Shown here: positions 1 through 10,639 of the stretch, one piece after another
Layout of the letters: every line of letters begins with the position of its first letter
Numbering within the stretch: the first letter of the stretch is position 1
Origin: a virus
Taxonomy: Duplodnaviria; Heunggongvirae; Uroviricota; Caudoviricetes
Virus record (IMG/VR): IMGVR_UViG_2660238215_000016
Coordinates: 1-10,639 of that record
Length of the DNA stretch: 10,639 bases
Strand: one strand, 5' to 3'
Made by a program: the position numbers and the translations under genes
Notes under the pieces: model-generated
Database searches by the model: none
Told to the model about the DNA's origin: nothing
The model's input: only the letters and a program-made list of their open reading frames with translations

Positions 1-291
1 CGGAAGGCCTTCACCATATGCCATGCTGTTTGACTGCCCCGCCAGAACCACAACAAAGTAATACTCCGGGTCTCTGGTGGCGCTGATTACTGTGCCTTCT
101 CCATCCGACGGCTTCACCAACACAGGTGTGGTGACATCACCTTCCGCCGCAATGGCCTGCATCAGAGTATAAGGCGTGATGGCCACCGGGCTGCCAAATG
201 GCTGCCACCCCTCCTTCAGTTTTTGTGTCAGCTTTTCCGCAAGATCTGACGGCGACGCCGCCCTGACCACATCGTAGTGTTTAAATACCAT
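1..291 (-). CDS. Partial CDS (N-terminal part; runs off left edge): NanS-p-like phage sialate O-acetylesterase (DUF1737-like N-terminus leading into SASA/SGNH domain)
   Basis: Minus-strand translation from ATG at 291 reads MVFKHYDVVRAASPSDLAEKLTQKLKEGWQPFGSPVAIT...VVVLAGQSNSMAYGEGLP; the GQSN block is the characteristic first motif of SASA/SGNH esterases. SD-like GGAAAAGG lies 3-5 nt upstream of ATG 291; an in-frame ATG at 306 (MVEKVMVF...) is an alternative start. Not in the ORF track because it is truncated by the window edge. Family assignment from memory of prophage NanS-p proteins. Confidence 0.5.
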   Translation of the reverse strand, partial: MVFKHYDVVRAASPSDLAEKLTQKLKEGWQPFGSPVAITPYTLMQAIAAEGDVTTPVLVKPSDGEGTVISATRDPEYYFVVVLAGQSNSMAYGEGLP

Positions 292-1382
292 GACCTTTTC
301 CACCATATAAAGGAACAATAAATTCTTTTCTGATAGAGATTTAAATAAAAATACATTATTTTACAAAAAAATAATATCCATTACAAAAACATCCGATTTT
401 TTTATATTCCCGCTCATCCTGCTAATTTGTATTACAAAAAAATGAAACAACTTGAACCAAAGTGATACAAAATTAGAAAAGAAAACCCCAGGAAGACAAA
501 GAAGACGATCTTTTTCAATGAGTTACACTGATTTATTGACTATGATTTTTAGCAAAACAATCGAAAGCAATGTGTACCGAGAAGGTTAAAAGATGGAATG
601 GATAGTTATTGACACAGTGATATGCCCATCAAGCGGAATAACGTTTTCAACTGTATGGTGTAAAATAAAGTTGATAATCTGGTATCAGTCAGATGTGTTC
701 CTGCCACCCGGAAGTATTCTCACACCTGTTAACTCAGGTGTGATTATGGATAATAAGCTGCTTCCATTAACCATTTACAACGTGACACCATTTAACAGAA
801 AATTCTGGTTCCTTATCAGAAATCAAAAAGAGTGCCCCGGGAATTCAGTTAAAACAAAAATAAAATGCCATAATAGTATGTGTGTACTGATGATATGCCC
901 GTATGGATTATATAAGTAACAACATATGAATACATAACAGATAAACTATTGACCTTGAGGCTCATCCATATAAAGAAGAGCTCTCCGAAGAGGTGTGTAT
1001 TTGCATGCACATTCCTTTTTTGCTCTATGTCATGACCTCCGGCGACTCTATCCCGGCACCAGCAAACCCGCATCATTCTCGTTTCCGGTGTCTCTAAAAC
1101 CACAGCACACCTGCCCCCCCGCTGAGGGAGGGAAGCACTGTATCCGTACACTCAGCAACAGAAATACCACCTGCTCACTGCGCTACATATCAGCAACAAT
1201 TTTATACCCGAACATTATCATTCAACAGCATGGTTCACAACAACATCATAACCCAGGAAACGAGAATCAGATCAAAAAAACAGAAATTTTACATGAAAAA
1301 TACTTTTTATTAATATTGATAGCGTCGTACCACAAAATACGATGAATTATCCCTGAACTTAACATTAATGCCAGTATGTATT

Positions 1383-1402
1383 GCCCGCTGGTATCAGCGG
1401 GC
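1383..1402. other. Perfect 8-bp GC-rich hairpin (GCCCGCTG-GTAT-CAGCGGGC) about 110 nt downstream of the methyltransferase gene
   Basis: Inverted repeat read directly from sequence. No clean U-tract on either strand, so it is an RNA-structure or processing candidate rather than a canonical intrinsic terminator. Confidence 0.4.
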
Positions 1403-1513
1403 GCTTTAAGAGATCGTATTCATGACTACCTGGGAAAAAGCTATTTTACTATTGTCAGTTTTTATTGCAGCCTTATCTGTCTACTTGCTTCACAGCCTGA
1501 ACTGACCATATCT

Positions 1514-2590
1514 TTATTCATCCTTCCCGTCATCAATTGAGCATGTAAGGATGTGACTAATCTCCTTAACGGTCTGCGCAAAACGTTCTGCCTCCAGTTC
1601 AACACCAGTTGCACGACGCCCGAGCGCCATAGCTGCTTTTATGGTTGAGCCAGAACCCATGAAAAAATCCGCCACCAGGTCACCCGGACGACTGCTCGCG
1701 CAGATTATCTGCCGCAGCATTTCTGCCGGTTTTTCGCACGGATGTTTCCCTGGATAGTACTGCACCGGTTTATGCGTCCACACATCGGTGTACGGCACCT
1801 GCACCGTCACACCGAAATACCGCCGCAAATTTTTATATTCACTCAGCAGTTCCATGTACTGTCGGTTCAGCTCACTGTATGTGCTGACCAGTTGGTAATG
1901 GGACTTTTCCAGTTCTCCCCGCTGATGTTTCTCTTCTGCCACCCGGGCAAACAGCGACTGTAATTTCAGATAATCGCTTTCGTTCGGTAGCTGCCACTGA
2001 CTGGCACTGAACCAGTGCGACACCATGTTTTTCTTTCCTGTGGCATCTGCAATCTGTTTTGCTGTTATCCCAAGAGCAGCACGCGCATCACGAAAGTAAG
2101 AAATCAGCGGGGCCATCACATGCTGTTTCAGTGCCCTGCCCTTCGCCTCATCGCCATCATCTTTCGGACGATACGGCCCCTGATAATGTTCCGCGAACAG
2201 AATGCGTTCTGTGGCCGGAAAATACGCCCGCAGGCTTTCCTTGTTGCACCCGTTCCAGCGTCCGGACGGCTTCGCCCAGATAATATGGTTCAGCACATTG
2301 AAGCGTTCACGCATCATGATTTCAATGTCAGATGCCAGGCGATGGTCACAGAACAGGTAAAGACTTCCGGCAGGTTTCAGCACCCGCCAGAACTGCGCCA
2401 GACACTGGTCCAGCCACTTCAGGTAATCATCGTCGCCCTTCCACTGGTTATCCCAGCCCTCGGGCTTCACTTTAAAGTATGGCGGGTCTGTGACTATCAG
2501 ATCGACAGAGTTTTCCGGTAAGGTCTGGATAAATTCCAGGCAATCAGCGTTGATTAACTCACAACTGGATATTTTTACAGTATTAAGCAT
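1514..2590 (-). CDS. Phage-encoded DNA methyltransferase (N6-adenine/N4-cytosine amino-methyltransferase, beta-class motif order)
   Basis: 358-aa ORF with ATG start. Motif IV DLIVTDPPY near the N-terminus and SAM-binding motif I FFMGSGST near the C-terminus (order IV then I). Position downstream of Q in the late transcript matches lambdoid prophage orphan methylases. Confidence 0.85.
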   Translation of the reverse strand: MLNTVKISSCELINADCLEFIQTLPENSVDLIVTDPPYFKVKPEGWDNQWKGDDDYLKWLDQCLAQFWRVLKPAGSLYLFCDHRLASDIEIMMRERFNVLNHIIWAKPSGRWNGCNKESLRAYFPATERILFAEHYQGPYRPKDDGDEAKGRALKQHVMAPLISYFRDARAALGITAKQIADATGKKNMVSHWFSASQWQLPNESDYLKLQSLFARVAEEKHQRGELEKSHYQLVSTYSELNRQYMELLSEYKNLRRYFGVTVQVPYTDVWTHKPVQYYPGKHPCEKPAEMLRQIICASSRPGDLVADFFMGSGSTIKAAMALGRRATGVELEAERFAQTVKEISHILTCSIDDGKDE

Positions 2591-2740
2591 GGATCATTAA
2601 GCCTGTCTCTGATAGGCTCATTCTGCTTTTGCGCAAAGCAGTGGGCCTGAGGTTTGCTTGTGAACCCAACGCATGAGCAGATGGCTGGTAGGTGCCCCTA
2701 ACACCCACCAGCCGCCCATTTACCACAAATAAAAAAGCCT

Positions 2741-2938
2741 TCACTGCGGAAGGCGTCTGTAACAACCGAACTGATAGTCTGCCAGACCCGCCATAACAAG
2801 CTGGGTCAGTATTAACTGGCAGCGTTCGCGTGAAAGGTAAGTATTCTGCGCAATCTCCCCGACTGTCGCCGGGTCGGTAACGCTTAATTCATTAAACACC
2901 ACTCTGGCGGTTTCTGTCATATCCTGCTGTTTTAGCAT
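2741..2938 (-). CDS. Small hypothetical phage protein (65 aa), possibly helix-turn-helix-like
   Basis: Intact ORF with ATG start and upstream AGGGAAAA SD-like sequence, same orientation as flanking phage genes, between the tR'-like terminator and the methyltransferase. No family recognised. Confidence 0.4.
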   Translation of the reverse strand: MLKQQDMTETARVVFNELSVTDPATVGEIAQNTYLSRERCQLILTQLVMAGLADYQFGCYRRLPQ

Positions 2939-3060
2939 GTCTTTTTTCCCTTTTGGTTAACGTGACATACCAATAACTCTTGTCCAAAAAGCCAGTAAGC
3001 AGAAAGACCGGTATTCGCAACCACCAGCGCATTTAACGCCCCGTGCCGTTTTTCAGTCAT

Positions 3061-3082
3061 AAAAAAACCCGCAAAAAGCGGG
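3061..3082 (-). terminator. Rho-independent terminator immediately downstream of the Q gene (tR'-like late-operon terminator)
   Basis: On the minus strand: stem CCCGC, loop TTTTT, stem GCGGG, followed by seven T (plus-strand A-run 3061-3067). It sits about 80 nt downstream of the Q stop codon, matching the lambda pR'-qut-tR' arrangement. Confidence 0.75.
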
Positions 3083-3161
3083 CTCTTTCAAATGTCCATG
3101 TCTGCTATTCGCCTCGCGGTACAGCTTTGCGAAGCTTACCGGAATTGAAGCAGTTTTTACG

Positions 3162-3728
3162 TCAAAAAGCAATAACTTTTTTCTCTATACCAAAAGCCAT
3201 AACCATTGGTTTGTACAAAATAAATTCTGCCACCTTTAGCCAATGCTCAATGCGTCTTTCACAGGTTCTTAAACTCCATTCCGGATGTGCATCATTCAGC
3301 AGTTCAGCCATTTTGCGCTTAGTCATCCCCCGCCCCACATAACGCTGACTCAGAACATTGAGCAGCCCGGGATAACCTGCCAGTACTTCACCAATAACCC
3401 TGTCGATTATTAACGCCTCTGAATCGGTACAATGTGCCAGCCAGCTTTTTTGATTGCCGTTGATCATATCCCGCAAAAAAGCCTCAAGTTCAGGTTTGTC
3501 CAGACCCGCTTTTTTCATCCTCCGGAGCGCCTCGTTAATTGCCGTTTTTGTCAGCTTTTTAGAGGTCAGTAATTGGTTGAACATATTTCCCGTCTTACCG
3601 TCGCCAATATACGACCAACGCCCCCACATACGCAGTTTCCCCTGGATCCAGACACTTTCCAGCGTTTTCAGGCGTAAATGCTCACCGCTTTTGCCTGTAA
3701 TTTCCGGGTATATCATATTTATGCTCAC
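3162..3728 (-). CDS. Q-like late-gene antitermination protein
   Basis: 188-aa ORF directly downstream of rusA (GTGA start/stop overlap at 3725-3728; in-frame ATG at 3716 is an alternative start) and directly upstream of a strong terminator. N-terminal region LRMWGRWS...FNQLLTSKKLTK resembles the WGAW...GLITSKVKSR region of 933W/82-type Q proteins (recalled, not searched). Synteny rusA-Q-terminator is typical. Confidence 0.6.
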   Translation of the reverse strand: MSINMIYPEITGKSGEHLRLKTLESVWIQGKLRMWGRWSYIGDGKTGNMFNQLLTSKKLTKTAINEALRRMKKAGLDKPELEAFLRDMINGNQKSWLAHCTDSEALIIDRVIGEVLAGYPGLLNVLSQRYVGRGMTKRKMAELLNDAHPEWSLRTCERRIEHWLKVAEFILYKPMVMAFGIEKKVIAF

Positions 3729-4084
3729 TCACTTTCAATTTTGTAAATCTTCACGCCCAGCCGCCCACCAGAAACGAGCTGACCGCGCACAATATTGATT
3801 TCATCAAACTGCTCGTCGTCTATGAGAAGTCCGGCATGCGTCAGCGCATCCAGCGGTGCTTTCAGGATATTGTCCAGATCACGACGGCGCTTATCCGGTG
3901 GCTCTGCAATAATCTTTATCGCCAGCCTTCCGGACAGGCTTAATTTCAGCCGCTGCTGGCGAACAATAAGCGCCACAGCCCGGCGATAACGCTTTCCCTC
4001 CTCCGAGATAAAATATGTGCTGCCACGGCGTCGCCAGTAAGTGTTCACCGTCGGCGGGTAAGGTAAAACCAAATCTATGAGCAT
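3725..4084 (-). CDS. rusA: RusA Holliday-junction resolvase (crossover junction endodeoxyribonuclease)
   Basis: 119-aa ORF. LPYPPTVNTYWRRRG...PDKRRRDLDNILKAPLDALTHAGLLIDDEQ matches the RusA family catalytic core (DRRRRDLDN / D-x-L motif region); length about 120 aa as in E. coli RusA. Good SD (AGAGGTGA) 5 nt upstream of ATG. Confidence 0.9.
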   Translation of the reverse strand: MLIDLVLPYPPTVNTYWRRRGSTYFISEEGKRYRRAVALIVRQQRLKLSLSGRLAIKIIAEPPDKRRRDLDNILKAPLDALTHAGLLIDDEQFDEINIVRGQLVSGGRLGVKIYKIESE

Positions 4085-4096
4085 CAGTCACCTCTT

Positions 4097-5146
4097 TTAC
4101 CCAAGCACGCCAGTTGCAAAGGCGTGATCAAGAAAACGAAAAATTAAATCAACCTGAGAGCCATGCTTTTCTTCGAACGCCAGCGGATCCGCATGAAGCT
4201 CGTTGTGATGCTCCCGACACAGCGGTAGCGTGAAAATATCGTGAGATTTTGTCCCCATTCCGCCCTGACCATGACCAATCAGGTGATGGGGATCGTCGGC
4301 TGGCTTACCACAACACGCACACGGCTGAGTCTTCACCCAGCGTGTGTATTTCTCGTTAACCCAGCGGCGACGTTTAGGTCGTTTCATGAAAGATTCCGGA
4401 GACTCAGGATCAACGGCAATGCTGACCACCGTCTTTTCCTGTGGTGGGTTCTGTTGCTGGTGGACGTCAGGCAGTAACGCAATATTTTTTGTGCGCTGCT
4501 TCAGTATGCTGGTGGCGGTCTGCTCTCCCGGCACGATGTCGCTTTCACGGTACATTGAGCGGATTTTTTCCGCACGCACCCCCAGCGAACGACGTAATAC
4601 CGCTTCCGGTAGCGCGTCCGCCACCTGATTGCGGACCGCCCACCAGGATAATTCAGCCAAAGATAATTCACGCTCCTGCGTACCGCTTATTGCGTGACCG
4701 ATGACGTCAATCATCCATGCTGACAGGTTTTGATGAGCAAGTTGCTCGAGTGATTCGGATGTCTGGTCACGCAGCTGGTTGTCGCAGTGCCAGCACAACA
4801 CCATTGCGCCGGTACCATAACGGTGAATGACAGTTTCGCTGTGATGATAATCGCCGTGTGGCCACTGGCAGGATTTCACGTGACGCAACAGCCAGTCAGA
4901 CAATGCACCAGCACCACCAGCAGCACGAATCACCCGTGCGTTACTGAAAAACGGCAGCAATGTTTTGTCTTCCACCAGCGGCTGGCGAACGGCAGGAACG
5001 ACCCCGGACGGCAGATTACGCATGCTTTTCGGTTCCGGCTCCATCAATACCCGGGTATTGTGGAATACTGGCATGGATTCACGGCCCGGCTTAACGATCA
5101 CCAGCCCGAGTTCCGGTACCAGAACAGGTCGAAGTAATACCCGCAC
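4097..5146 (-). CDS. DUF968 family prophage protein (YdfU-like) with C-terminal Cys/His-rich HNH-like region
   Basis: 349-aa ORF, the same length as K-12 Qin YdfU from memory. C-terminus CACCGKPADDPHHLIGHGQGGMGTKSHDIFTLPLCREHHNELH is a Cys/His cluster typical of DUF968. Lies in the conserved position upstream of rusA. Confidence 0.75.
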   Translation of the reverse strand: MRVLLRPVLVPELGLVIVKPGRESMPVFHNTRVLMEPEPKSMRNLPSGVVPAVRQPLVEDKTLLPFFSNARVIRAAGGAGALSDWLLRHVKSCQWPHGDYHHSETVIHRYGTGAMVLCWHCDNQLRDQTSESLEQLAHQNLSAWMIDVIGHAISGTQERELSLAELSWWAVRNQVADALPEAVLRRSLGVRAEKIRSMYRESDIVPGEQTATSILKQRTKNIALLPDVHQQQNPPQEKTVVSIAVDPESPESFMKRPKRRRWVNEKYTRWVKTQPCACCGKPADDPHHLIGHGQGGMGTKSHDIFTLPLCREHHNELHADPLAFEEKHGSQVDLIFRFLDHAFATGVLG

Positions 5147-5147
5147 G

Positions 5148-5426
5148 TTACCTCCAGATGCGTTGCTGGAATGTGCGAGACGGACGCGGTGGGCGTTCAG
5201 AGTAAGGAAGCCTGACGGAGATTATCCAGTGACGGTAGTCGAGACTAAGGGCTTTCTTAACCTCGTATCCGCGCCTGCGGTAACACTGAATTATCCATTC
5301 AGCCTGCTCTTCAGTACATGGAGGGTGTTGGAACCATTCAGACTTGAATGCGTGAGAATACCGCTCGTGCGTGCAGGCAAGAACGGGCGAATTATCAGAA
5401 TTGTAATATTTTACGTTGCGTGCCAT
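5148..5426 (-). CDS. Hypothetical phage protein (92 aa), tightly coupled to the downstream DUF968 gene
   Basis: ATG start with GGAGAA SD about 7 nt upstream; its stop codon is 1 nt from the start codon of the 4097..5146 gene. No family recognised. Confidence 0.55.
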   Translation of the reverse strand: MARNVKYYNSDNSPVLACTHERYSHAFKSEWFQHPPCTEEQAEWIIQCYRRRGYEVKKALSLDYRHWIISVRLPYSERPPRPSRTFQQRIWR

Positions 5427-5492
5427 CGGTTTTCTCCGGTGGCACGGTGTTACTCAGCGGGAGTTCAGCCCCGCGCAAGATTGTAGATGAGT

Positions 5493-5744
5493 TTATTCTT
5501 CTGCAAAAGCTGAAAAGCCTGCTTTTATTCCGATCTCTTTCAGTGCCTGTAATGAAGTGACAAACTCACCTTCGCGCAAGATAAATCCGTCTGTCACTCG
5601 ACCATCCACAAAATTAATTAACGCAGCCCCATTCTTTCGCAAACACATAATGCGGTAATGACTAACAAGATTTCCATTTTCAACGCACACAGCATAGAGG
5701 CCATCTTCACAAAAAATTTTACGCAGTTCTTCGATGTTCATCAT
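5493..5744 (-). CDS. Small prophage protein, Rem-like (83 aa)
   Basis: ATG start with GGAAGGA SD. Length and position (between hokD and the ydfU-like gene) match the Qin prophage rem gene; assigned by synteny and length from memory, not by sequence comparison. Confidence 0.55.
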   Translation of the reverse strand: MMNIEELRKIFCEDGLYAVCVENGNLVSHYRIMCLRKNGAALINFVDGRVTDGFILREGEFVTSLQALKEIGIKAGFSAFAEE

Positions 5745-5860
5745 CAGAATCCTTCCGGATAATTAGCTCTCCCCTTTAAGGGACCATCCCTCTTATCCCT
5801 GCGCGCTACTTAAGTATTTTTGATTCTATTCCGGCGCCGTCCAGAACTTCAAACGCGTTG

Positions 5861-5891
5861 AAAATAAAAACAAAAACCCGCCGAAGCGGGT
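5861..5891 (-). terminator. Rho-independent terminator at the 3' end of the hok mRNA (fbi/terminator region)
   Basis: Minus strand: hairpin ACCCGC-TTCG-GCGGGT followed by TTTTGTTTTTATTTT, about 70 nt downstream of the hok stop codon. Confidence 0.65.
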
Positions 5892-5960
5892 TAAGTGCGG
5901 GTGCGTTGAGGATGCCTGCCACATCAGAGGTGGCGAGGGATTTCTCCCTCGCCGGGTCTC

Positions 5961-6116
5961 TTACTCCTCAGGTTCGTAAGCTGTGAAGACAGCGACCTCC
6001 GTCTGGCCGGTTCGGATTCGTACCTCGCAGAGGTCTTTCCTCGTTACCAGTGCCGTCACTATGACGGTTAAACAGATGACGATCAGGGCGATTAACATCG
6101 CCTTTTGCTGCTTCAT
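5961..6116 (-). CDS. hokD: Hok-family type I toxin (HokD/RelF-type small membrane toxin)
   Basis: 51-aa translation MKQQKAMLIALIVICLTVIVTALVTRKDLCEVRIRTGQTEVAVFTAYEPEE matches HokD as I recall it; AAGGAG SD about 9 nt upstream of ATG at 6116. Confidence 0.9.
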   Translation of the reverse strand: MKQQKAMLIALIVICLTVIVTALVTRKDLCEVRIRTGQTEVAVFTAYEPEE

Positions 6117-6173
6117 AGCCTGCTTCTCCTTGCCTTTCGGCACGTAAGAGGCTAACCTACATGTGTCTAGCAT
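5961..6173 (-). CDS. mok-like overlapping reading frame (modulator of killing) through which hok translation is coupled
   Basis: 70-aa ORF starting at ATG 6173 and co-terminal with hok (MLDTCRLASYVPKGKEKQA-MKQQK...), the same architecture as mok/hok in plasmid R1 hok/sok. Confidence 0.5.
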   Translation of the reverse strand: MLDTCRLASYVPKGKEKQAMKQQKAMLIALIVICLTVIVTALVTRKDLCEVRIRTGQTEVAVFTAYEPEE

Positions 6174-6200
6174 GAAATTGGCCTCAGATTAATGTTAAGC
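6135..6200 (+). ncRNA. Predicted Sok-like antisense RNA region (coordinates approximate)
   Basis: Placed by analogy with R1 hok/sok, where Sok is antisense to the hok leader around the mok SD and start. Here the mok ATG is at 6171-6173 and the tac-like 5' element of the hok mRNA (GCTTGAGGCTATCTGTCTCA on the minus strand) lies near 6265-6285. Promoter and ends not confidently read. Confidence 0.3.
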
Positions 6201-6291
6201 GTCTTGCAGGACGCGTAATGTTAACTGGGGCTTTTCTCTATCTGCCTTTGGTGTTCATGCCTGAGACAGATAGCCTCAAGCACCCGCAGCC

Positions 6292-6320
6292 ATTCTACTT
6301 AACTCCCGTTACCCCGCCAA
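6292..6320 (-). promoter_or_regulatory. Putative sigma70 promoter of the hok/mok mRNA
   Basis: Minus strand: -35 TTGGCG (6315-6320), 17-nt spacer, -10 TAGAAT (6292-6297), immediately upstream of the tac-like GCTTGAGGCT leader element. Confidence 0.4.
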
Positions 6321-6429
6321 TATGAAATCAGTCAGAAAGGCGATCCATAAGAATAATGAATTCTGTAAGGCAATAGTCTCACTGTCTAACATATCTTACC
6401 TGATTACTTTACAATATAATAATTCATAG

Positions 6430-7065
6430 TTAAATCAAATGAATGTCATCATCCAATAATTCATTAGTAGTAATACTACCTTTTTTGAAAAAATTTTCAT
6501 TTGCCTCAGCAATTTTTGCATCATTAACAAATTCATCACACATCCCAAAATAATGAAAAAATCTATTTAGTTTACATATTCCAATGGTATAGTGCCCTTT
6601 AGGTGTTTTGTCCACATAAACACGATTTGCTTTTATAATATGCATCTCATAATCATCTATATGTGGATGAACGATGCGAAATGATGCAGATGCAGTTGGA
6701 TAGTTTTTGCGCCGCCCCCCATTTATTACGGGTTCAAATAACACTTCATTTTTACCTTTGAATTCATTGCAGTCAGGACATACTACACATAGATTCTTAG
6801 GTTCAAAAATAAAACATAGATATTGAGATTTTGGCACAATATGCTCTATAGGAGCAGCTTGTGCAGCTCTTACCCCAATAGGCTCATGACAATATACACA
6901 TTCTAGCTTTTGTTCTTCTCTGTAATGATTTCTAATTTCTGCACGGAGAACTTGCAAATCATCATCTCCCCAGTTGGTATGCTTAAAATCTGGAGAAGAC
7001 AATTTTTTCTCAATAATATCTAATGACTCTGCGCTGAATCTAATTGGATTTTTAATTTTTGGCAT
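6430..7065 (-). CDS. HNH endonuclease, PtuB-like (downstream gene of a Septu-like ATPase+HNH pair)
   Basis: His-Me finger read from translation: CVYCHE ... EHIVPKS ... CVVCPDCNEFKGKN (CxxC...H...N...CxxC). ATG at 7065 with AGGTG upstream; the ORF track start (7074) is an in-frame GTG. Overlaps the upstream ATPase gene by 14 nt (23 nt with the GTG start). Strongly AT-rich by eye. Confidence 0.8.
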   Translation of the reverse strand: MPKIKNPIRFSAESLDIIEKKLSSPDFKHTNWGDDDLQVLRAEIRNHYREEQKLECVYCHEPIGVRAAQAAPIEHIVPKSQYLCFIFEPKNLCVVCPDCNEFKGKNEVLFEPVINGGRRKNYPTASASFRIVHPHIDDYEMHIIKANRVYVDKTPKGHYTIGICKLNRFFHYFGMCDEFVNDAKIAEANENFFKKGSITTNELLDDDIHLI

Positions 7066-8425
7066 AAATTTCACACACCTGAGATACGGAATTTACGAGT
7101 TCATTAATAGGGTCATTACTATTAACGTTTTCAAGGAGAAGCTGGAGTTGTTTTAATTCACGCCAATTATCATCTGTTACTAACTTAGCAGTCTTAACTT
7201 TTGAAAGTAAATTGAAAGCTAATCTGGCAATGTATTCATTCATAATGCCAGGGGCATCAAATAGTTCCGCAAGTTGATAGTCTGCAGACCGGTTGCTAAA
7301 GTATTTTGCTTTATAAAGATAACTTTTCGACAAAGATGTTATATAACAACCTTTATTCGGCAAATTGGATATTATTTGTGGTGAATGAGTTGCAATTATG
7401 AATTGACAACCTGAGTAAGTTAAAAATGCTTTTGTTAACATAATGATAAACTCTTCCTGCCATCGAGGATGCAAGCTTATTTCCGGTTCATCAATTAGTA
7501 TTATAGAACCATCAGTTATATGCCCTGCAATTCCAAGCAACATCACTAATAAACATTGTTCTCCCGAGCTCGCACGTTTAAGTGACATGGGACCATAGCT
7601 TTTTTTTATGAGTCGCATATCCATCAATCTCATGAAGCCAGCGTTCATAAGTTTAAGAATTGATCTAGAAAAATAATTATTCGCATAAGTCGAGCCAACC
7701 AATGTTTCACCATTGGTAAAATCGACTGACAAGGTTACAGCCCTACGTTCAGGTTCAAATCGATTAATTTCAACCAGTGCTTCGTAAATATCATGACGTG
7801 ATTCGGAGTTTAACTTTAAGAGACTCTCAATATTCTTCCTGTCAATTTTTATATTGTATTTTAAATATAACTCCTTAACTTCCGTTAATATCTCATCTGA
7901 ATATACACCAATGAAGTTATAGTCAGGAGTGTCCGGTCCGTTGTAAGTTGGTTTAAATACAAACTCTATATGGGGCTCAAAATCAATAGAATGAAAAACA
8001 TCGAGTAAATTTGCAGGATTTTCTGAATAAGCAAGTTTCTCTAGCCAACCTCTCGCTGCTGAAGATAAAAGGGATACGGCATTTGATACGCCGAAGGGGC
8101 CTTCTCCACGCATACCCACATAGCGATAATTATTTTCTTTCCTTTGGTGATTTAATGACCTACGCCCTGGAGGGAATTTATCGAATGGGCTGGTAGATAC
8201 GGCAATTAACTTTGGTGTTATTTCTCTGTCAAATAATGGATTAAAAGTTTTCAAGAAATGAACATCTTGAATACAGTCTTTAGCAATCTGAGATAACAAT
8301 CTGCTTTTTCCAACGCCATTTTTACCTACAATTACTGTAAAAATATTCGCATTATCAGAAACATCACCTTCTATAGCAAGTTTTAAGGTTCGACTATCAT
8401 GATGGGTATAATATAGTCTTTTCAT
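7052..8425 (-). CDS. ABC-type (AAA_15/AAA_21-like) ATPase, PtuA-like (upstream gene of a Septu-like pair)
   Basis: 457-aa ORF with Walker A GKNGVGKS near the N-terminus, ABC-signature-like SSGEQ, Walker B IILIDEPE and H-loop IIATHSP near the C-terminus. This spacing is typical of OLD/PtuA/AriA-type ABC ATPases. AT-rich; overlaps the downstream HNH gene. Confidence 0.85.
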   Translation of the reverse strand: MKRLYYTHHDSRTLKLAIEGDVSDNANIFTVIVGKNGVGKSRLLSQIAKDCIQDVHFLKTFNPLFDREITPKLIAVSTSPFDKFPPGRRSLNHQRKENNYRYVGMRGEGPFGVSNAVSLLSSAARGWLEKLAYSENPANLLDVFHSIDFEPHIEFVFKPTYNGPDTPDYNFIGVYSDEILTEVKELYLKYNIKIDRKNIESLLKLNSESRHDIYEALVEINRFEPERRAVTLSVDFTNGETLVGSTYANNYFSRSILKLMNAGFMRLMDMRLIKKSYGPMSLKRASSGEQCLLVMLLGIAGHITDGSIILIDEPEISLHPRWQEEFIIMLTKAFLTYSGCQFIIATHSPQIISNLPNKGCYITSLSKSYLYKAKYFSNRSADYQLAELFDAPGIMNEYIARLAFNLLSKVKTAKLVTDDNWRELKQLQLLLENVNSNDPINELVNSVSQVCEIYAKN

Positions 8426-8481
8426 TTTATTTTTCTCTCATTAAAATGCTCTTAATTAAGAATACCTATGCCTTTAACAGG

Positions 8482-8510
8482 CTCATAGTTATGATTTGTG
8501 ATGCTTTCAA
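8482..8510 (-). promoter_or_regulatory. Putative sigma70 promoter for the ATPase-HNH operon
   Basis: Minus strand: -35 TTGAAA (8505-8510), 17-nt spacer, -10 TATGAG (8482-8487), about 55 nt upstream of the ATPase ATG, in an AT-rich leader. Confidence 0.3.
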
Positions 8511-8809
8511 AAGGGTATGTAACTAAGTATTGAACTCTACACCTAAGATTCTAAGATTTTTAAATTAAAGTAGTTAAACATGCTTTTGATTGTACTCATT
8601 CTATGTCCATCGTTGCTGCATGTCTAGATATCGTGCCCCGCTATTGTTATGTAATGATATGATGGACGCCCTGTCTGAAGCAGCCAGTGAAATATTTTTA
8701 CTGTCTGCGTTTTCTACAGGAGTAAATCACATGAGCACAATCAGAGTTGTTGGTATTGATATTGACCTGTGCCCAATTTTTTGAGACATATATTGGTACG
8801 CTCTTGGCA

Positions 8810-8831
8810 CAGGGCTGCTGCTGCAGCCCTG
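8810..8831. other. Strong 9-bp hairpin (CAGGGCTGC-TGCT-GCAGCCCTG) immediately downstream of the recombinase fragment
   Basis: Perfect inverted repeat read from sequence; no adjacent U-tract. May be a terminator-like structure or a recombination/attachment-site remnant. Confidence 0.4.
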
Positions 8832-8837
8832 ACAGCT

Positions 8838-9083
8838 TTAGACTTCGATCGATTCAGAGATCTCTAATGCATCATCAACTTCTATACCCAGATAACGAAC
8901 TGTGCTTTCCGTTTTCTTATGGCCCAACGGAAGTTGGATCACCCGGAGATTCTTAGTTTTCTTGCAGACAAGGCAAGGTTTTGTTCTTCTCATGGAATGT
9001 GTGCTGTAAAGCGAATCTTCGAGACCAAGCTTTTCTCCCCCCTATGAAAGATTCGGTTATATTGCAGGATTGATATGTGTTGG
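8838..9083 (-). pseudogene. C-terminal fragment of a tyrosine recombinase/integrase (truncated remnant)
   Basis: Minus-strand frame translates to ...FHRGGEKLGLEDSLYSTHSMRRTKPCLVCKKTKNLRVIQLPLGHKKTESTVRYLGIEVDDALEISESIEV*, carrying the C-terminal catalytic signature H-x-x-R ... LGH ... T-x-R-Y. Only about 80 codons are open (stop at 9084-9086), and a full-length integrase cannot fit before the 280-aa gene, so it is a truncated relic. Different frames in the neighbouring 8953..9135 and 9206..9406 ORFs are consistent with decay. Confidence 0.45.
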
Positions 9084-9463
9084 TTAGTACCGACCCGAGA
9101 TCGGAACAAGTAGTCTTTACTGCGTAAATTGCCAAGCTTTATCAATGCAGAAACAGCTTCTCTTGTCCCTTTGGTTATCTCAAATTGGATAGGACTGCCA
9201 GTTTTTCAGTTGCAGCACCGTAGCTCTGCTTGAAACCGAGCTAAATCACGCGTTTTACCTTCCAGTTCAAGCCGGATTTGGAGCCCCCAGATATGAGATA
9301 TCTGAAGTGGTCTTTTTGGGCCTATGATACTGTCTTTGTTCCTCGGTGACGTATTCATACTCAAATCTCCTGCAATGTGGAAGATTTGAGTATGGTTGTC
9401 TCTCAAGAGCGAAATAGGTCAACTATAACTAGTTGTTGTGCATGTACGAATTCTGCCAATTAA

Positions 9464-10306
9464 TTATTGACAATAAAAAATTCTGGAATGTTCGAAATCA
9501 TCATATCGAATTATAATCTGGTTGACTGCATCTATTGTTGGCGCCATTTCAGTTATAATATCTCGATAACCTAAAGAGTTAAATACATTTACTAAGGCCT
9601 CACACCGCAGGCCAATAGCAATTACGACATTATAAATTGCCAGCCGTTTATTTTCTTGTTTAACTGCAAGAGTGAGTTCGATAGCAGTAGTTTTATCGCT
9701 TTGGATTGCATTATATAGAGATACTATATTTGCCATATCATCAGAGAATGTATGTATTGAATCACAAAGAGGGACGTAATAGGCATGATAGTGTGTTTCC
9801 CAGCCAATTACTTCGAAAAGCTTTTTGGTTCCAGGATATTCAGGTGTATTTGGCCACAATCTATTAAACATATCAGTTAGCTCTTTTCCGATACGAATCC
9901 TTTCATCTGCTGCTGGATTAGTCATTTCTTTGGATTTTAAACACTCCAGCCACCGTTTCCCATTACTATGAACTAATTTCTTACTACCCTTGAGTAATGC
10001 TTGTGCATTTTTTCCATCATCAATTGCTATATAAAATTGATTGGCAGCCTGTTCCATTATAACTCTAGTTAATACTTCCGATGCTGAAAAGGCTCCGGTA
10101 CTCAAAGAAAATATAGCCTGATTACTAAGTTCATTCAGTACATTAAAGTAATGTAAAACCATCAATTTTTGTTCCACCCCCTTTAGGTTATCTATTTTAT
10201 CTTTATGCCTCTCAAATTTCGCATGGATATATTTATTTATCGCGGCTATTTTTTTTACATCTTCGTCGAAATCAAACGGGCAACGTCCAAACGATTTTTT
10301 CCTCAT
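9464..10306 (-). CDS. Hypothetical protein (280 aa), unrecognised family; accessory/defence-island cargo
   Basis: Long intact ORF with ATG start, near-consensus SD (AGGAGG, 6-nt spacing) and a perfect -10 TATAAT at 10345-10350 upstream. AT-rich like the ATPase/HNH genes. No motifs I can assign with confidence. Confidence 0.75.
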   Translation of the reverse strand: MRKKSFGRCPFDFDEDVKKIAAINKYIHAKFERHKDKIDNLKGVEQKLMVLHYFNVLNELSNQAIFSLSTGAFSASEVLTRVIMEQAANQFYIAIDDGKNAQALLKGSKKLVHSNGKRWLECLKSKEMTNPAADERIRIGKELTDMFNRLWPNTPEYPGTKKLFEVIGWETHYHAYYVPLCDSIHTFSDDMANIVSLYNAIQSDKTTAIELTLAVKQENKRLAIYNVVIAIGLRCEALVNVFNSLGYRDIITEMAPTIDAVNQIIIRYDDFEHSRIFYCQ

Positions 10307-10344
10307 ATATTCCTCCTGTTTTACAATCTCCCATAAGTTGGAAA

Positions 10345-10350
10345 ATTATA
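10345..10350 (-). promoter_or_regulatory. Putative -10 element (TATAAT) of the promoter for the 280-aa gene
   Basis: Perfect TATAAT on the minus strand about 40 nt upstream of the ATG; the candidate -35 (TTATTT, 17-nt spacer) is weak. Confidence 0.35.
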
Positions 10351-10568
10351 CACTGGAGATTACCTATAAATAACTGCGCACGATAGCTAGTCAGTGCAAG
10401 AAGTACAACCAAGTGAACGGTGCGTATCAGATACCTAGCTTAAAGTTCGCGATAGCCGTACTCTGTGTATTAGCTCAGACATTACCTGACAGGTTGAGTA
10501 GATAGAATCGAATCAAAGCTGACAGTCTGGTTTGGACTGTGGGGTCAACCGATGGATGCAACACACAG

Positions 10569-10639
10569 TGAACCGCCCCGGAAATCCTGGAGACTAAACT
10601 CCCTGAGAAAGAGGTAAACAGGATGACTAAAAATACTCG
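10569..10639 (+). mobile_element. Left end (terminal inverted repeat and leader) of an IS3-family insertion sequence, IS629/IS1203-like; continues beyond the window
   Basis: TGAACCGCCCCGGAAATCCTGGAGACTAAACTCCCTGAGAAAGAGGTAAACAGG followed by ATGACTAAAAATACTCG matches, from memory, the IS629/IS1203 left terminus and orfA start (MTKNTRF...). IS3-family ends begin with TG. Confidence 0.7.
10623..10639 (+). CDS. Partial CDS: IS3-family transposase OrfA, N-terminus only (MTKNT...)
   Basis: ATG at 10623 preceded by GAGG SD inside the IS left end; truncated by the window edge. Confidence 0.6.

Follow-up and report, generated by a model that had tools for sequence, protein, structure and literature searches.

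A conserved cassette behind a DUF1133-type Q gene is the probable late-gene switch of a lambdoid prophage

Where would late transcription begin in this prophage, and what would hold it back until Q acts? The question is raised by the segment that follows a Q-like gene in the window, a stretch of 10,639 nucleotides of a Caudoviricetes record (IMGVR_UViG_2660238215_000016) to which all coordinates refer. An earlier note had placed a candidate late promoter and a tR' terminator here. Our analysis agrees with it on the region and redraws the promoter inside it. With a probability of about 0.72, we read positions 3182-3061 on the minus strand as the late-control cassette of a lambdoid prophage with a Q of the DUF1133 branch, a cassette that holds promoter, pause signal and terminator within ~125 bases after Q. 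This reading draws on sequence elements, their conservation and spacing, the homology of Q and the order of the genes (Table 1).

The gene upstream had been taken for Q, and this is borne out by its homology to Q-type antiterminators. Its product belongs to Pfam DUF1133 (E 4e-105), also matches Phage_antitermQ (PF06530; 33.1 bits against a cut-off of 26), and falls in PHROG 753, "anti-termination protein Q-like". Gene start and length are those of RefSeq, the mechanical open reading frame beginning at GTG 3728. The sole significant relative in the PDB is the Q protein of phage 21 (E 5e-4 with the single sequence), and a profile of the window Q finds the phage 21 Q structure 6P18 with E 5.7e-5; the phage 21 system is represented by structures 6P18 and 6JNX. 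The AlphaFold2 model built on an alignment of 21 sequences was of poor quality (pLDDT 60, pTM 0.46), and a Foldseek search of the PDB with that model gave noise, with nothing below E 2.5. The homology with Q21 stands on weak sequence scores, and by these the window Q is a remote relative, on the DUF1133 branch, of the phage 21 Q family, a similarity that appears weak but specific. In the HMM alignment a gap opposite Q21 residues RPRKMLCRGGGRIQK indicates that the ~12-residue loop of the Q21 helix-turn[loop]-helix is missing from DUF1133, and DNA recognition may therefore differ from that of Q21.

In an identical RefSeq locus the order of genes is hokD, DUF968, RusA, DUF1133 (Q), a hypothetical gene, a methylase and then the late genes, with a SASA (NanS-p-like) esterase, holin, lysozyme, Rz and terminase downstream of the methylase. 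The DUF1133 gene is thus in the position expected of Q, after RusA, and the lysis and morphogenesis genes (holin, lysozyme, Rz, terminase) lie downstream on the strand of the cassette. The first gene after the terminator is split in the window, both pieces matching phrog_331; it is intact as a 106-aa open reading frame in 39 related loci and split in the same way in 10. A second hairpin stands between it and the methylase gene, and a Q-modified polymerase would need to pass this one too. The earlier proposal that methylase and NanS-p-like gene are expressed solely under Q is unsupported: the gene order fits it, and internal promoters were checked by consensus scan only. Among related phages, the genes behind the switch include tRNAs. 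In phiP27 and several Stx2 phages, the window's downstream module sits ahead of the stx genes.

Table 1. Features of the proposed cassette and its flanks, in window coordinates.
Feature	Position	Strand	Details
Q-like antiterminator gene	3162..3716	minus	184 aa; ATG 3716, TGA 3164-3162
A-tract AAAAAA, UP-element-like	3177..3182	minus	about -45 to -40
Proposed -35, TTGCTT	3167..3172	minus	TTG invariant
17-bp spacer	3150..3166	minus	holds TTGACG 3165-3160; candidate Q-binding element
Proposed TG-extended -10, TGcTTCAAT	3144..3152	minus	TG at -15/-14; hexamer TTCAAT at -12 to -7
Predicted transcription start, A	3137	minus	7 nt after the -10; placed by spacing
TAAGCT, -10-like hexamer, candidate sigma-dependent pause element (SDPE)	3133..3138	minus	same as phage 21 PR' SDPE
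Invariant initial transcribed block, GCTTCGCAAAGCTGTAyCGCGAGGCGAA	3108..3135	minus	potential 7-bp 5' hairpin, 3135-3129/3117-3111
tR'-like intrinsic terminator	3061..3084	minus	stem 3082-3078/3072-3068, extendable to 3084/3066; T-run 3067-3061
phrog_331 gene, first after the terminator	2741..3060	minus	42-aa ORF 3060-2932 and 65-aa ORF 2938-2741
Second terminator-like hairpin	2737..2754	minus	GCCTTCCGCAGTGAAGGC then TTTTTTATTT; upstream of methylase gene; from terminator scan

The terminator that had been described after Q, a hairpin followed by seven T's, is present, begins 80 nt past the TGA and is conserved. It reads CCCGC (3082-3078), a TTTTT loop (3077-3073), GCGGG (3072-3068) and the T-run, and only 0.02 copies of the pattern CCCGC-N5-GCGGG-TTTTT would be expected by chance in the window. 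In RNAfold the core of 5 bp folds at -8.8 kcal/mol, and the A/U extension brings this to -13.4 kcal/mol. A hairpin with a T-run occupies this site in 87 of 88 unique cassette contexts, with at least four different stem sequences. The built-in terminator scan did not include the hairpin 3082-3061 among its calls, and we think that it was missed because extending the stem lets the A-run upstream pair with the T's, which consumes the tail.

Upstream of this terminator, the promoter-like elements emerge from comparison, the conserved cassette being found in ~300 related loci. Across 65 non-redundant cassettes the A-tract is 88-98% conserved, bases further upstream carrying less than 1 bit each, and it is kept in coding settings (the 3' end of Q or of an antirepressor gene) and non-coding ones alike. 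The TTG of the proposed -35 is found in 65/65 of the same set, and its distance from the -10 is fixed at 17 bp; at this site the DUF1133 groups further removed carry TTGAAT, TTGCAA, TTGACT or TTGACA. Within the -10 itself none of T, T, A, A and T varies in the 65, and the TG is 94-100% conserved. This -10 has T at -11 instead of the near-universal A, which is why the consensus promoter scan calls no promoter here. Subgroups with TTnAAT always carry TGn and those with a canonical -10 (TACGAT, TAGGAT, TAAGAT) are without TG, a distribution that suggests compensation by the extension. As the invariant T at -11 always comes with the TG, initiation might depend on a factor. The start would be A3137, since T3138 and A3137 are invariant and provide a pyrimidine at -1 and a purine at +1; its equivalent in Sakai prophage Sp11 is NC_002695.2:2,191,178, minus strand. 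A different extended -10, TGGTATAGA (3192-3184, inside Q), was set aside on finding it only in the window's own Q allele.

The spacer is conserved in a manner unusual for a plain spacer, with T3164, A3158 and AAAC (3156-3153) at 97-100%, and its box varies from one DUF1133 subgroup to another. We infer that it may serve as the Q-binding element (QBE), which in phage 21 lies in the same spacer. A direct-repeat QBE resembling the phage 21 pair ATTGAGCA/AATGAGCA is not visible in the window spacer, and no other defined site could be made out there.

Just after the -10 stands TAAGCT, which the earlier note had overlooked. It is identical to the hexamer in the annotated PR' SDPE of phage 21 (TAAGCTG, +2 to +8, OL657228). 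In every subgroup TAnnnT follows the -10 by exactly 5 nt, and the main cassette set has TAnGCT. At the level of sequence, a promoter-proximal pause element appears to be present. As a true -10 this hexamer was rejected, there being no -35 or TG at the right distance and the TTG lying 28 bp upstream. Strict conservation continues to about +30, which is more than a pause element requires. Many loci were fetched by a pattern drawn from the cassette itself, and the invariance of 3135-3110 there is partly ascertainment; the transcribed block is also conserved in loci fetched via the Q protein alone.

The predicted terminated RNA is ~75-77 nt long, and 134 of 140 unique predicted RNAs measure 63-79 nt. 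This leaves standing the earlier expectation of a short late RNA, much shorter than lambda 6S RNA (194 nt), and corrects its estimate of ~100 nt, which is too long under the comparative model of 75-77 nt. The 77-nt RNA is predicted to fold into a 5' hairpin, a 21-nt linker and the terminator (-27.2 kcal/mol, z -2.77). Folding of single sequences supports the 5' hairpin for group A and for the window's own type; for groups C, L229 and L232 it does not, and RNAalifold on 17 diverse 5' segments returned no consensus structure across subgroups.

Among known systems, the annotated late region of phage 21 (OL657228) runs from the Q stop through a -35, a QBE in a 17-bp spacer, a -10, +1, SDPE and terminator to tRNAs and holin. 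The window resembles it in a proposed promoter that starts no more than a few bases from the Q stop, the spacer length, the identical pause hexamer, and a predicted short leader closed by an intrinsic terminator and followed by late and lysis genes. The two differ in several details. The -35 of phage 21 matches the consensus (TTGACA) and its -10, AACACT, keeps A at -11, whereas the proposed elements in the window are TTGCTT and the TG-extended TTCAAT; the pause hexamer follows the -10 after 7 nt in phage 21 and after 5 nt in the window; the QBE of phage 21 consists of an 8-bp direct repeat, with none visible here; and the terminated RNA is ~50 nt against a predicted ~75-77 nt. The logic proposed for the window is that of lambda PR'-qut-tR', in which Q is followed by a constitutive promoter, a -10-like pause element lies near +1, and a terminator is passed in dependence on Q; the pause element is offset from the start of the -10 by 11 bp here and by 12 bp in lambda. 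The lambda Q, however, is of an unrelated sequence family, and the key bases of the lambda -10 are canonical.

The cassette stays linked to DUF1133 Q genes, even across an inserted isrK-C4-antirepressor module. It lies at most 150 nt from the end of Q in 179 Q hits and 880-1920 nt downstream, past that insertion, in 20 further hits, and it is missing from only 2 loci among those with enough flank. Its layout recurs in DUF1133 subgroups whose Q is just 38-64% identical, with variable parts that differ in sequence. Such retention of the layout under changed sequence in distant subgroups argues for functional selection. The cassette was found in 729 of 5,426 complete E. coli genomes (~13%), O157:H7 included. 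In E. coli K-12 it is absent from both DLP12 and Qin, so that K-12 start-site maps are unusable for it, and a literature search gave no match for the cassette sequence or for ECs2192/ECs2193.

A first alternative, which we consider unlikely, is that the cassette is chiefly a small-RNA gene, giving a constitutive ~75 nt RNA of Hfq-type layout whose invariant 5' 28 nt act as a seed or a stabilising hairpin and whose link to Q is secondary, as with StxS. An invariant 5' block, a variable linker and a terminator with a U-tail would suit such a gene, as would the predicted fold with its single-stranded linker (z -2.77) and the spread through 729 of 5,426 complete E. coli genomes. There are also precedents for small RNAs from antiterminated promoters in StxS, IsrK and lambda 6S RNA (PMC7547250). 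StxS is the terminated PR' RNA of Stx1 and Stx2a phages and is constitutive in lysogens, between PR' and tR' (PMC7547250), so such terminated by-products can be regulators. The StxS phages differ from the window in a 144-aa Q and in a primary RNA of 258 nt that is processed to 74 nt (PMC7547250).

IsrK offers a parallel, a short terminated RNA of ~77 nt directly after the Q gene. AntQ of Salmonella Gifsy-1 has been shown to interfere with termination (PMC4825925), and a ~78% identical Salmonella protein lies directly upstream of isrK, in the position of AntQ. The AntQ-type loci L003, L007 and L073 encode DUF1133 proteins ~78-81% identical to the window Q and differ from the window in their order, Q being followed by isrK (RF01394), a C4 antisense RNA and an antirepressor gene. 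A window-type cassette follows the isrK insertion in L007, L073 and 18 more loci and is absent in L003 and L004. Against the small-RNA alternative, no Rfam family reached threshold at the window locus: positions 3135-3062 score 19.8 bits with the isrK model, below the Rfam threshold of 50, whereas true isrK copies in L003, L007 and L073 score 67-76 bits. The isrJ family was unmatched, likewise at the equivalent Salmonella site. The lack of an RNAalifold consensus across subgroups and the weakness of the 5' hairpin in several of them weigh the same way. HnrS, an sRNA of 66 nt that several Sakai prophages (Sp9, Sp10 and Sp12) carry as a multicopy element (PMC13502914), was considered and dropped, as no link was found: the cassette lies in Sp11, and the Q of Sp12 is a different one. 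A small RNA and a late switch are compatible, and both can be true. The ~75 nt RNA could conceivably be a trans-acting sRNA of the StxS type, with the 28 nt at its 5' end, which do not vary among many otherwise mosaic prophages, as seed or stabilising hairpin, a suggestion that we offer tentatively.

It is also conceivable, at a low probability, that there is no promoter here, the hairpin merely ending the early-right operon and the downstream genes being transcribed by read-through or from promoters of their own. The negative consensus scan and the -10 without A at -11 would agree with this, as would the position of the terminator at a mosaic module boundary, the junction with phiP27 and Stx2 phages falling at about 3072. 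Three observations would then lack an explanation: A-tract, TTG, TGnTTnAAT and TAnnnT hold a fixed spacing from subgroup to subgroup, also where the sequence is non-coding; the P0126 and L251 subgroups have canonical promoters at the corresponding site; and the cassette recurs behind the inserted antirepressor module.

Slighter still are the chances of the promoter first proposed in the earlier note, in which TTGACG serves PR' as its -35 together with a -10 that escaped recognition, with a start near 3130 and an RNA of ~100 nt. The hexamer is indeed in the sequence at 3165-3160, overlapping the Q stop, and agrees with the consensus at 5 of 6 positions. Relatives of the Gifsy type have a genuine promoter, TTGACT-18-TATATT, that likewise overlaps the Q stop, and the P0126 and L251 subgroups have a TTTGAC box at the equivalent place; that box, however, sits within the spacer of a canonical TTGACW-16-TAnGAT promoter. 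The earlier note had itself found no convincing -10, and we concur: 16-18 bp downstream there are just CCGGTA, TCCGGT and CGGTAA, the promoter scan is empty, and TAAGCT is 21 bp off. Nor does TTGACG exceed chance, with 2 copies in the window against 4.95 expected. It varies in the 65 non-redundant relatives, decaying to TTTACG, CTTACG, TTTAGC or CTGATC where all other elements are retained, and it lies inside the spacer of the better-conserved TTGnnn-17 bp-TGnTTnAAT. Least credible of all is a recombination linker, a module-boundary sequence maintained by recent exchange and not by function, since despite junctions at the terminator and the many different downstream modules that the same cassette precedes, upstream contexts vary too, yet the promoter-like elements hold their exact spacing.

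Returning to the late-control cassette, the start site, the pause, the Q-binding site and antitermination itself are all predicted from sequence, and the switch would operate as follows. A sigma-70 promoter overlapping the last Q codons (A-tract, TTGCTT, 17 bp, TG-extended TTCAAT) would initiate at about A3137, and re-binding of TAAGCT (3138-3133) by sigma region 2 would cause the polymerase to pause close to the promoter. Without Q, transcription would terminate at the hairpin and T-run (3082-3061), releasing an RNA of ~75-77 nt. After induction, Q would bind DNA in or next to the spacer and load onto the paused complex, and the modified polymerase would pass both the terminator at 3082-3061 and the hairpin at 2754-2737. 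Read-through would then reach the phrog_331 gene, the methylase, the NanS-p-like esterase, the lysis genes and the terminase.

The feature is real but ordinary, a probable late-gene switch. The proposed mechanism is textbook, and its value therefore lies in annotation and not in surprise. Q proteins of the DUF1133 type are common in prophages of E. coli, Shigella, Citrobacter and Salmonella and are labelled "unknown function" in RefSeq; the cassette supplies a testable map of promoter, pause element, start and terminator for their late switch. Because stx lies behind the window's downstream module in phiP27 and several Stx2 phages, and tRNAs are among the genes behind the switch in related phages, this switch bears on the activation of virulence cargo after induction.

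In the part of the window around Q, every gene lies on the minus strand. An identical E. coli O103 locus runs racR, hokD, DUF968, RusA, DUF1133, a 65-aa gene and a DNA methyltransferase, then iraM (opposite strand), a SASA/NanS-p-like esterase, DUF1378, DUF826, holin, lysozyme, Rz and terminase, a lambdoid layout in which the DUF1133 gene occupies the Q position. Its product was assigned to DUF1133 (Pfam, E 4e-105) and also to Phage_antitermQ (PF06530, 33.1 bits against a family cut-off of 26), and its PHROG families are 'anti-termination protein Q-like'. Among all PDB sequences, the only significant matches were the phage 21 Q entries 6P18 and 6JNX (E 5e-4 with the single sequence, 5.7e-5 with a profile); in the profile alignment the loop of the Q21 helix-turn[loop]-helix has no counterpart in DUF1133, which is about 12 residues shorter there. 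The predicted Q structure was poor (pLDDT 60), and a fold search with that model returned only noise. The family is small, with 76 matches, few of them full length, in a search of 1.84 billion representatives.

Related loci were fetched via the Q protein, via the conserved core of the Q-to-terminator interval, and via three remote members of the DUF1133 family, whose identity to the window's Q is 62%, 48% and 40%. In 65 non-redundant window-type sequences, which provide the conservation figures, information content is low upstream of 3183 and then rises sharply at the elements of the cassette, the interval from A-tract to terminator. The block 3135-3108 belonged to the core search pattern, so part of its invariance among loci found with that pattern reflects ascertainment; loci fetched by Q alone conserve it equally.

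Features of the Q gene and the downstream cassette, with conservation in window-type sequences
Feature	Position	Strand	Remarks
Q ORF	3728-3162	minus	184-aa protein from ATG 3716 in identical RefSeq loci; stop TGA 3164-3162
AAAAAA (A-tract)	3182-3177	minus	88-98% conserved
TTG	3172-3170	minus	100% conserved
Spacer positions	T3164, A3158, AAAC (3156-3153)	minus	97-100% conserved
TG	3152-3151	minus	94-100% conserved
TT.AAT	3149-3144	minus	five positions 100%
TA	3138-3137	minus	100% conserved
GCTTCGCAAAGCTGTAyCGCGAGGCGAA	3135-3108	minus	invariant except 3127 (95%) and C/T position 3119
Terminator	CCCGC 3082-3078, TTTTT, GCGGG 3072-3068, seven T's 3067-3061	minus	from the sequence

The A-tract is kept in three settings (Q coding sequence, the 3' end of an antirepressor gene, and non-coding DNA), which points to selection on the DNA itself. 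By analogy with phage 21, the -10 would be 3149-3144 and transcription would begin at A3137, 7 nt beyond it; the base at -1 is always a pyrimidine and that at +1 always a purine. On the same analogy, TAAGCT is a candidate pause element. An automated promoter scan made no call at the cassette. The earlier note rightly placed the late-control region of a prophage here, and its TTGACG (3165-3160) does overlap the Q stop on the minus strand. Its tentative use of this hexamer as the -35 of a candidate late promoter needs correcting, and a candidate pause element can be added. TTGACG occurs twice in the window against 4.95 copies expected by chance and so is no real signal on its own; within it, G3163 is T in 73% of the 65 window-type sequences, and 3161-3159 are variable.

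Promoter elements in distant DUF1133 subgroups
Group	Q identity to window	-35	Spacer	-10 region	Gap	Second hexamer
Subgroup A	about 62%	TTGAAT	17 bp	TGcTT(G/A)AAT	5 nt	TA(G/A)GCT
Subgroup B	52-58%	TTGACT	15 bp	TGgTTAAAT	5 nt	TAAGCT
Subgroup C	43-47%	TTGCAA	17 bp	TGgTTGAAT	5 nt	TATGCT
Subgroup D	38-44%	TTGAAT	17 bp	TGaTTAAAT	5 nt	TATGCT
P0126-like subgroup	47-48%	TTGACT	16 bp	TA(C/G)GAT	5 nt	TATAAGCT
L251 (related locus)	50%	TTGACA	16 bp	TAAGAT	5 nt	TATAAGAT

Judged by its motifs, the site is a promoter of canonical form in some DUF1133 subgroups. TTnAAT hexamers (T at -11) always carry the TG extension and canonical hexamers lack it, the compensation expected for an odd -10. A second -10-like hexamer lies exactly 5 nt after the -10 in every subgroup, and the -10 of subgroups A, C and D contains the Q stop codon. 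Phage 21 is annotated (OL657228) with the Q stop, a -35 (TTGACA), a Q-binding element in the spacer (ATTGAGCA and AATGAGCA, filling its 17 bp), a -10 (AACACT) and the start; a sigma-dependent pause element, TAAGCTG, covers +2 to +8, and past a terminator whose end is near +50 come tRNAs and then holin. TAAGCT in the window is identical to the hexamer of that pause element. The spacer sequence is subgroup-specific (TTTTACGCATAAAC, TTGCGCGGAAA, GTGAGCCAGTSAC), and by the phage 21 analogy this conserved spacer is the likeliest candidate for the Q-binding site; the window's spacer shows no direct repeat.

The cassette travels with DUF1133 Q even when not adjacent, the behaviour expected of a Q utilisation site. 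In 179 Q hits no more than 150 nt separate it from the Q end; in 20 further hits it is found 880-1920 nt downstream. Between Q and cassette, the loci scanned with Rfam (L007, L073) carry isrK (67-76 bits) and C4 antisense RNA, and in loci examined in detail (e.g. L122, L168) an antirepressor gene ends directly before the cassette. Only L003 and L004 had enough flank but no cassette; loci fetched by the cassette pattern without a Q hit were few and mostly truncated, and L122 is probably a remnant. The 125-nt cassette is present in 729 of 5,426 complete E. coli genomes, at 100% identity in O157:H7 strains, with no RNA feature annotated over it. Strain Sakai carries it in prophage Sp11, flanked by ECs_2193 (annotated 'phage antiterminator') and ECs_2192.

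In the Salmonella locus L007, a protein 78% identical to the window's Q lies directly upstream of isrK; going by synteny, it may correspond to AntQ, which was shown to interfere with termination (PMC4825925). The Gifsy-type loci L003, L007 and L073 have isrK and C4 antisense RNA after the DUF1133 Q gene (about 3075-3285), with isrK overlapping the Rfam 'c4-a1b1' target model, and loci of this kind have the antirepressor gene ending shortly ahead of the cassette. The isrK-C4-antirepressor unit thus looks like an insertion, between Q and the late cassette, of a module of the P1 immI type. The viral contig L168 carries two cassette copies 3.8 kb apart (732-757 and 4541-4566), both preceding the same HicB-like gene, which may reflect tandem prophages or a duplication.

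The hairpin and T7 that the earlier note saw about 80 nt after the Q stop were confirmed at that distance on the minus strand. Only 0.02 chance occurrences of the pattern are expected in the window, so the terminator is a real signal, and a GC hairpin with T-run occupies the same place in 87 of 88 unique window-type contexts. An automated terminator scan did not list this hairpin, we think because an extended stem lets the A-run upstream of it pair with the T-run; our own scan and RNAfold both detected it. At least four kinds of stem occur (CCCGC/GCGGG, ACCCGCC/GCGGGT, CCACC/GGTGG and ACCGC/GCGGT). The window's homology with phiP27 and many Stx2 phages sets in within the hairpin, at about 3072, so the terminator also marks a mosaic boundary; at the same junction phiP27 (L001, 2985-3010) has its own, different 5' arm, ACCCGCC. 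From these sequences, terminators seem to serve as module boundaries. An A-rich run, GAAAGAG, lies upstream of the window's hairpin, so that the plus strand reads hairpin then CTCTTTC (3061-3090), and the terminator might be weakly active in both directions. Sakai Sp12 (L334, 41083-40990, minus) has a different Q, ECs_2267 (229 aa), and behind it a short unit of its own, whose end, ACCCGCCCACAAGCGGGT and a T-run, is reached about 80 nt past the stop codon; the same genome thus has compact late switches with Q proteins of other types as well.

The predicted RNA is 63-79 nt long in 134 of 140 unique cases from all subgroups and 75-77 nt in the window, shorter than the roughly 100 nt proposed earlier. 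Its first 30 or so nucleotides are strictly conserved. The 77-nt RNA from the predicted start A3137 (-27.2 kcal/mol, z -2.77) folds into a 7-bp 5' hairpin (GCUUCGC/GCGAGGC), a 21-nt single-stranded linker and the terminator. Single-sequence folds support the 5' hairpin for the window type and group A, not for several other groups, and RNAalifold found no consensus fold across subgroups. The window RNA resembles isrK (RF01394) below threshold (19.8 versus 50 bits). StxS is a terminated transcript of the late promoter PR' that acts as a regulator, with lambda 6S RNA and IsrK cited alongside (PMC7547250); given such published examples, a small-RNA role for the cassette RNA is possible and would be compatible with a Q switch.

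In 39 related loci the first gene after the terminator (phrog_331, 3060-2741, minus) forms one intact ORF of 106 aa; the window and 10 other loci have it in two pieces, of 42 aa and 65 aa, seemingly because of a frameshift close to the A-run at about 2945. The start codon of this gene (ATG, 3060) directly adjoins the terminator T-run, with no obvious ribosome-binding site in front of it. A second terminator-like hairpin with T-run (2754-2737, minus) separates the 65-aa ORF from the methyltransferase gene, so the late transcript would have two terminators to pass. The iraM (anti-adaptor) gene (593-919, plus), between the methylase and the NanS-p-like esterase, is within the late region but on the opposite strand and resembles an insertion of the moron type. 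A type I toxin-antitoxin locus, hok/sok (6285-6111 and 6173-5961, minus; Rfam sok, 118 bits) includes a 70-aa mok/hok-type ORF; a sub-threshold isrK-like match at 5952-5871 seems to be mostly the hok/sok terminator (AACCCGCTTCGGCGGGTT and T-run).

Taken by analogy, the mechanism would be a textbook Q switch with phage 21 as its closest parallel, each functional step being inferred, here applied to a Q subfamily without prior dissection.

Follow-up and report, generated by a model that had tools for sequence, protein, structure and literature searches.

A complete hokD-type hok/mok/sok module in a lambdoid prophage remnant, very probably the widespread full-length form from which K-12 relB-relE-hokD derives

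Introduction

The hok/sok (parB) locus of plasmid R1/IncFII, a plasmid-borne system with demonstrated PSK, is laid out as a promoter, a GGCGCUUGAGGC-type tac element at +1, a leader hairpin, a 3′ fbi element complementary to tac and a terminal hairpin. In the IncFII R1-type locus mok and hok are read in one frame, with the mok ATG 57 nt (19 codons) before that of hok, and the antisense sok promoter overlaps the mok–hok junction. The hokW-sokW locus of prophage Sp5 (the Stx2 phage VT2-Sakai) of E. coli O157:H7 was shown by Takada et al. 2021 (PMC8621323) to be a working type I TA system: hokW is toxic, sokW counteracts it, and the pair has a phenotype when the prophage is induced; there, sokW is complementary to 71 nt of the hokW 5′ UTR, and HokW is 44% identical to R1 Hok (PMC8621323). 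PMC12214031 describes the K-12 hok loci apart from hokB as put out of action by IS elements or by rearrangement of the genome and, citing Pedersen & Gerdes 1999, ascribes to such rearrangement the absence of TA components from K-12 hokD. Overexpression of the HokD coding sequence is toxic (bioRxiv 10.1101/2025.08.07.668861). Editing of a Tyr codon to Cys has been reported for K-12 hokD at a level of 6%, and the edited Cys, which toxic homologs carry at the same position, has been given a role in Hok toxicity (PMC12214031).

Here we analyse a hokD-type locus in a 10,639-nt stretch of prophage DNA (the window). Positions 6320-5866 of its minus strand very probably constitute a complete hokD-type hok/mok/sok type I TA module, which represents the widespread full-length form and of which the K-12 relB-relE-hokD arrangement is a derivative. 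The module is set in a lambdoid prophage remnant. As a locus it is an ordinary copy of a well-known addiction module that most E. coli prophages carry; its complete form is the common one there and is routinely annotated, and the near-identical relative hokW-sokW has been characterised experimentally. In Stx phages the same module goes by the name hokW-sokW.

Anatomy of the module and its relatives

The minus strand carries a promoter, a tac leader, a 70-aa mok, the 51-aa Hok, fbi and a terminator, and opposite them lies an antisense gene, Sok, driven by a separate promoter (Table 1). Hok is 100% identical to K-12 HokD/RelF (tblastn E 7e-31), and a single accession, WP_000813254.1 (hokD), covers Hok in the K-12-like strain DH1 and in the exact-match strain. 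The Pfam family PF01848 HOK_GEF matches it over the entire profile (1-42/42; E 3e-23, 81.6 bits, cutoff 22). The mok ORF is an N-terminal extension of hok in the same frame with a common stop codon, as is likewise annotated for MokW and MokC; its ATG is kept in 11/11 relatives, and its 213-nt counterpart is annotated 'MokW-like host killing' in VT2-Sakai and in phage HannyBb. The Rfam covariance model RF01794, which describes the hok-sense leader from tac through the hok AUG, matched the hok strand at 6285-6111 over its full length (model 1-157/157; 118.3 bits, gathering score 59; E 4.3e-27), and it also matched Sp5 hokW (113.5 bits) and R1-type hok (87.2 bits). The Rfam score, the Pfam HOK_GEF match and the RNA fold (z = -8.4, see below) far exceed chance resemblance.

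Table 1. Features of the hok/mok/sok locus in window coordinates
Feature	Position (strand)	Details
Conserved stretch 5′ of hok promoter	6357-6321 (-)	6357/6358 is a recurrent homology boundary
hok promoter	6320-6292 (-)	Consensus scan; -35 TTGGCG 6320-6315, 17-nt spacer, -10 TAGAAT 6297-6292
Predicted full-length hok mRNA	6285 to ~5866-5869 (-)	About 417-420 nt
tac element	6285-6274 (-)	GGGUGCUUGAGG; mRNA 5′ end; invariant in 11/11 relatives
ucb	6273-6254 (-)	CUAUCUGUCUCAGGCAUGAA; doubles as 5′ arm of the leader hairpin
dcb	6157-6176 (-)	Overlaps mok start codon; target of Sok 5′ tail; inverted repeat I1
mok ORF	6173-5961 (-)	70 aa; ATG 6173-6171; GAGG Shine-Dalgarno within 6187-6180
hok ORF	6116-5961 (-)	51 aa; AAGGAG Shine-Dalgarno 6131-6126
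UACG motif, Tyr47 codon	5978-5975 (-)	TAC 5978-5976; TadA A-to-I editing context
fbi	5911-5899 (-)	CCUCAACGCACCC; complementary to tac
Intrinsic terminator	5892-5866 (-)	AACCCGCUUCGGCGGGUU followed by U run; scan site 5892-5875
Sok promoter	6130-6158 (+)	-35 TTGCCT 6130-6135, 17-nt spacer, -10 TAACCT 6153-6158
Predicted Sok RNA	~6166-6239 (+)	~70-75 nt; approximate ends

Sp5 hokW-sokW is 92.4% identical to this locus in DNA over 6320-5889; it shares an identical tac, an in-frame 70-aa Mok, the sok promoter TTGCCT / TAACCT, fbi and the lambdoid prophage setting. The two differ at several positions in the Sok 5′ tail/mok-start segment, at the Hok C-terminus (...VFTAYEPEE here, ...VFVDYESEK in HokW) and in the sequence after fbi, where Sp5 is without the terminator seen here. 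The locus of phage HannyBb reaches 98.7% DNA identity. hokC/mokC/sokC (gef) is 74.9% identical in DNA over ~410 nt, with an identical tac, a nearly identical fbi and an in-frame MokC (69 aa) whose N-terminus resembles that of Mok here (MLNTCR versus MLDTCR), but it occupies a core-chromosome site beside dnaJ rather than a prophage, and its Sok hairpin segment is shorter. R1-type hok/sok shares the layout of promoter, tac, leader hairpin, fbi, terminal hairpin and overlapping sok promoter, whereas blastn finds just short leader or SD segments in common (77-82%), and R1 Hok belongs to another subgroup.

A sequence-only reading of the window had proposed an intact HokD-type toxin, a tac-like leader, a candidate promoter, a 3′ terminator and an mRNA of about 410 nt, and each of these was borne out, the predicted mRNA measuring ~417 nt. 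The 'overlapping 70-aa mok frame' of that reading holds as an ORF but not as a separate frame, mok and hok being read in one frame to one stop.

RNA structure and the antisense gene

The -10 hexamer of the hok promoter reads TAGAAT/TAGGAT/TACAAT/TCTAAT across an alignment of 11 relatives, and the spacing from -10 to GGCGCTTGAGG in the R1-type locus equals the spacing here. We infer from the sequence that the hok mRNA starts at G6285, 6 nt past the -10. The leader stretch GCTTGAGGCTATCTGTCTCA (6281-6262) falls within tac and ucb. At the other end, the terminator is the sole terminator-like site within 5700-6500 according to a simple scan, which may miss weak or Rho-dependent terminators.

The predicted hok mRNA folds with a minimum free energy (MFE) of -172.4 kcal/mol, against -126.1 +/- 5.5 for shuffled sequences (z = -8.38). 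In the consensus structure of 11 loci, 97.9% of cells are paired, and 13 pairs carry compensatory changes, compared with 4.6 +/- 1.5 in shuffles (0/500) and 0-2 in slid controls. Those of the leader hairpin, whose arms form inverted repeat I2 (6264-6284 / 6227-6247), fall at alignment columns 65:97 and 71:91. The MFE fold closes the molecule by pairing tac with fbi (mRNA positions 1-12 with 375-387); each of the 12 pairs of this helix is 100% paired in the 11 sequences and, since the helix is invariant, it provides conservation only and no covariation. The mean identity of fbi among the 11 relatives is 0.95. A second inverted repeat, I1, brings together ucb and dcb (6254-6273 with 6157-6176; 20 nt, 75% complementary). 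In the MFE fold of the 3′-truncated mRNA, the 5′ end folds locally, without the ucb/dcb pairing that the R1 model predicts; ucb/dcb complementarity is, by eye in the alignment, lower in Sp5.

On the opposite strand, the -35 of the Sok promoter is invariant among 11 relatives, and the 'pro-less' sokW construct of Sp5, which is without antitoxin activity, was made with a primer (YO-421) that alters exactly TAACCT (PMC8621323). The predicted Sok RNA begins with an unpaired 5′ tail that is complementary to the region around the mok start, continues with a long hairpin and then GGGGCUUUUCUCU, and folds at -30.3 kcal/mol (z = -5.5). The sequence-only reading had given the Sok gene no location; it is now placed on the plus strand. 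The dcb segment is the most variable one internal to the mRNA, with a mean pairwise identity of 0.58 over 6179-6160 (11 relatives). This Sok allele occurs at a median of 1 place per genome, and hokD-type loci at a median of 2. The hypervariability of the Sok 5′-tail/mok-start segment may keep the antitoxin of one hok/sok paralog from acting on another in the same cell.

Proposed mechanism and likely role

The gene anatomy and the first two steps of the mechanism that we propose come from sequence and structure at this locus; the remaining three are carried over from R1 hok/sok and Sp5 hokW-sokW. The constitutive promoter TTGGCG-17-TAGAAT would yield a stable ~417-nt mRNA (step 1), which pairing between the 5′ tac and the 3′ fbi would close to ribosomes and to Sok (step 2). 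Slow 3′ trimming of ~40 nt, comprising the terminator and fbi, would then allow the leader to refold, uncovering the ribosome-binding site of mok together with the target of Sok (step 3). The unstable ~70-nt Sok would pair over the mok start, RNase III would cut the duplex and, because hok translation would depend on mok translation, no toxin would be made (step 4). Once Sok is no longer replenished, after DNA loss or a transcription shut-off such as might accompany phage infection or DNA damage, the pool of processed mRNA would be translated, and the 51-aa Hok would enter the inner membrane and depolarise it (step 5). Hok may become more toxic when TadA edits Tyr47 to Cys.

In this element, which has no replication, immunity or intact integrase genes, the module likely serves to stabilise the prophage remnant and the adjacent defence cargo, to trigger abortive infection, or both. 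Sp5 is an inducible phage and the element here is a remnant, so the role of hokW in phage release may not carry over, and assisted phage release seems unlikely for this locus.

The best-surviving alternative, although we regard it as unlikely, is that the locus is anatomically intact but a functionally silent chromosomal relic, in which the mRNA and Sok may still be produced but with no killing on Sok decay and no stabilisation. Intact chromosomal hokA, hokB and hokC were reported to show no PSK and no activation by rifampicin (summarised in bioRxiv 10.1101/2025.08.07.668861), so that intact anatomy is no guarantee of activity. In HokD, position 47 is Tyr and not the Cys of toxic homologs, and the RNA editing that occurs at a low level (6%) in K-12 would be needed. 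The surrounding prophage is itself decayed: it contains IS3 copies and pseudogenes of integrase, and it lacks both a replication and an immunity module. Against silence, hokW-sokW, at 92.4% identity, has a toxin that sokW neutralises and a phenotype when its prophage is induced (PMC8621323), and the HokD coding sequence is itself toxic on overexpression. Moreover, phage, plasmid and chromosomal copies alike preserve all the regulatory elements, with base changes that compensate one another, which argues for continuing selection. That the module is independently expressed and active, as the sequence-only reading had suggested, is plausible by analogy with Sp5.

Neighbourhood and independent transcription

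The 'cargo island' that begins upstream of hok is a Septu defence system, in which PADLOC identifies PtuA (7052-8425; E 1.2e-165) and PtuB (6430-7074; E 1.1e-83); the two genes overlap on one strand and encode Pfam AAA_21/AAA_15 and HNH domains. Septu is one among many alternative cargos at this prophage position. When 5800-6440 was used as query, many genomes matched query positions 1-558 and then diverged; the alignment with strain S1-ZIM likewise places the homology boundary at 6357/6358, and with a Septu query more than 500 genomes matched over the first 57-59 nt only.

This arrangement raises a second alternative, that hok is mainly the distal part of a ptuA-ptuB read-through transcript, as in the polycistronic relBEF of K-12, and that the toxin is thereby tied to the defence operon. 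Both Septu genes (ptuA 8425-7052, ptuB 7074-6430) lie directly upstream on the same strand, and the scan finds no terminator-like site from 6430 to the hok promoter. We consider this improbable: the promoter and tac, the latter exactly at the predicted 5′ end, are kept irrespective of the upstream cargo, and the same promoter and tac are found beside opposite-strand cargo (DUF4209 in L003) and with no cargo at all in E. coli B. Even an RNA with a longer 5′ end might still be subject to tac/fbi closure and to repression by Sok. The description of the locus as self-contained stands, since promoter, leader, antisense gene and terminator all belong to it.

Relationship to K-12 relB-relE-hokD

The gene order relB-relE-hokD in the K-12 Qin prophage, as given in the sequence-only reading, is confirmed. 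K-12 hokD is 99.4-99.6% identical in DNA to the locus here from 14 nt before the ATG through the 3′ UTR, fbi, the terminator and rem. The homology ends at window position 6130, 14 nt 5′ of the hok ATG, and K-12 is consequently without the mok start, sok, the hok leader of 155+ nt with tac and ucb, and the promoter. The end of relE sits instead 72 nt upstream of hokD, and K-12 retains an orphan fbi whose tac partner is absent. RF01794 gave no match to the K-12 relBE-hokD locus, and the only DNA common to the window and the K-12 relBE segment is a 14-nt stretch in the hok SD region. Remnants of relBE in the window were considered and rejected, as tblastn found no RelE or RelB homology anywhere along its length (best E 2.0 for RelE, 17 for RelB), in agreement with the earlier observation that relBE appears absent.

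Of 5426 complete E. coli genomes, 3123 have the intact 5′ regulatory region and 1166 the K-12 relE-hokD junction, making the intact form ~2.7x commoner. It is found too in free phages and P1-like plasmids, and the leader here is homologous to the leaders of hokC, P1-like plasmids and Stx phages. Strain S1-ZIM and E. coli B both have a Qin-like backbone, cspB-cspF-ydfT-ydfU-rem-hokD, with an intact leader and no relBE. Because a cargo swap in a K-12-type locus cannot create an intact leader, the change very probably ran the other way. From anatomy and distribution we infer that K-12 relB-relE-hokD is a derivative in which everything 5′ of the hok Shine-Dalgarno was replaced.

The converse, offered in the sequence-only reading with K-12 as the reference state, is that relB-relE-hokD is ancestral and that the Septu island displaced relBE here; K-12 Qin does hold relB-relE-hokD at the equivalent position, between syntenic flanks (rem, ydfU-like, Q-like), but replacing relBE could not restore the missing K-12 leader, mok start, sok and promoter, and the existence of homologous leaders in hokC, P1-like plasmids and Stx phages, the orphan fbi, the frequency of the intact form and the lack of any relBE trace in the window make displacement highly improbable.

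Discussion

Taking the module here as the full-length form, the K-12 relBE-hokD locus appears as an atypical, truncated arrangement and the complete hokD/sok as the usual one, which corrects the use of K-12 as the point of reference. We tentatively propose, at somewhat short of even chances, that hok/sok forms the fixed edge (at 6357/6358) of a lambdoid cargo-exchange slot and that K-12 relBEF arose when a relBE swap overshot ~225 nt into the leader. Such a slot would lie between the replication module and hok and would hold, in different elements, nothing, Septu, a Paa adhesin, QueH, DUF4209 or other genes. If this is true, the K-12 toxin was once a type I toxin with regulation of its own, and the overshoot left it as the third cistron, no longer regulated, of a type II TA operon.

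For the Septu system, the finding places a predicted, potentially active membrane-toxin module with its antisense RNA 110 nt downstream of the defence genes, in the same orientation. The hok/sok module could confound work in which Septu is deleted or cloned, and it may co-stabilise the island.

A complete hok/mok/sok module

The window carries a real and complete hokD/hokW-type hok/mok/sok module, a type I toxin–antitoxin locus. Its 51-aa product is 100% identical to K-12 HokD (tblastn, E 7e-31) and matches the Pfam family HOK_GEF (E 3e-23). The same RefSeq accession, WP_000813254.1, is assigned to Hok in K-12-like DH1 and in strain 2013C-4974, the chromosome of which matches window 5800-6440 at 100%. 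The intact toxin, the 70-aa mok frame, the candidate promoter and the 3′ terminator proposed in the sequence-only reading were all found, the last two by scans; mok is in frame with hok, and the locus as a whole was confirmed essentially where that reading had placed it. The Sok gene, which it had missed, is placed here on the plus strand.

Features of the hok locus and the adjoining Septu genes (window coordinates)
Feature	Position	Strand	Basis or detail
PtuA ATPase (Septu)	7052-8425	-	PADLOC E 1e-165
PtuB HNH (Septu)	6430-7074	-	PADLOC E 1e-83
hok promoter TTGGCG-17-TAGAAT	6320-6292	-	promoter scan
predicted hok mRNA 5′ end	G6285	-	
tac GGGUGCUUGAGG	6285-6274	-	
ucb	6273-6254	-	
mok Shine-Dalgarno	within 6187-6180	-	
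dcb	6176-6157	-	
mok ORF, 70 aa, in-frame extension of hok	ATG 6173	-	ORF list
hok Shine-Dalgarno AAGGAG	6131-6126	-	
hok ORF, 51 aa	ATG 6116, stop 5963-5961	-	ORF list
UACG context at Tyr47 codon (TAC), TadA A-to-I editing motif	5978-5975	-	
fbi CCUCAACGCACCC	5911-5899	-	
terminator	5892-5866	-	terminator-like site 5892-5875, then T run
Sok promoter TTGCCT, 17-nt spacer, TAACCT	6130-6135, 6153-6158	+	sequence coordinates
predicted Sok RNA, about 70-75 nt	~6166 to 6239	+	

The predicted 417-nt hok mRNA folds at -172.4 kcal/mol, compared with -126.1 ± 5.5 for shuffles (z = -8.4), and in this fold tac (positions 1-12) is paired with fbi (positions 375-387). The tac/fbi pairing, the 5′ leader hairpin and ucb/dcb were all recovered independently by inverted-repeat detection. 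The predicted Sok RNA consists of a 5′ tail, a long hairpin and then GGGGCUUUUCUCU (-30.3 kcal/mol, z = -5.5). Rfam model RF01794 ('sok') gave a full-length match at 6285-6111 on the hok strand (118.3 bits, E 4.3e-27; gathering score 59). Despite being named 'sok antitoxin', the model is hok-sense and in effect spans the hok mRNA leader, with tac at one end and the hok AUG at the other, so the strand of a hit is not to be taken for that of Sok.

Relatives and predicted activity

The module is already known: it is common, annotated by PGAP and modelled in both Rfam and Pfam, and a near-identical relative has been characterised experimentally. The locus of phage HannyBb is 98.7% identical to that of the window, and the closest characterised relative is hokW-sokW of VT2-Sakai/Sp5 (Sakai prophage 5), with 92.4% identity. 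HokW is toxic, and its neutralisation by sokW, which is transcribed from a promoter of its own, depends on RNase III and Hfq; RecA is needed for mitomycin C to deplete sokW and induce HokW, and deletion of hokW-sokW halves Sp5 release (Takada et al., PMC8621323). The primers of that study match the leader in the window, and its sok 'pro-less' mutation changes exactly the TAACCT placed at window 6153-6158. An R1-type IncFII locus shares the architecture of the window locus: its -10 is followed by 6 nt and GGCGCUUGAGG, its mok ATG precedes hok by 57 nt, and its 3′ end has fbi and then a terminal hairpin.

Our analysis establishes the gene anatomy, the closed mRNA fold and conservation. By analogy with R1 and hokW, trimming of ~40 nt from the 3′ end would remove fbi and open the hok mRNA, Sok would pair across the mok start and elicit RNase III cleavage, translation of hok would be coupled to that of mok, and decay of the unstable Sok would allow Hok to be produced. 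The module is probably functional. That it is intact but silent seems unlikely, a reading favoured by the intact chromosomal hokA, hokB and hokC loci, for which bioRxiv 10.1101/2025.08.07.668861 summarises earlier work as finding neither PSK nor activation by rifampicin. TadA editing of Tyr47 is a possible further layer: K-12 hokD is reported to be 6% edited at this codon (Tyr to Cys), and more toxic Hok homologs have Cys there (PMC12214031).

The K-12 relBE-hokD arrangement

The K-12 relB-relE-hokD arrangement given in the sequence-only reading is borne out by K-12-like DH1, where the order is rem-hokD-relE-relB. Homology between K-12 and the window ends at 6130, 14 nt upstream of the hok ATG, so the mok start, sok, ucb/tac and the promoter are all missing from the K-12 hokD locus. 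This locus retains the 3′ fbi and the terminator, and because tac is missing this fbi is an orphan with no partner. RF01794 matched the window, Sp5 and the R1-type plasmid locus, with no match in the K-12 locus. The proposed absence of relBE also held, as tblastn and blastn over the entire window revealed no trace of RelE, RelB or relBE.

Of 5426 complete E. coli genomes, 3123 carry the 227-nt 5′ regulatory region (6131-6357) at a coverage of at least 80%, and 1166 have the K-12 relE-hokD junction. S1-ZIM and E. coli B have the Qin-type backbone cspB-cspF-ydfT-ydfU-rem-hokD with an intact leader and without relBE, and the intact form occurs in 110 phage records and also in P1-like/IncY plasmids. 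Because the relBE arrangement loses sequence that could not be regenerated, and because the intact leader is homologous to those found in hokC and in copies on plasmids and phages, sequence comparison indicates that the K-12 form is derived. This agrees with the view in PMC12214031, citing Pedersen & Gerdes 1999, that among the K-12 hok loci only hokB escaped inactivation by IS elements or by genomic rearrangements that took away canonical TA components. Displacement of relBE by the island is not supported, since the intact leader could not be regenerated from the K-12 form.

A Septu system in a variable cargo slot

The 'cargo island' directly upstream of hok (6430-8425) is a Septu anti-phage system, with its genes on the same strand as hok. 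In a simple scan of 5700-6500 the only terminator-like site was that downstream of hok, with none between Septu and the hok promoter. The junction of Septu with hok occurs in only 19/5426 complete E. coli genomes, and the homology boundary recurs between genomes at window 6357/6358 (including comparison loci L001, L003, L004, L006, L014, L015 and L016). Between the lambdoid replication module (DUF977/Ren-like) and the start of the hok leader is a slot with variable cargo: E. coli B has none, S1-ZIM has DUF4209, O157/PPompW the Paa adhesin, strain S8 QueH, UTI89 two hypothetical genes, K-12 relBE, which cuts into the hok leader, and the window Septu. We infer a possible cargo-slot origin for the K-12 relBEF operon, the one mildly new angle here.

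The host element is a degraded lambdoid prophage at tRNA-Ser/mtfA, with IS3 copies and integrase pseudogenes and with no replication or immunity module; because its replication, immunity and integration half is missing or replaced, it is a non-inducible remnant. The rest of the window (593-919 (+), 1514-2590 (-), 3162-5744 (-)) is the late-regulatory part of the prophage, syntenic with K-12 Qin and O157 prophages, and encodes an iraM-like anti-adapter, a DNA methyltransferase, a DUF1133/Q-like antiterminator, RusA, DUF968 (ydfU-like), a 92-aa ORF and rem. Past Septu (window ~8839-9359 (-), 9464-10306 (-); comparison locus L002 12039-15591) lie a frameshifted tyrosine-integrase pseudogene, a DUF5677 gene, an IS3 element, a second integrase fragment and tRNA-Ser.

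Conservation among hokD-type loci

We aligned 11 hokD-type loci from chromosomal prophages, the free phages VT2-Sakai, PPompW, PhiR12_3 and 606R7, a P1-like phage, a Klebsiella IncY phage-plasmid and chromosomal hokC. The RNAalifold consensus retained the tac/fbi closure, with 97.9% of cells paired. Compensatory changes were seen at 13 pairs, versus 4.6 ± 1.5 in column shuffles (0/500) and 0-2 when partners were slid by 1-3 columns, mainly in the leader hairpin, the Sok-hairpin region and one 3′ UTR stem; tac, being invariant, gives conservation without covariation. Mean identity by segment was 1.00 for both tac and the sok -35, and 0.95 and 0.92 for fbi and the hok CDS, respectively. Among these relatives the mRNA varies most in the Sok 5′-tail/mok-start segment (window 6160-6179 (-)), with a mean pairwise identity of 0.58. 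Per genome, the median number of places is 1 for the window's allele of this segment and 2 (maximum 10) for hokD-type loci; such variability may insulate co-resident paralogs from one another's Sok RNAs.

The frame of mok relative to hok also varies among close relatives (alignment A2 of these loci, window 6173-6114; L007, L008, L010). The two share a frame (mok 70 aa) in the window, hokW, PPompW and hokC; mok stops at TAG 3 nt ahead of the hok ATG in phage PhiR12_3, and a 1-nt insertion separates the two frames in the P1-like and IncY copies. This fits the idea that mok translation, not the Mok protein, is what counts. In P1-like phage-plasmids, hokD-type loci about 88% identical adjoin repL (L007 and L010, from P1-like phage MH445381.1 and from CP110609.1, an IncY plasmid of Klebsiella pneumoniae). 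Lambdoid prophages and phage-plasmids therefore have this hok subtype in common, and it circulates between them.

Follow-up and report, generated by a model that had tools for sequence, protein, structure and literature searches.

A mosaic island with a putative Septu gene pair in a probable defence-gene slot of a lambdoid prophage

Genes and features of the island

The window, the whole stretch of DNA analysed here, comprises 10,639 nucleotides of a Caudoviricetes record (IMGVR_UViG_2660238215_000016, positions 1 to 10,639). It contains an AT-rich island at 6358-10568, next to conserved lambdoid prophage genes on the left and an IS3-family element on the right (Table 1). The genes listed for this region in the first-pass annotation (an HNH gene, an ATPase gene, a recombinase relic and a 280 aa reading frame) are all present and located on the minus strand.

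Table 1. Features of the island and its surroundings, in coordinates of the window
Feature	Position	Strand	Evidence
hokD toxin gene, conserved left flank of the slot (backbone)	5961..6116	-	RefSeq annotation of 100%-identical locus; ORF list
hok leader / sok antisense region	6111..6285	-	Rfam RF01794 sok, 118 bits, E 4e-27
hok-promoter-like site, TTGGCG-17-TAGAAT	6292..6320	-	consensus scan
Septu module: ptuB, ptuA and 370-bp upstream spacer	6358..8795	-	left junction 6357/6358; integrase homology starts 8796-8805
ptuB, HNH nuclease, 211 aa	6430..7065	-	PADLOC PtuB PDLC00325, E 1.1e-83; Pfam HNH
ptuA, ABC-type ATPase, 457 aa	7052..8425	-	PADLOC PtuA PDLC00283, E 1.2e-165; Pfam
Candidate promoter-like site, TAGACA-17-TAGAAT, 10/12, ~170 nt upstream of ptuA	8598..8626	-	consensus scan
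Short tyrosine-recombinase module, decayed	8796..9413	-	constant module ends in 8 independent contexts
Half-site of 'H' border palindrome, GTACGCTCTTGGCACA	8796..8811	+	15/16 match to H consensus
Tyrosine-recombinase pseudogene	8838-9358	-	annotated as frameshifted with internal stop
Hairpin over integrase Shine-Dalgarno and start codon, 13-nt arms	9356..9394	-	inverted-repeat search
DUF5677 module, upstream end cut by IS	9414..10568	-	87-89% identical to P2-like prophage hotspot cargo
DUF5677 protein gene, 280 aa	9464..10306	-	Pfam PF18928, E 3e-9
Left end of IS3-family (IS629/IS1203-like) element, secondary insertion	10569..10639	+	annotation of identical locus

The ptuA and ptuB reading frames overlap by 14 nt on one strand, with the nuclease gene downstream in the operon. 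The PtuA model PDLC00283 covers residues 2-455 of 457, and Pfam matches are to AAA_21 (2e-20) and AAA_15 (1e-16). From the translation and an alignment with PDB sequences we identified Walker A (GKNGVGKS, K40), the signature motif SSGEQ at 286-290, Walker B (D312/E313) and H347 in PtuA. Its sequence matches in the PDB are AriA and PtuA chains and are confined to the C-terminal ATPase motifs; PtuB gave no sequence match against the PDB. PtuB scores above the cutoff of the Pfam HNH model, and its translation contains a Cys4 motif (C56/C59/C96/C99) together with H75/N91/N100. With a PtuA ATPase gene adjoining a PtuB HNH gene, and the catalytic motifs of both in place, the two genes apparently encode an intact Septu type I pair. 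Septu type I is reportedly a defence system made up of the ATPase PtuA and the HNH nuclease PtuB, and is said to go back to Doron et al. 2018. By analogy with this family, PtuA would assemble with PtuB in the lysogen, and the complex would cut invading phage DNA. The promoter-like site upstream of ptuA is a candidate, since promoter-like sites inside the island are consensus matches only and no more numerous than expected from shuffled sequence.

The DUF5677 protein has no match in PADLOC or NCBIfam. It is all alpha-helical in an AF2 model (pLDDT 92), and its conserved residues are E77, R81, E85, N89, S183, H185, D190, N193 and E218. We rejected a HEPN R-x(4-6)-H motif: E85 and N89, and no histidine, come after the invariant R81, and (D/N)-S, not arginine, stands before the invariant H185. 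We regard the gene as a candidate single-gene defence gene, the product of which would probably add a second, independent protective function. A single DUF5677 reading frame has been assayed in published work, from a Bacillota homologue in E. faecalis with six phages, and it was not among the protective ones.

Between these genes lies the recombinase relic. Compared with intact copies of 194-200 aa it has lost 82 bp, including the box-I arginine region, and carries frameshifts and 1 bp indels. We therefore rejected the window copy as a functional tyrosine recombinase and consider it a descendant of the family only. Intact relatives match PF00589 (Phage_integrase, E 1e-17), and in Gamma- and Betaproteobacteria alike they retain all six catalytic residues (R, K, H-x-x-R, H/W and Y) without exception. 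The members of this short family, approximately 200 aa, are without most of an N-terminal DNA-binding domain. In intact copies the hairpin over the start of the gene has perfect 15 nt arms, and it is conserved across genera with compensatory changes. An assignment of the family to the integron integrases was also rejected; NCBIfam models give 17-18 bits where 265-435 would be required, and IntI proteins are approximately 320 aa long and carry an insertion of their own.

Composition and limits of the island

A shift in base composition, from a backbone of approximately 50% GC to an AT-rich island with a more GC-balanced relic, had been estimated by eye. GC in 400 bp windows and GC3 were computed here and agree with that estimate; the discontinuity is large. 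The backbone (1514-6173) has a GC content of 50.4% (0.504), a range of 0.42-0.56 per window and a GC3 of 0.48-0.67, with the exception of rem (0.35). The island (6358-10568) has 36.6% GC and a range of 0.31-0.44 per window. Within it, the Septu module has a GC of 0.345 (GC3 of 0.21 for ptuB and 0.28 for ptuA) and the DUF5677 module a GC of 0.367 (GC3 of 0.27), and the relic module reaches 0.448, i.e. 44.8% against 36.6% island-wide.

The left edge had been placed at approximately 6330-6350. Backbone homology with approximately 500 genomes extends to 6357, which puts the junction at 6357/6358 instead, and a comparison with prophage ML775 puts it at 6297. The island nevertheless begins just upstream of the hok promoter, as proposed, because the sok model spans 6111-6285 and the hok-promoter-like site 6320-6292.

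On the right, an IS had been described as adjoining the island. An IS3-family element does abut it, with 71 nt inside the window, but 10568/10569 is the insertion point of the IS and not the natural edge. In the intact copies of CD45 and E2348/69, island DNA reads through this point for approximately 55 bp past 10568, and backbone homology is back after approximately 25 bp more. The natural right junction has to be taken from these strains, as the end of the window lies within the IS. Its membership of the IS3 family, by terminal sequence and transposase, comes from the annotation of the identical locus, where the transposase is assigned to this family and has a programmed frameshift; IS1203 is listed for a close relative.

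Judged from the sequences compared, the IS is a later, truncating insertion and not an island boundary. It would have inserted late, approximately 55 bp from the upstream end of the island. The identical strain lacks approximately 8.2 kb of early genes on the far side of the IS, and its sequence resumes at position 27056 of the related locus L002, inside the prophage integrase gene adjoining tRNA-Ser. The insertion thus appears associated with the loss of genes for replication, immunity and recombination, and the outcome would be a grounded prophage remnant still holding its defence cargo.

Mosaic origin and spread

The island occupies a slot between the replication module and the hok/sok-rem-nin genes of lambdoid prophages. 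Of 5426 complete E. coli genomes, 1829 have the rem-hokD flank and 19 have the island, in line with the earlier description of an accessory, compositionally foreign cargo island. Septu, the integrase relic and DUF5677 fill the slot in the window and at loci L002 and L005. At other loci, flanks identical up to 6357 are followed by other cargo, a DUF262 gene (L006) or DUF4145 and others (L007). Behind the same flanks, the slot holds beta/cll, with PD-Lambda-2_C matches, at L003, and PD-T7-1 (E 7e-157) with an intact short integrase at L009. A Cronobacter lambdoid prophage encodes a 65%-identical PtuAB directly between lambda-P and RusA/Q, without the integrase and without DUF5677. As in a prophage defence hotspot, one position holds differing cargo in related phages, and known defence systems (Septu, PD-T7-1 and beta/cll with PD-Lambda-2_C) are enriched there. 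Based on these observations, 6358-10568 most probably represents cargo carried in a variable slot for defence genes of a Rac/Qin-type lambdoid prophage, mosaic in make-up, passively spread and later cut by the IS.

A stepwise acquisition of the mosaic, as the first-pass annotation suggested, is borne out. The DUF5677 module is found in 57 E. coli genomes, P2-like prophages included, the short integrase in 942, and Septu DNA in the 19 with the island, where it is seen solely within the whole island. The integrase module keeps the same ends in 8 independent contexts. It follows from these separate distributions that the mosaic was acquired in steps, and the island most probably consists of three modules of separate history: ptuA-ptuB, the dead recombinase of approximately 200 aa, and the DUF5677 gene.

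The DUF5677 and integrase modules also occur together in the P2 hotspot, adjacent and co-oriented as in the window and with 87-89% identity. It is most improbable that the pair forms a dedicated two-gene unit, such as one that is phase-variable or switched by the recombinase. DUF5677 stands alone in another P2 prophage, where the integrase module is reduced to a 35-codon stub, a 53%-identical DUF5677 homologue has no integrase nearby, and the integrase partners many unrelated genes. In the lambdoid copies examined the integrase is dead and DUF5677 intact. A 40 nt imperfect inverted repeat does bracket the pair in the window, with a score reached in 0 of 60 shuffles, but the P2 copies are without its left arm. 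DUF5677 is also statistically enriched beside serine recombinases in Bacillota, which speaks for such a unit.

The islands of E2348/69 and of the window are 99.87% identical and the adjoining backbones just 86-90%, and the crossover lies in hok; for CD45 it is placed elsewhere, at 3743. An island identity of 99.9% against a backbone identity of 86-90% argues for homologous recombination in the flanks, and these alignments point to an exchange of the island between prophages by this route. We suggest that the block travels passively, either with the prophage or via homologous recombination in conserved phage flanks, and that its own recombinase would play no part in its spread.

It had been proposed that the island's own tyrosine recombinase put it next to hok and then decayed. 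This is not borne out and we consider it very unlikely. The relic is no integrase of the phage type, lies inside the island and not at its edge, and belongs to a family missing most of the N-terminal DNA-binding domain, although the presence of a tyrosine-recombinase pseudogene with a GC content unlike that of its neighbours would fit the proposal. A target-site duplication had been named as a check; in our search of the junctions, no direct repeats pair the island ends and no repeat family joins both ends in the intact CD45 copy. The slot is filled without a recombinase elsewhere (DUF262, DUF4145 and beta/cll, and Septu alone in Cronobacter), and the crossover points in the flanks vary between prophages. 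The other island copies compared carry identical lesions, so the block spread after the recombinase had decayed. An integrase-driven integrative island was rejected as well: the sole recombinase is internal, of the approximately 200 aa type and a pseudogene, and there are no att or target-site repeats.

The short recombinase family is widespread. Its members adjoin defence genes, in cassettes that have a conserved palindrome, here called H, at their borders.

The H half-site in the window lies exactly where the Septu and integrase modules meet; it scores 14, and 300 backbone windows taken as background give at most 10. We weighed a possible, if on balance doubtful, reading in which H palindromes (GTCCGCT..GTGCCA..AGCGGAC), together with the short tyrosine recombinase, make up an integron-like platform for site-specific assembly of defence cassettes. 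Its version of the history is equally tentative: Septu and DUF5677 would be cassettes flanking the recombinase, in an array later moved by homologous recombination, and the recombinase would then have decayed. The constant module ends and invariant catalytic residues described above are consistent with such a platform. The PD-T7-1 unit is also found elsewhere, the homologous stretch beginning and ending precisely at two successive H palindromes (L009 6607-8571), and a neighbouring unit with a 314 aa gene is H-bounded and 99% identical between L008 and L009. The H/E element is found in 1019 genomes (median one copy), near the 942 with the integrase, and H is found again at integrase loci of several enterobacterial genera; the genes flanking the integrase match many unrelated defence families. 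However, recombination by the short recombinase is hypothetical, and H could be a shared terminator or a short patch of homology for phage recombinases. The window has one H half-site only, its other borders being degenerate, Septu and DUF5677 are also found without the integrase, and the integrase is not of the IntI type (NCBIfam IntI E of approximately 1e-3, far under the cutoff). We prefer a passively spread mosaic. The palindrome remnants at the module borders leave room for a site-specific step, which may have taken part in the original assembly of the island.

Comparison with known systems

The window genes resemble Septu type I in that an ABC-type ATPase gene is followed by an overlapping HNH nuclease gene, with full-length PADLOC matches. 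However, PtuA of the window is only a distant relative, by sequence, of the PtuA proteins of solved structure, matching 8ee4 with an E value of 3e-7 over the C-terminal ATPase motifs only. The ATPases of retrons Ec78/Ec83 match it at approximately 1e-9 to 1e-10, again over these motifs only, and no retron is attached to PtuAB of the window.

As in integrons, a tyrosine recombinase lies beside a gene-cassette array with an imperfect palindrome at cassette borders. Integrons differ in that the recombinase here is a 200 aa, non-IntI protein and the cassette genes occur in both orientations, each with its own upstream region; any attI/attC structure and any recombination here would be putative.

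DUF5677 is among the domains enriched beside small serine recombinases (Andersen et al. 2026, PMC13552941; preprint PMC12632615). As with these markers of defence cargo, a small recombinase gene recurs beside highly variable defence genes, but the family in the window is a tyrosine recombinase of approximately 200 aa from Proteobacteria. Tyrosine recombinases tried as markers (Bacteroides tsr25 and a Clostridia relative) were unreliable across phyla (Andersen et al. 2026, PMC13552941; PMC12632615).

We found no paper mapping this lambdoid slot, from the replication genes to hok/sok-nin, in the literature searched, and some defence systems in lambdoid phages are mentioned only (Vassallo 2022, PMC9519451). 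The arrangement is of a known kind, swappable and probably anti-phage cargo in a slot of a lambda-like prophage. It resembles the P2/P4 hotspots, where a fixed site between conserved phage genes holds mostly defence cargo that differs among phage copies, and for which homologous recombination has been proposed for cargo exchange (Rousset 2022, PMC9122126; Vassallo 2022, PMC9519451; NAR 2026, PMC13586616). The DUF5677 module is common to the P2 tail-gene hotspot and the window, whereas the carrier here, unlike in P2/P4, is a lambdoid prophage with its slot between the replication genes and hok/sok-nin.

Prophage setting and composition of the island

The annotated gene order in this late-early region of a lambdoid prophage is iraM, DNA methyltransferase, DUF1133, RusA, DUF968, rem and hokD. 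Beyond hokD the island encodes an HNH endonuclease, an AAA ATPase, a frameshifted tyrosine recombinase and a DUF5677 protein, followed by an IS3-family element. In the intact prophages of E. coli strains CD45 and E2348/69, relics of DUF977 and DUF1627 follow DUF5677, then replication protein P and a DnaT-like O protein, and further on YdaT, cro/cI-type regulators, dicB, an exonuclease and the prophage integrase. This order places the island between the replication module and the hok/sok-rem-nin genes.

The window is 99.9% identical to strain 2013C-4974 and matches the E. coli OkiPb01713 chromosome at 100%, save for an extra IS copy in the latter. Past the IS, the OkiPb01713 sequence matches CD45 27056-27659, the 3' part of the prophage integrase adjoining a tRNA-Ser, and thus approximately 8.2 kb of early genes are absent from OkiPb01713. 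The IS3-family element truncated the island at a later stage, and this grounded prophage remnant retained its defence genes. The extra copy in OkiPb01713 (L001 14006-15219) is a second IS3-family element between rem and hokD, at window position ~5953-5962, where the window has none; the window thus stems from another strain, closely related to OkiPb01713.

The first-pass annotation had proposed, from visual estimates, that GC content changes abruptly at the island, and the computed profiles agree. Sliding-window GC is ~0.50 at 1600-6200, 0.29-0.38 at 6200-8600, 0.44 at 8600-9400 and 0.35-0.39 up to 10400, and in 400-bp windows the distributions of island and backbone scarcely touch. Third-position GC (GC3) is 0.48-0.67 in the backbone genes except rem, and 0.21, 0.28 and 0.27 in ptuB, ptuA and the DUF5677 gene, respectively. 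The ORFs named in that annotation (HNH, ATPase, recombinase relic and 280-aa gene) are all present, on the minus strand.

The GC3 of rem (5493-5744) is 0.345, far under that of its backbone neighbours, though rem belongs to the conserved flank. The anti-adapter gene iraM lies within a second low-GC patch, 1-1513 (0.405, with a drop to 0.34 over 200-1000), which has the appearance of a further moron-type insertion in this prophage.

Features of the window and of comparison loci (window coordinates unless a locus is named)
Feature	Position	Strand	GC	Remark
iraM	593-919	+		Orientation opposite to the phage genes
Backbone	1514-6173		0.504	
Septu module	6358-8795		0.345	
Recombinase module	8796-9413		0.448	
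Tyrosine-recombinase pseudogene	8838-9358	-		Decayed; intact copies are 194-200 aa long
DUF5677 module	9414-10568		0.367	
Slot cargo, L006				Same flanks; DUF262 protein
Slot cargo, L007				Same flanks; DUF4145 protein and others
Slot cargo, L003 (ML775)				Same flanks; Beta_protein and sce7726/cll pair, matching PADLOC PD-Lambda-2_C and cll models
Slot cargo, L009				Same flanks; intact short integrase and PD-T7-1 (E 7e-157)
H/adjacent element sites	L009 8548-8656, 9764-9787; L004 7194, 9602			
H/adjacent element, further loci	L008, L010, L011, L013, L016; L017-L031			

The 457-aa ATPase matches the PADLOC model of PtuA nearly end to end (E 1.2e-165), as does the 211-aa HNH protein that of PtuB (E 1.1e-83). 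Pfam gives AAA_21/AAA_15 for the ATPase and HNH for the nuclease, and the Walker A, signature, Walker B and H-loop motifs as well as the HNH/Cys4 residues were all found. Judged by sequence, the pair is a Septu type I system and is probably functional. Outside E. coli, the nearest relatives share 90% and 85% (Klebsiella variicola) identity with it, followed by those of Dickeya (70%) and of Cronobacter and Pseudomonas (60-66%). The relatives have defence-type neighbourhoods: some are located beside Mrr/VspR genes, some beside DUF4238 and a GTPase conflict system, and some where a prophage ends. For annotation, this assigns a Septu system and a DUF5677 candidate to prophages of E. coli pathogens, EPEC E2348/69 among them.

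The variable slot, its junctions and the spread of the island

The rem-hokD flank, counted as present at 80% coverage or more, is found in 1829 of 5426 complete E. coli genomes. Septu DNA is found in 19 of the 5426, always with the whole island. These counts and the different distributions of the modules confirm the earlier view of an accessory, mosaic cargo island built stepwise. Prophages with the same flanks carry other cargo in the slot, the variable position between the replication genes and hok/sok. The Beta_protein and sce7726/cll pair of ML775 resembles part of a gop-beta-cll or PD-Lambda-2 system. In a lambdoid prophage of Cronobacter sakazakii, a 65%-identical PtuA/PtuB pair is located directly between lambda-P and RusA/Q, with neither integrase nor DUF5677. 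A search of a phage database matched the hok/sok flank and gave no copy of the island. The literature searched, which did not extend to subscription journals and is thus no proof of novelty, gave no description of this lambdoid slot and did not mention the island proteins by RefSeq accession. The island is an allele of a prophage defence hotspot of a known kind, consisting of Septu, a candidate gene and a dead mini-recombinase, with a later IS truncation. Taken alone, it is one further case of prophages with swappable anti-phage cargo.

Homology on the left side, shared with approximately 500 genomes, extends to 6357 and then ends; ...AAGAATAAT is followed by GAATTC... in the window and by AGCAAGACAATAAATCGCC... 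in the other genomes. The Rfam sok model spans 6111-6285 and a hok-promoter-like site is located at 6320-6292, so that the main junction precedes this promoter by approximately 37 bp. The island had been described as lying between the hok promoter and the IS. This is correct for the left side, whereas the right end, 10568, is set only by the point of IS3-family insertion. CD45 and E2348/69 have approximately 55 bp more island DNA at this end, and backbone homology is back approximately 25 bp later.

Against prophage ML775, left homology ends already at 6297. The slot junction of this prophage (L003 15925-18240) is thus at the equivalent of 6297, within the hok promoter region, and the hok promoter may be altered in ML775. 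In three prophages with the same flank and other cargo (L006, L007 and L009), a further conserved stretch, starting with AGCAAGACAATAAATCGCC... and annotated with a 29-aa ORF, is found to the right of the 6357-equivalent (e.g. L007 6031-6120). In the window, the Septu island stands in its place.

The first-pass annotation suggested that the recombinase inserted the island and then decayed. The relic has an 82-bp deletion removing the box-I arginine region, in addition to 1-bp indels, and the relics of CD45 and E2348/69 have the identical set of lesions. Target-site duplications and att repeats were sought at both island ends, and no direct repeat pairs the ends. Segment 6125-10571 is 99.87% identical between E2348/69 and the window, against 86-90% for the adjoining backbone; for CD45, identity is high from 3743 on. 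Ends without repeats, copies with the same lesions and varying crossovers do not bear out the suggested order of events. Crossovers that vary within conserved flanks, together with these ends and a recombinase already dead, indicate that the island spread among related prophages through homologous recombination, the exchange mode also proposed for P2/P4 hotspots (PMC9122126, PMC9519451, PMC13586616), or by the phage itself.

The DUF5677 gene

The sole match of the 280-aa DUF5677 protein is its own Pfam family, and an exhaustive HMMER search gave just 54 representatives among 1.8 billion proteins. Residues E77, R81, E85, N89, S183, H185, D190, N193 and E218 are conserved in the alignment, and the AF2 model (pLDDT 92) is wholly alpha-helical. 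A Bacillota DUF5677 ORF assayed for defence in E. faecalis was outside the five positives (PMC13552941; preprint PMC12632615). A 221-aa metagenomic protein with a PF02677 domain, P0006, shares 93% identity with DUF5677 across just 32% of the query; it may reflect a fusion or come from a chimeric contig.

The DUF5677 module is present in 57 E. coli genomes, 19 with the lambdoid type (at least 99% identity) and 38 with the P2 type (~90%). One P2-like prophage has, in its tail-fibre/tail-sheath hotspot, a DUF5677 gene of 88-90% identity followed by an intact copy of the short integrase, the family to which the relic belongs, and window 8874-10571 aligns to this hotspot at 87-89%. We rejected the possibility that integrase and DUF5677 are an obligate pair, since another P2 prophage has DUF5677 with only a 35-codon integrase stub, a 53% homologue is found without any integrase, and the integrase also occurs beside other genes.

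An imperfect 40-nt inverted repeat (31/40; 8617-8655 and 10359-10398) brackets the integrase relic and DUF5677. Its score of 21.5 was reached by none of 60 dinucleotide shuffles (mean 13.7, maximum 21.0). Its right arm closely precedes what is probably an extended -10 promoter of DUF5677. The repeat is not shared with the P2-type copies, where the left arm is missing. Promoter and terminator scans gave counts no higher than the shuffled expectation.

The short recombinase family and its border palindrome

The integrase module (~700 bp) is found on chromosomes and plasmids in 942 of the 5426 E. coli genomes (17% of complete genomes). Its ends are constant in eight contexts and correspond to window 8796-8805 and 9411-9413. 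Neighbours in E. coli include PD-T7-1, the validated HEPN defence gene HEC-08, a restriction endonuclease, dynamin-family genes and a reverse transcriptase. Beyond E. coli, the search across species gave at least 547 species-level matches (60-98% identity) in Gamma- and Betaproteobacteria. The catalytic residues of the family are all invariant, and the nearest flanking ORFs match many unrelated PADLOC families (ThsA, SIR2, LmuA, GajA/B, Old, DRT, Avs, NsnA, PD-T4-2 and MADS).

A hairpin covers the Shine-Dalgarno sequence and ATG of the short integrase (9356-9394; L009 6565-6603; upstream of the integrase start in comparison loci L017-L076). The arms are perfect over 15 nt in intact E. coli copies, and the hairpin is kept via compensatory changes in Providencia, Edaphovirga, Pseudomonas and an alphaproteobacterial MAG. 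It is predicted to occlude the translation start, and resembles the read-through protection of IS transposase genes.

Close to the short integrase, single-gene cargo units are bordered by a 24-bp palindrome, H (GTCCGCT..GTGCCA..AGCGGAC), often with an adjacent 45-nt element, ACATTACTAACA...GGGAGCAGGTCAG; both occur in several enterobacterial genera. Another strain also has the PD-T7-1 unit, and the homology spans exactly the stretch from one H to the next. The palindrome with its adjacent element (H/E) is present in 1019 E. coli genomes, with a median copy number of one, and is thus no generic repeat. A search of the window for the 65-bp H/E element gave only an H half-site at 8796-8811, which is the exact Septu/integrase border.

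Based on these observations, we speculate, while considering it rather doubtful, that an undescribed ~200-aa recombinase family and H would form an integron-like platform shuffling single defence cassettes among lambdoid and P2 hotspots, genomic islands and plasmids, with DUF5677 as a new single-gene defence protein. The platform, located mostly outside the window, could be the sole new part of this analysis; we found no literature description of the proteobacterial short tyrosine recombinase family, and papers in subscription journals may exist. If recombinase and palindromes do mobilise single cassettes, this would be a concrete mechanism for defence genes hopping between unrelated hotspots. 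Small serine recombinases and Bacteroidota tyrosine recombinases have been published as defence markers (PMC13552941; preprint PMC12632615). The short recombinase would, in that case, offer an inexpensive way to find new defence genes in proteobacterial genomes, as a marker complementing the small serine recombinase marker of Bacillota.

Follow-up and report, generated by a model that had tools for sequence, protein, structure and literature searches.

The founding Septu systems of Bacillus, described by Doron et al. in 2018, define the family: a gene for an AAA_15/AAA_21 ATPase comes first and one for an HNH nuclease second. The stand-alone pair of the same order from E. coli ATCC 25922 is represented by the PDB structures 8EE4, 8EE7, 8EEA and 8SUX (Li et al. 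2024, as cited in PMC12640716 and PMC12819146), in which the chains have 465 and 243 residues, and the activity reported for it is DNA nicking that is inhibited by ATP. A 6:2 PtuA:PtuB complex of EcSeptu, inhibition by ATP and lineage-dependent substrates are described in PMC12640716, and a nine-helix PtuA2:PtuB bundle in PMC12819146. [quoted passage not shown] Retron-Eco7 (Ec78) and Retron-Eco4 (Ec83) likewise contain an ABC-ATPase and HNH pair, which cleaves tRNA-Tyr in the former and ssDNA in the latter, and both require a reverse transcriptase (RT) and msDNA as antitoxin/sensor. Their PtuA proteins have 542–552 aa and include extra elements that bind msDNA and the RT. The AriA protein of PARIS (PDB 8UX9 and 8V45) is also an ABC ATPase, and its partner AriB is a TOPRIM protein rather than an HNH nuclease.

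Here we compare these systems with a two-gene locus in a 10,639-nt stretch of viral DNA (IMG/VR record IMGVR_UViG_2660238215_000016), which in its entirety is referred to as the window. A sequence-only reading of this DNA had described the two genes as overlapping, co-oriented and Septu-like, with the PtuA ATPase encoded first and the HNH protein PtuB second. The description proved correct on each count: both genes are on the minus strand, they overlap by 14 nt (7052–7065, with the ATG start of ptuB), and both products are full-length matches to the Septu models of PADLOC. The features of the pair are:

7052–8425, minus strand: ptuA, ABC/SMC-like ATPase of 457 aa (PADLOC, Pfam, motif conservation, AF2 and Foldseek)
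6430–7065, minus strand: ptuB, HNH (beta-beta-alpha-metal) nuclease of 211 aa (PADLOC, Pfam, residue conservation and Foldseek)
7052–7080, minus strand: translational-coupling junction (direct reading of the sequence, and the same overlap in homologous pairs)

The start of ptuA in the list of open reading frames is an ATG. For ptuB the ATG competes with an alternative GTG, which would extend the gene to 6430–7074 and the protein to 214 aa. We regard the ATG as the probable start because an AGGTG Shine–Dalgarno sequence (7076–7080) is located 10 nt 5' of it, because the RefSeq annotation has 211 aa, and because MP.I forms the N-terminus of all homologues. On the coding strand the junction thus consists of the AGGTG at 7080–7076, the ptuB ATG at 7065–7063 inside the 3' end of ptuA, and the ptuA stop codon at 7054–7052. 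The two genes form an intact, translationally coupled pair. At the local base composition, the chance of an open frame is 2.7e-16 for 457 codons and 6.5e-8 for 211 codons. The arrangement of ptuA followed by a co-oriented ptuB was found in six independent contexts. Overlapping ATPase–HNH pairs occur in Pseudomonas aeruginosa, Dickeya, Methylobacter, Klebsiella and an enterobacterial assembly, each time with different neighbours, and the overlap in the first four is 14–20 nt. The dN/dS ratios of ptuA and ptuB are 0.13–0.22, which points to purifying selection on both genes.

The protein motifs quoted in the sequence-only reading were all located in the translations. Those of PtuA are GKNGVGKS at residue 34, SSGEQ at 286, IILIDEPE at 308 and IIATHSP at 343, and they correspond to Walker A (G34–S41, including K40), the signature (S286–Q290), Walker B (D312/E313) and the H-loop (H347), with the D-loop represented by H319. 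None of these residues varies among 39 homologues with 42–90% identity. We considered a canonical signature glutamine in PtuA and dropped it, as the alignment of SSGEQ with L-S-G-G-E places the Glu at the fifth position. PtuB contains CVYCHE at residue 56, EHIVPKS at 74 and CPDCNEFKG at 96, with C56, C59, C96 and C99 as zinc ligands and H75, N91 and N100 as catalytic residues. Its C-terminal part has two further conserved motifs, H133-P-H135-x-D137 and L166-N-R168, and the zinc, catalytic and C-terminal motif residues are all free of variation among 41 homologues. PtuA lacks none of the nucleotide-binding motifs, and PtuB is a zinc-finger HNH nuclease with a complete catalytic set.

An HMM search against PADLOC and Pfam, which the earlier reading had proposed as a check, places both proteins in the Septu family. 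PtuA matches the PADLOC model PDLC00283 (E = 1.2e-165, 550 bits) over profile positions 3–447 of 448, and PtuB matches PDLC00325 (E = 1.1e-83) over positions 2–205 of 213. The Pfam matches exceed their cutoffs in PtuA for AAA_21 (74.3 bits, cutoff 27) and AAA_15 (61.6 bits, cutoff 32.1), and in PtuB for HNH (23.9 bits, cutoff 21.4). The two proteins had been taken to be short for this family, which does not agree with the lengths of the matching profiles; nor is their size unusual when set against the EcB88 proteins and the solved ATCC 25922 chains.

The earlier suggestion of a divergent or uncharacterised subtype was right about the divergence, as the pair is far from every assayed or solved Septu or retron PtuAB, but PADLOC already catalogues it. 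In the genome of E. coli E2348/69, RefSeq labels the pair only 'AAA family ATPase / HNH endonuclease'; a literature search found no paper citing its RefSeq accessions and no mention of this strain in Septu papers. The distance is seen in the comparison with ATCC 25922, which resembles our locus in being a stand-alone ATPase-then-HNH pair with proteins of similar size. The PtuA sequence matches 8ee4 only with E = 3e-7 over about 55 residues, and a search of PDB with the single PtuB sequence gave no match, so that matches of PtuB to PDB required the family profile. The best matches in this profile search were the effectors of retron-Eco7 and retron-Eco4 (E = 1e-5 and 3.8e-5). When PtuB is aligned by profile with 8ee7_C, the match reaches the C-terminal domain and brings the H-x-H and L-N motifs into register. 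By contrast, both CxxC zinc pairs are kept in our PtuB and are missing from the aligned 8ee7 sequence. The ATCC 25922 PtuA is reported to have a Leu at the fifth position of the signature and no ATPase activity (PMC12819146), whereas the PtuA described here has a Glu (SSGEQ).

Comparison of predicted structures with solved ones is not decisive by itself. The AF2 model of PtuA (pLDDT 82.8) was compared with PDB by Foldseek, and the best 50 matches were all PtuA chains. For PtuB the best match was the ATCC 25922 chain 8eea_G with all 211 residues aligned, at an E-value of only 3.7e-3. The structure-based identity to the ATCC 25922 chains is only 12–22%. The single-chain models place three C-terminal helices in PtuA (392–456) and C-terminal helices in PtuB (155–203). 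These helices would fit the PtuA2:PtuB bundle and are compatible with a PtuA–PtuB complex.

EcB88, the other stand-alone pair, is also distant in sequence. It belongs to different PADLOC sub-models (PDLC00271/PDLC00344) and strongly matches the retron model ATPase_I-A (E = 8e-107); its PtuA is 29% identical to ours over only 139 aa, and the PtuB proteins cannot be aligned by BLASTP. We rejected a close kinship to EcB88 suggested by the shared numbering of H75 and N91, which direct comparison showed to be a coincidence. The tRNA-Tyr substrate of EcB88 is not to be assumed for the lineage described here. The pair is a distant lineage of a well-known kind of system and not a new kind.

A rival reading would make the pair an effector of a type I-A retron ('type II Septu') whose RT and ncRNA were lost or are located elsewhere, and which would be toxic or inert on its own. 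We give this scenario almost no chance. There is no RT among the open reading frames of the window, in the flanking annotation of genomes identical to it, or beside the homologues in five other contexts, and the Rfam scan of the window detected sok as its sole match and no retron ncRNA; the RT and msDNA on which retron-Eco7 and retron-Eco4 depend are both missing at ptuAB. The 457-aa PtuA is without the N-terminal extension of about 90 residues found in the retron proteins, and the PADLOC model ATPase_I-A matches only residues 307–364. The NCBIfam equivalog models NF041760 and NF041761 score 65.8 against a cutoff of 500 and 30.5 against a cutoff of 150, respectively.

A similar question concerns other defence families with ABC ATPases, namely PARIS (AriA/AriB), AbiL, OLD/Gabija and the PADLOC candidate PDC-M01. 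AriA is the best PDB match to the single PtuA sequence (E = 1.6e-12), sharing the C-terminal lobe of the ABC ATPase with a DEPEISLH Walker B/D-loop, and there are partial PADLOC matches to AriA, AbiLi and PDC-M01A. However, the similarity to AriA extends over only about 75 residues, the AriA models match only residues 225–354, and the matches to these families are limited to the Walker B/signature lobe (approximately 270–360) at 63–97 bits, compared to 550 bits for PtuA at full length. Moreover, the partner is a full-length PtuB-type HNH protein and not a TOPRIM or DUF4435 protein as in AriB, AbiLii or OLD. There is a very slight chance that the pair belongs to one of these families. Since the pair is conserved, matches Septu and has no RT nearby, we consider it highly probable that ptuAB is anti-phage cargo of the prophage in the form of a stand-alone (type I) Septu system.

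By analogy with the studied Septu and retron PtuAB systems, PtuA would oligomerise, and pairs of its three C-terminal helices would grip the C-terminal helical domain of its partner PtuB. This clamp would hold the PtuB nuclease inactive in uninfected cells. An infection cue would then shift the ATPase state of PtuA so that PtuB is released or activated; the cues reported in other lineages are declining ATP and a structural protein or a nuclease of the phage. PtuB would subsequently cut nucleic acid, and both phage replication and host growth would stop.

More tentatively, the PDLC00283/PDLC00325 lineage might use an infection cue or a nucleic-acid target unlike those of the three studied PtuAB lineages, although we regard this as somewhat doubtful. 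[quoted passage not shown] The lineage is a third one of Septu in E. coli, and its importance is modest. Nevertheless, because the reported PtuAB substrates vary (plasmid nicking, ssDNA, tRNA-Tyr), this compact and remote PtuAB, whose cassette limits are known and for which there is a candidate native promoter, could help reveal what determines trigger and substrate.

The two genes travel from one genome to another as a unit of 2.4 kb. The features of this unit are:

6359–8788, minus strand: portable ptuAB cassette (89% DNA identity to loci L017 and L018)
8598–8626, minus strand: promoter-like site TAGACA-17 nt-TAGAAT (consensus scan and conservation)
8426–8597, minus strand: conserved 5' leader from the promoter-like site to the start of ptuA (alignment of the window, L017 and L015 over most of its length)

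Loci L017 and L018 are located in an unrelated defence-island context, and the Klebsiella variicola loci L015 and L016 have 85% DNA identity over a shorter stretch (6417–8632). Homology to other lambdoid prophages (L012 and L013) ends at 6357, which fixes this junction of the cassette to 1–2 bp. Terminal repeats at the cassette ends were limited to short, chance-size matches, and no intrinsic terminator was found 3' of ptuB. The low GC content noted earlier is confirmed by measurement, as the pair has about 34% and the adjacent phage genes have about 50%: the values are 35.2% for ptuA (GC3 0.28), 33.2% for ptuB (GC3 0.21) and 50.2% for the flanking phage genes at 1514–6357.

The promoter-like site, about 170 nt 5' of the ptuA start, agrees with the consensus at 10 of 12 positions, and both of its hexamers are kept in the L017 and Klebsiella L015 cassettes. 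Promoter-like sites in the region are no more numerous than in shuffled sequence. We infer that this site may act as the promoter of the pair. The clone proposed with the sequence-only reading (6430–8520) omits it.

A megablast search of 50,697 phage genomes with the cassette as query yielded no match, leaving it without record in sequenced free phage, and tblastn against phage genomes found just two matches, both partial and distant. The sole full-length match among plasmid records is an 8.5-kb E. coli record. The cassette is carried by 19 of 5426 complete E. coli genomes, including the prototype EPEC strain E2348/69. This scarcity fits with the possibility that the cassette is intact in sequence yet silent or decaying cargo of a defective prophage, as do the frameshifted integrase in the island, the IS3/IS481 insertions in relatives, and the fact that the evidence for a promoter is a consensus match only. 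The host prophage is decayed and carries many IS elements, so that expression of ptuAB is not assured. On the other hand, both open reading frames are intact in all 19 carriers (99.5–100% identity), dN/dS relative to the 85–90% identical relatives is 0.14–0.22, and cassettes in independent contexts retain the promoter-like site and the leader. We therefore hold silent or decaying cargo to be very unlikely.

The cassette was correctly recognized as cargo of a lambdoid prophage, the surrounding genes of this E. coli prophage being those for Rem, DUF968, RusA, a Q-like antiterminator and replication protein P. The adjoining hok/sok locus is also borne out, by the Rfam match to sok at 6111–6285 (118 bits, gathering score 59) and by hokD as annotated in genomes identical to the window. 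An IS element had been named as the neighbour on the other side. Of an IS3-family element the window contains only the terminal 46–75 nt or so (at approximately 10594–10639), and what actually adjoins ptuA on its 5' side is a decayed integrase, a frameshifted tyrosine-recombinase pseudogene at 8838–9358, followed by a DUF5677 gene at 9464–10306. We rejected the DUF5677 gene as a component of the system: it co-occurs with this ptuAB only in one E. coli prophage lineage and is absent beside the homologues in Pseudomonas aeruginosa, Dickeya, Methylobacter, Klebsiella and the enterobacterial assembly.

The position directly next to a post-segregational killing locus suggests another role, in which ptuAB is mainly an addiction or selfish module, that is, a nuclease toxin restrained by an ATPase that stabilises the prophage with no meaningful protection from phages. 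The slot upstream of hokD holds relBE in the Qin prophage of K-12, and the PtuAB of retron-Eco7 is toxic once freed from its antitoxin (PMC12640716). However, stand-alone Septu systems of two other lineages protect against phage when expressed from their native promoters (PMC13096335; bioRxiv 2022.08.21.504612), and in related prophages the same slot is occupied by an AbiU-like AIPR protein or the PADLOC candidate PDC-S39, which match models for abortive infection or candidate defence. Addiction and defence are not mutually exclusive, and a role mainly in addiction appears very unlikely compared to anti-phage defence by a stand-alone Septu. In Qin-like lambdoid prophages the slot upstream of hokD takes variable cargo, and since its occupant differs by strain (relBE, AbiU-like, PDC-S39 or Septu), it could be mined for more cargo.

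The two genes at 6430-8425 are intact and under selection, and together they form a stand-alone Septu system of type I. As the sequence-only reading had described them, they are a co-oriented, overlapping pair in the ORF table; a promoter-like site precedes them:

8626-8598, minus strand: promoter-like site TAGACA-17-TAGAAT
7052-8425, minus strand: ptuA, 457 aa, ATG start
6430-7065, minus strand: ptuB, 211 aa from an ATG (longer option 6430-7074, 214 aa from an in-frame GTG three codons earlier)

The ATG is the likely ptuB start, because the Shine-Dalgarno sequence AGGTG at 7080-7076 lies 10 nt from the ATG compared with 1 nt from the GTG, the RefSeq ptuB is 211 aa long, and the N-terminus MP.I is common to all PtuB homologues. 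This start gives a 14-nt overlap of the two genes, suggestive of translational coupling. At the composition of the cassette, the chance of an open frame is 2.7e-16 for 457 codons and 6.5e-8 for 211 codons. All of the motifs quoted in the earlier reading were located, with Walker A (GKNGVGKS), signature (SSGEQ), Walker B (IILIDEPE) and H-loop (IIATHSP) starting at PtuA residues 34, 286, 308 and 343, and the His-Me finger motifs CVYCHE, EHIVPKS and CPDCNEFKG at PtuB residues 56, 74 and 96.

The proposed order of PtuA followed by PtuB was essentially right. In the profile searches that reading had called for, both proteins gave full-length matches to PADLOC Septu models: PtuA to PDLC00283 (E = 1.2e-165, profile positions 3-447 of 448) and PtuB to PDLC00325 (E = 1.1e-83, positions 2-205 of 213), with Pfam AAA_21, AAA_15 and HNH over cutoff. 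All other PADLOC defence models hit (AriA, AbiLi, PDC-M01A and retron ATPase_I-A) match the Walker B/signature lobe only, at 63-97 bits, and the NCBIfam retron-Ec78 equivalogs score far under cutoff (65.8 vs 500 for PtuA, 30.5 vs 150 for PtuB). The proteins had also been placed at the short end of the family, which does not hold: the PADLOC profiles span 448 and 213 positions. At E ≤ 1e-10 a database search scored 1541 relatives of PtuA, of which 120 were listed; these range from 292 to 491 aa (mostly ~440-470), and those named are mostly from Gammaproteobacteria. The 120 listed PtuB relatives measure 162-226 aa (mostly ~195-225), often on contigs shared with PtuA relatives. Residues G34-S41, S286-Q290, D312-E315, H319 and T346-Q350 are invariant in an alignment of 39 PtuA sequences. 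In 41 PtuB sequences the catalytic-domain residues C56, C59, H75, N91, C96, C99 and N100 are invariant, as are the C-terminal motifs H133-P-H135-x-D137 and L166-N-R168.

AlphaFold2 models built with family alignments (pLDDT 82.8 for PtuA and 79.6 for PtuB) were compared with the PDB by Foldseek. The top 50 matches of the PtuA model are all PtuA chains (retron-Eco7, retron-Ec83, and E. coli Septu 8EEA, 8EE4 and 8SUX) with probability 1.0, yet TM is just 0.2-0.35 and identity 12-18%. For the PtuB model, chain 8eea_G (PtuB of an E. coli Septu) ranks first (E = 3.7e-3, TM 0.47, all 211 residues), and a PtuB family profile search found 8ee7_C at E = 0.0099, with the alignment reaching the C-terminal domain and matching up H-x-H and L-N. 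The predicted folds are consistent with Septu and are not the deciding argument. In solved PtuAB complexes one PtuB is clamped by two PtuA tails in a nine-helix bundle (PMC12819146), an arrangement that the three terminal helices of the PtuA model (392-456) and the helical C-terminal part of the PtuB model (155-203) would fit.

The ptuAB pair is a conserved, self-contained unit, carried as a 2.4-kb low-GC cassette. Its limits follow from three DNA comparisons: positions 6359-8788 are 89% identical to loci L017/L018, which sit in a defence island with adjoining Mrr-like, VspR and helicase genes; 6417-8632 are 85% identical to a Klebsiella variicola locus; and the match to other lambdoid prophages stops at 6357. 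The low GC content noted earlier is confirmed (35.2% in ptuA and 33.2% in ptuB vs 50.2% in the phage genes at 1514-6357; GC3 0.28 and 0.21). An overlapping HNH gene follows ptuA homologues (42-90% PtuA identity) in Pseudomonas aeruginosa, Dickeya dadantii, Methylobacter, Klebsiella variicola and an enterobacterial assembly, with neighbours that change from one of these five contexts to the next and never include a reverse transcriptase. Purifying selection on both genes is indicated by Nei-Gojobori dN/dS values against three relatives: 0.13-0.17 (ptuA) and 0.15-0.22 (ptuB). The window, L017 and Klebsiella share both the promoter-like site and most of the ~170-nt leader 5' of ptuA, and the site is likely the native ptuAB promoter. 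We found no terminator-like site 3' of ptuB and no repeats of note flanking the cassette. At its edge, divergent from ptuA, a 17-codon ORF (MSTIRVVGIDIDLCPIF, 8731-8784, plus strand) follows a strong AGGAG Shine-Dalgarno sequence by 8 nt; this region is also kept in L017, and the ORF may be a remnant of a gene that once adjoined the cassette.

The pair is neither a new kind nor a new variant of system, since it already falls within PADLOC models. The suggestion of a divergent or uncharacterised subtype survives insofar as the pair is distant from every studied Septu. [quoted passage not shown] It matches sub-models PDLC00271 and PDLC00344, unlike PDLC00283 and PDLC00325 here, and lies near the PADLOC retron I-A ATPase model; its PtuA shares 29% identity across just 139 residues, and its PtuB gives no BLASTP alignment with ours. 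The mutants of bioRxiv 2022.08.21.504612 (K43, D316/E317 and H321; PtuB K6 and H75) carry residue numbers that fit the EcB88 type. The solved PtuA of ATCC 25922 matches around Walker B only (E = 3e-7). Judged by these comparisons, ptuAB represents a third E. coli Septu lineage, on which our literature search found no experimental work. PtuAB substrates are reported to vary by lineage, including ATP-inhibited plasmid nicking, ssDNA and tRNA-Tyr (PMC12640716; PMC12819146), and trigger and substrate are therefore not transferable to this lineage from the studied systems.

The earlier reading placed the pair between hok/sok and an IS element. The hok/sok locus does adjoin (Rfam sok, 118 bits), whereas the IS element lies only beyond other genes on the ptuA side:

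8838-9358, minus strand: tyrosine-recombinase pseudogene, frameshifted with an internal stop, directly upstream of the cassette
9464-10306, minus strand: intact DUF5677 gene, 280 aa, GC 35%
~10594-10639: terminus of an IS3-family element, end of the window

IS3 copies flank ptuAB in related E. coli (L019, L020 and L022), in the DUF5677-ptuA and ptuB-hok gaps, which marks the island as a target region for IS3. The DUF5677 protein matches phrog_4167 (function unknown) over its full length and nothing in PADLOC; in E. coli its gene always accompanies this ptuAB, in the same prophage lineage, and is not beside ptuAB homologues elsewhere. The gene may be uncharacterised cargo in its own right. The recombinase lies outside the portable unit, which stops at 8788; its last ORF fragment retains LGH...T..Y as a C-terminal motif, and its stop is followed by a GC-rich hairpin (CAGGGCTGC/GCAGCCCTG, ~8808-8836).

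From ptuB towards the low-coordinate end the order is hok/sok, rem, a DUF968 gene, rusA, a Q-like antiterminator and an orphan methyltransferase. Comparison of 5961-6357 with loci L011, L012, L013 and L014 showed that the slot immediately upstream of hokD holds relBE in K-12 Qin and small unrelated genes in strain elppa5; strain AMSCJX03 has an AIPR protein with an AbiU match there, and strain VTB96959v a DUF4209 protein that hits the PADLOC candidate PDC-S39. This variability supports the proposed cargo position, and ptuAB is carried as cargo in a Qin-like lambdoid prophage. The slot is an apparent cargo hotspot in such prophages and merits systematic survey. The methyltransferase (N6/N4 DNA type, 1514-2590, minus strand; PADLOC MTase_II, E = 1.5e-160), downstream of the Q-like gene, has no nuclease partner nearby, and an iraM anti-adapter gene lies at 593-919 (plus strand) within an AT-rich patch.

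Of 5426 complete E. coli genomes, 19 carry the 2.5-kb ptuAB region, with 99.5-100% identity, and positions 1-10593 are 99.9% identical to E. coli 2013C-4974. EPEC E2348/69 is one of the 19 carriers; its annotation calls ptuA an "AAA family ATPase" and ptuB an "HNH endonuclease". There an IS481-family insertion, absent from the window, lies just 5' of the hokD CDS inside the hok/sok leader (L001 10888-11976; window ~6125-6130) and probably disrupts hok/sok. One full-length copy of the cassette is found in NZ_CP148379.1 (8,461 bp), which is deposited as a plasmid from a single-cell assembly of E. coli, although an unplaced fragment is likelier than a genuine plasmid.

Follow-up and report, generated by a model that had tools for sequence, protein, structure and literature searches.

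A decayed tyrosine recombinase unit between Septu and DUF5677 modules of a Qin-like prophage, a probable fossil of cassette-type recombination

Introduction

In integrons, a tyrosine recombinase gene lies beside promoter-poor cargo modules that are split by short imperfect inverted-repeat sites, and the cassettes carry defence or accessory genes. The loci considered here share these features, but with several differences. The recombinase is 200 aa long and consists of the catalytic domain only, whereas the integron integrase (IntI) is about 320 aa and has a specific insertion. The sites, which we call A and B, are unrelated in sequence to the R and L boxes of attC, and the recombinase gene is placed inside a unit rather than beside attI. 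The arrays are found in prophage hotspots and in CP4-type and ICE-like islands, mostly without the recombinase in cis, and they have no evident common promoter (Pc).

The nearest sequence relatives of the catalytic domain are XerC, XerD and XerA, and intact members of the family hold the full R-K-H-R-H-Y set. Unlike XerC/XerD, they have no N-terminal core-binding domain, score far under the Xer cutoffs, are associated with sites unrelated to dif, and are located among the cargo of mobile elements. FimB/FimE are similar in size (~200 aa) and in their minimal architecture, and also act on short inverted repeats; the comparative pattern seen here, in contrast, is replacement of cargo, not inversion. 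By description and context the loci can also be likened to Tn6212, the "XerC-type tyrosine recombinase transposon" carried as cargo inside ICEs of Pseudomonas syringae. In marine loci our recombinase, too, lies between heavy-metal cargo (ars on one side, cop/cus on the other) within an ICE-like island. The published 14-bp repeat of Tn6212, AAATACGTTATCAC, was absent from all loci collected.

In the Z region of phage P2, variable ORFs between G and FI are surrounded by an annotated "left inverted repeat" and "right inverted repeat", of which B and A, respectively, are the inner ends. GenBank entries AJ512676-AJ512685 (with P2-ECxx names) we take, from the strain names, to belong to Nilsson, Karlsson and Haggard-Ljungquist, 2004. 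That paper (Mol Biol Evol 21:1), by its title, reportedly proposes site-specific recombination. What is new here beyond the Z-region annotation is a candidate recombinase unit, the A-spacer-B units of islands, the lambdoid hokD and replication-gene hotspots, and the identity of cassettes across backbones.

Anti-phage gene hotspots in P2-like phages and other prophages rank among the major sources of new defence systems. How their cargo is swapped so fast, and between unrelated elements, was stated to be unknown in September 2026 (PMC13586616). Hotspot papers from 2022 and 2026 mention neither the repeats nor the recombinase. A literature search for the small tyrosine recombinase or its RefSeq accession returned nothing, and we found no paper linking the P2 repeats to a recombinase.

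Here we describe a relic that bears on this question. The window, by which we mean the whole stretch of 10,639 nt that was analysed, lies at the hokD-side hotspot of a Qin-like lambdoid prophage of E. coli. From sequence comparison we propose, with a probability of roughly 0.6, that one feature of the window is the fossil remains of the recombinase unit from a site-specific recombination system of the cassette type.

The recombinase pseudogene

A minus-strand frame that ends in YSTHSMRRTKPCLVCKKTKNLRVIQLPLGHKKTESTVRYLGIEVDDALEISESIEV before a TAA at 8838-8840 holds HxxR, LGH and RY, signatures that a preliminary description of the sequence had recognized. That description credited the gene with about 80 remaining codons. 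The uninterrupted frame is shorter (~68 codons, 8838 to ~9045), with the HxxR, LGH and RY codons confined to these last ~68 codons, and far more of the gene survives. Alignment with one intact homologue recovers it up to an ATG at 9358 (91.5% identity and 8.5% substitutions over 520 aligned nt), including the frameshifted N-terminal pieces that had been suspected. The pseudogene occupies 8838-9358 on the minus strand and is close to full length; the tyrosine recombinase that it once encoded had 200 aa and no domain besides the catalytic one. In E2348/69, PGAP/RefSeq labels exactly this span [quoted passage not shown], and the stitched translation of the window copy matches Pfam PF00589 (Phage_integrase) with E=2.2e-10 and 41 bits (cutoff 27.1).

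The gene has three lesions. An 82-bp deletion at 9243/9244 removes codons ~39-66, including the Arg-I motif KLRGCDL. By alignment, there is also a +1 insertion at position 9206 and a -1 deletion at 9040/9041. Arg-I, Lys, His-x-x-Arg, His/Trp and Tyr consequently do not stand in one intact frame. Because Arg-I is deleted and two frameshifts are present, we class the window copy as a pseudogene of a family member, and the recombinase unit of the window is now inactive.

A near full-length copy of the gene is present in ~775 of 5,426 complete E. coli genomes, and most of those sampled are annotated as intact. E. coli Nissle 1917 and ATCC 25922 are among the carriers of the intact gene. The intact homologue WP_001305361.1 is 88-91% identical in nucleotide sequence to the window pseudogene. 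Intact relatives are 200 aa long without an arm-binding or core-binding domain, and are located inside islands and hotspots between cargo modules, not at island ends. They have precomputed PF00589 matches, L048 scores 71 bits, and R51, K79, H148, R151, H174 and Y183 are invariant among 30 intact homologues.

The family belongs to the tyrosine recombinase superfamily, with the catalytic domain only. A profile search of the PDB found XerD (1a0p, E=1e-5) and XerA, and a single-sequence phmmer search of the PDB found nothing. Residues 36-185 align to XerD residues 131-279, the N-terminal domain of XerD being without counterpart. Scores against models of named subfamilies are far below the cutoffs: 15.9 bits vs. 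265 for integron integrases (TIGR02249), 49.6 vs. 335 for XerC, 32.1 vs. 330 for XerD, and 25.5 vs. 222 and 18.2 vs. 221 for FimB/FimE-type invertases (NF007371 and NF007370, respectively). There is a weak NCBIfam match to "tyrosine-type DNA invertase" (E=8e-6). The AlphaFold model of the recombinase is poor (pLDDT 47.5), owing to the shallow alignment.

The two ends of the unit

Six nt past the recombinase stop codon, on the minus strand, lies a hairpin with a perfect 9-bp stem and a 4-nt loop (8810-8831). The preliminary description had this exactly right: the arms are CAGGGCTGC (8810-8818) and GCAGCCCTG (8823-8831), with the loop TGCT between them. Folded as RNA, the hairpin reaches -20.8 kcal/mol (z=-2.4); folded as DNA, it reaches -12.6 kcal/mol (z=-3.3). 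The window has three perfect 9-bp hairpins, and at least one is found in 24% of composition-matched shuffles of the window. The significance of the hairpin therefore comes from its conservation and not from the improbability of one perfect 9-bp stem. A stable hairpin is present between the stop codon and a conserved tail in all 16 of the diverse homologous loci that were folded, the stems being different. In 21 distinct hairpin sequences of the enteric type, 97.9% of cells are paired on the recombinase-sense strand, with ten G-U cells and zero A-C cells. Such asymmetric tolerance of G-U hints at folding of one strand.

The tail (8796-8809, minus strand), with which the recombinase unit ends, is what remains of B's outer half. 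Its sequence, TGCCAAGAGCGTAC, differs from the consensus, TGCCAGAAGCGGAC, by three mismatches. It is the sole match to the tail motif in the window, a second copy being absent. The tail is kept 3′ of the hairpin in Enterobacteria, Pseudomonas, marine gammaproteobacteria and other loci, and an inverted copy of it is found upstream of the recombinase gene in homologous loci. In 80 species-level loci the hairpin and tail are both conserved, with stems that are different and compensating. At standalone sites, the tail sequence makes up the right arm and centre of the palindrome GTCCGCTTYGTGCCAGAAGCGGAC, and the hairpin is the counterpart of the inner arms of the inverted repeat at the B end.

The same boundary is seen from the flanks. 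Homology to the copies in EcN, CDE2901, CFSAN and L135 stops at the tail end (window position 8796), and in four E. coli contexts with unrelated flanks the unit homology begins at ~9412 and stops at ~8796 (window positions). The B half of the window has 3 mismatches to the extended consensus over 32 specified positions (0 matches in 200 shuffles), and intact sites occupy the orthologous position in L002, L003, L005 and L135. The hairpin and tail are the conserved 3′ end of the recombinase unit.

As to what the hairpin does, its sequence relationships make it plausibly part of a recombination site. The earlier suggestion of a leftover attachment or recombination site holds to this extent; the attachment site of an island it is not. 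The hairpin does not look like a Rho-independent terminator: the sense-strand sequence past the stem, TGCCAAGAGCG, has no T/U run 3′ of the hairpin, and a consensus scan for intrinsic terminators on both strands made no call on it. Rfam has no match for either the 3′ or the 5′ hairpin, the only strong match in the window being sok. The hairpin could be purely an mRNA 3′-end element, and we count this against our best explanation.

The 5′ hairpin (9356-9394, minus strand), found by inverted-repeat search and RNA folding, has perfect arms of 13 bp in the window and of 15 bp in intact copies. In it, both the Shine-Dalgarno sequence and the start ATG of the recombinase gene are base-paired, and its RNA folding energy is -21.3 kcal/mol (z=-5.2). 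An anti-SD/SD hairpin with covarying stems was present in 10 of 10 diverse loci. Upstream of the recombinase gene, alignment with intact units reveals an eroded relic of site A (9399-9425, minus strand), which reads AGTTGACCTATTTCGCTCTTGAGAGAC where the consensus is AACGTCCGCTYYTCGCTCAYAGCGGAC. The S88 copy has the same degenerate outer A arm. A search of the window with an HMM of the unit (nhmmer) gave no A or B match at E≤1, and the A and B PWMs score in the window at or below shuffle levels.

Sites and cassette exchange in related loci

The intact unit is ~700-750 bp long and comprises site A, the 5′ hairpin, the 200-aa recombinase, the stem-loop and the outer half of B. Site A is a ~24-28-bp imperfect palindrome, GTCCGCT-N10-AGCGGAC. 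Site B, of ~24 bp, is also palindromic and is essentially A inverted, with a different centre. The sites take other forms as well: a ~75-bp A-spacer-B unit between genes (19 clear examples were collected) and a B...A pair around cargo. The site grammar observed can be written as B-(cargo-[A-spacer-B])n-cargo-A. The ~75-bp unit has outer and inner complementary boxes and a variable spacer, and a single strand of it forms a hairpin with bulges. The orientation of sites and units agrees with that of the recombinase gene by 39:2 (p=8e-10). In intact relatives, co-oriented imperfect-palindrome sites are thus found between cargo modules beside a recombinase gene, as expected of an integron-like platform; of this layout the window itself has eroded site relics only. 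That the unit has terminal inverted repeats is based on enteric and Pseudomonas examples and on inspection of the upstream alignment; the ungapped test in all clades is weak (16 of all 71 intact loci vs. 7 of 131 controls at a score of at least 11).

A B 11-mer, allowing one mismatch at most, occurs three to six times in many 12.6-kb loci, against ~0.2 expected by our own calculation. The exact B site of 21 specified bases is found in >120 viral contigs (~0 expected, as a rough estimate), in layouts such as B-A (32 cases), B-U-A, B-U and similar. The recombinase is encoded in only 2 of 80 site-bearing viral loci, so that its action would have to be in trans.

Loci of four kinds have cargo bracketed by A/B sites or by ~75-bp units. 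They are the Z/fun hotspot of P2, a P2-like hotspot beside the replication gene (in P2, the tin/old position), the hokD side of Qin-like lambdoid prophages, and CP4-type islands. In phage P2, B (15330-15362) is followed by fun(Z) and then by A (17428-17455), and in all 16 P2-like contigs that have both G and FI, every site lies between those genes. At the Qin-like hotspot, A′ is beside hokD and B′ is on the ydfX/dicC side; Qin of K-12 has one B site and one A site around flxA. (The K-12 gene intK/ydfW, at the analogous Qin position, was considered as a relative and rejected, as its product is unrelated to the recombinase.)

Cassette homology breaks at the A/B sites. The lambdoid hokD hotspot and a P2-like hotspot beside a gpA-like replication gene share a NUDIX+HAD cassette of 1436 bp at 99.5% identity, and the homology stops ~26 nt within each site. 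Dozens of sequenced P2-like phages lose their homology to P2 at B and regain it at A. Breakpoints ~26 nt inside the sites could also come from short-homology general recombination, which we again count against our best explanation.

The array in the window

On one side of the unit is a Septu type I cassette (6430-8425, minus strand), in which the PtuA ATPase gene (7052-8425) is adjacent to the PtuB HNH nuclease gene (6430-7074). PADLOC identified both (E=1.2e-165 and 1.1e-83, respectively), and the genes overlap by 23 nt. A spacer of 370 bp separates the cassette from the outer edge of the B relic. The pseudogene is embedded in AT-rich cargo beside a defence system, and the earlier remark that a decayed tyrosine recombinase adjoins defence cargo was correct. 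The segment 6358-8796 is found in only 19 E. coli genomes, with the pseudogene present in all of them. Around more distant Septu relatives in viral contigs, both the A/B sites and the recombinase are absent. A very short ORF fragment, MSTIRVVGIDID (8732-8785, plus strand), may resemble the N-termini of IS110-type transposases.

On the other side is a DUF5677 gene (9464-10306, minus strand; Pfam PF18928; phrog_4167, E=3e-176), a cargo module linked to the recombinase unit. S88, IHE3034 and ~35 other genomes carry, as cargo of the P2 Z/fun hotspot, a block 89% identical to window positions 8874 to ~10623; one A site and one B site mark its limits there. As the same block is found in P2 prophage hotspots, the DUF5677 gene and the recombinase travelled as one unit. 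The block is common to the P2 and lambdoid hotspots, and the break is at B.

The left junction of cargo and backbone, on the sok/hokD side, was placed at 6357/6358 by comparison with other genomes. Hundreds of genomes match the window only as far as 6357, and the junction is not at a site. In related lambdoid prophages, 215 bp of backbone follow this position and then comes A′, the cargo diverging exactly at the outer A′ end. The junction at 6357/8 is a deletion: the conserved 215 bp of backbone were lost there, together with the A′ site expected beyond them. At the right, upstream of the DUF5677 cassette, 10569-10639 is the terminal part of an IS3-family insertion (IS629/IS1203 type) and not an att site. 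E2348/69 is without this IS and has a decayed B′ ~85-115 bp further on (L001 14155-14183; PWM score 19.8 vs. a shuffle maximum of ~11). In L135, the intact counterpart, the same backbone extends to window position 6357 and is followed by A′-cargo-[B half, hairpin, intact recombinase gene, A′]-cargo-B′.

Read on the minus strand, the array of the window is backbone-(decayed B′ beyond the IS)-DUF5677-[A relic-dead recombinase-hairpin-B half]-Septu-(A′ deleted)-sok/hokD. The position of the unit in the array thus marks the joint between the Septu and DUF5677 cargo modules. No second copy of the unit was found in the genomes carrying this array. Since the unit is dead and has no second copy in these genomes, the Septu/DUF5677 array is frozen.

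Other explanations considered

On the view of the preliminary description, a conventional integrative island, or a prophage, had brought in 6350-10568 and left behind part of its integrase, with the hairpin as a former att site. The tyrosine recombinase pseudogene is genuine, the cargo is AT-rich and a defence system is adjacent, all of which would suit such an origin. At its potC end, however, the host prophage still carries an Arm-domain integrase and an excisionase, both its own and intact, and the intact relatives of the pseudogene are proteins of 200 aa without arm- or core-binding domains, encoded internally between cargo modules. Nor do the proposed boundaries hold up: 10568 is the end of the IS, 6357/8 is the deletion junction, and the direct or att-like repeats expected to flank 6350-10568 were not found, only short chance-level repeat families being present. 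The window is also without a tRNA or tmRNA gene as att target. An island integrase is extremely improbable on these grounds. We are very doubtful, too, of a FimB/FimE-like DNA invertase that flips its own segment or the adjacent cargo and serves as a phase-variation switch for the defence genes. The size and the catalytic-domain-only build, together with the weak NCBIfam match, would fit, and the sites around the gene and around each cassette are inverted; but 25.5 bits is remote from the cutoff of 222, and the A and B centres share ~4/6 central bases (or 6/10), which disfavours an A × B exchange. The 39:2 co-orientation implies that flipped states are rare, and cargo replacement, as noted, is the main comparative signal.

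It is also conceivable that the unit is a selfish IS-like mini-element that simply inserts between genes and of which A/B are miniature derivatives, the cargo being swapped by general or phage homologous recombination, for which the conserved repeats would supply homology in portable form, and the hairpin serving as an mRNA 3′ stabiliser or terminator. Insertion sequences typically carry 5′ hairpins that occlude the ribosome binding site against outside transcription, and the 5′ hairpin of the unit is of this kind. The unit ends in inverted repeats of ~16 bp, AACGTCCGCTTCT(C/G)GC, and the short A-spacer-B copies resemble MITEs. G-U pairs on the sense strand only would fit an RNA structure, the breakpoints lie far enough inside the repeats for short-homology recombination, and the repeats of the P2 Z region reach ~90-113 bp. 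Yet the hairpin is without a U tract, the tail sequence is conserved while the adjoining stems covary, and the units are co-oriented with the gene. Each site, moreover, is built as a dyad in the manner of the core sites of tyrosine recombinases, and the same cassette occurs in unrelated backbones that share only the A/B sites. On balance we regard a mini-element as unlikely.

Proposed mechanism

We prefer the view that the unit of the window is a fossil of cassette-type site-specific recombination, in which the recombinase is inferred to act on the A/B sites. In cis or in trans, it would recombine like sites, A with A and B with B. Such recombination would excise, insert or swap cargo modules between site-bearing replicons, as integron cassettes move. 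A and B may be used in duplex form, as 9-6-9 core sites, or as single strands that have folded.

A wider claim can be made, to which we give somewhat less than even odds: that the recombinase and the ~75-bp inverted-repeat units form an integron-like but unrelated platform for cassette exchange, which fills and reshuffles several hotspots. This would cover the P2-like Z/fun and replication-gene hotspots, the Qin-like hokD region, CP4-type islands, and ICE cargo across Proteobacteria, and it takes the window as a dead copy caught between Septu and DUF5677 cassettes. Also counted against our best explanation are that so few site-bearing viral loci encode the recombinase, that the window has no significant A/B site, that its left junction is off-site, that Septu relatives are unflanked, and that the terminal-repeat test is weak.

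Concluding remarks

By itself the window carries a modest message: a dead recombinase, eroded sites, and a Septu/DUF5677 array that stays where it is. The relic nevertheless yields concrete sites (A and B), a candidate enzyme, and natural substrates for the exchange of genes at hotspots. If the proposal is true, this would be a second integron-like cassette system. It would also provide a rule for delimiting the cargo of prophage hotspots, and a guilt-by-association route to defence genes, of which DUF5677 would be one candidate.

The recombinase relic and its family

The minus-strand frame that ends at 8838 carries the HxxR, LGH and RY signatures first noticed in it (...THSMRRTK...LGHKK...TVRYLGIEVDDALEISESIEV, then stop), and its stitched translation exceeds the Pfam Phage_integrase threshold (41 bits vs. 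27.1, E=2e-10), confirming a tyrosine recombinase. The preliminary description left it about 80 codons, but alignment to an intact 603-bp homologue shows a far longer remnant, from the ATG at 9358 to 8838. The lesions are an 82-bp deletion at 9243/9244, which removed codons ~39–66 with the Arg-I motif KLRGCDL, a +1 insertion at 9206, a −1 deletion at 9040/9041 and 44 substitutions. The relic per se is ordinary, and its pseudogene status is already annotated: RefSeq labels the same span a frameshifted recombinase pseudogene.

Near full-length copies (88–91% nucleotide identity) occur in ~775 of 5,426 complete E. coli genomes, among them Nissle 1917, ATCC 25922 and the 'clone D' UPEC lineage. 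For most of the copies sampled, the annotation gives an intact product of 200 aa. The copies sit within CP4-type islands, with neighbors that vary on both sides. The family is both very large and strongly conserved, with E<=1e-10 for 7,998 of 8,000 scored candidate clusters and 60–97% identity among members across Gamma- and Betaproteobacteria. The catalytic domain alone is present (residues ~36–185 align to XerD 131–279, and also to XerA/XerC), its catalytic residues invariant in 30 homologues. No curated model is reached, every score falling far under its cutoff (XerC, 49.6 vs. 335; DNA invertase, 25.5 vs. 222; integron integrase, 15.9 vs. 265). K-12 intK/ydfW, at the analogous position in Qin, is unrelated to the recombinase.

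In marine gammaproteobacterial contigs (L006–L013) an identical 200-aa recombinase lies at 8001–8603, with an arsenic-resistance module on one side and copper/cus modules on the other. The setting is an ICE-like island (RadC, VWA/CobT, Toprim primase), and a DDE transposase often follows the gene. Because of these neighbors, the system is not limited to defence cargo.

Ends of the recombinase unit

Homology among four E. coli contexts, whose flanks are unrelated, starts ~55 bp upstream of the ATG (window ~9412) and ends 14 nt past the hairpin (window 8796). The perfect 9-bp hairpin lies exactly where it was first reported, at 8810–8831 (CAGGGCTGC, loop TGCT, GCAGCCCTG). A single hairpin of this kind is not improbable, at least one appearing in 24% of shuffles; its meaning comes from conservation. 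Across 80 species-level loci a stable stem-loop, with a stem sequence that varies by clade, stands 5–15 nt after the stop codon and is followed by a semi-conserved tail, (T/G)GCCAGAAGCGG(A/C)C. On the recombinase-sense strand, 97.9% of the stem cells in 21 distinct enteric-type sequences are paired. The wobbles (10/10 cells) are all G-U or U-G, with no A-C, and by our own count pairing on the opposite strand would therefore drop to 92.6%. The asymmetry suggests selection on the sense-strand fold, as mRNA or as that DNA strand. The hairpin is not a called terminator: no T run follows it and a terminator scan was negative. It is a real, conserved structural part of the unit's end, and may belong to the DNA substrate (as a duplex inner-arm pair or a folded strand) or be an mRNA 3′-end element beside the site.

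At the other end, an upstream hairpin pairs the Shine-Dalgarno sequence, and in E. coli the ATG also, in 10/10 loci compared (the window, L002, L007, L022, L033, L039, L048, L056, L070 and L081), with covarying stems. In the window it occupies 9356–9394 on the minus strand (−21.3 kcal/mol, z=−5.2). Farther upstream the tail recurs in inverted copy, for example as GTCCGCTTCTGGCCGGTTAGCGACC in Pseudomonas and AACGTCCGCTTTTCGCTCA in enterics, within a site that we call A; in the window, the stretch from site A to the ATG showed no promoter-like site. By analogy with some insertion sequences, the 5′ hairpin looks like a device for fold-back inhibition of translation from read-through transcripts.

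Sites A and B

A scan of the loci for the tail motif found many extra copies away from the recombinase gene, which resolve into two near-palindromic sites. A is (AAC)GTCCGCT-YYTCGCTCAY-AGCGGAC(C) and B is GTCCGCT-TYGTGCCAGA-AGCGGAC(GTT), essentially an inverted A with a different center. Their usual form is a ~75-bp A-spacer-B unit (U) between genes (19 clear examples), which as a single strand folds into a long, bulged hairpin of −16 to −18 kcal/mol. Sites and units outside the recombinase unit are co-oriented with the gene 39:2 (p=8e-10). The recombinase gene itself lies inside a unit, in the order A, 5′ hairpin, gene, stem-loop, B center and outer arm. The stem-loop is equivalent to the B-end inner arms, and in Pseudomonas the B inner arm can be recognized in the 3′ arm of the stem. 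Unit-like repeats are found in at least 881 of the 5,426 E. coli genomes, at 1–3 places each, and no annotated feature lies beneath them among the 25 matches listed.

An exact B pattern of 21 specified bases matches more than 120 viral contigs. The grammar in 80 loci of these is B-cargo-A in 32, B only in 25, and B-U-A, B-U or similar in the rest; a recombinase is encoded in only 2 of the 80. P2-like loci account for 23/80, and wherever both genes are present (16/16) all sites lie between G and FI, the Z/fun hotspot. In phage P2, B (15330–15362) is followed by fun(Z) and then A (17428–17455), and dozens of sequenced P2-like phages lose homology to P2 at B and regain it at A. Qin-like lambdoid contigs (n=13) read rem, hokD, 215 bp, A′, cargo, B′, ydfX, dicC, where A′ is on the hokD side and B′ on that of ydfX and dicC, and their cargo becomes dissimilar precisely at the outer edge of A′. 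K-12 Qin (L004) has a B site at 5981–6009, within the ORF annotated as ydfV, and one A site at 6970–6997, which separates flxA from ydfW; under this grammar, flxA counts as a B-cargo-A cassette. The lambdoid hokD hotspot and a P2-like hotspot adjoining a gpA-like replication gene, which is the tin/old position in P2, share a 1436-bp two-gene cassette (NUDIX hydrolase and HAD hydrolase) at 99.5% identity, and its homology stops ~26 nt inside each site (L169 889–2407; also L100, L110, L113, L126, L154, L170 and L174).

The locus in the window

The source of the window is a Qin-type E. coli lambdoid prophage. Its cargo is 99.9–100% identical to 18–19 complete genomes, including EPEC E2348/69 (L001), where the prophage adjoins potC and retains an Arm-domain integrase and an excisionase of its own. 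Replication genes (P, a DUF1627 fragment) flank the cargo region on one side and hokD/sok-rem-DUF968-RusA-Q on the other, with sok at 6111–6285 (Rfam, 118 bits). Just downstream of hokD, a weak isrK-like Rfam match (5871–5952, minus strand; 25.7 bits, under the gathering score of 50) is probably a mere intrinsic terminator, because its end is a GC-rich hairpin with a perfect 9-bp stem, then a T run (5932–5953). The G+C content falls to 30–38% from ~6358, and is ~44% over the relic. On the minus strand PtuB (6430–7074, PADLOC E=1e-83) and PtuA (7052–8425, E=1e-165) form a type I Septu system. The insertion sequences at the cargo edges vary by strain: an IS3-family end of IS629/IS1203 type (10569–10639) in the window vs. 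IS481 between hokD and PtuB in E2348/69 (L001 8588–9676).

An intact counterpart is found in contig L135, which shares the window's backbone up to 6357. Beyond it come A′, two cargo ORFs, a block of B half, hairpin, intact recombinase gene and A′, two further cargo ORFs, and B′. The window is this architecture in ruins. At the 6357/8 junction the 215-bp backbone piece and the A′ beside sok are deleted. Septu abuts the outer edge of the B relic (8796) via a 370-bp spacer with promoter-like sites. The recombinase is dead, a degenerate A relic lies at 9399–9425, and a DUF5677 cassette comes after it. The distal B′ is kept only as a decayed site in E2348/69 (L001 14155–14183), past the window's IS insertion point. 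Genomes with the window's arrangement match the recombinase at one place only, and therefore nothing there is able to mobilize the array now. A possible fragment of another element lies within the spacer, a short plus-strand ORF (8732–8785, MSTIRVVGIDIDLCPIF) that looks like IS110-type transposase N-termini. L135 also has a distant second fragment of the family (3878–4099, minus strand; 44% identical, residues 100–191) in a neighboring cassette, and the contig contains an associated enteric-type hairpin-tail variant, TTTAGGGCTGCAACAGCACCTCTGTGTCATAGGCGGAAGT.

The block from the recombinase through DUF5677 (8874 to ~10623) is 89% identical to P2 Z/fun cargo in S88, IHE3034 and ~35 other genomes, where A and B bound it and the recombinase gene either lacks its 3′ end or retains only the first ~35 codons. 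The block moved as a unit between the P2 and lambdoid hotspots. The DUF5677 gene (9464–10306, minus; L015 8674–9516; L016 8212–9054) encodes a protein of the function-unknown class phrog_4167 with no PADLOC hit. It is linked to the small recombinase at two places, in this lambdoid hotspot and, in ~35 B2-type E. coli genomes, at the P2 Z/fun defence hotspot, and this location makes it a candidate anti-phage gene.

A possible mechanism

The analysis establishes what the pseudogene is and how it was damaged, that the tail and the hairpins at both ends of the gene are conserved, and that the sites follow a grammar, share the orientation of the gene and coincide with breakpoints. We prefer the view, at a probability of about 0.6, that the 200-aa enzyme recombines like sites. 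Cargo would thereby be excised, inserted or swapped in an integron-like way, the recombinase would usually be supplied in trans, and the window's unit would be a fossil of this machinery where two cassettes join. A selfish mini-element, whose copies offer portable homology to general recombination, is a possible but distinctly less probable explanation. An invertase switch is improbable, and a relic of a classical island integrase more improbable still. The initial reading of an island integrase plus att site was wrong in kind but right in spirit.

Relation to earlier work

GenBank records of P2-ECxx Z-regions (AJ512676-85) annotate 113-bp 'left' and 91-bp 'right inverted repeats', which fall exactly at the B and A sites; the P2 Z/fun sites are therefore prior art. 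Judged by their names, the records presumably come from Nilsson et al. 2004, whose title reportedly proposed site-specific recombination. Papers on Pseudomonas syringae ICEs describe Tn6212 as a 'XerC-type tyrosine recombinase transposon' with short flanking palindromes, and report the same repeats around metal-resistance cargo. The Tn6212 recombinase probably belongs to the same family as the small recombinase. For the P2 hotspots, a paper of 2022 on hotspots mentions neither a recombinase nor a palindrome or inverted repeat. In our literature search no paper was found that ties the repeats to the minimal recombinase, to the island A-spacer-B arrays or to the lambdoid hokD hotspot. A 2026 paper (PMC13586616) describes no hotspot repeats, mentions the P2/P4 integrases as sole recombinases and states that recombination processes at P2/P4 hotspots 'still need to be elucidated'. 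The wider A/B system, a variant of the known tyrosine-recombinase cassette platforms, makes this question testable.

Follow-up and report, generated by a model that had tools for sequence, protein, structure and literature searches.

Which function can be assigned to a gene that stands next to a complete defence system, between a dead recombinase gene and an insertion sequence, and in which no enzymatic motif is recognised? The question is raised by an open reading frame of 280 codons (positions 9464..10306, minus strand, start ATG, stop TAA) in the window, a stretch of 10,639 nucleotides from the Caudoviricetes record IMGVR_UViG_2660238215_000016. An earlier note on this DNA had described the gene as unrecognised and had proposed a stand-alone anti-phage or abortive-infection (Abi) gene, or an accessory third component of the neighbouring system.

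Family identity and integrity of the gene

The gene is a member of a catalogued family of unknown function and is located in a well-known kind of locus. Its product matched the Pfam family DUF5677 (PF18928) with 37.4 bits against a gathering cut-off of 27.1, residues 49-195 aligning to positions 3-159 of the 166-position profile. The match to phrog_4167, a PHROG without assigned function, extended over the full length (1-280 on 1-280 of 280, E 2.8e-176). RefSeq lists the protein as 'DUF5677 domain-containing protein' (WP_001227887), e.g., in EPEC E2348/69. The terms unrecognised and undescribed in the earlier note were hence overstated, also with respect to the literature, in which DUF5677 has already been singled out beside recombinases in defence loci (PMC12632615). 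An exhaustive HMMER scan yielded relatives in 54 clusters at 50% identity, almost all of them single-domain proteins of 260-330 aa, and DUF5677 was the sole Pfam family matched by the aligned homologues (45 of 45). Two alignments, A2 with 45 and A3 with 19 sequences, gave the invariant or nearly invariant residues: E77, L79, R81, E85, N89, W119, P158, F164, Y173, D182, S183, H185, D190, N193 and Y225. The search for related loci was based on the closer set A4, A2 being too divergent. The window protein has the length typical of the family (about 280 aa), the full-length PHROG match and every family-invariant residue in A2 and A3, while its clade from Enterobacterales and Pseudomonas is just 17-29% identical to most DUF5677 members. 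The family is known in Enterobacterales, Pseudomonas, Vibrio, Aeromonas and Campylobacterota, and according to a preprint in Bacillota (PMC12632615).

Six of six copies, from four genomic contexts, had exactly 280 codons, and their dN/dS ratio was 0.20-0.39 at dS values up to 0.22. Together with the 54 homologue clusters, these values show that the reading frame is more than a chance product; the gene is real, intact and under purifying selection. Among 5426 complete E. coli genomes, 57 carried DUF5677, annotated as intact in all 57, either as the window allele (19 genomes) or as a 92%-identical allele (38 genomes). A search of 50,697 isolated phage genomes revealed no copy, even at the protein level, which speaks against a defence role. 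Occurrence on true plasmids was also considered and dropped, the one 'plasmid' match being an 8.4-kb fragment of the window's own locus.

Expression signals and flanking sequences

The earlier note had credited the gene with strong expression signals. This stands for the Shine-Dalgarno sequence AGGAGG (10312..10317, minus strand), read off the sequence 5 nt before the ATG, and for a TATAAT hexamer resembling a -10 element (10345..10350, minus strand) 38 nt before the ATG. It does not stand for the promoter as a whole: no acceptable -35 element accompanies the hexamer, the best candidate being TTATTT with two of six positions, a TGn extension of the -10 element is absent, and a consensus promoter scan did not call the site at 10345-10350. 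The same scan found fewer promoter-like sites in the region 8400-10639 than in shuffled sequences (5 versus 7.1 +/- 2.5). The expression signals thus appear as a good Shine-Dalgarno sequence and a good -10 element, from which a strong promoter is not demonstrable. Both are retained in the copy of E. coli S88, the Shine-Dalgarno sequence as GGAG.

Two further statements on the surroundings were confirmed. The reading frame is AT-rich like the adjacent ATPase/HNH pair (GC content 0.35-0.38 and 0.31-0.38, respectively, versus 0.46-0.57 in the prophage backbone), and it lies between a dead recombinase (8838-9358) to the left and an IS3-family element to the right. The latter begins at 10569 (TGAACCGCCCC...), its orfA starting with MTKNT at 10624. 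Blastn boundaries showed that the non-coding upstream part of the cassette (10307..10568, minus strand) was cut at 10569 by this insertion, which lies 263 bp upstream of DUF5677 and left the Shine-Dalgarno sequence and the -10 element untouched. In uninterrupted copies the leader comprises about 360 nt upstream of the ATG, and the window leader is about 89% identical to the copies in P2 prophages and Buttiauxella. A structured RNA or a small reading frame in the leader was considered and rejected: there was no Rfam match and no conserved small ORF in the 360 nt, and the conservation was about neutral.

The cassette and its recombinase unit

DUF5677 is the central gene of a cassette of about 1.9 kb, composed of the upstream leader with the promoter, DUF5677 and a following 200-aa tyrosine recombinase that consists of the catalytic domain only. 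A segment of 1,876 bp is common to the P2 prophage of E. coli S88 and to a Buttiauxella contig at 96.6% identity, the window being about 89% identical; in Buttiauxella the cassette adjoins a Tn3 transposase and a resolvase. In the P2-like prophage of S88, DUF5677 is followed by an intact recombinase of 194 aa with a Pfam Phage_integrase match (4e-17) and the catalytic residues R..K..HxxR..H..Y. A tblastn comparison with this protein identified the former cassette partner in the window as a decayed gene (8838..9358, minus strand) with an 82-bp deletion and frameshifts; RefSeq flags it as a pseudogene ('frameshifted; internal stop'). The recombinase is intact in S88 and in the loci L035-L039, reduced to 35 codons in two P2 prophages (L018/L034) and frameshifted in the window. 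DUF5677 has to be seen as selected cargo, because it is intact in all of these copies.

The recombinase is part of a unit of about 700 bp, which comprises some 57 nt of 5' sequence with a palindrome, the 200-aa gene and a 3' hairpin. In every aligned locus the homology of the unit ends sharply on both sides. In the window, the 5' boundary lies at about 9414 and the palindrome about 20 nt inside it (9354..9396, no strand). A repeat search and an alignment of nine loci defined it by arms of 15 nt with one mismatch and a spacer of 9 nt, its core consisting of perfect 13-nt arms at 9356-9368 and 9382-9394. It contains the recombinase's own Shine-Dalgarno sequence and ATG, and as RNA it folds with -25.1 kcal/mol (z = -4.4). 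Ten loci, aligned at their 3' ends, share no homology beyond the 3' tail (8796..8837, minus strand), which carries the hairpin CAGGGCTGC-AGCA-GCAGCCCTG (loop also given as AACA). A cassette bracketed by two such palindromes was considered as well and discarded, only one copy being present per locus.

The recombinase unit was found in 845 of the 5426 complete E. coli genomes (about 16%), and just 57 of these 845 genomes carried DUF5677. Sampled loci presented a range of other neighbours: PD-T7-1 (3e-156), which there occupies the lambdoid slot taken by DUF5677 in the window, HEC-08/DUF3644 (1e-173; three sampled loci), PD-T7-5 (8e-102), a DUF4297 protein together with an SMC-like ATPase, a restriction endonuclease that is arranged in tandem just as DUF5677 is, and dynamin-family, ETEC_3214 and CBS proteins. 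Since the same unit flanks PD-T7-1, HEC-08 and PD-T7-5, the slot of DUF5677 elsewhere holds validated or candidate defence genes. A remote kinship of DUF5677 to these three genes of the equivalent slot was rejected, the hhalign probability being below 1% for each of them.

Genomic contexts of the homologues

In the window, the gene occupies a variable slot that has the replication genes on one side and the nin/Q region on the other. In E2348/69 it belongs to a lambdoid prophage at potC, between the replication gene P and hokD-rem-DUF968-rusA-Q. A second, unrelated lambdoid prophage (L040) also has DUF5677 after replication genes, directly after those of the O/P-like type. In P2-like prophages DUF5677 is found at the classical Z/fun position, with the tail-fibre assembly gene and the sheath gene on either side; a second P2-like element (L041) carries it in its tail module beside SLATT and SMEK genes. 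In a survey of P2 and P4 elements published in 2026, 16% of the P2 defence systems were assigned to a tail-gene hotspot (PMC13586616), and Rousset et al. 2022 analysed the gpA-gpQ hotspot only (PMC9122126). Neither E. coli DUF5677 proteins nor PF18928 are mentioned in these two P2-hotspot papers and their supplements.

Outside these prophages, a locus of Pseudomonas fluorescens (L009) presented a related short recombinase (35% / 53% identity), a DUF6119 gene and the Gabija gene gajA (5e-226). Other homologues were accompanied by SMODS/AGS_C together with SLATT_6 (L006), a PLD nuclease (L003), a RES toxin (L010) or ParDE (L050, L051). In Vibrio parahaemolyticus (L021), the gene forms a single-gene integron cassette between attC repeats. 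Two copies are located at the edge of an inovirus prophage (L024, L055), and two are cargo of integrative and conjugative elements (ICE) beside an integrase and an Mrr-type nuclease (L053, L054). Plain chromosome, free of a mobile-element or defence signature, surrounded the gene in Aeromonas, in Sulfurimonas (between recN-like and nadK genes) and at two Pseudomonas loci. As raw counts over 19 independent contexts, about 11 were prophage hotspots, integron, ICE or transposon-adjacent, about 6-7 lay no more than about 5 kb from recognised defence-type genes, and neither feature was seen in 4. Homologues consistently outside defence surroundings, which the earlier note would have taken as evidence against its proposal, were not encountered; most reside in mobile elements and defence neighbourhoods.

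Independence from the neighbouring Septu system

The ATPase/HNH pair is a Septu system: PtuA (7052-8425, minus strand) and PtuB (6430-7074, minus strand) matched full-length models of the two-gene system with 1e-165 and 1e-83, respectively. That DUF5677 acts as an accessory third component of this system had been suggested from the shared strand, the AT-rich composition and the physical neighbourhood, and the window Septu allele, which only 19 of the complete E. coli genomes contain (identity of at least 99.8%), is always accompanied by the window DUF5677 allele at an identity of at least 99% (19/19). All these genomes represent a single haplotype of at least 99.8% identity, thus the linkage reflects descent and not function. 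A third component should show conserved co-occurrence across independent lineages and operon continuity with ptuA-ptuB, and neither was observed. Septu is missing from 38 E. coli genomes that carry DUF5677 and from every context examined outside E. coli. The two loci are about 1 kb apart; the remains of the recombinase gene lie in this gap, as does the edge of the cassette (about 8796), and ptuA, like DUF5677, has its own promoter-like site upstream. Septu is complete as a two-gene system, and DUF5677 resides in a separate cassette that is mostly found without it. The gene is independent of Septu, and an accessory function has been largely refuted and appears very improbable.

Predicted structure and possible activity

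An AlphaFold2 model based on the 19-sequence alignment predicted an all-alpha protein of about ten helices (pLDDT 85.8, pTM 0.83), with the pLDDT falling to 65-70 at residues 181-210, the site of the most conserved motif DS-H-D-N. Foldseek searches of the model against PDB and BFVD returned generic helical bundles and no real relative. Sequence relatives of solved structure were sought by a PDB profile search, and its only matches, to glutamate mutase, were spurious (E >0.2). Membership in a known defence, Abi or NCBIfam family was dropped as an explanation: none of the 5027 defence-protein HMMs of PADLOC-DB v2.0.0 matched at E <= 1, no NCBIfam model matched the protein, and Pfam Abi families (Abi_2, AbiH, AbiEii and others) were matched neither by the protein (E <= 1) nor by 45 relatives (E <= 5). 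The profile and fold searches therefore agree with the earlier note, in which no enzymatic motif had been recognised; no relative among known Abi proteins, nucleases or nucleotidyltransferases emerged. A relationship to a housekeeping, structural or replication protein, which would have contradicted its proposal, was likewise absent. That proposal, a stand-alone anti-phage or Abi gene, fits the genomic contexts as those of a defence or exclusion gene, but gained no match to a defence family.

The conserved residues suggest where the protein may act. In the model, E77, R81, E85 and N89 point to one face of the helix 73-94, while D182, S183, H185, D190 and N193 are located at the loop and helix 182-201; W119, Y173 and Y225 are conserved as well. 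The polar residues of the helix face and of the adjoining loop and helix suggest, as modelled, a catalytic or ligand-binding pocket. A HEPN-like topology with a nuclease or nucleotide-directed activity would be speculative. In comparison with the HEPN-domain Abi and toxin proteins (AbiV, AbiD/F, MNT-HEPN toxins), DUF5677 lacks the canonical Rx4-6H motif: in A2 and A3 no conserved arginine precedes a conserved histidine by 4-6 residues, R81 being followed by E85 and N89, and H185 being preceded by D182-S183.

A proposed stand-alone defence gene and its alternatives

The explanation that we consider best, with about an even chance of being correct, sees DUF5677 as an autonomous single-gene cargo of variable slots in mobile genetic elements, most likely a stand-alone anti-phage protein that would act through the polar pocket of a helical bundle. 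The analysis shows that the gene is real, which family it belongs to, how the cassette is built, that Septu is not needed for its spread, and that mobile elements and defence neighbourhoods surround it; the defence role is inferred from the genomic surroundings, and the chemistry is speculative. According to this model, a soluble all-alpha protein of about ten helices is selectively maintained as a self-sufficient single-gene 'moron' of mobile elements. The lambdoid prophage of the window acquired it in the cassette of about 1.9 kb together with leader, promoter and recombinase; the recombinase later decayed, and DUF5677 remained intact. Expressed from the prophage, it may act as an exclusion- or abortive-infection-type anti-phage protein, with the family-invariant polar cluster as the likely working part.

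Autonomy is supported by the single-gene integron cassette of V. parahaemolyticus, the ICE cargo and the copies at the inovirus prophage edge. For defence speak the neighbours Septu, Gabija GajA, SMODS/AGS_C with SLATT_6, PLD nuclease and RES, and an independent statistical association, reported for Bacillota, between DUF5677 and defence loci marked by recombinases (PMC12632615). Comparable single-gene anti-phage cargo of prophage hotspots is represented by P2 Fun(Z), Tin and DUF4238 (Rousset et al. 2022) and by PD-T7-1 and PD-T7-5 (Vassallo et al. 2022). As these, DUF5677 is a single AT-rich gene with its own promoter in the P2 Z/fun or the lambdoid replication-nin slot; it has neither sequence or profile similarity to PD-T7-1, PD-T7-5 or HEC-08 nor a PADLOC match, and is a candidate only. 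Against a defence role stand the absence of PADLOC and NCBIfam matches, the one published test of a DUF5677 ORF, in Enterococcus, in which it was not listed as active (PMC12632615), the homologues in plain chromosome (Aeromonas, Sulfurimonas, two Pseudomonas loci) and the small sample of about 19 independent contexts, given as raw counts. The proposed mechanism is weakened by the generic helical bundles in the fold searches, the missing Rx4-6H motif and the pLDDT of 65-70 in the key motif. A wider reading is rather doubtful: DUF5677 would constitute a new single-protein immunity family with an all-alpha fold lacking a solved relative and with a new residue constellation (E/R/E/N helix plus DS-H-D-N), spreading among prophages (P2-like and lambdoid), integrons and ICEs, and in Enterobacterales travelling as cargo of an undescribed tyrosine-recombinase unit of about 700 bp that marks a defence exchange site in about 16% of the E. 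coli genomes.

Temperate-phage variable slots carry non-defence cargo as well, and DUF5677 might be a moron in prophages and other mobile elements with another role, in counter-defence (by blocking a host immune system so that the element can establish itself), in lysogenic conversion or in the modulation of host physiology. This alternative is unlikely, yet several observations are in its favour. The carriers are very different, ranging from P2-like, lambdoid and inovirus prophages to an ICE and an integron, and the all-alpha fold presents no recognisable effector of the nuclease, nucleotidyltransferase or TIR type. In the published test in Enterococcus faecalis, one distant DUF5677 ORF challenged with six phages was not among the five active of nine ORFs (three strong, two weak), so that no activity was reported for this member (PMC12632615). 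Homologues in plain chromosome and in a sedentary integron, places in which a host-beneficial gene is more expected, argue against such a role, as do the validated defence genes that adjoin the same recombinase in the equivalent slot. For counter-defence in particular, anti-defence genes are rare in P2 elements (28/1511; PMC13586616), and a strictly conserved set of R/E/N/S/H/D/N residues looks enzymatic rather than like a stoichiometric inhibitor.

A service to the recombinase or the cassette, as directionality or accessory factor or as an addiction or maintenance function, is improbable. It would account for the same clade of short tyrosine recombinases adjoining DUF5677 in E. coli, Buttiauxella and P. 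fluorescens (35% / 53% identity), and for the significant enrichment and probable co-transcription of DUF5677 beside serine recombinases in defence loci of Bacillota (Andersen et al. 2025, preprint; PMC12632615). The association with two unrelated recombinase superfamilies points to cargo rather than to a cofactor. Moreover, DUF5677 accompanies the E. coli recombinase in only 57 of 845 genomes, and many unrelated genes are found beside this recombinase. Most of the distant homologues lack a recombinase in their vicinity, and purifying selection has kept DUF5677 intact even at loci whose recombinase carries frameshifts or is deleted. That the gene is decaying or without function and hitchhikes with the cassette is hardly credible. 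The dead partner recombinase, the IS element 263 bp upstream, the cryptic-looking prophage and the weak -35 element would be in line with decay; six of six copies with 280 codons at a dN/dS of 0.2-0.4 (dS up to 0.22), 57 of 57 E. coli copies annotated as intact, the retention of all family-invariant residues and an insertion that spares the Shine-Dalgarno sequence and the -10 element are not. A defence role would explain, if true, why DUF5677 is kept intact in prophage slots while the recombinase decays. If the protein protects against phages, it adds a widespread single-gene system with a probably enzymatic all-alpha mechanism; if it plays no part against phages, it simply joins the prophage morons whose function is unknown.

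The recombinase unit as a possible marker

The recombinase-associated defence loci (RADS, PMC12632615) likewise feature a small site-specific recombinase that marks diverse defence neighbours. The bait of that study was a serine recombinase in Bacillota (or tsr25 in Bacteroides), and tyrosine-recombinase baits were found to mark defence loci too (PMC12632615). The bait in the window differs as a catalytic-domain-only tyrosine recombinase of 200 aa from Enterobacterales in sharply bounded units of about 700 bp. With PD-T7-1, HEC-08, PD-T7-5 and uncharacterised genes as its neighbours, the unit may offer a practical way to flag defence cargo and could be used as bait when new defence genes are sought in Enterobacterales. 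Such a bait would extend the idea of recombinases as markers, a by-product that is perhaps more useful than DUF5677 itself.

Tyrosine-recombinase unit

The decayed recombinase next to the DUF5677 gene (9464-10306, minus strand) belongs to a tyrosine-recombinase unit of approximately 700 bp with sharp ends, located at 8796-9414 of the window and present also in the P2-like prophage of E. coli S88 (L002) and at the compared loci L042-L048. The unit consists of a 5' palindrome, a tyrosine recombinase of 200 aa comprising the catalytic domain only, and a 3' hairpin. Among 5426 complete E. coli genomes, 845 carried it. The sequences flanking the unit were unrelated from one locus to the next, and PD-T7-1, HEC-08, PD-T7-5, DUF4297, restriction endonuclease and dynamin-family genes were found in them together with several uncharacterised genes. 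The unit looks like a marker for an exchange site of defence cargo.

The palindrome at the recombinase start (9354-9396) is an inverted repeat with 15-nt arms, a 9-nt spacer and a perfect core of 13 nt. It was kept in every copy of the unit, with one copy only per locus, and contains the Shine-Dalgarno sequence and the ATG of the recombinase. RNA folding yielded -25 kcal/mol with a z-score of -4.4. The putative functions are several: the palindrome could act as translational occluder, as operator or as core site of the recombinase.

Imperfect repeats and an insertion element around the cassette

A 35-nt imperfect inverted repeat (8621-8655 and 10359-10393), complementary at 27 of 35 positions, encloses the recombinase remnant and the DUF5677 gene with its -10 element. 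In 100 dinucleotide shuffles the number of complementary positions always stayed below 27 (mean 22.8, maximum 26). The left arm overlaps a -35-like hexamer 5' of ptuA, the right arm spans the -35 region of the DUF5677 gene. The segment between the arms was inverted in none of 19 genomes. In the S88 prophage, the cassette and an additional ORF of 125 aa lie between the arms of an imperfect inverted repeat of 30 nt that differs from the one in the window (CTGACAGTCTG..., L002 9000-9029 and 11414-11443); a third copy of this repeat motif is located at L002 11307-11334.

The upstream leader of the cassette is interrupted 263 bp away from the DUF5677 start codon by an IS3-family element, whose left end (TGAACCGCCCC...) occupies window positions 10569-10639 with orfA, starting MTKNT, from 10624. 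The same lambdoid locus of the EPEC strain E2348/69 lacks this insertion. In strain 2013C-4974, a similar position is occupied by an IS3-family element in opposite orientation relative to the DUF5677 gene.

Septu system and prophage genes

On the minus strand, positions 6430-8425 encode a complete Septu system, comprising PtuA (7052-8425, 457 aa, PADLOC 1e-165) and the HNH protein PtuB (6430-7074, 214 aa, PADLOC 1e-83), with a 23-nt overlap of the two ORFs. Only 19 of the 5426 complete E. coli genomes carry this Septu allele. Positions 5961-6285 (minus strand) are a type I toxin-antitoxin locus of the hok/sok kind, with a Hok-family ORF (5961-6173), annotated as hokD in E2348/69, and sok (6111-6285), matched in Rfam with 118 bits against a gathering score of 59; an isrK-like match at 5871-5952 was below threshold. 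The late-regulatory region of a lambdoid prophage occupies positions 1514-5744. According to the E2348/69 annotation and Pfam labels on related contigs, it codes for a DNA methyltransferase (1514-2590), a DUF1133/Q-like antiterminator (3162-3728), RusA (3725-4084), a DUF968 protein (4097-5146) and Rem (5493-5744).

Loci of DUF5677 homologues

In Vibrio parahaemolyticus (JAZGSK010000018.1, L021), a DUF5677 homologue forms a single-gene cassette (1131-2261) bracketed by attC-type repeats of approximately 125 nt each; the array, a chromosomal integron, comprises 12 or more of these repeats. Closely abutting partner ORFs were not conserved over the DUF5677 family. In a clade 53 % identical to the window protein (L019/L020), a 237-aa ORF (8850-9563) lies 31 nt downstream of the homologue, and in the Aliarcobacter inovirus context (L024/L055) a 78-aa ORF (6762-6998) ends 3 nt upstream; Pfam and PADLOC gave no match for either ORF. 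The P2-like prophage of S88 with its DUF5677 gene also contains a 'GTP pyrophosphokinase' (RelA/SpoT-like) gene (L002 17337-18416), an insertion in opposite orientation that separates baseplate gene V from an S-like virion gene; this site may be a further cargo slot with a toxSAS-type gene.

Follow-up and report, generated by a model that had tools for sequence, protein, structure and literature searches.

An IS629/IS1203-group element on a probable deletion joint of a lambdoid prophage, beside its Septu cargo island

Where an insertion sequence stands at the very edge of a prophage cargo island, did it help to bring the island in or to cut it short, and what does it say about the host genome? 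The question is raised by a 10,639-nt stretch of DNA (the window) from the Caudoviricetes record IMGVR_UViG_2660238215_000016, whose last 71 nt abut such an island. A first-pass annotation, made from the letters alone, had called these 71 nt the start of an IS629/IS1203-type element, had credited the element with a part in inserting or truncating the island, and had taken it as a hint of an EHEC/O157 background. Using complete E. coli genomes and public assemblies, we find that the element was correctly recognized and that it very probably marks the joint of a deletion in the prophage, one that took only the outermost bases of the island.

We compared 10569-10639 (TGAACCGCCCCGGAAATCCTGGAGACTAAACTCCCTGAGAAAGAGGTAAACAGGATGACTAAAAATACTCG) with 5,426 complete E. 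coli genomes by megablast. The best-listed matches are identical at 71/71 positions (100% identity, E 2e-28), the stretch is matched in 5,738 records (at 99% identity or better in 1,757), and the matched features carry the PGAP label 'IS3-like element IS1203 family transposase'. The segment reads TGAACCGCCCCGGAAATCCTGGAGAC...AGAGGTAAACAGGATGACTAAAAATACTCG. It begins at exactly 10569, since the IS-free alleles of E2348/69, FORC 064 and CFSAN004176 are identical to the window through 10568 and then continue with CGATCTACAG..., where the window has TGAACCGC... The features at this edge of the window are as follows.

10566-10568, no strand: left flank CAG; the right flank in relatives is TCC, so there is no duplication
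10569-10639, plus strand: left end of an IS629/IS1203-group (IS3 family) element, limited by the end of the window; placed by identity and by the divergence of IS-free alleles at 10569
10569-10593, plus strand: left inverted repeat (IRL), 25 bp, TGAACCGCCCCGGAAATCCTGGAGA, opening with the IS3-family TG and matching the reverse complement of the right end at 22/25 positions
10611-10614, plus strand: GAGG ribosome-binding site, read from the sequence
10623-10639, plus strand: start of orfA, first 17 nt from the ATG at 10623 (MTKNT...), read from the sequence and running away from the island

The right inverted repeat (IRR) of the full copies at three related loci (L001, L003 and L008) matches the IRL of the window at 22 of 25 positions; in strain OkiPb01713 (L001) it is TGAACCGCCCCGGGTTTCCTGGAGA, at 14455-14479. 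The element has the approximately 25-bp terminal inverted repeats of the IS3 family, running from 5'-TG to CA-3', and its 71 nt are all shared with copies that PGAP assigns to the IS1203 family. These results confirm that 10569-10639 is the IRL end of an IS629/IS1203-group element whose transposase genes lie rightward, away from the island. The assignment is to the group, because full copies in this lineage, up to 73 of 1310 nt apart overall, differ by at most 2 nt within the first 71; this stretch is insufficient to separate IS629, IS1203 and IS3411, the comparison being with copies labelled by PGAP.

The window ends at IS position 71, inside the element, and completeness can be read only from relatives. 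In OkiPb01713 the element is complete (L001 13170-14479; 1,310 bp) and encodes a 108-aa OrfA with an HTH_Tnp_1 domain and a 295-aa OrfB with an rve DDE domain, with an ALIL frameshift pseudoknot scoring 120.9 bits; translation of the full copy at L008 likewise gives a 108-aa OrfA with HTH_Tnp_1. We considered whether the window's strain might hold only a truncated or solo IS end, given that the window stops within the element and that non-intact IS629 copies have been reported in related EHEC (PMC5567499). Against this, all relatives with this left junction have a complete 1,310-bp copy, and a stop tens of bases into a multicopy IS would resemble the end of a short-read contig. We therefore regard a solo end as very unlikely. 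By comparison with these relatives, what follows base 10639 in the window's own strain would be the rest of the element, which is most likely complete.

The relatives also supply the second junction. At both L001 and L003 the sequence runs ...ACACACAG, then 1310 bp of IS, then TCCTGTTTTT, with the 3' half of int (the prophage integrase gene) making up the right flank and tRNA-Ser and mtfA coming after it. The first-pass annotation had proposed looking for the right end together with a 3-4 bp target-site duplication. The right end is there, but the 3-bp (rarely 4-bp) duplication is not, the flanks being CAG and TCC at both loci. For a copy that sits on a deletion joint a missing duplication is expected and is no argument against the identity of the element. 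Three other copies in the same prophage are simple insertions with 3-bp duplications, at sites that are empty in the window. OkiPb01713 has an IS629 insertion with the duplication CTT (window 5960-5962), and genomes of the GCA_003015285.1 type have insertions with the duplications TAA (6354-6356) and GAC (8831-8833). An independent IS1203 insertion in the O111:H8 strain 02-3334 (L029 7741-9050), flanked by the duplication GCG and in the same orientation, lies in the same integrase pseudogene by tRNA-Ser and mtfA, 10 bp upstream of the right junction. A look-up of the junction GATGCAACACACAGTGAACCGCCCCGG in metagenome contigs gave 0 hits.

The genomic background follows from whole-window comparisons. 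Over 10,636 nt the window and OkiPb01713 are 100% identical, save for one extra IS between rem and hokD in that genome, and identity to 2013C-4974 is 99.9%. No complete genome is identical to the window, in which the rem/hokD IS of OkiPb01713 is absent and IS position 69 is different. Both OkiPb01713 (assembled from Nanopore reads) and 2013C-4974 (from PacBio reads) belong to the eae-positive stx1a STEC of serotype O5:H9, the latter with the sequence type ST342. The hint drawn earlier from the element thus holds as far as an EHEC-like background is concerned and fails for O157. The O145:H25 strain CFSAN004176 has the prophage and its integration site in common with O5:H9; we had considered a shared sequence type for the two, which is wrong, as CFSAN004176 is ST7061. 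A literature search on ST342 together with IS629 found nothing relevant. Within a lambdoid prophage at tRNA-Ser (serU position)/mtfA, the window covers the right-operon and late-regulatory part. In addition to DUF1133 (Q-like), RusA, DUF968, rem and hokD/sok genes, it carries the following.

593-919, plus strand: iraM (anti-adapter for RssB)
1514-2590, minus strand: N6/N4 DNA methyltransferase (PADLOC MTase_II, 1.5e-160)
5961-6285, minus strand: hokD/mokD toxin gene with sok antisense RNA (sok: Rfam RF01794, 118 bits, 6111-6285), left of the island

No restriction endonuclease is annotated beside the DNA methyltransferase in the nearest genome, OkiPb01713. To the right of hokD/sok lies the cargo island, whose left edge is at about 6305.

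6305-10568, minus strand: low-GC cargo island (GC 33-37%); homology to island-free prophages stops at about 6304
6430-7074, minus strand: PtuB (HNH, 214 aa; PADLOC 1e-83)
7052-8425, minus strand: PtuA (AAA_15/AAA_21 ATPase, 457 aa; PADLOC 1e-165)
8838-9358: tyrosine-recombinase pseudogene, annotation taken from OkiPb01713 (L001)
9464-10306, minus strand: DUF5677 gene (Pfam PF18928), the island's last intact gene, with transcription directed away from the IS
10307-10568, minus strand: surviving upstream region of the DUF5677 gene, 262 bp from gene to IS; the final 60 bp of the module are gone

PtuA and PtuB form a Septu type I anti-phage pair, and the slot they occupy extends from hokD/sok to the replication genes of the lambdoid prophage. 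The exact PtuA protein occurs in 1,267 blocks of the assembly collection and the exact DUF5677 protein in 394; a look-up of PtuA contexts added further island contexts and 0 new junction alleles. The DUF5677 gene and the recombinase/integrase remnant together form a portable module (window 8838-10568; L030 7000-8245 in IHE3034). It has no PADLOC match, and may be defence-type cargo. In a few genomes, NCTC9112 among them, the recombinase pseudogene contains a further IS3-family element (L021, L026 and L027). A promoter and terminator scan of 10200-10639 found no promoter-like site on the minus strand upstream of DUF5677, and one on the plus strand, which does not exceed the yield from shuffled sequence.

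Does this island owe its presence to the element? Of the 56 complete genomes with the right end of the island, 54 have no IS there, and the island ends are unchanged in them. Furthermore, a P2-like prophage of IHE3034 carries the DUF5677 module at 90% identity and without an IS; there it fills the cargo slot flanked by the genes for tail-fibre assembly and tail sheath. An island mobilized or delivered by the IS, for example as part of a composite transposon, would be suggested by nothing more than proximity: in some relatives IS629 copies flank parts of the island, as at the L008 locus, where they occur at window positions 6354 and 8831 in addition to the junction copy. Those other copies are simple insertions with duplications of their own, their sites are empty in the window, and the island ends are the same, with no IS present, in the 54 complete genomes and in the P2-like prophage as well; we consider delivery by the IS exceedingly improbable. 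Because the island occurs IS-free with the same ends in both settings, the IS is not its carrier: it played no part in bringing the island in. It also cut no island gene. The role in insertion proposed by the first-pass annotation is refuted, and it is the phage, not the IS, that carries the Septu/DUF5677 island as cargo.

What the element does mark is an absence. The IS is bordered on the left by a point 262 bp upstream of the DUF5677 start codon and on the right by the middle of int. Homology between the lambdoid locus of CFSAN004176 (L006) and the P2-like locus (L030) ends at L006 15229 and the junction corresponds to L006 15169, which places the joint 60 bp inside the right edge of the cargo module; in lambdoid IS-free alleles the module is followed by DUF977 and DUF1627 remnants. 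In CFSAN004176, which is IS-free at the same site and 99.9% identical to the window over 5634-10571, 5,300 bp separate the two flanks, and the distance rises to 8,232 bp in FORC 064, whose version of the prophage is fuller and occupies another attachment site. Read from the annotation of the IS-free allele, the missing block holds ydaT and the genes for replication protein P, a DnaT-like initiator, cro- and cI-like regulators and DUF1391, together with remnants of a DUF1627 gene and an exonuclease gene, the small DUF4224 gene that occupies the excisionase position, and the initial 539 nt of int. Without a deletion, the IS would be followed by CAGCGATCTACAG with the region from P to int intact, and a simple insertion would show CAG CGATCTACAG... 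after the right end of the IS, as a 3-bp duplication. The comparison with IS-free alleles suggested by the first-pass annotation has shown identity through 10568 and then a gap. Its truncation reading is upheld: in relatives with the whole element the prophage, mainly in its early region, lacks 5.3 kb to the right of the IS with no duplication left behind, and the island has lost its last 60 bp and no gene.

Based on these data, we propose with considerable confidence that the IS sits on a deletion joint produced by an IS-associated deletion. On this view one of the two points would have received an IS629 copy, and everything from there to the second point would subsequently have disappeared, which amounts to 5.3 kb by comparison with the same-site allele and 8.2 kb by comparison with the fuller one. 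Either a deletion next to the element or recombination between it and another copy would account for the loss. Among 5,426 complete genomes, none has a single IS629 at exactly either junction with the intervening DNA intact; because no such parental insertion was found, we infer the order of events, and the same applies to the end at which the element first inserted and to the route of deletion. The consequence would be a remnant prophage without repressor, replication, excision or integrase functions, incapable of induction, in which the Septu/DUF5677 island and the late region are fixed in the chromosome.

One of the two routes within this explanation, the alternative to a one-ended adjacent deletion, is homologous recombination between two directly oriented IS629 copies, one near the island edge and one in int, leaving a single hybrid copy and no duplication. 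The int pseudogene is a proven IS1203 target in the same orientation only 10 bp away (in O111:H8), O5:H9 chromosomes carry at least 40 pieces matching the IS end, and the junction copy of OkiPb01713 looks mosaic, with blocks 183-254 and 948-1297 distinguished from one copy and 69-890 from another. On the other hand, neither parental single insertion occurs at the exact sites in the 5,426 complete genomes, and mosaicism could equally have arisen by later gene conversion, given that the junction copy itself varies by 24-54 nt between strains. We regard two-copy recombination as a possible but somewhat doubtful route.

Copies of IS629 are abundant in this lineage. The O5:H9 chromosomes have at least 40 pieces matching the IS end, compared with a median of 3 per genome among genomes with any. 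Copies within the lineage are up to 73/1310 nt apart (up to 5.6%), with the differences arranged in blocks (L001, L003 and L008). The 24-54 nt that separate copies at this junction in different strains suggest frequent gene conversion among the 40 or more copies.

Further alleles show that the junction is still changing in relatives, and they bear on whether the element made the deletion or arrived afterwards. An exact look-up of the DUF5677 protein in public assemblies returned 10 loci (L008-L017). In the three long contigs L008-L010 the full 1,310-bp IS is kept in the window orientation and the left flank is 2 nt (AG) shorter, so that ...ACACAC is followed directly by TGAACC. In the seven draft O5:H9-like contigs L011-L017 the IS is gone, and four different joints are found in its place, shorter than the IS-bearing allele by 1311, 1313, 1315 or 1318 bp. 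Each type of scar has exactly 2 bp of microhomology (CA, TG, GT and CA, respectively) in which the IS termini are involved. A bystander IS, inserted into a 5.3-kb deletion that had formed earlier by another route, would be consistent with the existence of joints without an IS in these draft genomes. However, such an insertion would leave a 3-bp duplication, and there is none; moreover, the IS-free joints take four different forms, 1311-1318 bp short and with 2-bp microhomology at the IS termini. Since there are four sequences, each with microhomology at the IS termini, the IS-bearing allele is the ancestor of these joints and not their descendant. We thus attach very little weight to a late arrival, and retain the IS-associated deletion as the preferred explanation.

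The scars in the relatives resemble a described process. IEE-promoted loss of copy-out-paste-in elements gives deletions of near-IS length between 2-4 bp microhomologies (PMC9943667; bioRxiv 10.1101/2023.06.07.543989), and all four scar types have end points in microhomology and a loss close to the length of the IS. On this comparison of sequences, the scars are of the pattern described for IEE-promoted loss. Turning to the gene itself, a chimeric query composed of the island and a 601-bp iee fragment matched two places in both OkiPb01713 and 2013C-4974, and an island-only control matched one. Both complete O5:H9 genomes thus contain DNA homologous to iee, a putative iee gene. It is not at the ycdU-serX or clpA-serW-infA island sites of OkiPb01713, both of which are empty. 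The iee of O145:H25 has been reported to be disrupted by IS600.

The most puzzling allele is that of 2013C-4974 (L003 13170-14479). Here the two flanking bases are exactly those of OkiPb01713 and the window, but the complete IS629 between them has the opposite orientation, with its IRR beside the island and again no duplication. It matches a yeeJ copy 4.4 kb away at every position and differs from that of OkiPb01713 by 54 nt. Several sources for an inverted copy were discarded. Homologous recombination between IS copies leaves the linkage of flank to IRL invariant. Replicative intramolecular transposition of the deletion/inversion type, with or without recombination between inverted copies, either keeps that linkage or regenerates a direct duplication (worked by hand), and re-insertion into any of the excision scars fails as CAG and TCC cannot be a duplication. 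The options that remain are misassembly, a switch within the 13-bp perfect terminal repeats, or flush excision and rejoining. A real in-place inversion in 2013C-4974 seems to us improbable. If it were real, it would mean that IS629 can leave as a double-stranded fragment, cut flush at its two ends, and be joined back in either orientation; the allele of L008-L010, where the IS is kept but the flank is 2 nt shorter, would then represent such rejoining without a change of orientation, and the locus would provide evidence from a natural population for a double-strand-break/end-joining model of IEE action over a replication-slippage model.

An IS629 on a prophage deletion joint is a known element in a known kind of event. 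As in the IS629/IS1203 of EHEC, the 71-nt left end is the same, and relatives of the window's copy are 1,310 bp long with TG...CA ends and 22/25 matching repeats, with orfA and orfB joined by a -1 frameshift at an ALIL pseudoknot, an rve DDE domain and, ordinarily, 3-bp duplications. Unlike those elements, the copy studied here has no duplication and lies on a deletion joint, its host is O5:H9 and not O157, and the lineage copies are up to 5.6% divergent and mosaic-looking. IS629-associated small structural polymorphisms and prophage decay in O157 were reported by Ooka et al. 2009, as cited in PMC9943667 and PMC5567499. As far as those citations describe the O157 events, the present case resembles them in having IS629 at an inactivating deletion edge within a prophage, polymorphic between close isolates, and differs in prophage, site and serotype, and in the deletion of a whole immunity/replication/excision module beside a Septu defence island. 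IEE-promoted excision of IS629 was likewise described by Kusumoto et al. 2011 (as cited in PMC9943667 and PMC5567499) and by Calvo et al. 2023 (PMC9943667). The relatives are similar in losing 1311-1318 bp between 2-bp microhomologies and in having iee-homologous DNA, the latter judged by homology, whereas the inverted copy and the 2-nt flank loss fall outside the outcomes in PMC9943667 and bioRxiv 10.1101/2023.06.07.543989. Both IS629 deletion joints in EHEC prophages and IS629 excision scars are therefore already described, and wider interest attaches only to the flush in-place inversion, which, if confirmed, bears on the mode of IS629 excision. For annotation, the element explains why the sequence stops here and marks the prophage as a probable grounded remnant. 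For typing, the junction is a marker of the STEC O5:H9 lineage, with subtypes given by the IS present, the IS inverted and the four scars.

As a final observation, yeeJ also carries IS629 copies (L003 18868-20177; L008, in window orientation, 10954-12263), which lie at differing positions in different O5:H9 strains and are both without duplications. The copy in yeeJ of 2013C-4974 adjoins a loss of several kb of that gene. Both yeeJ copies, which lie within a few kb of the junction described here, have the look of additional IS-associated deletions.
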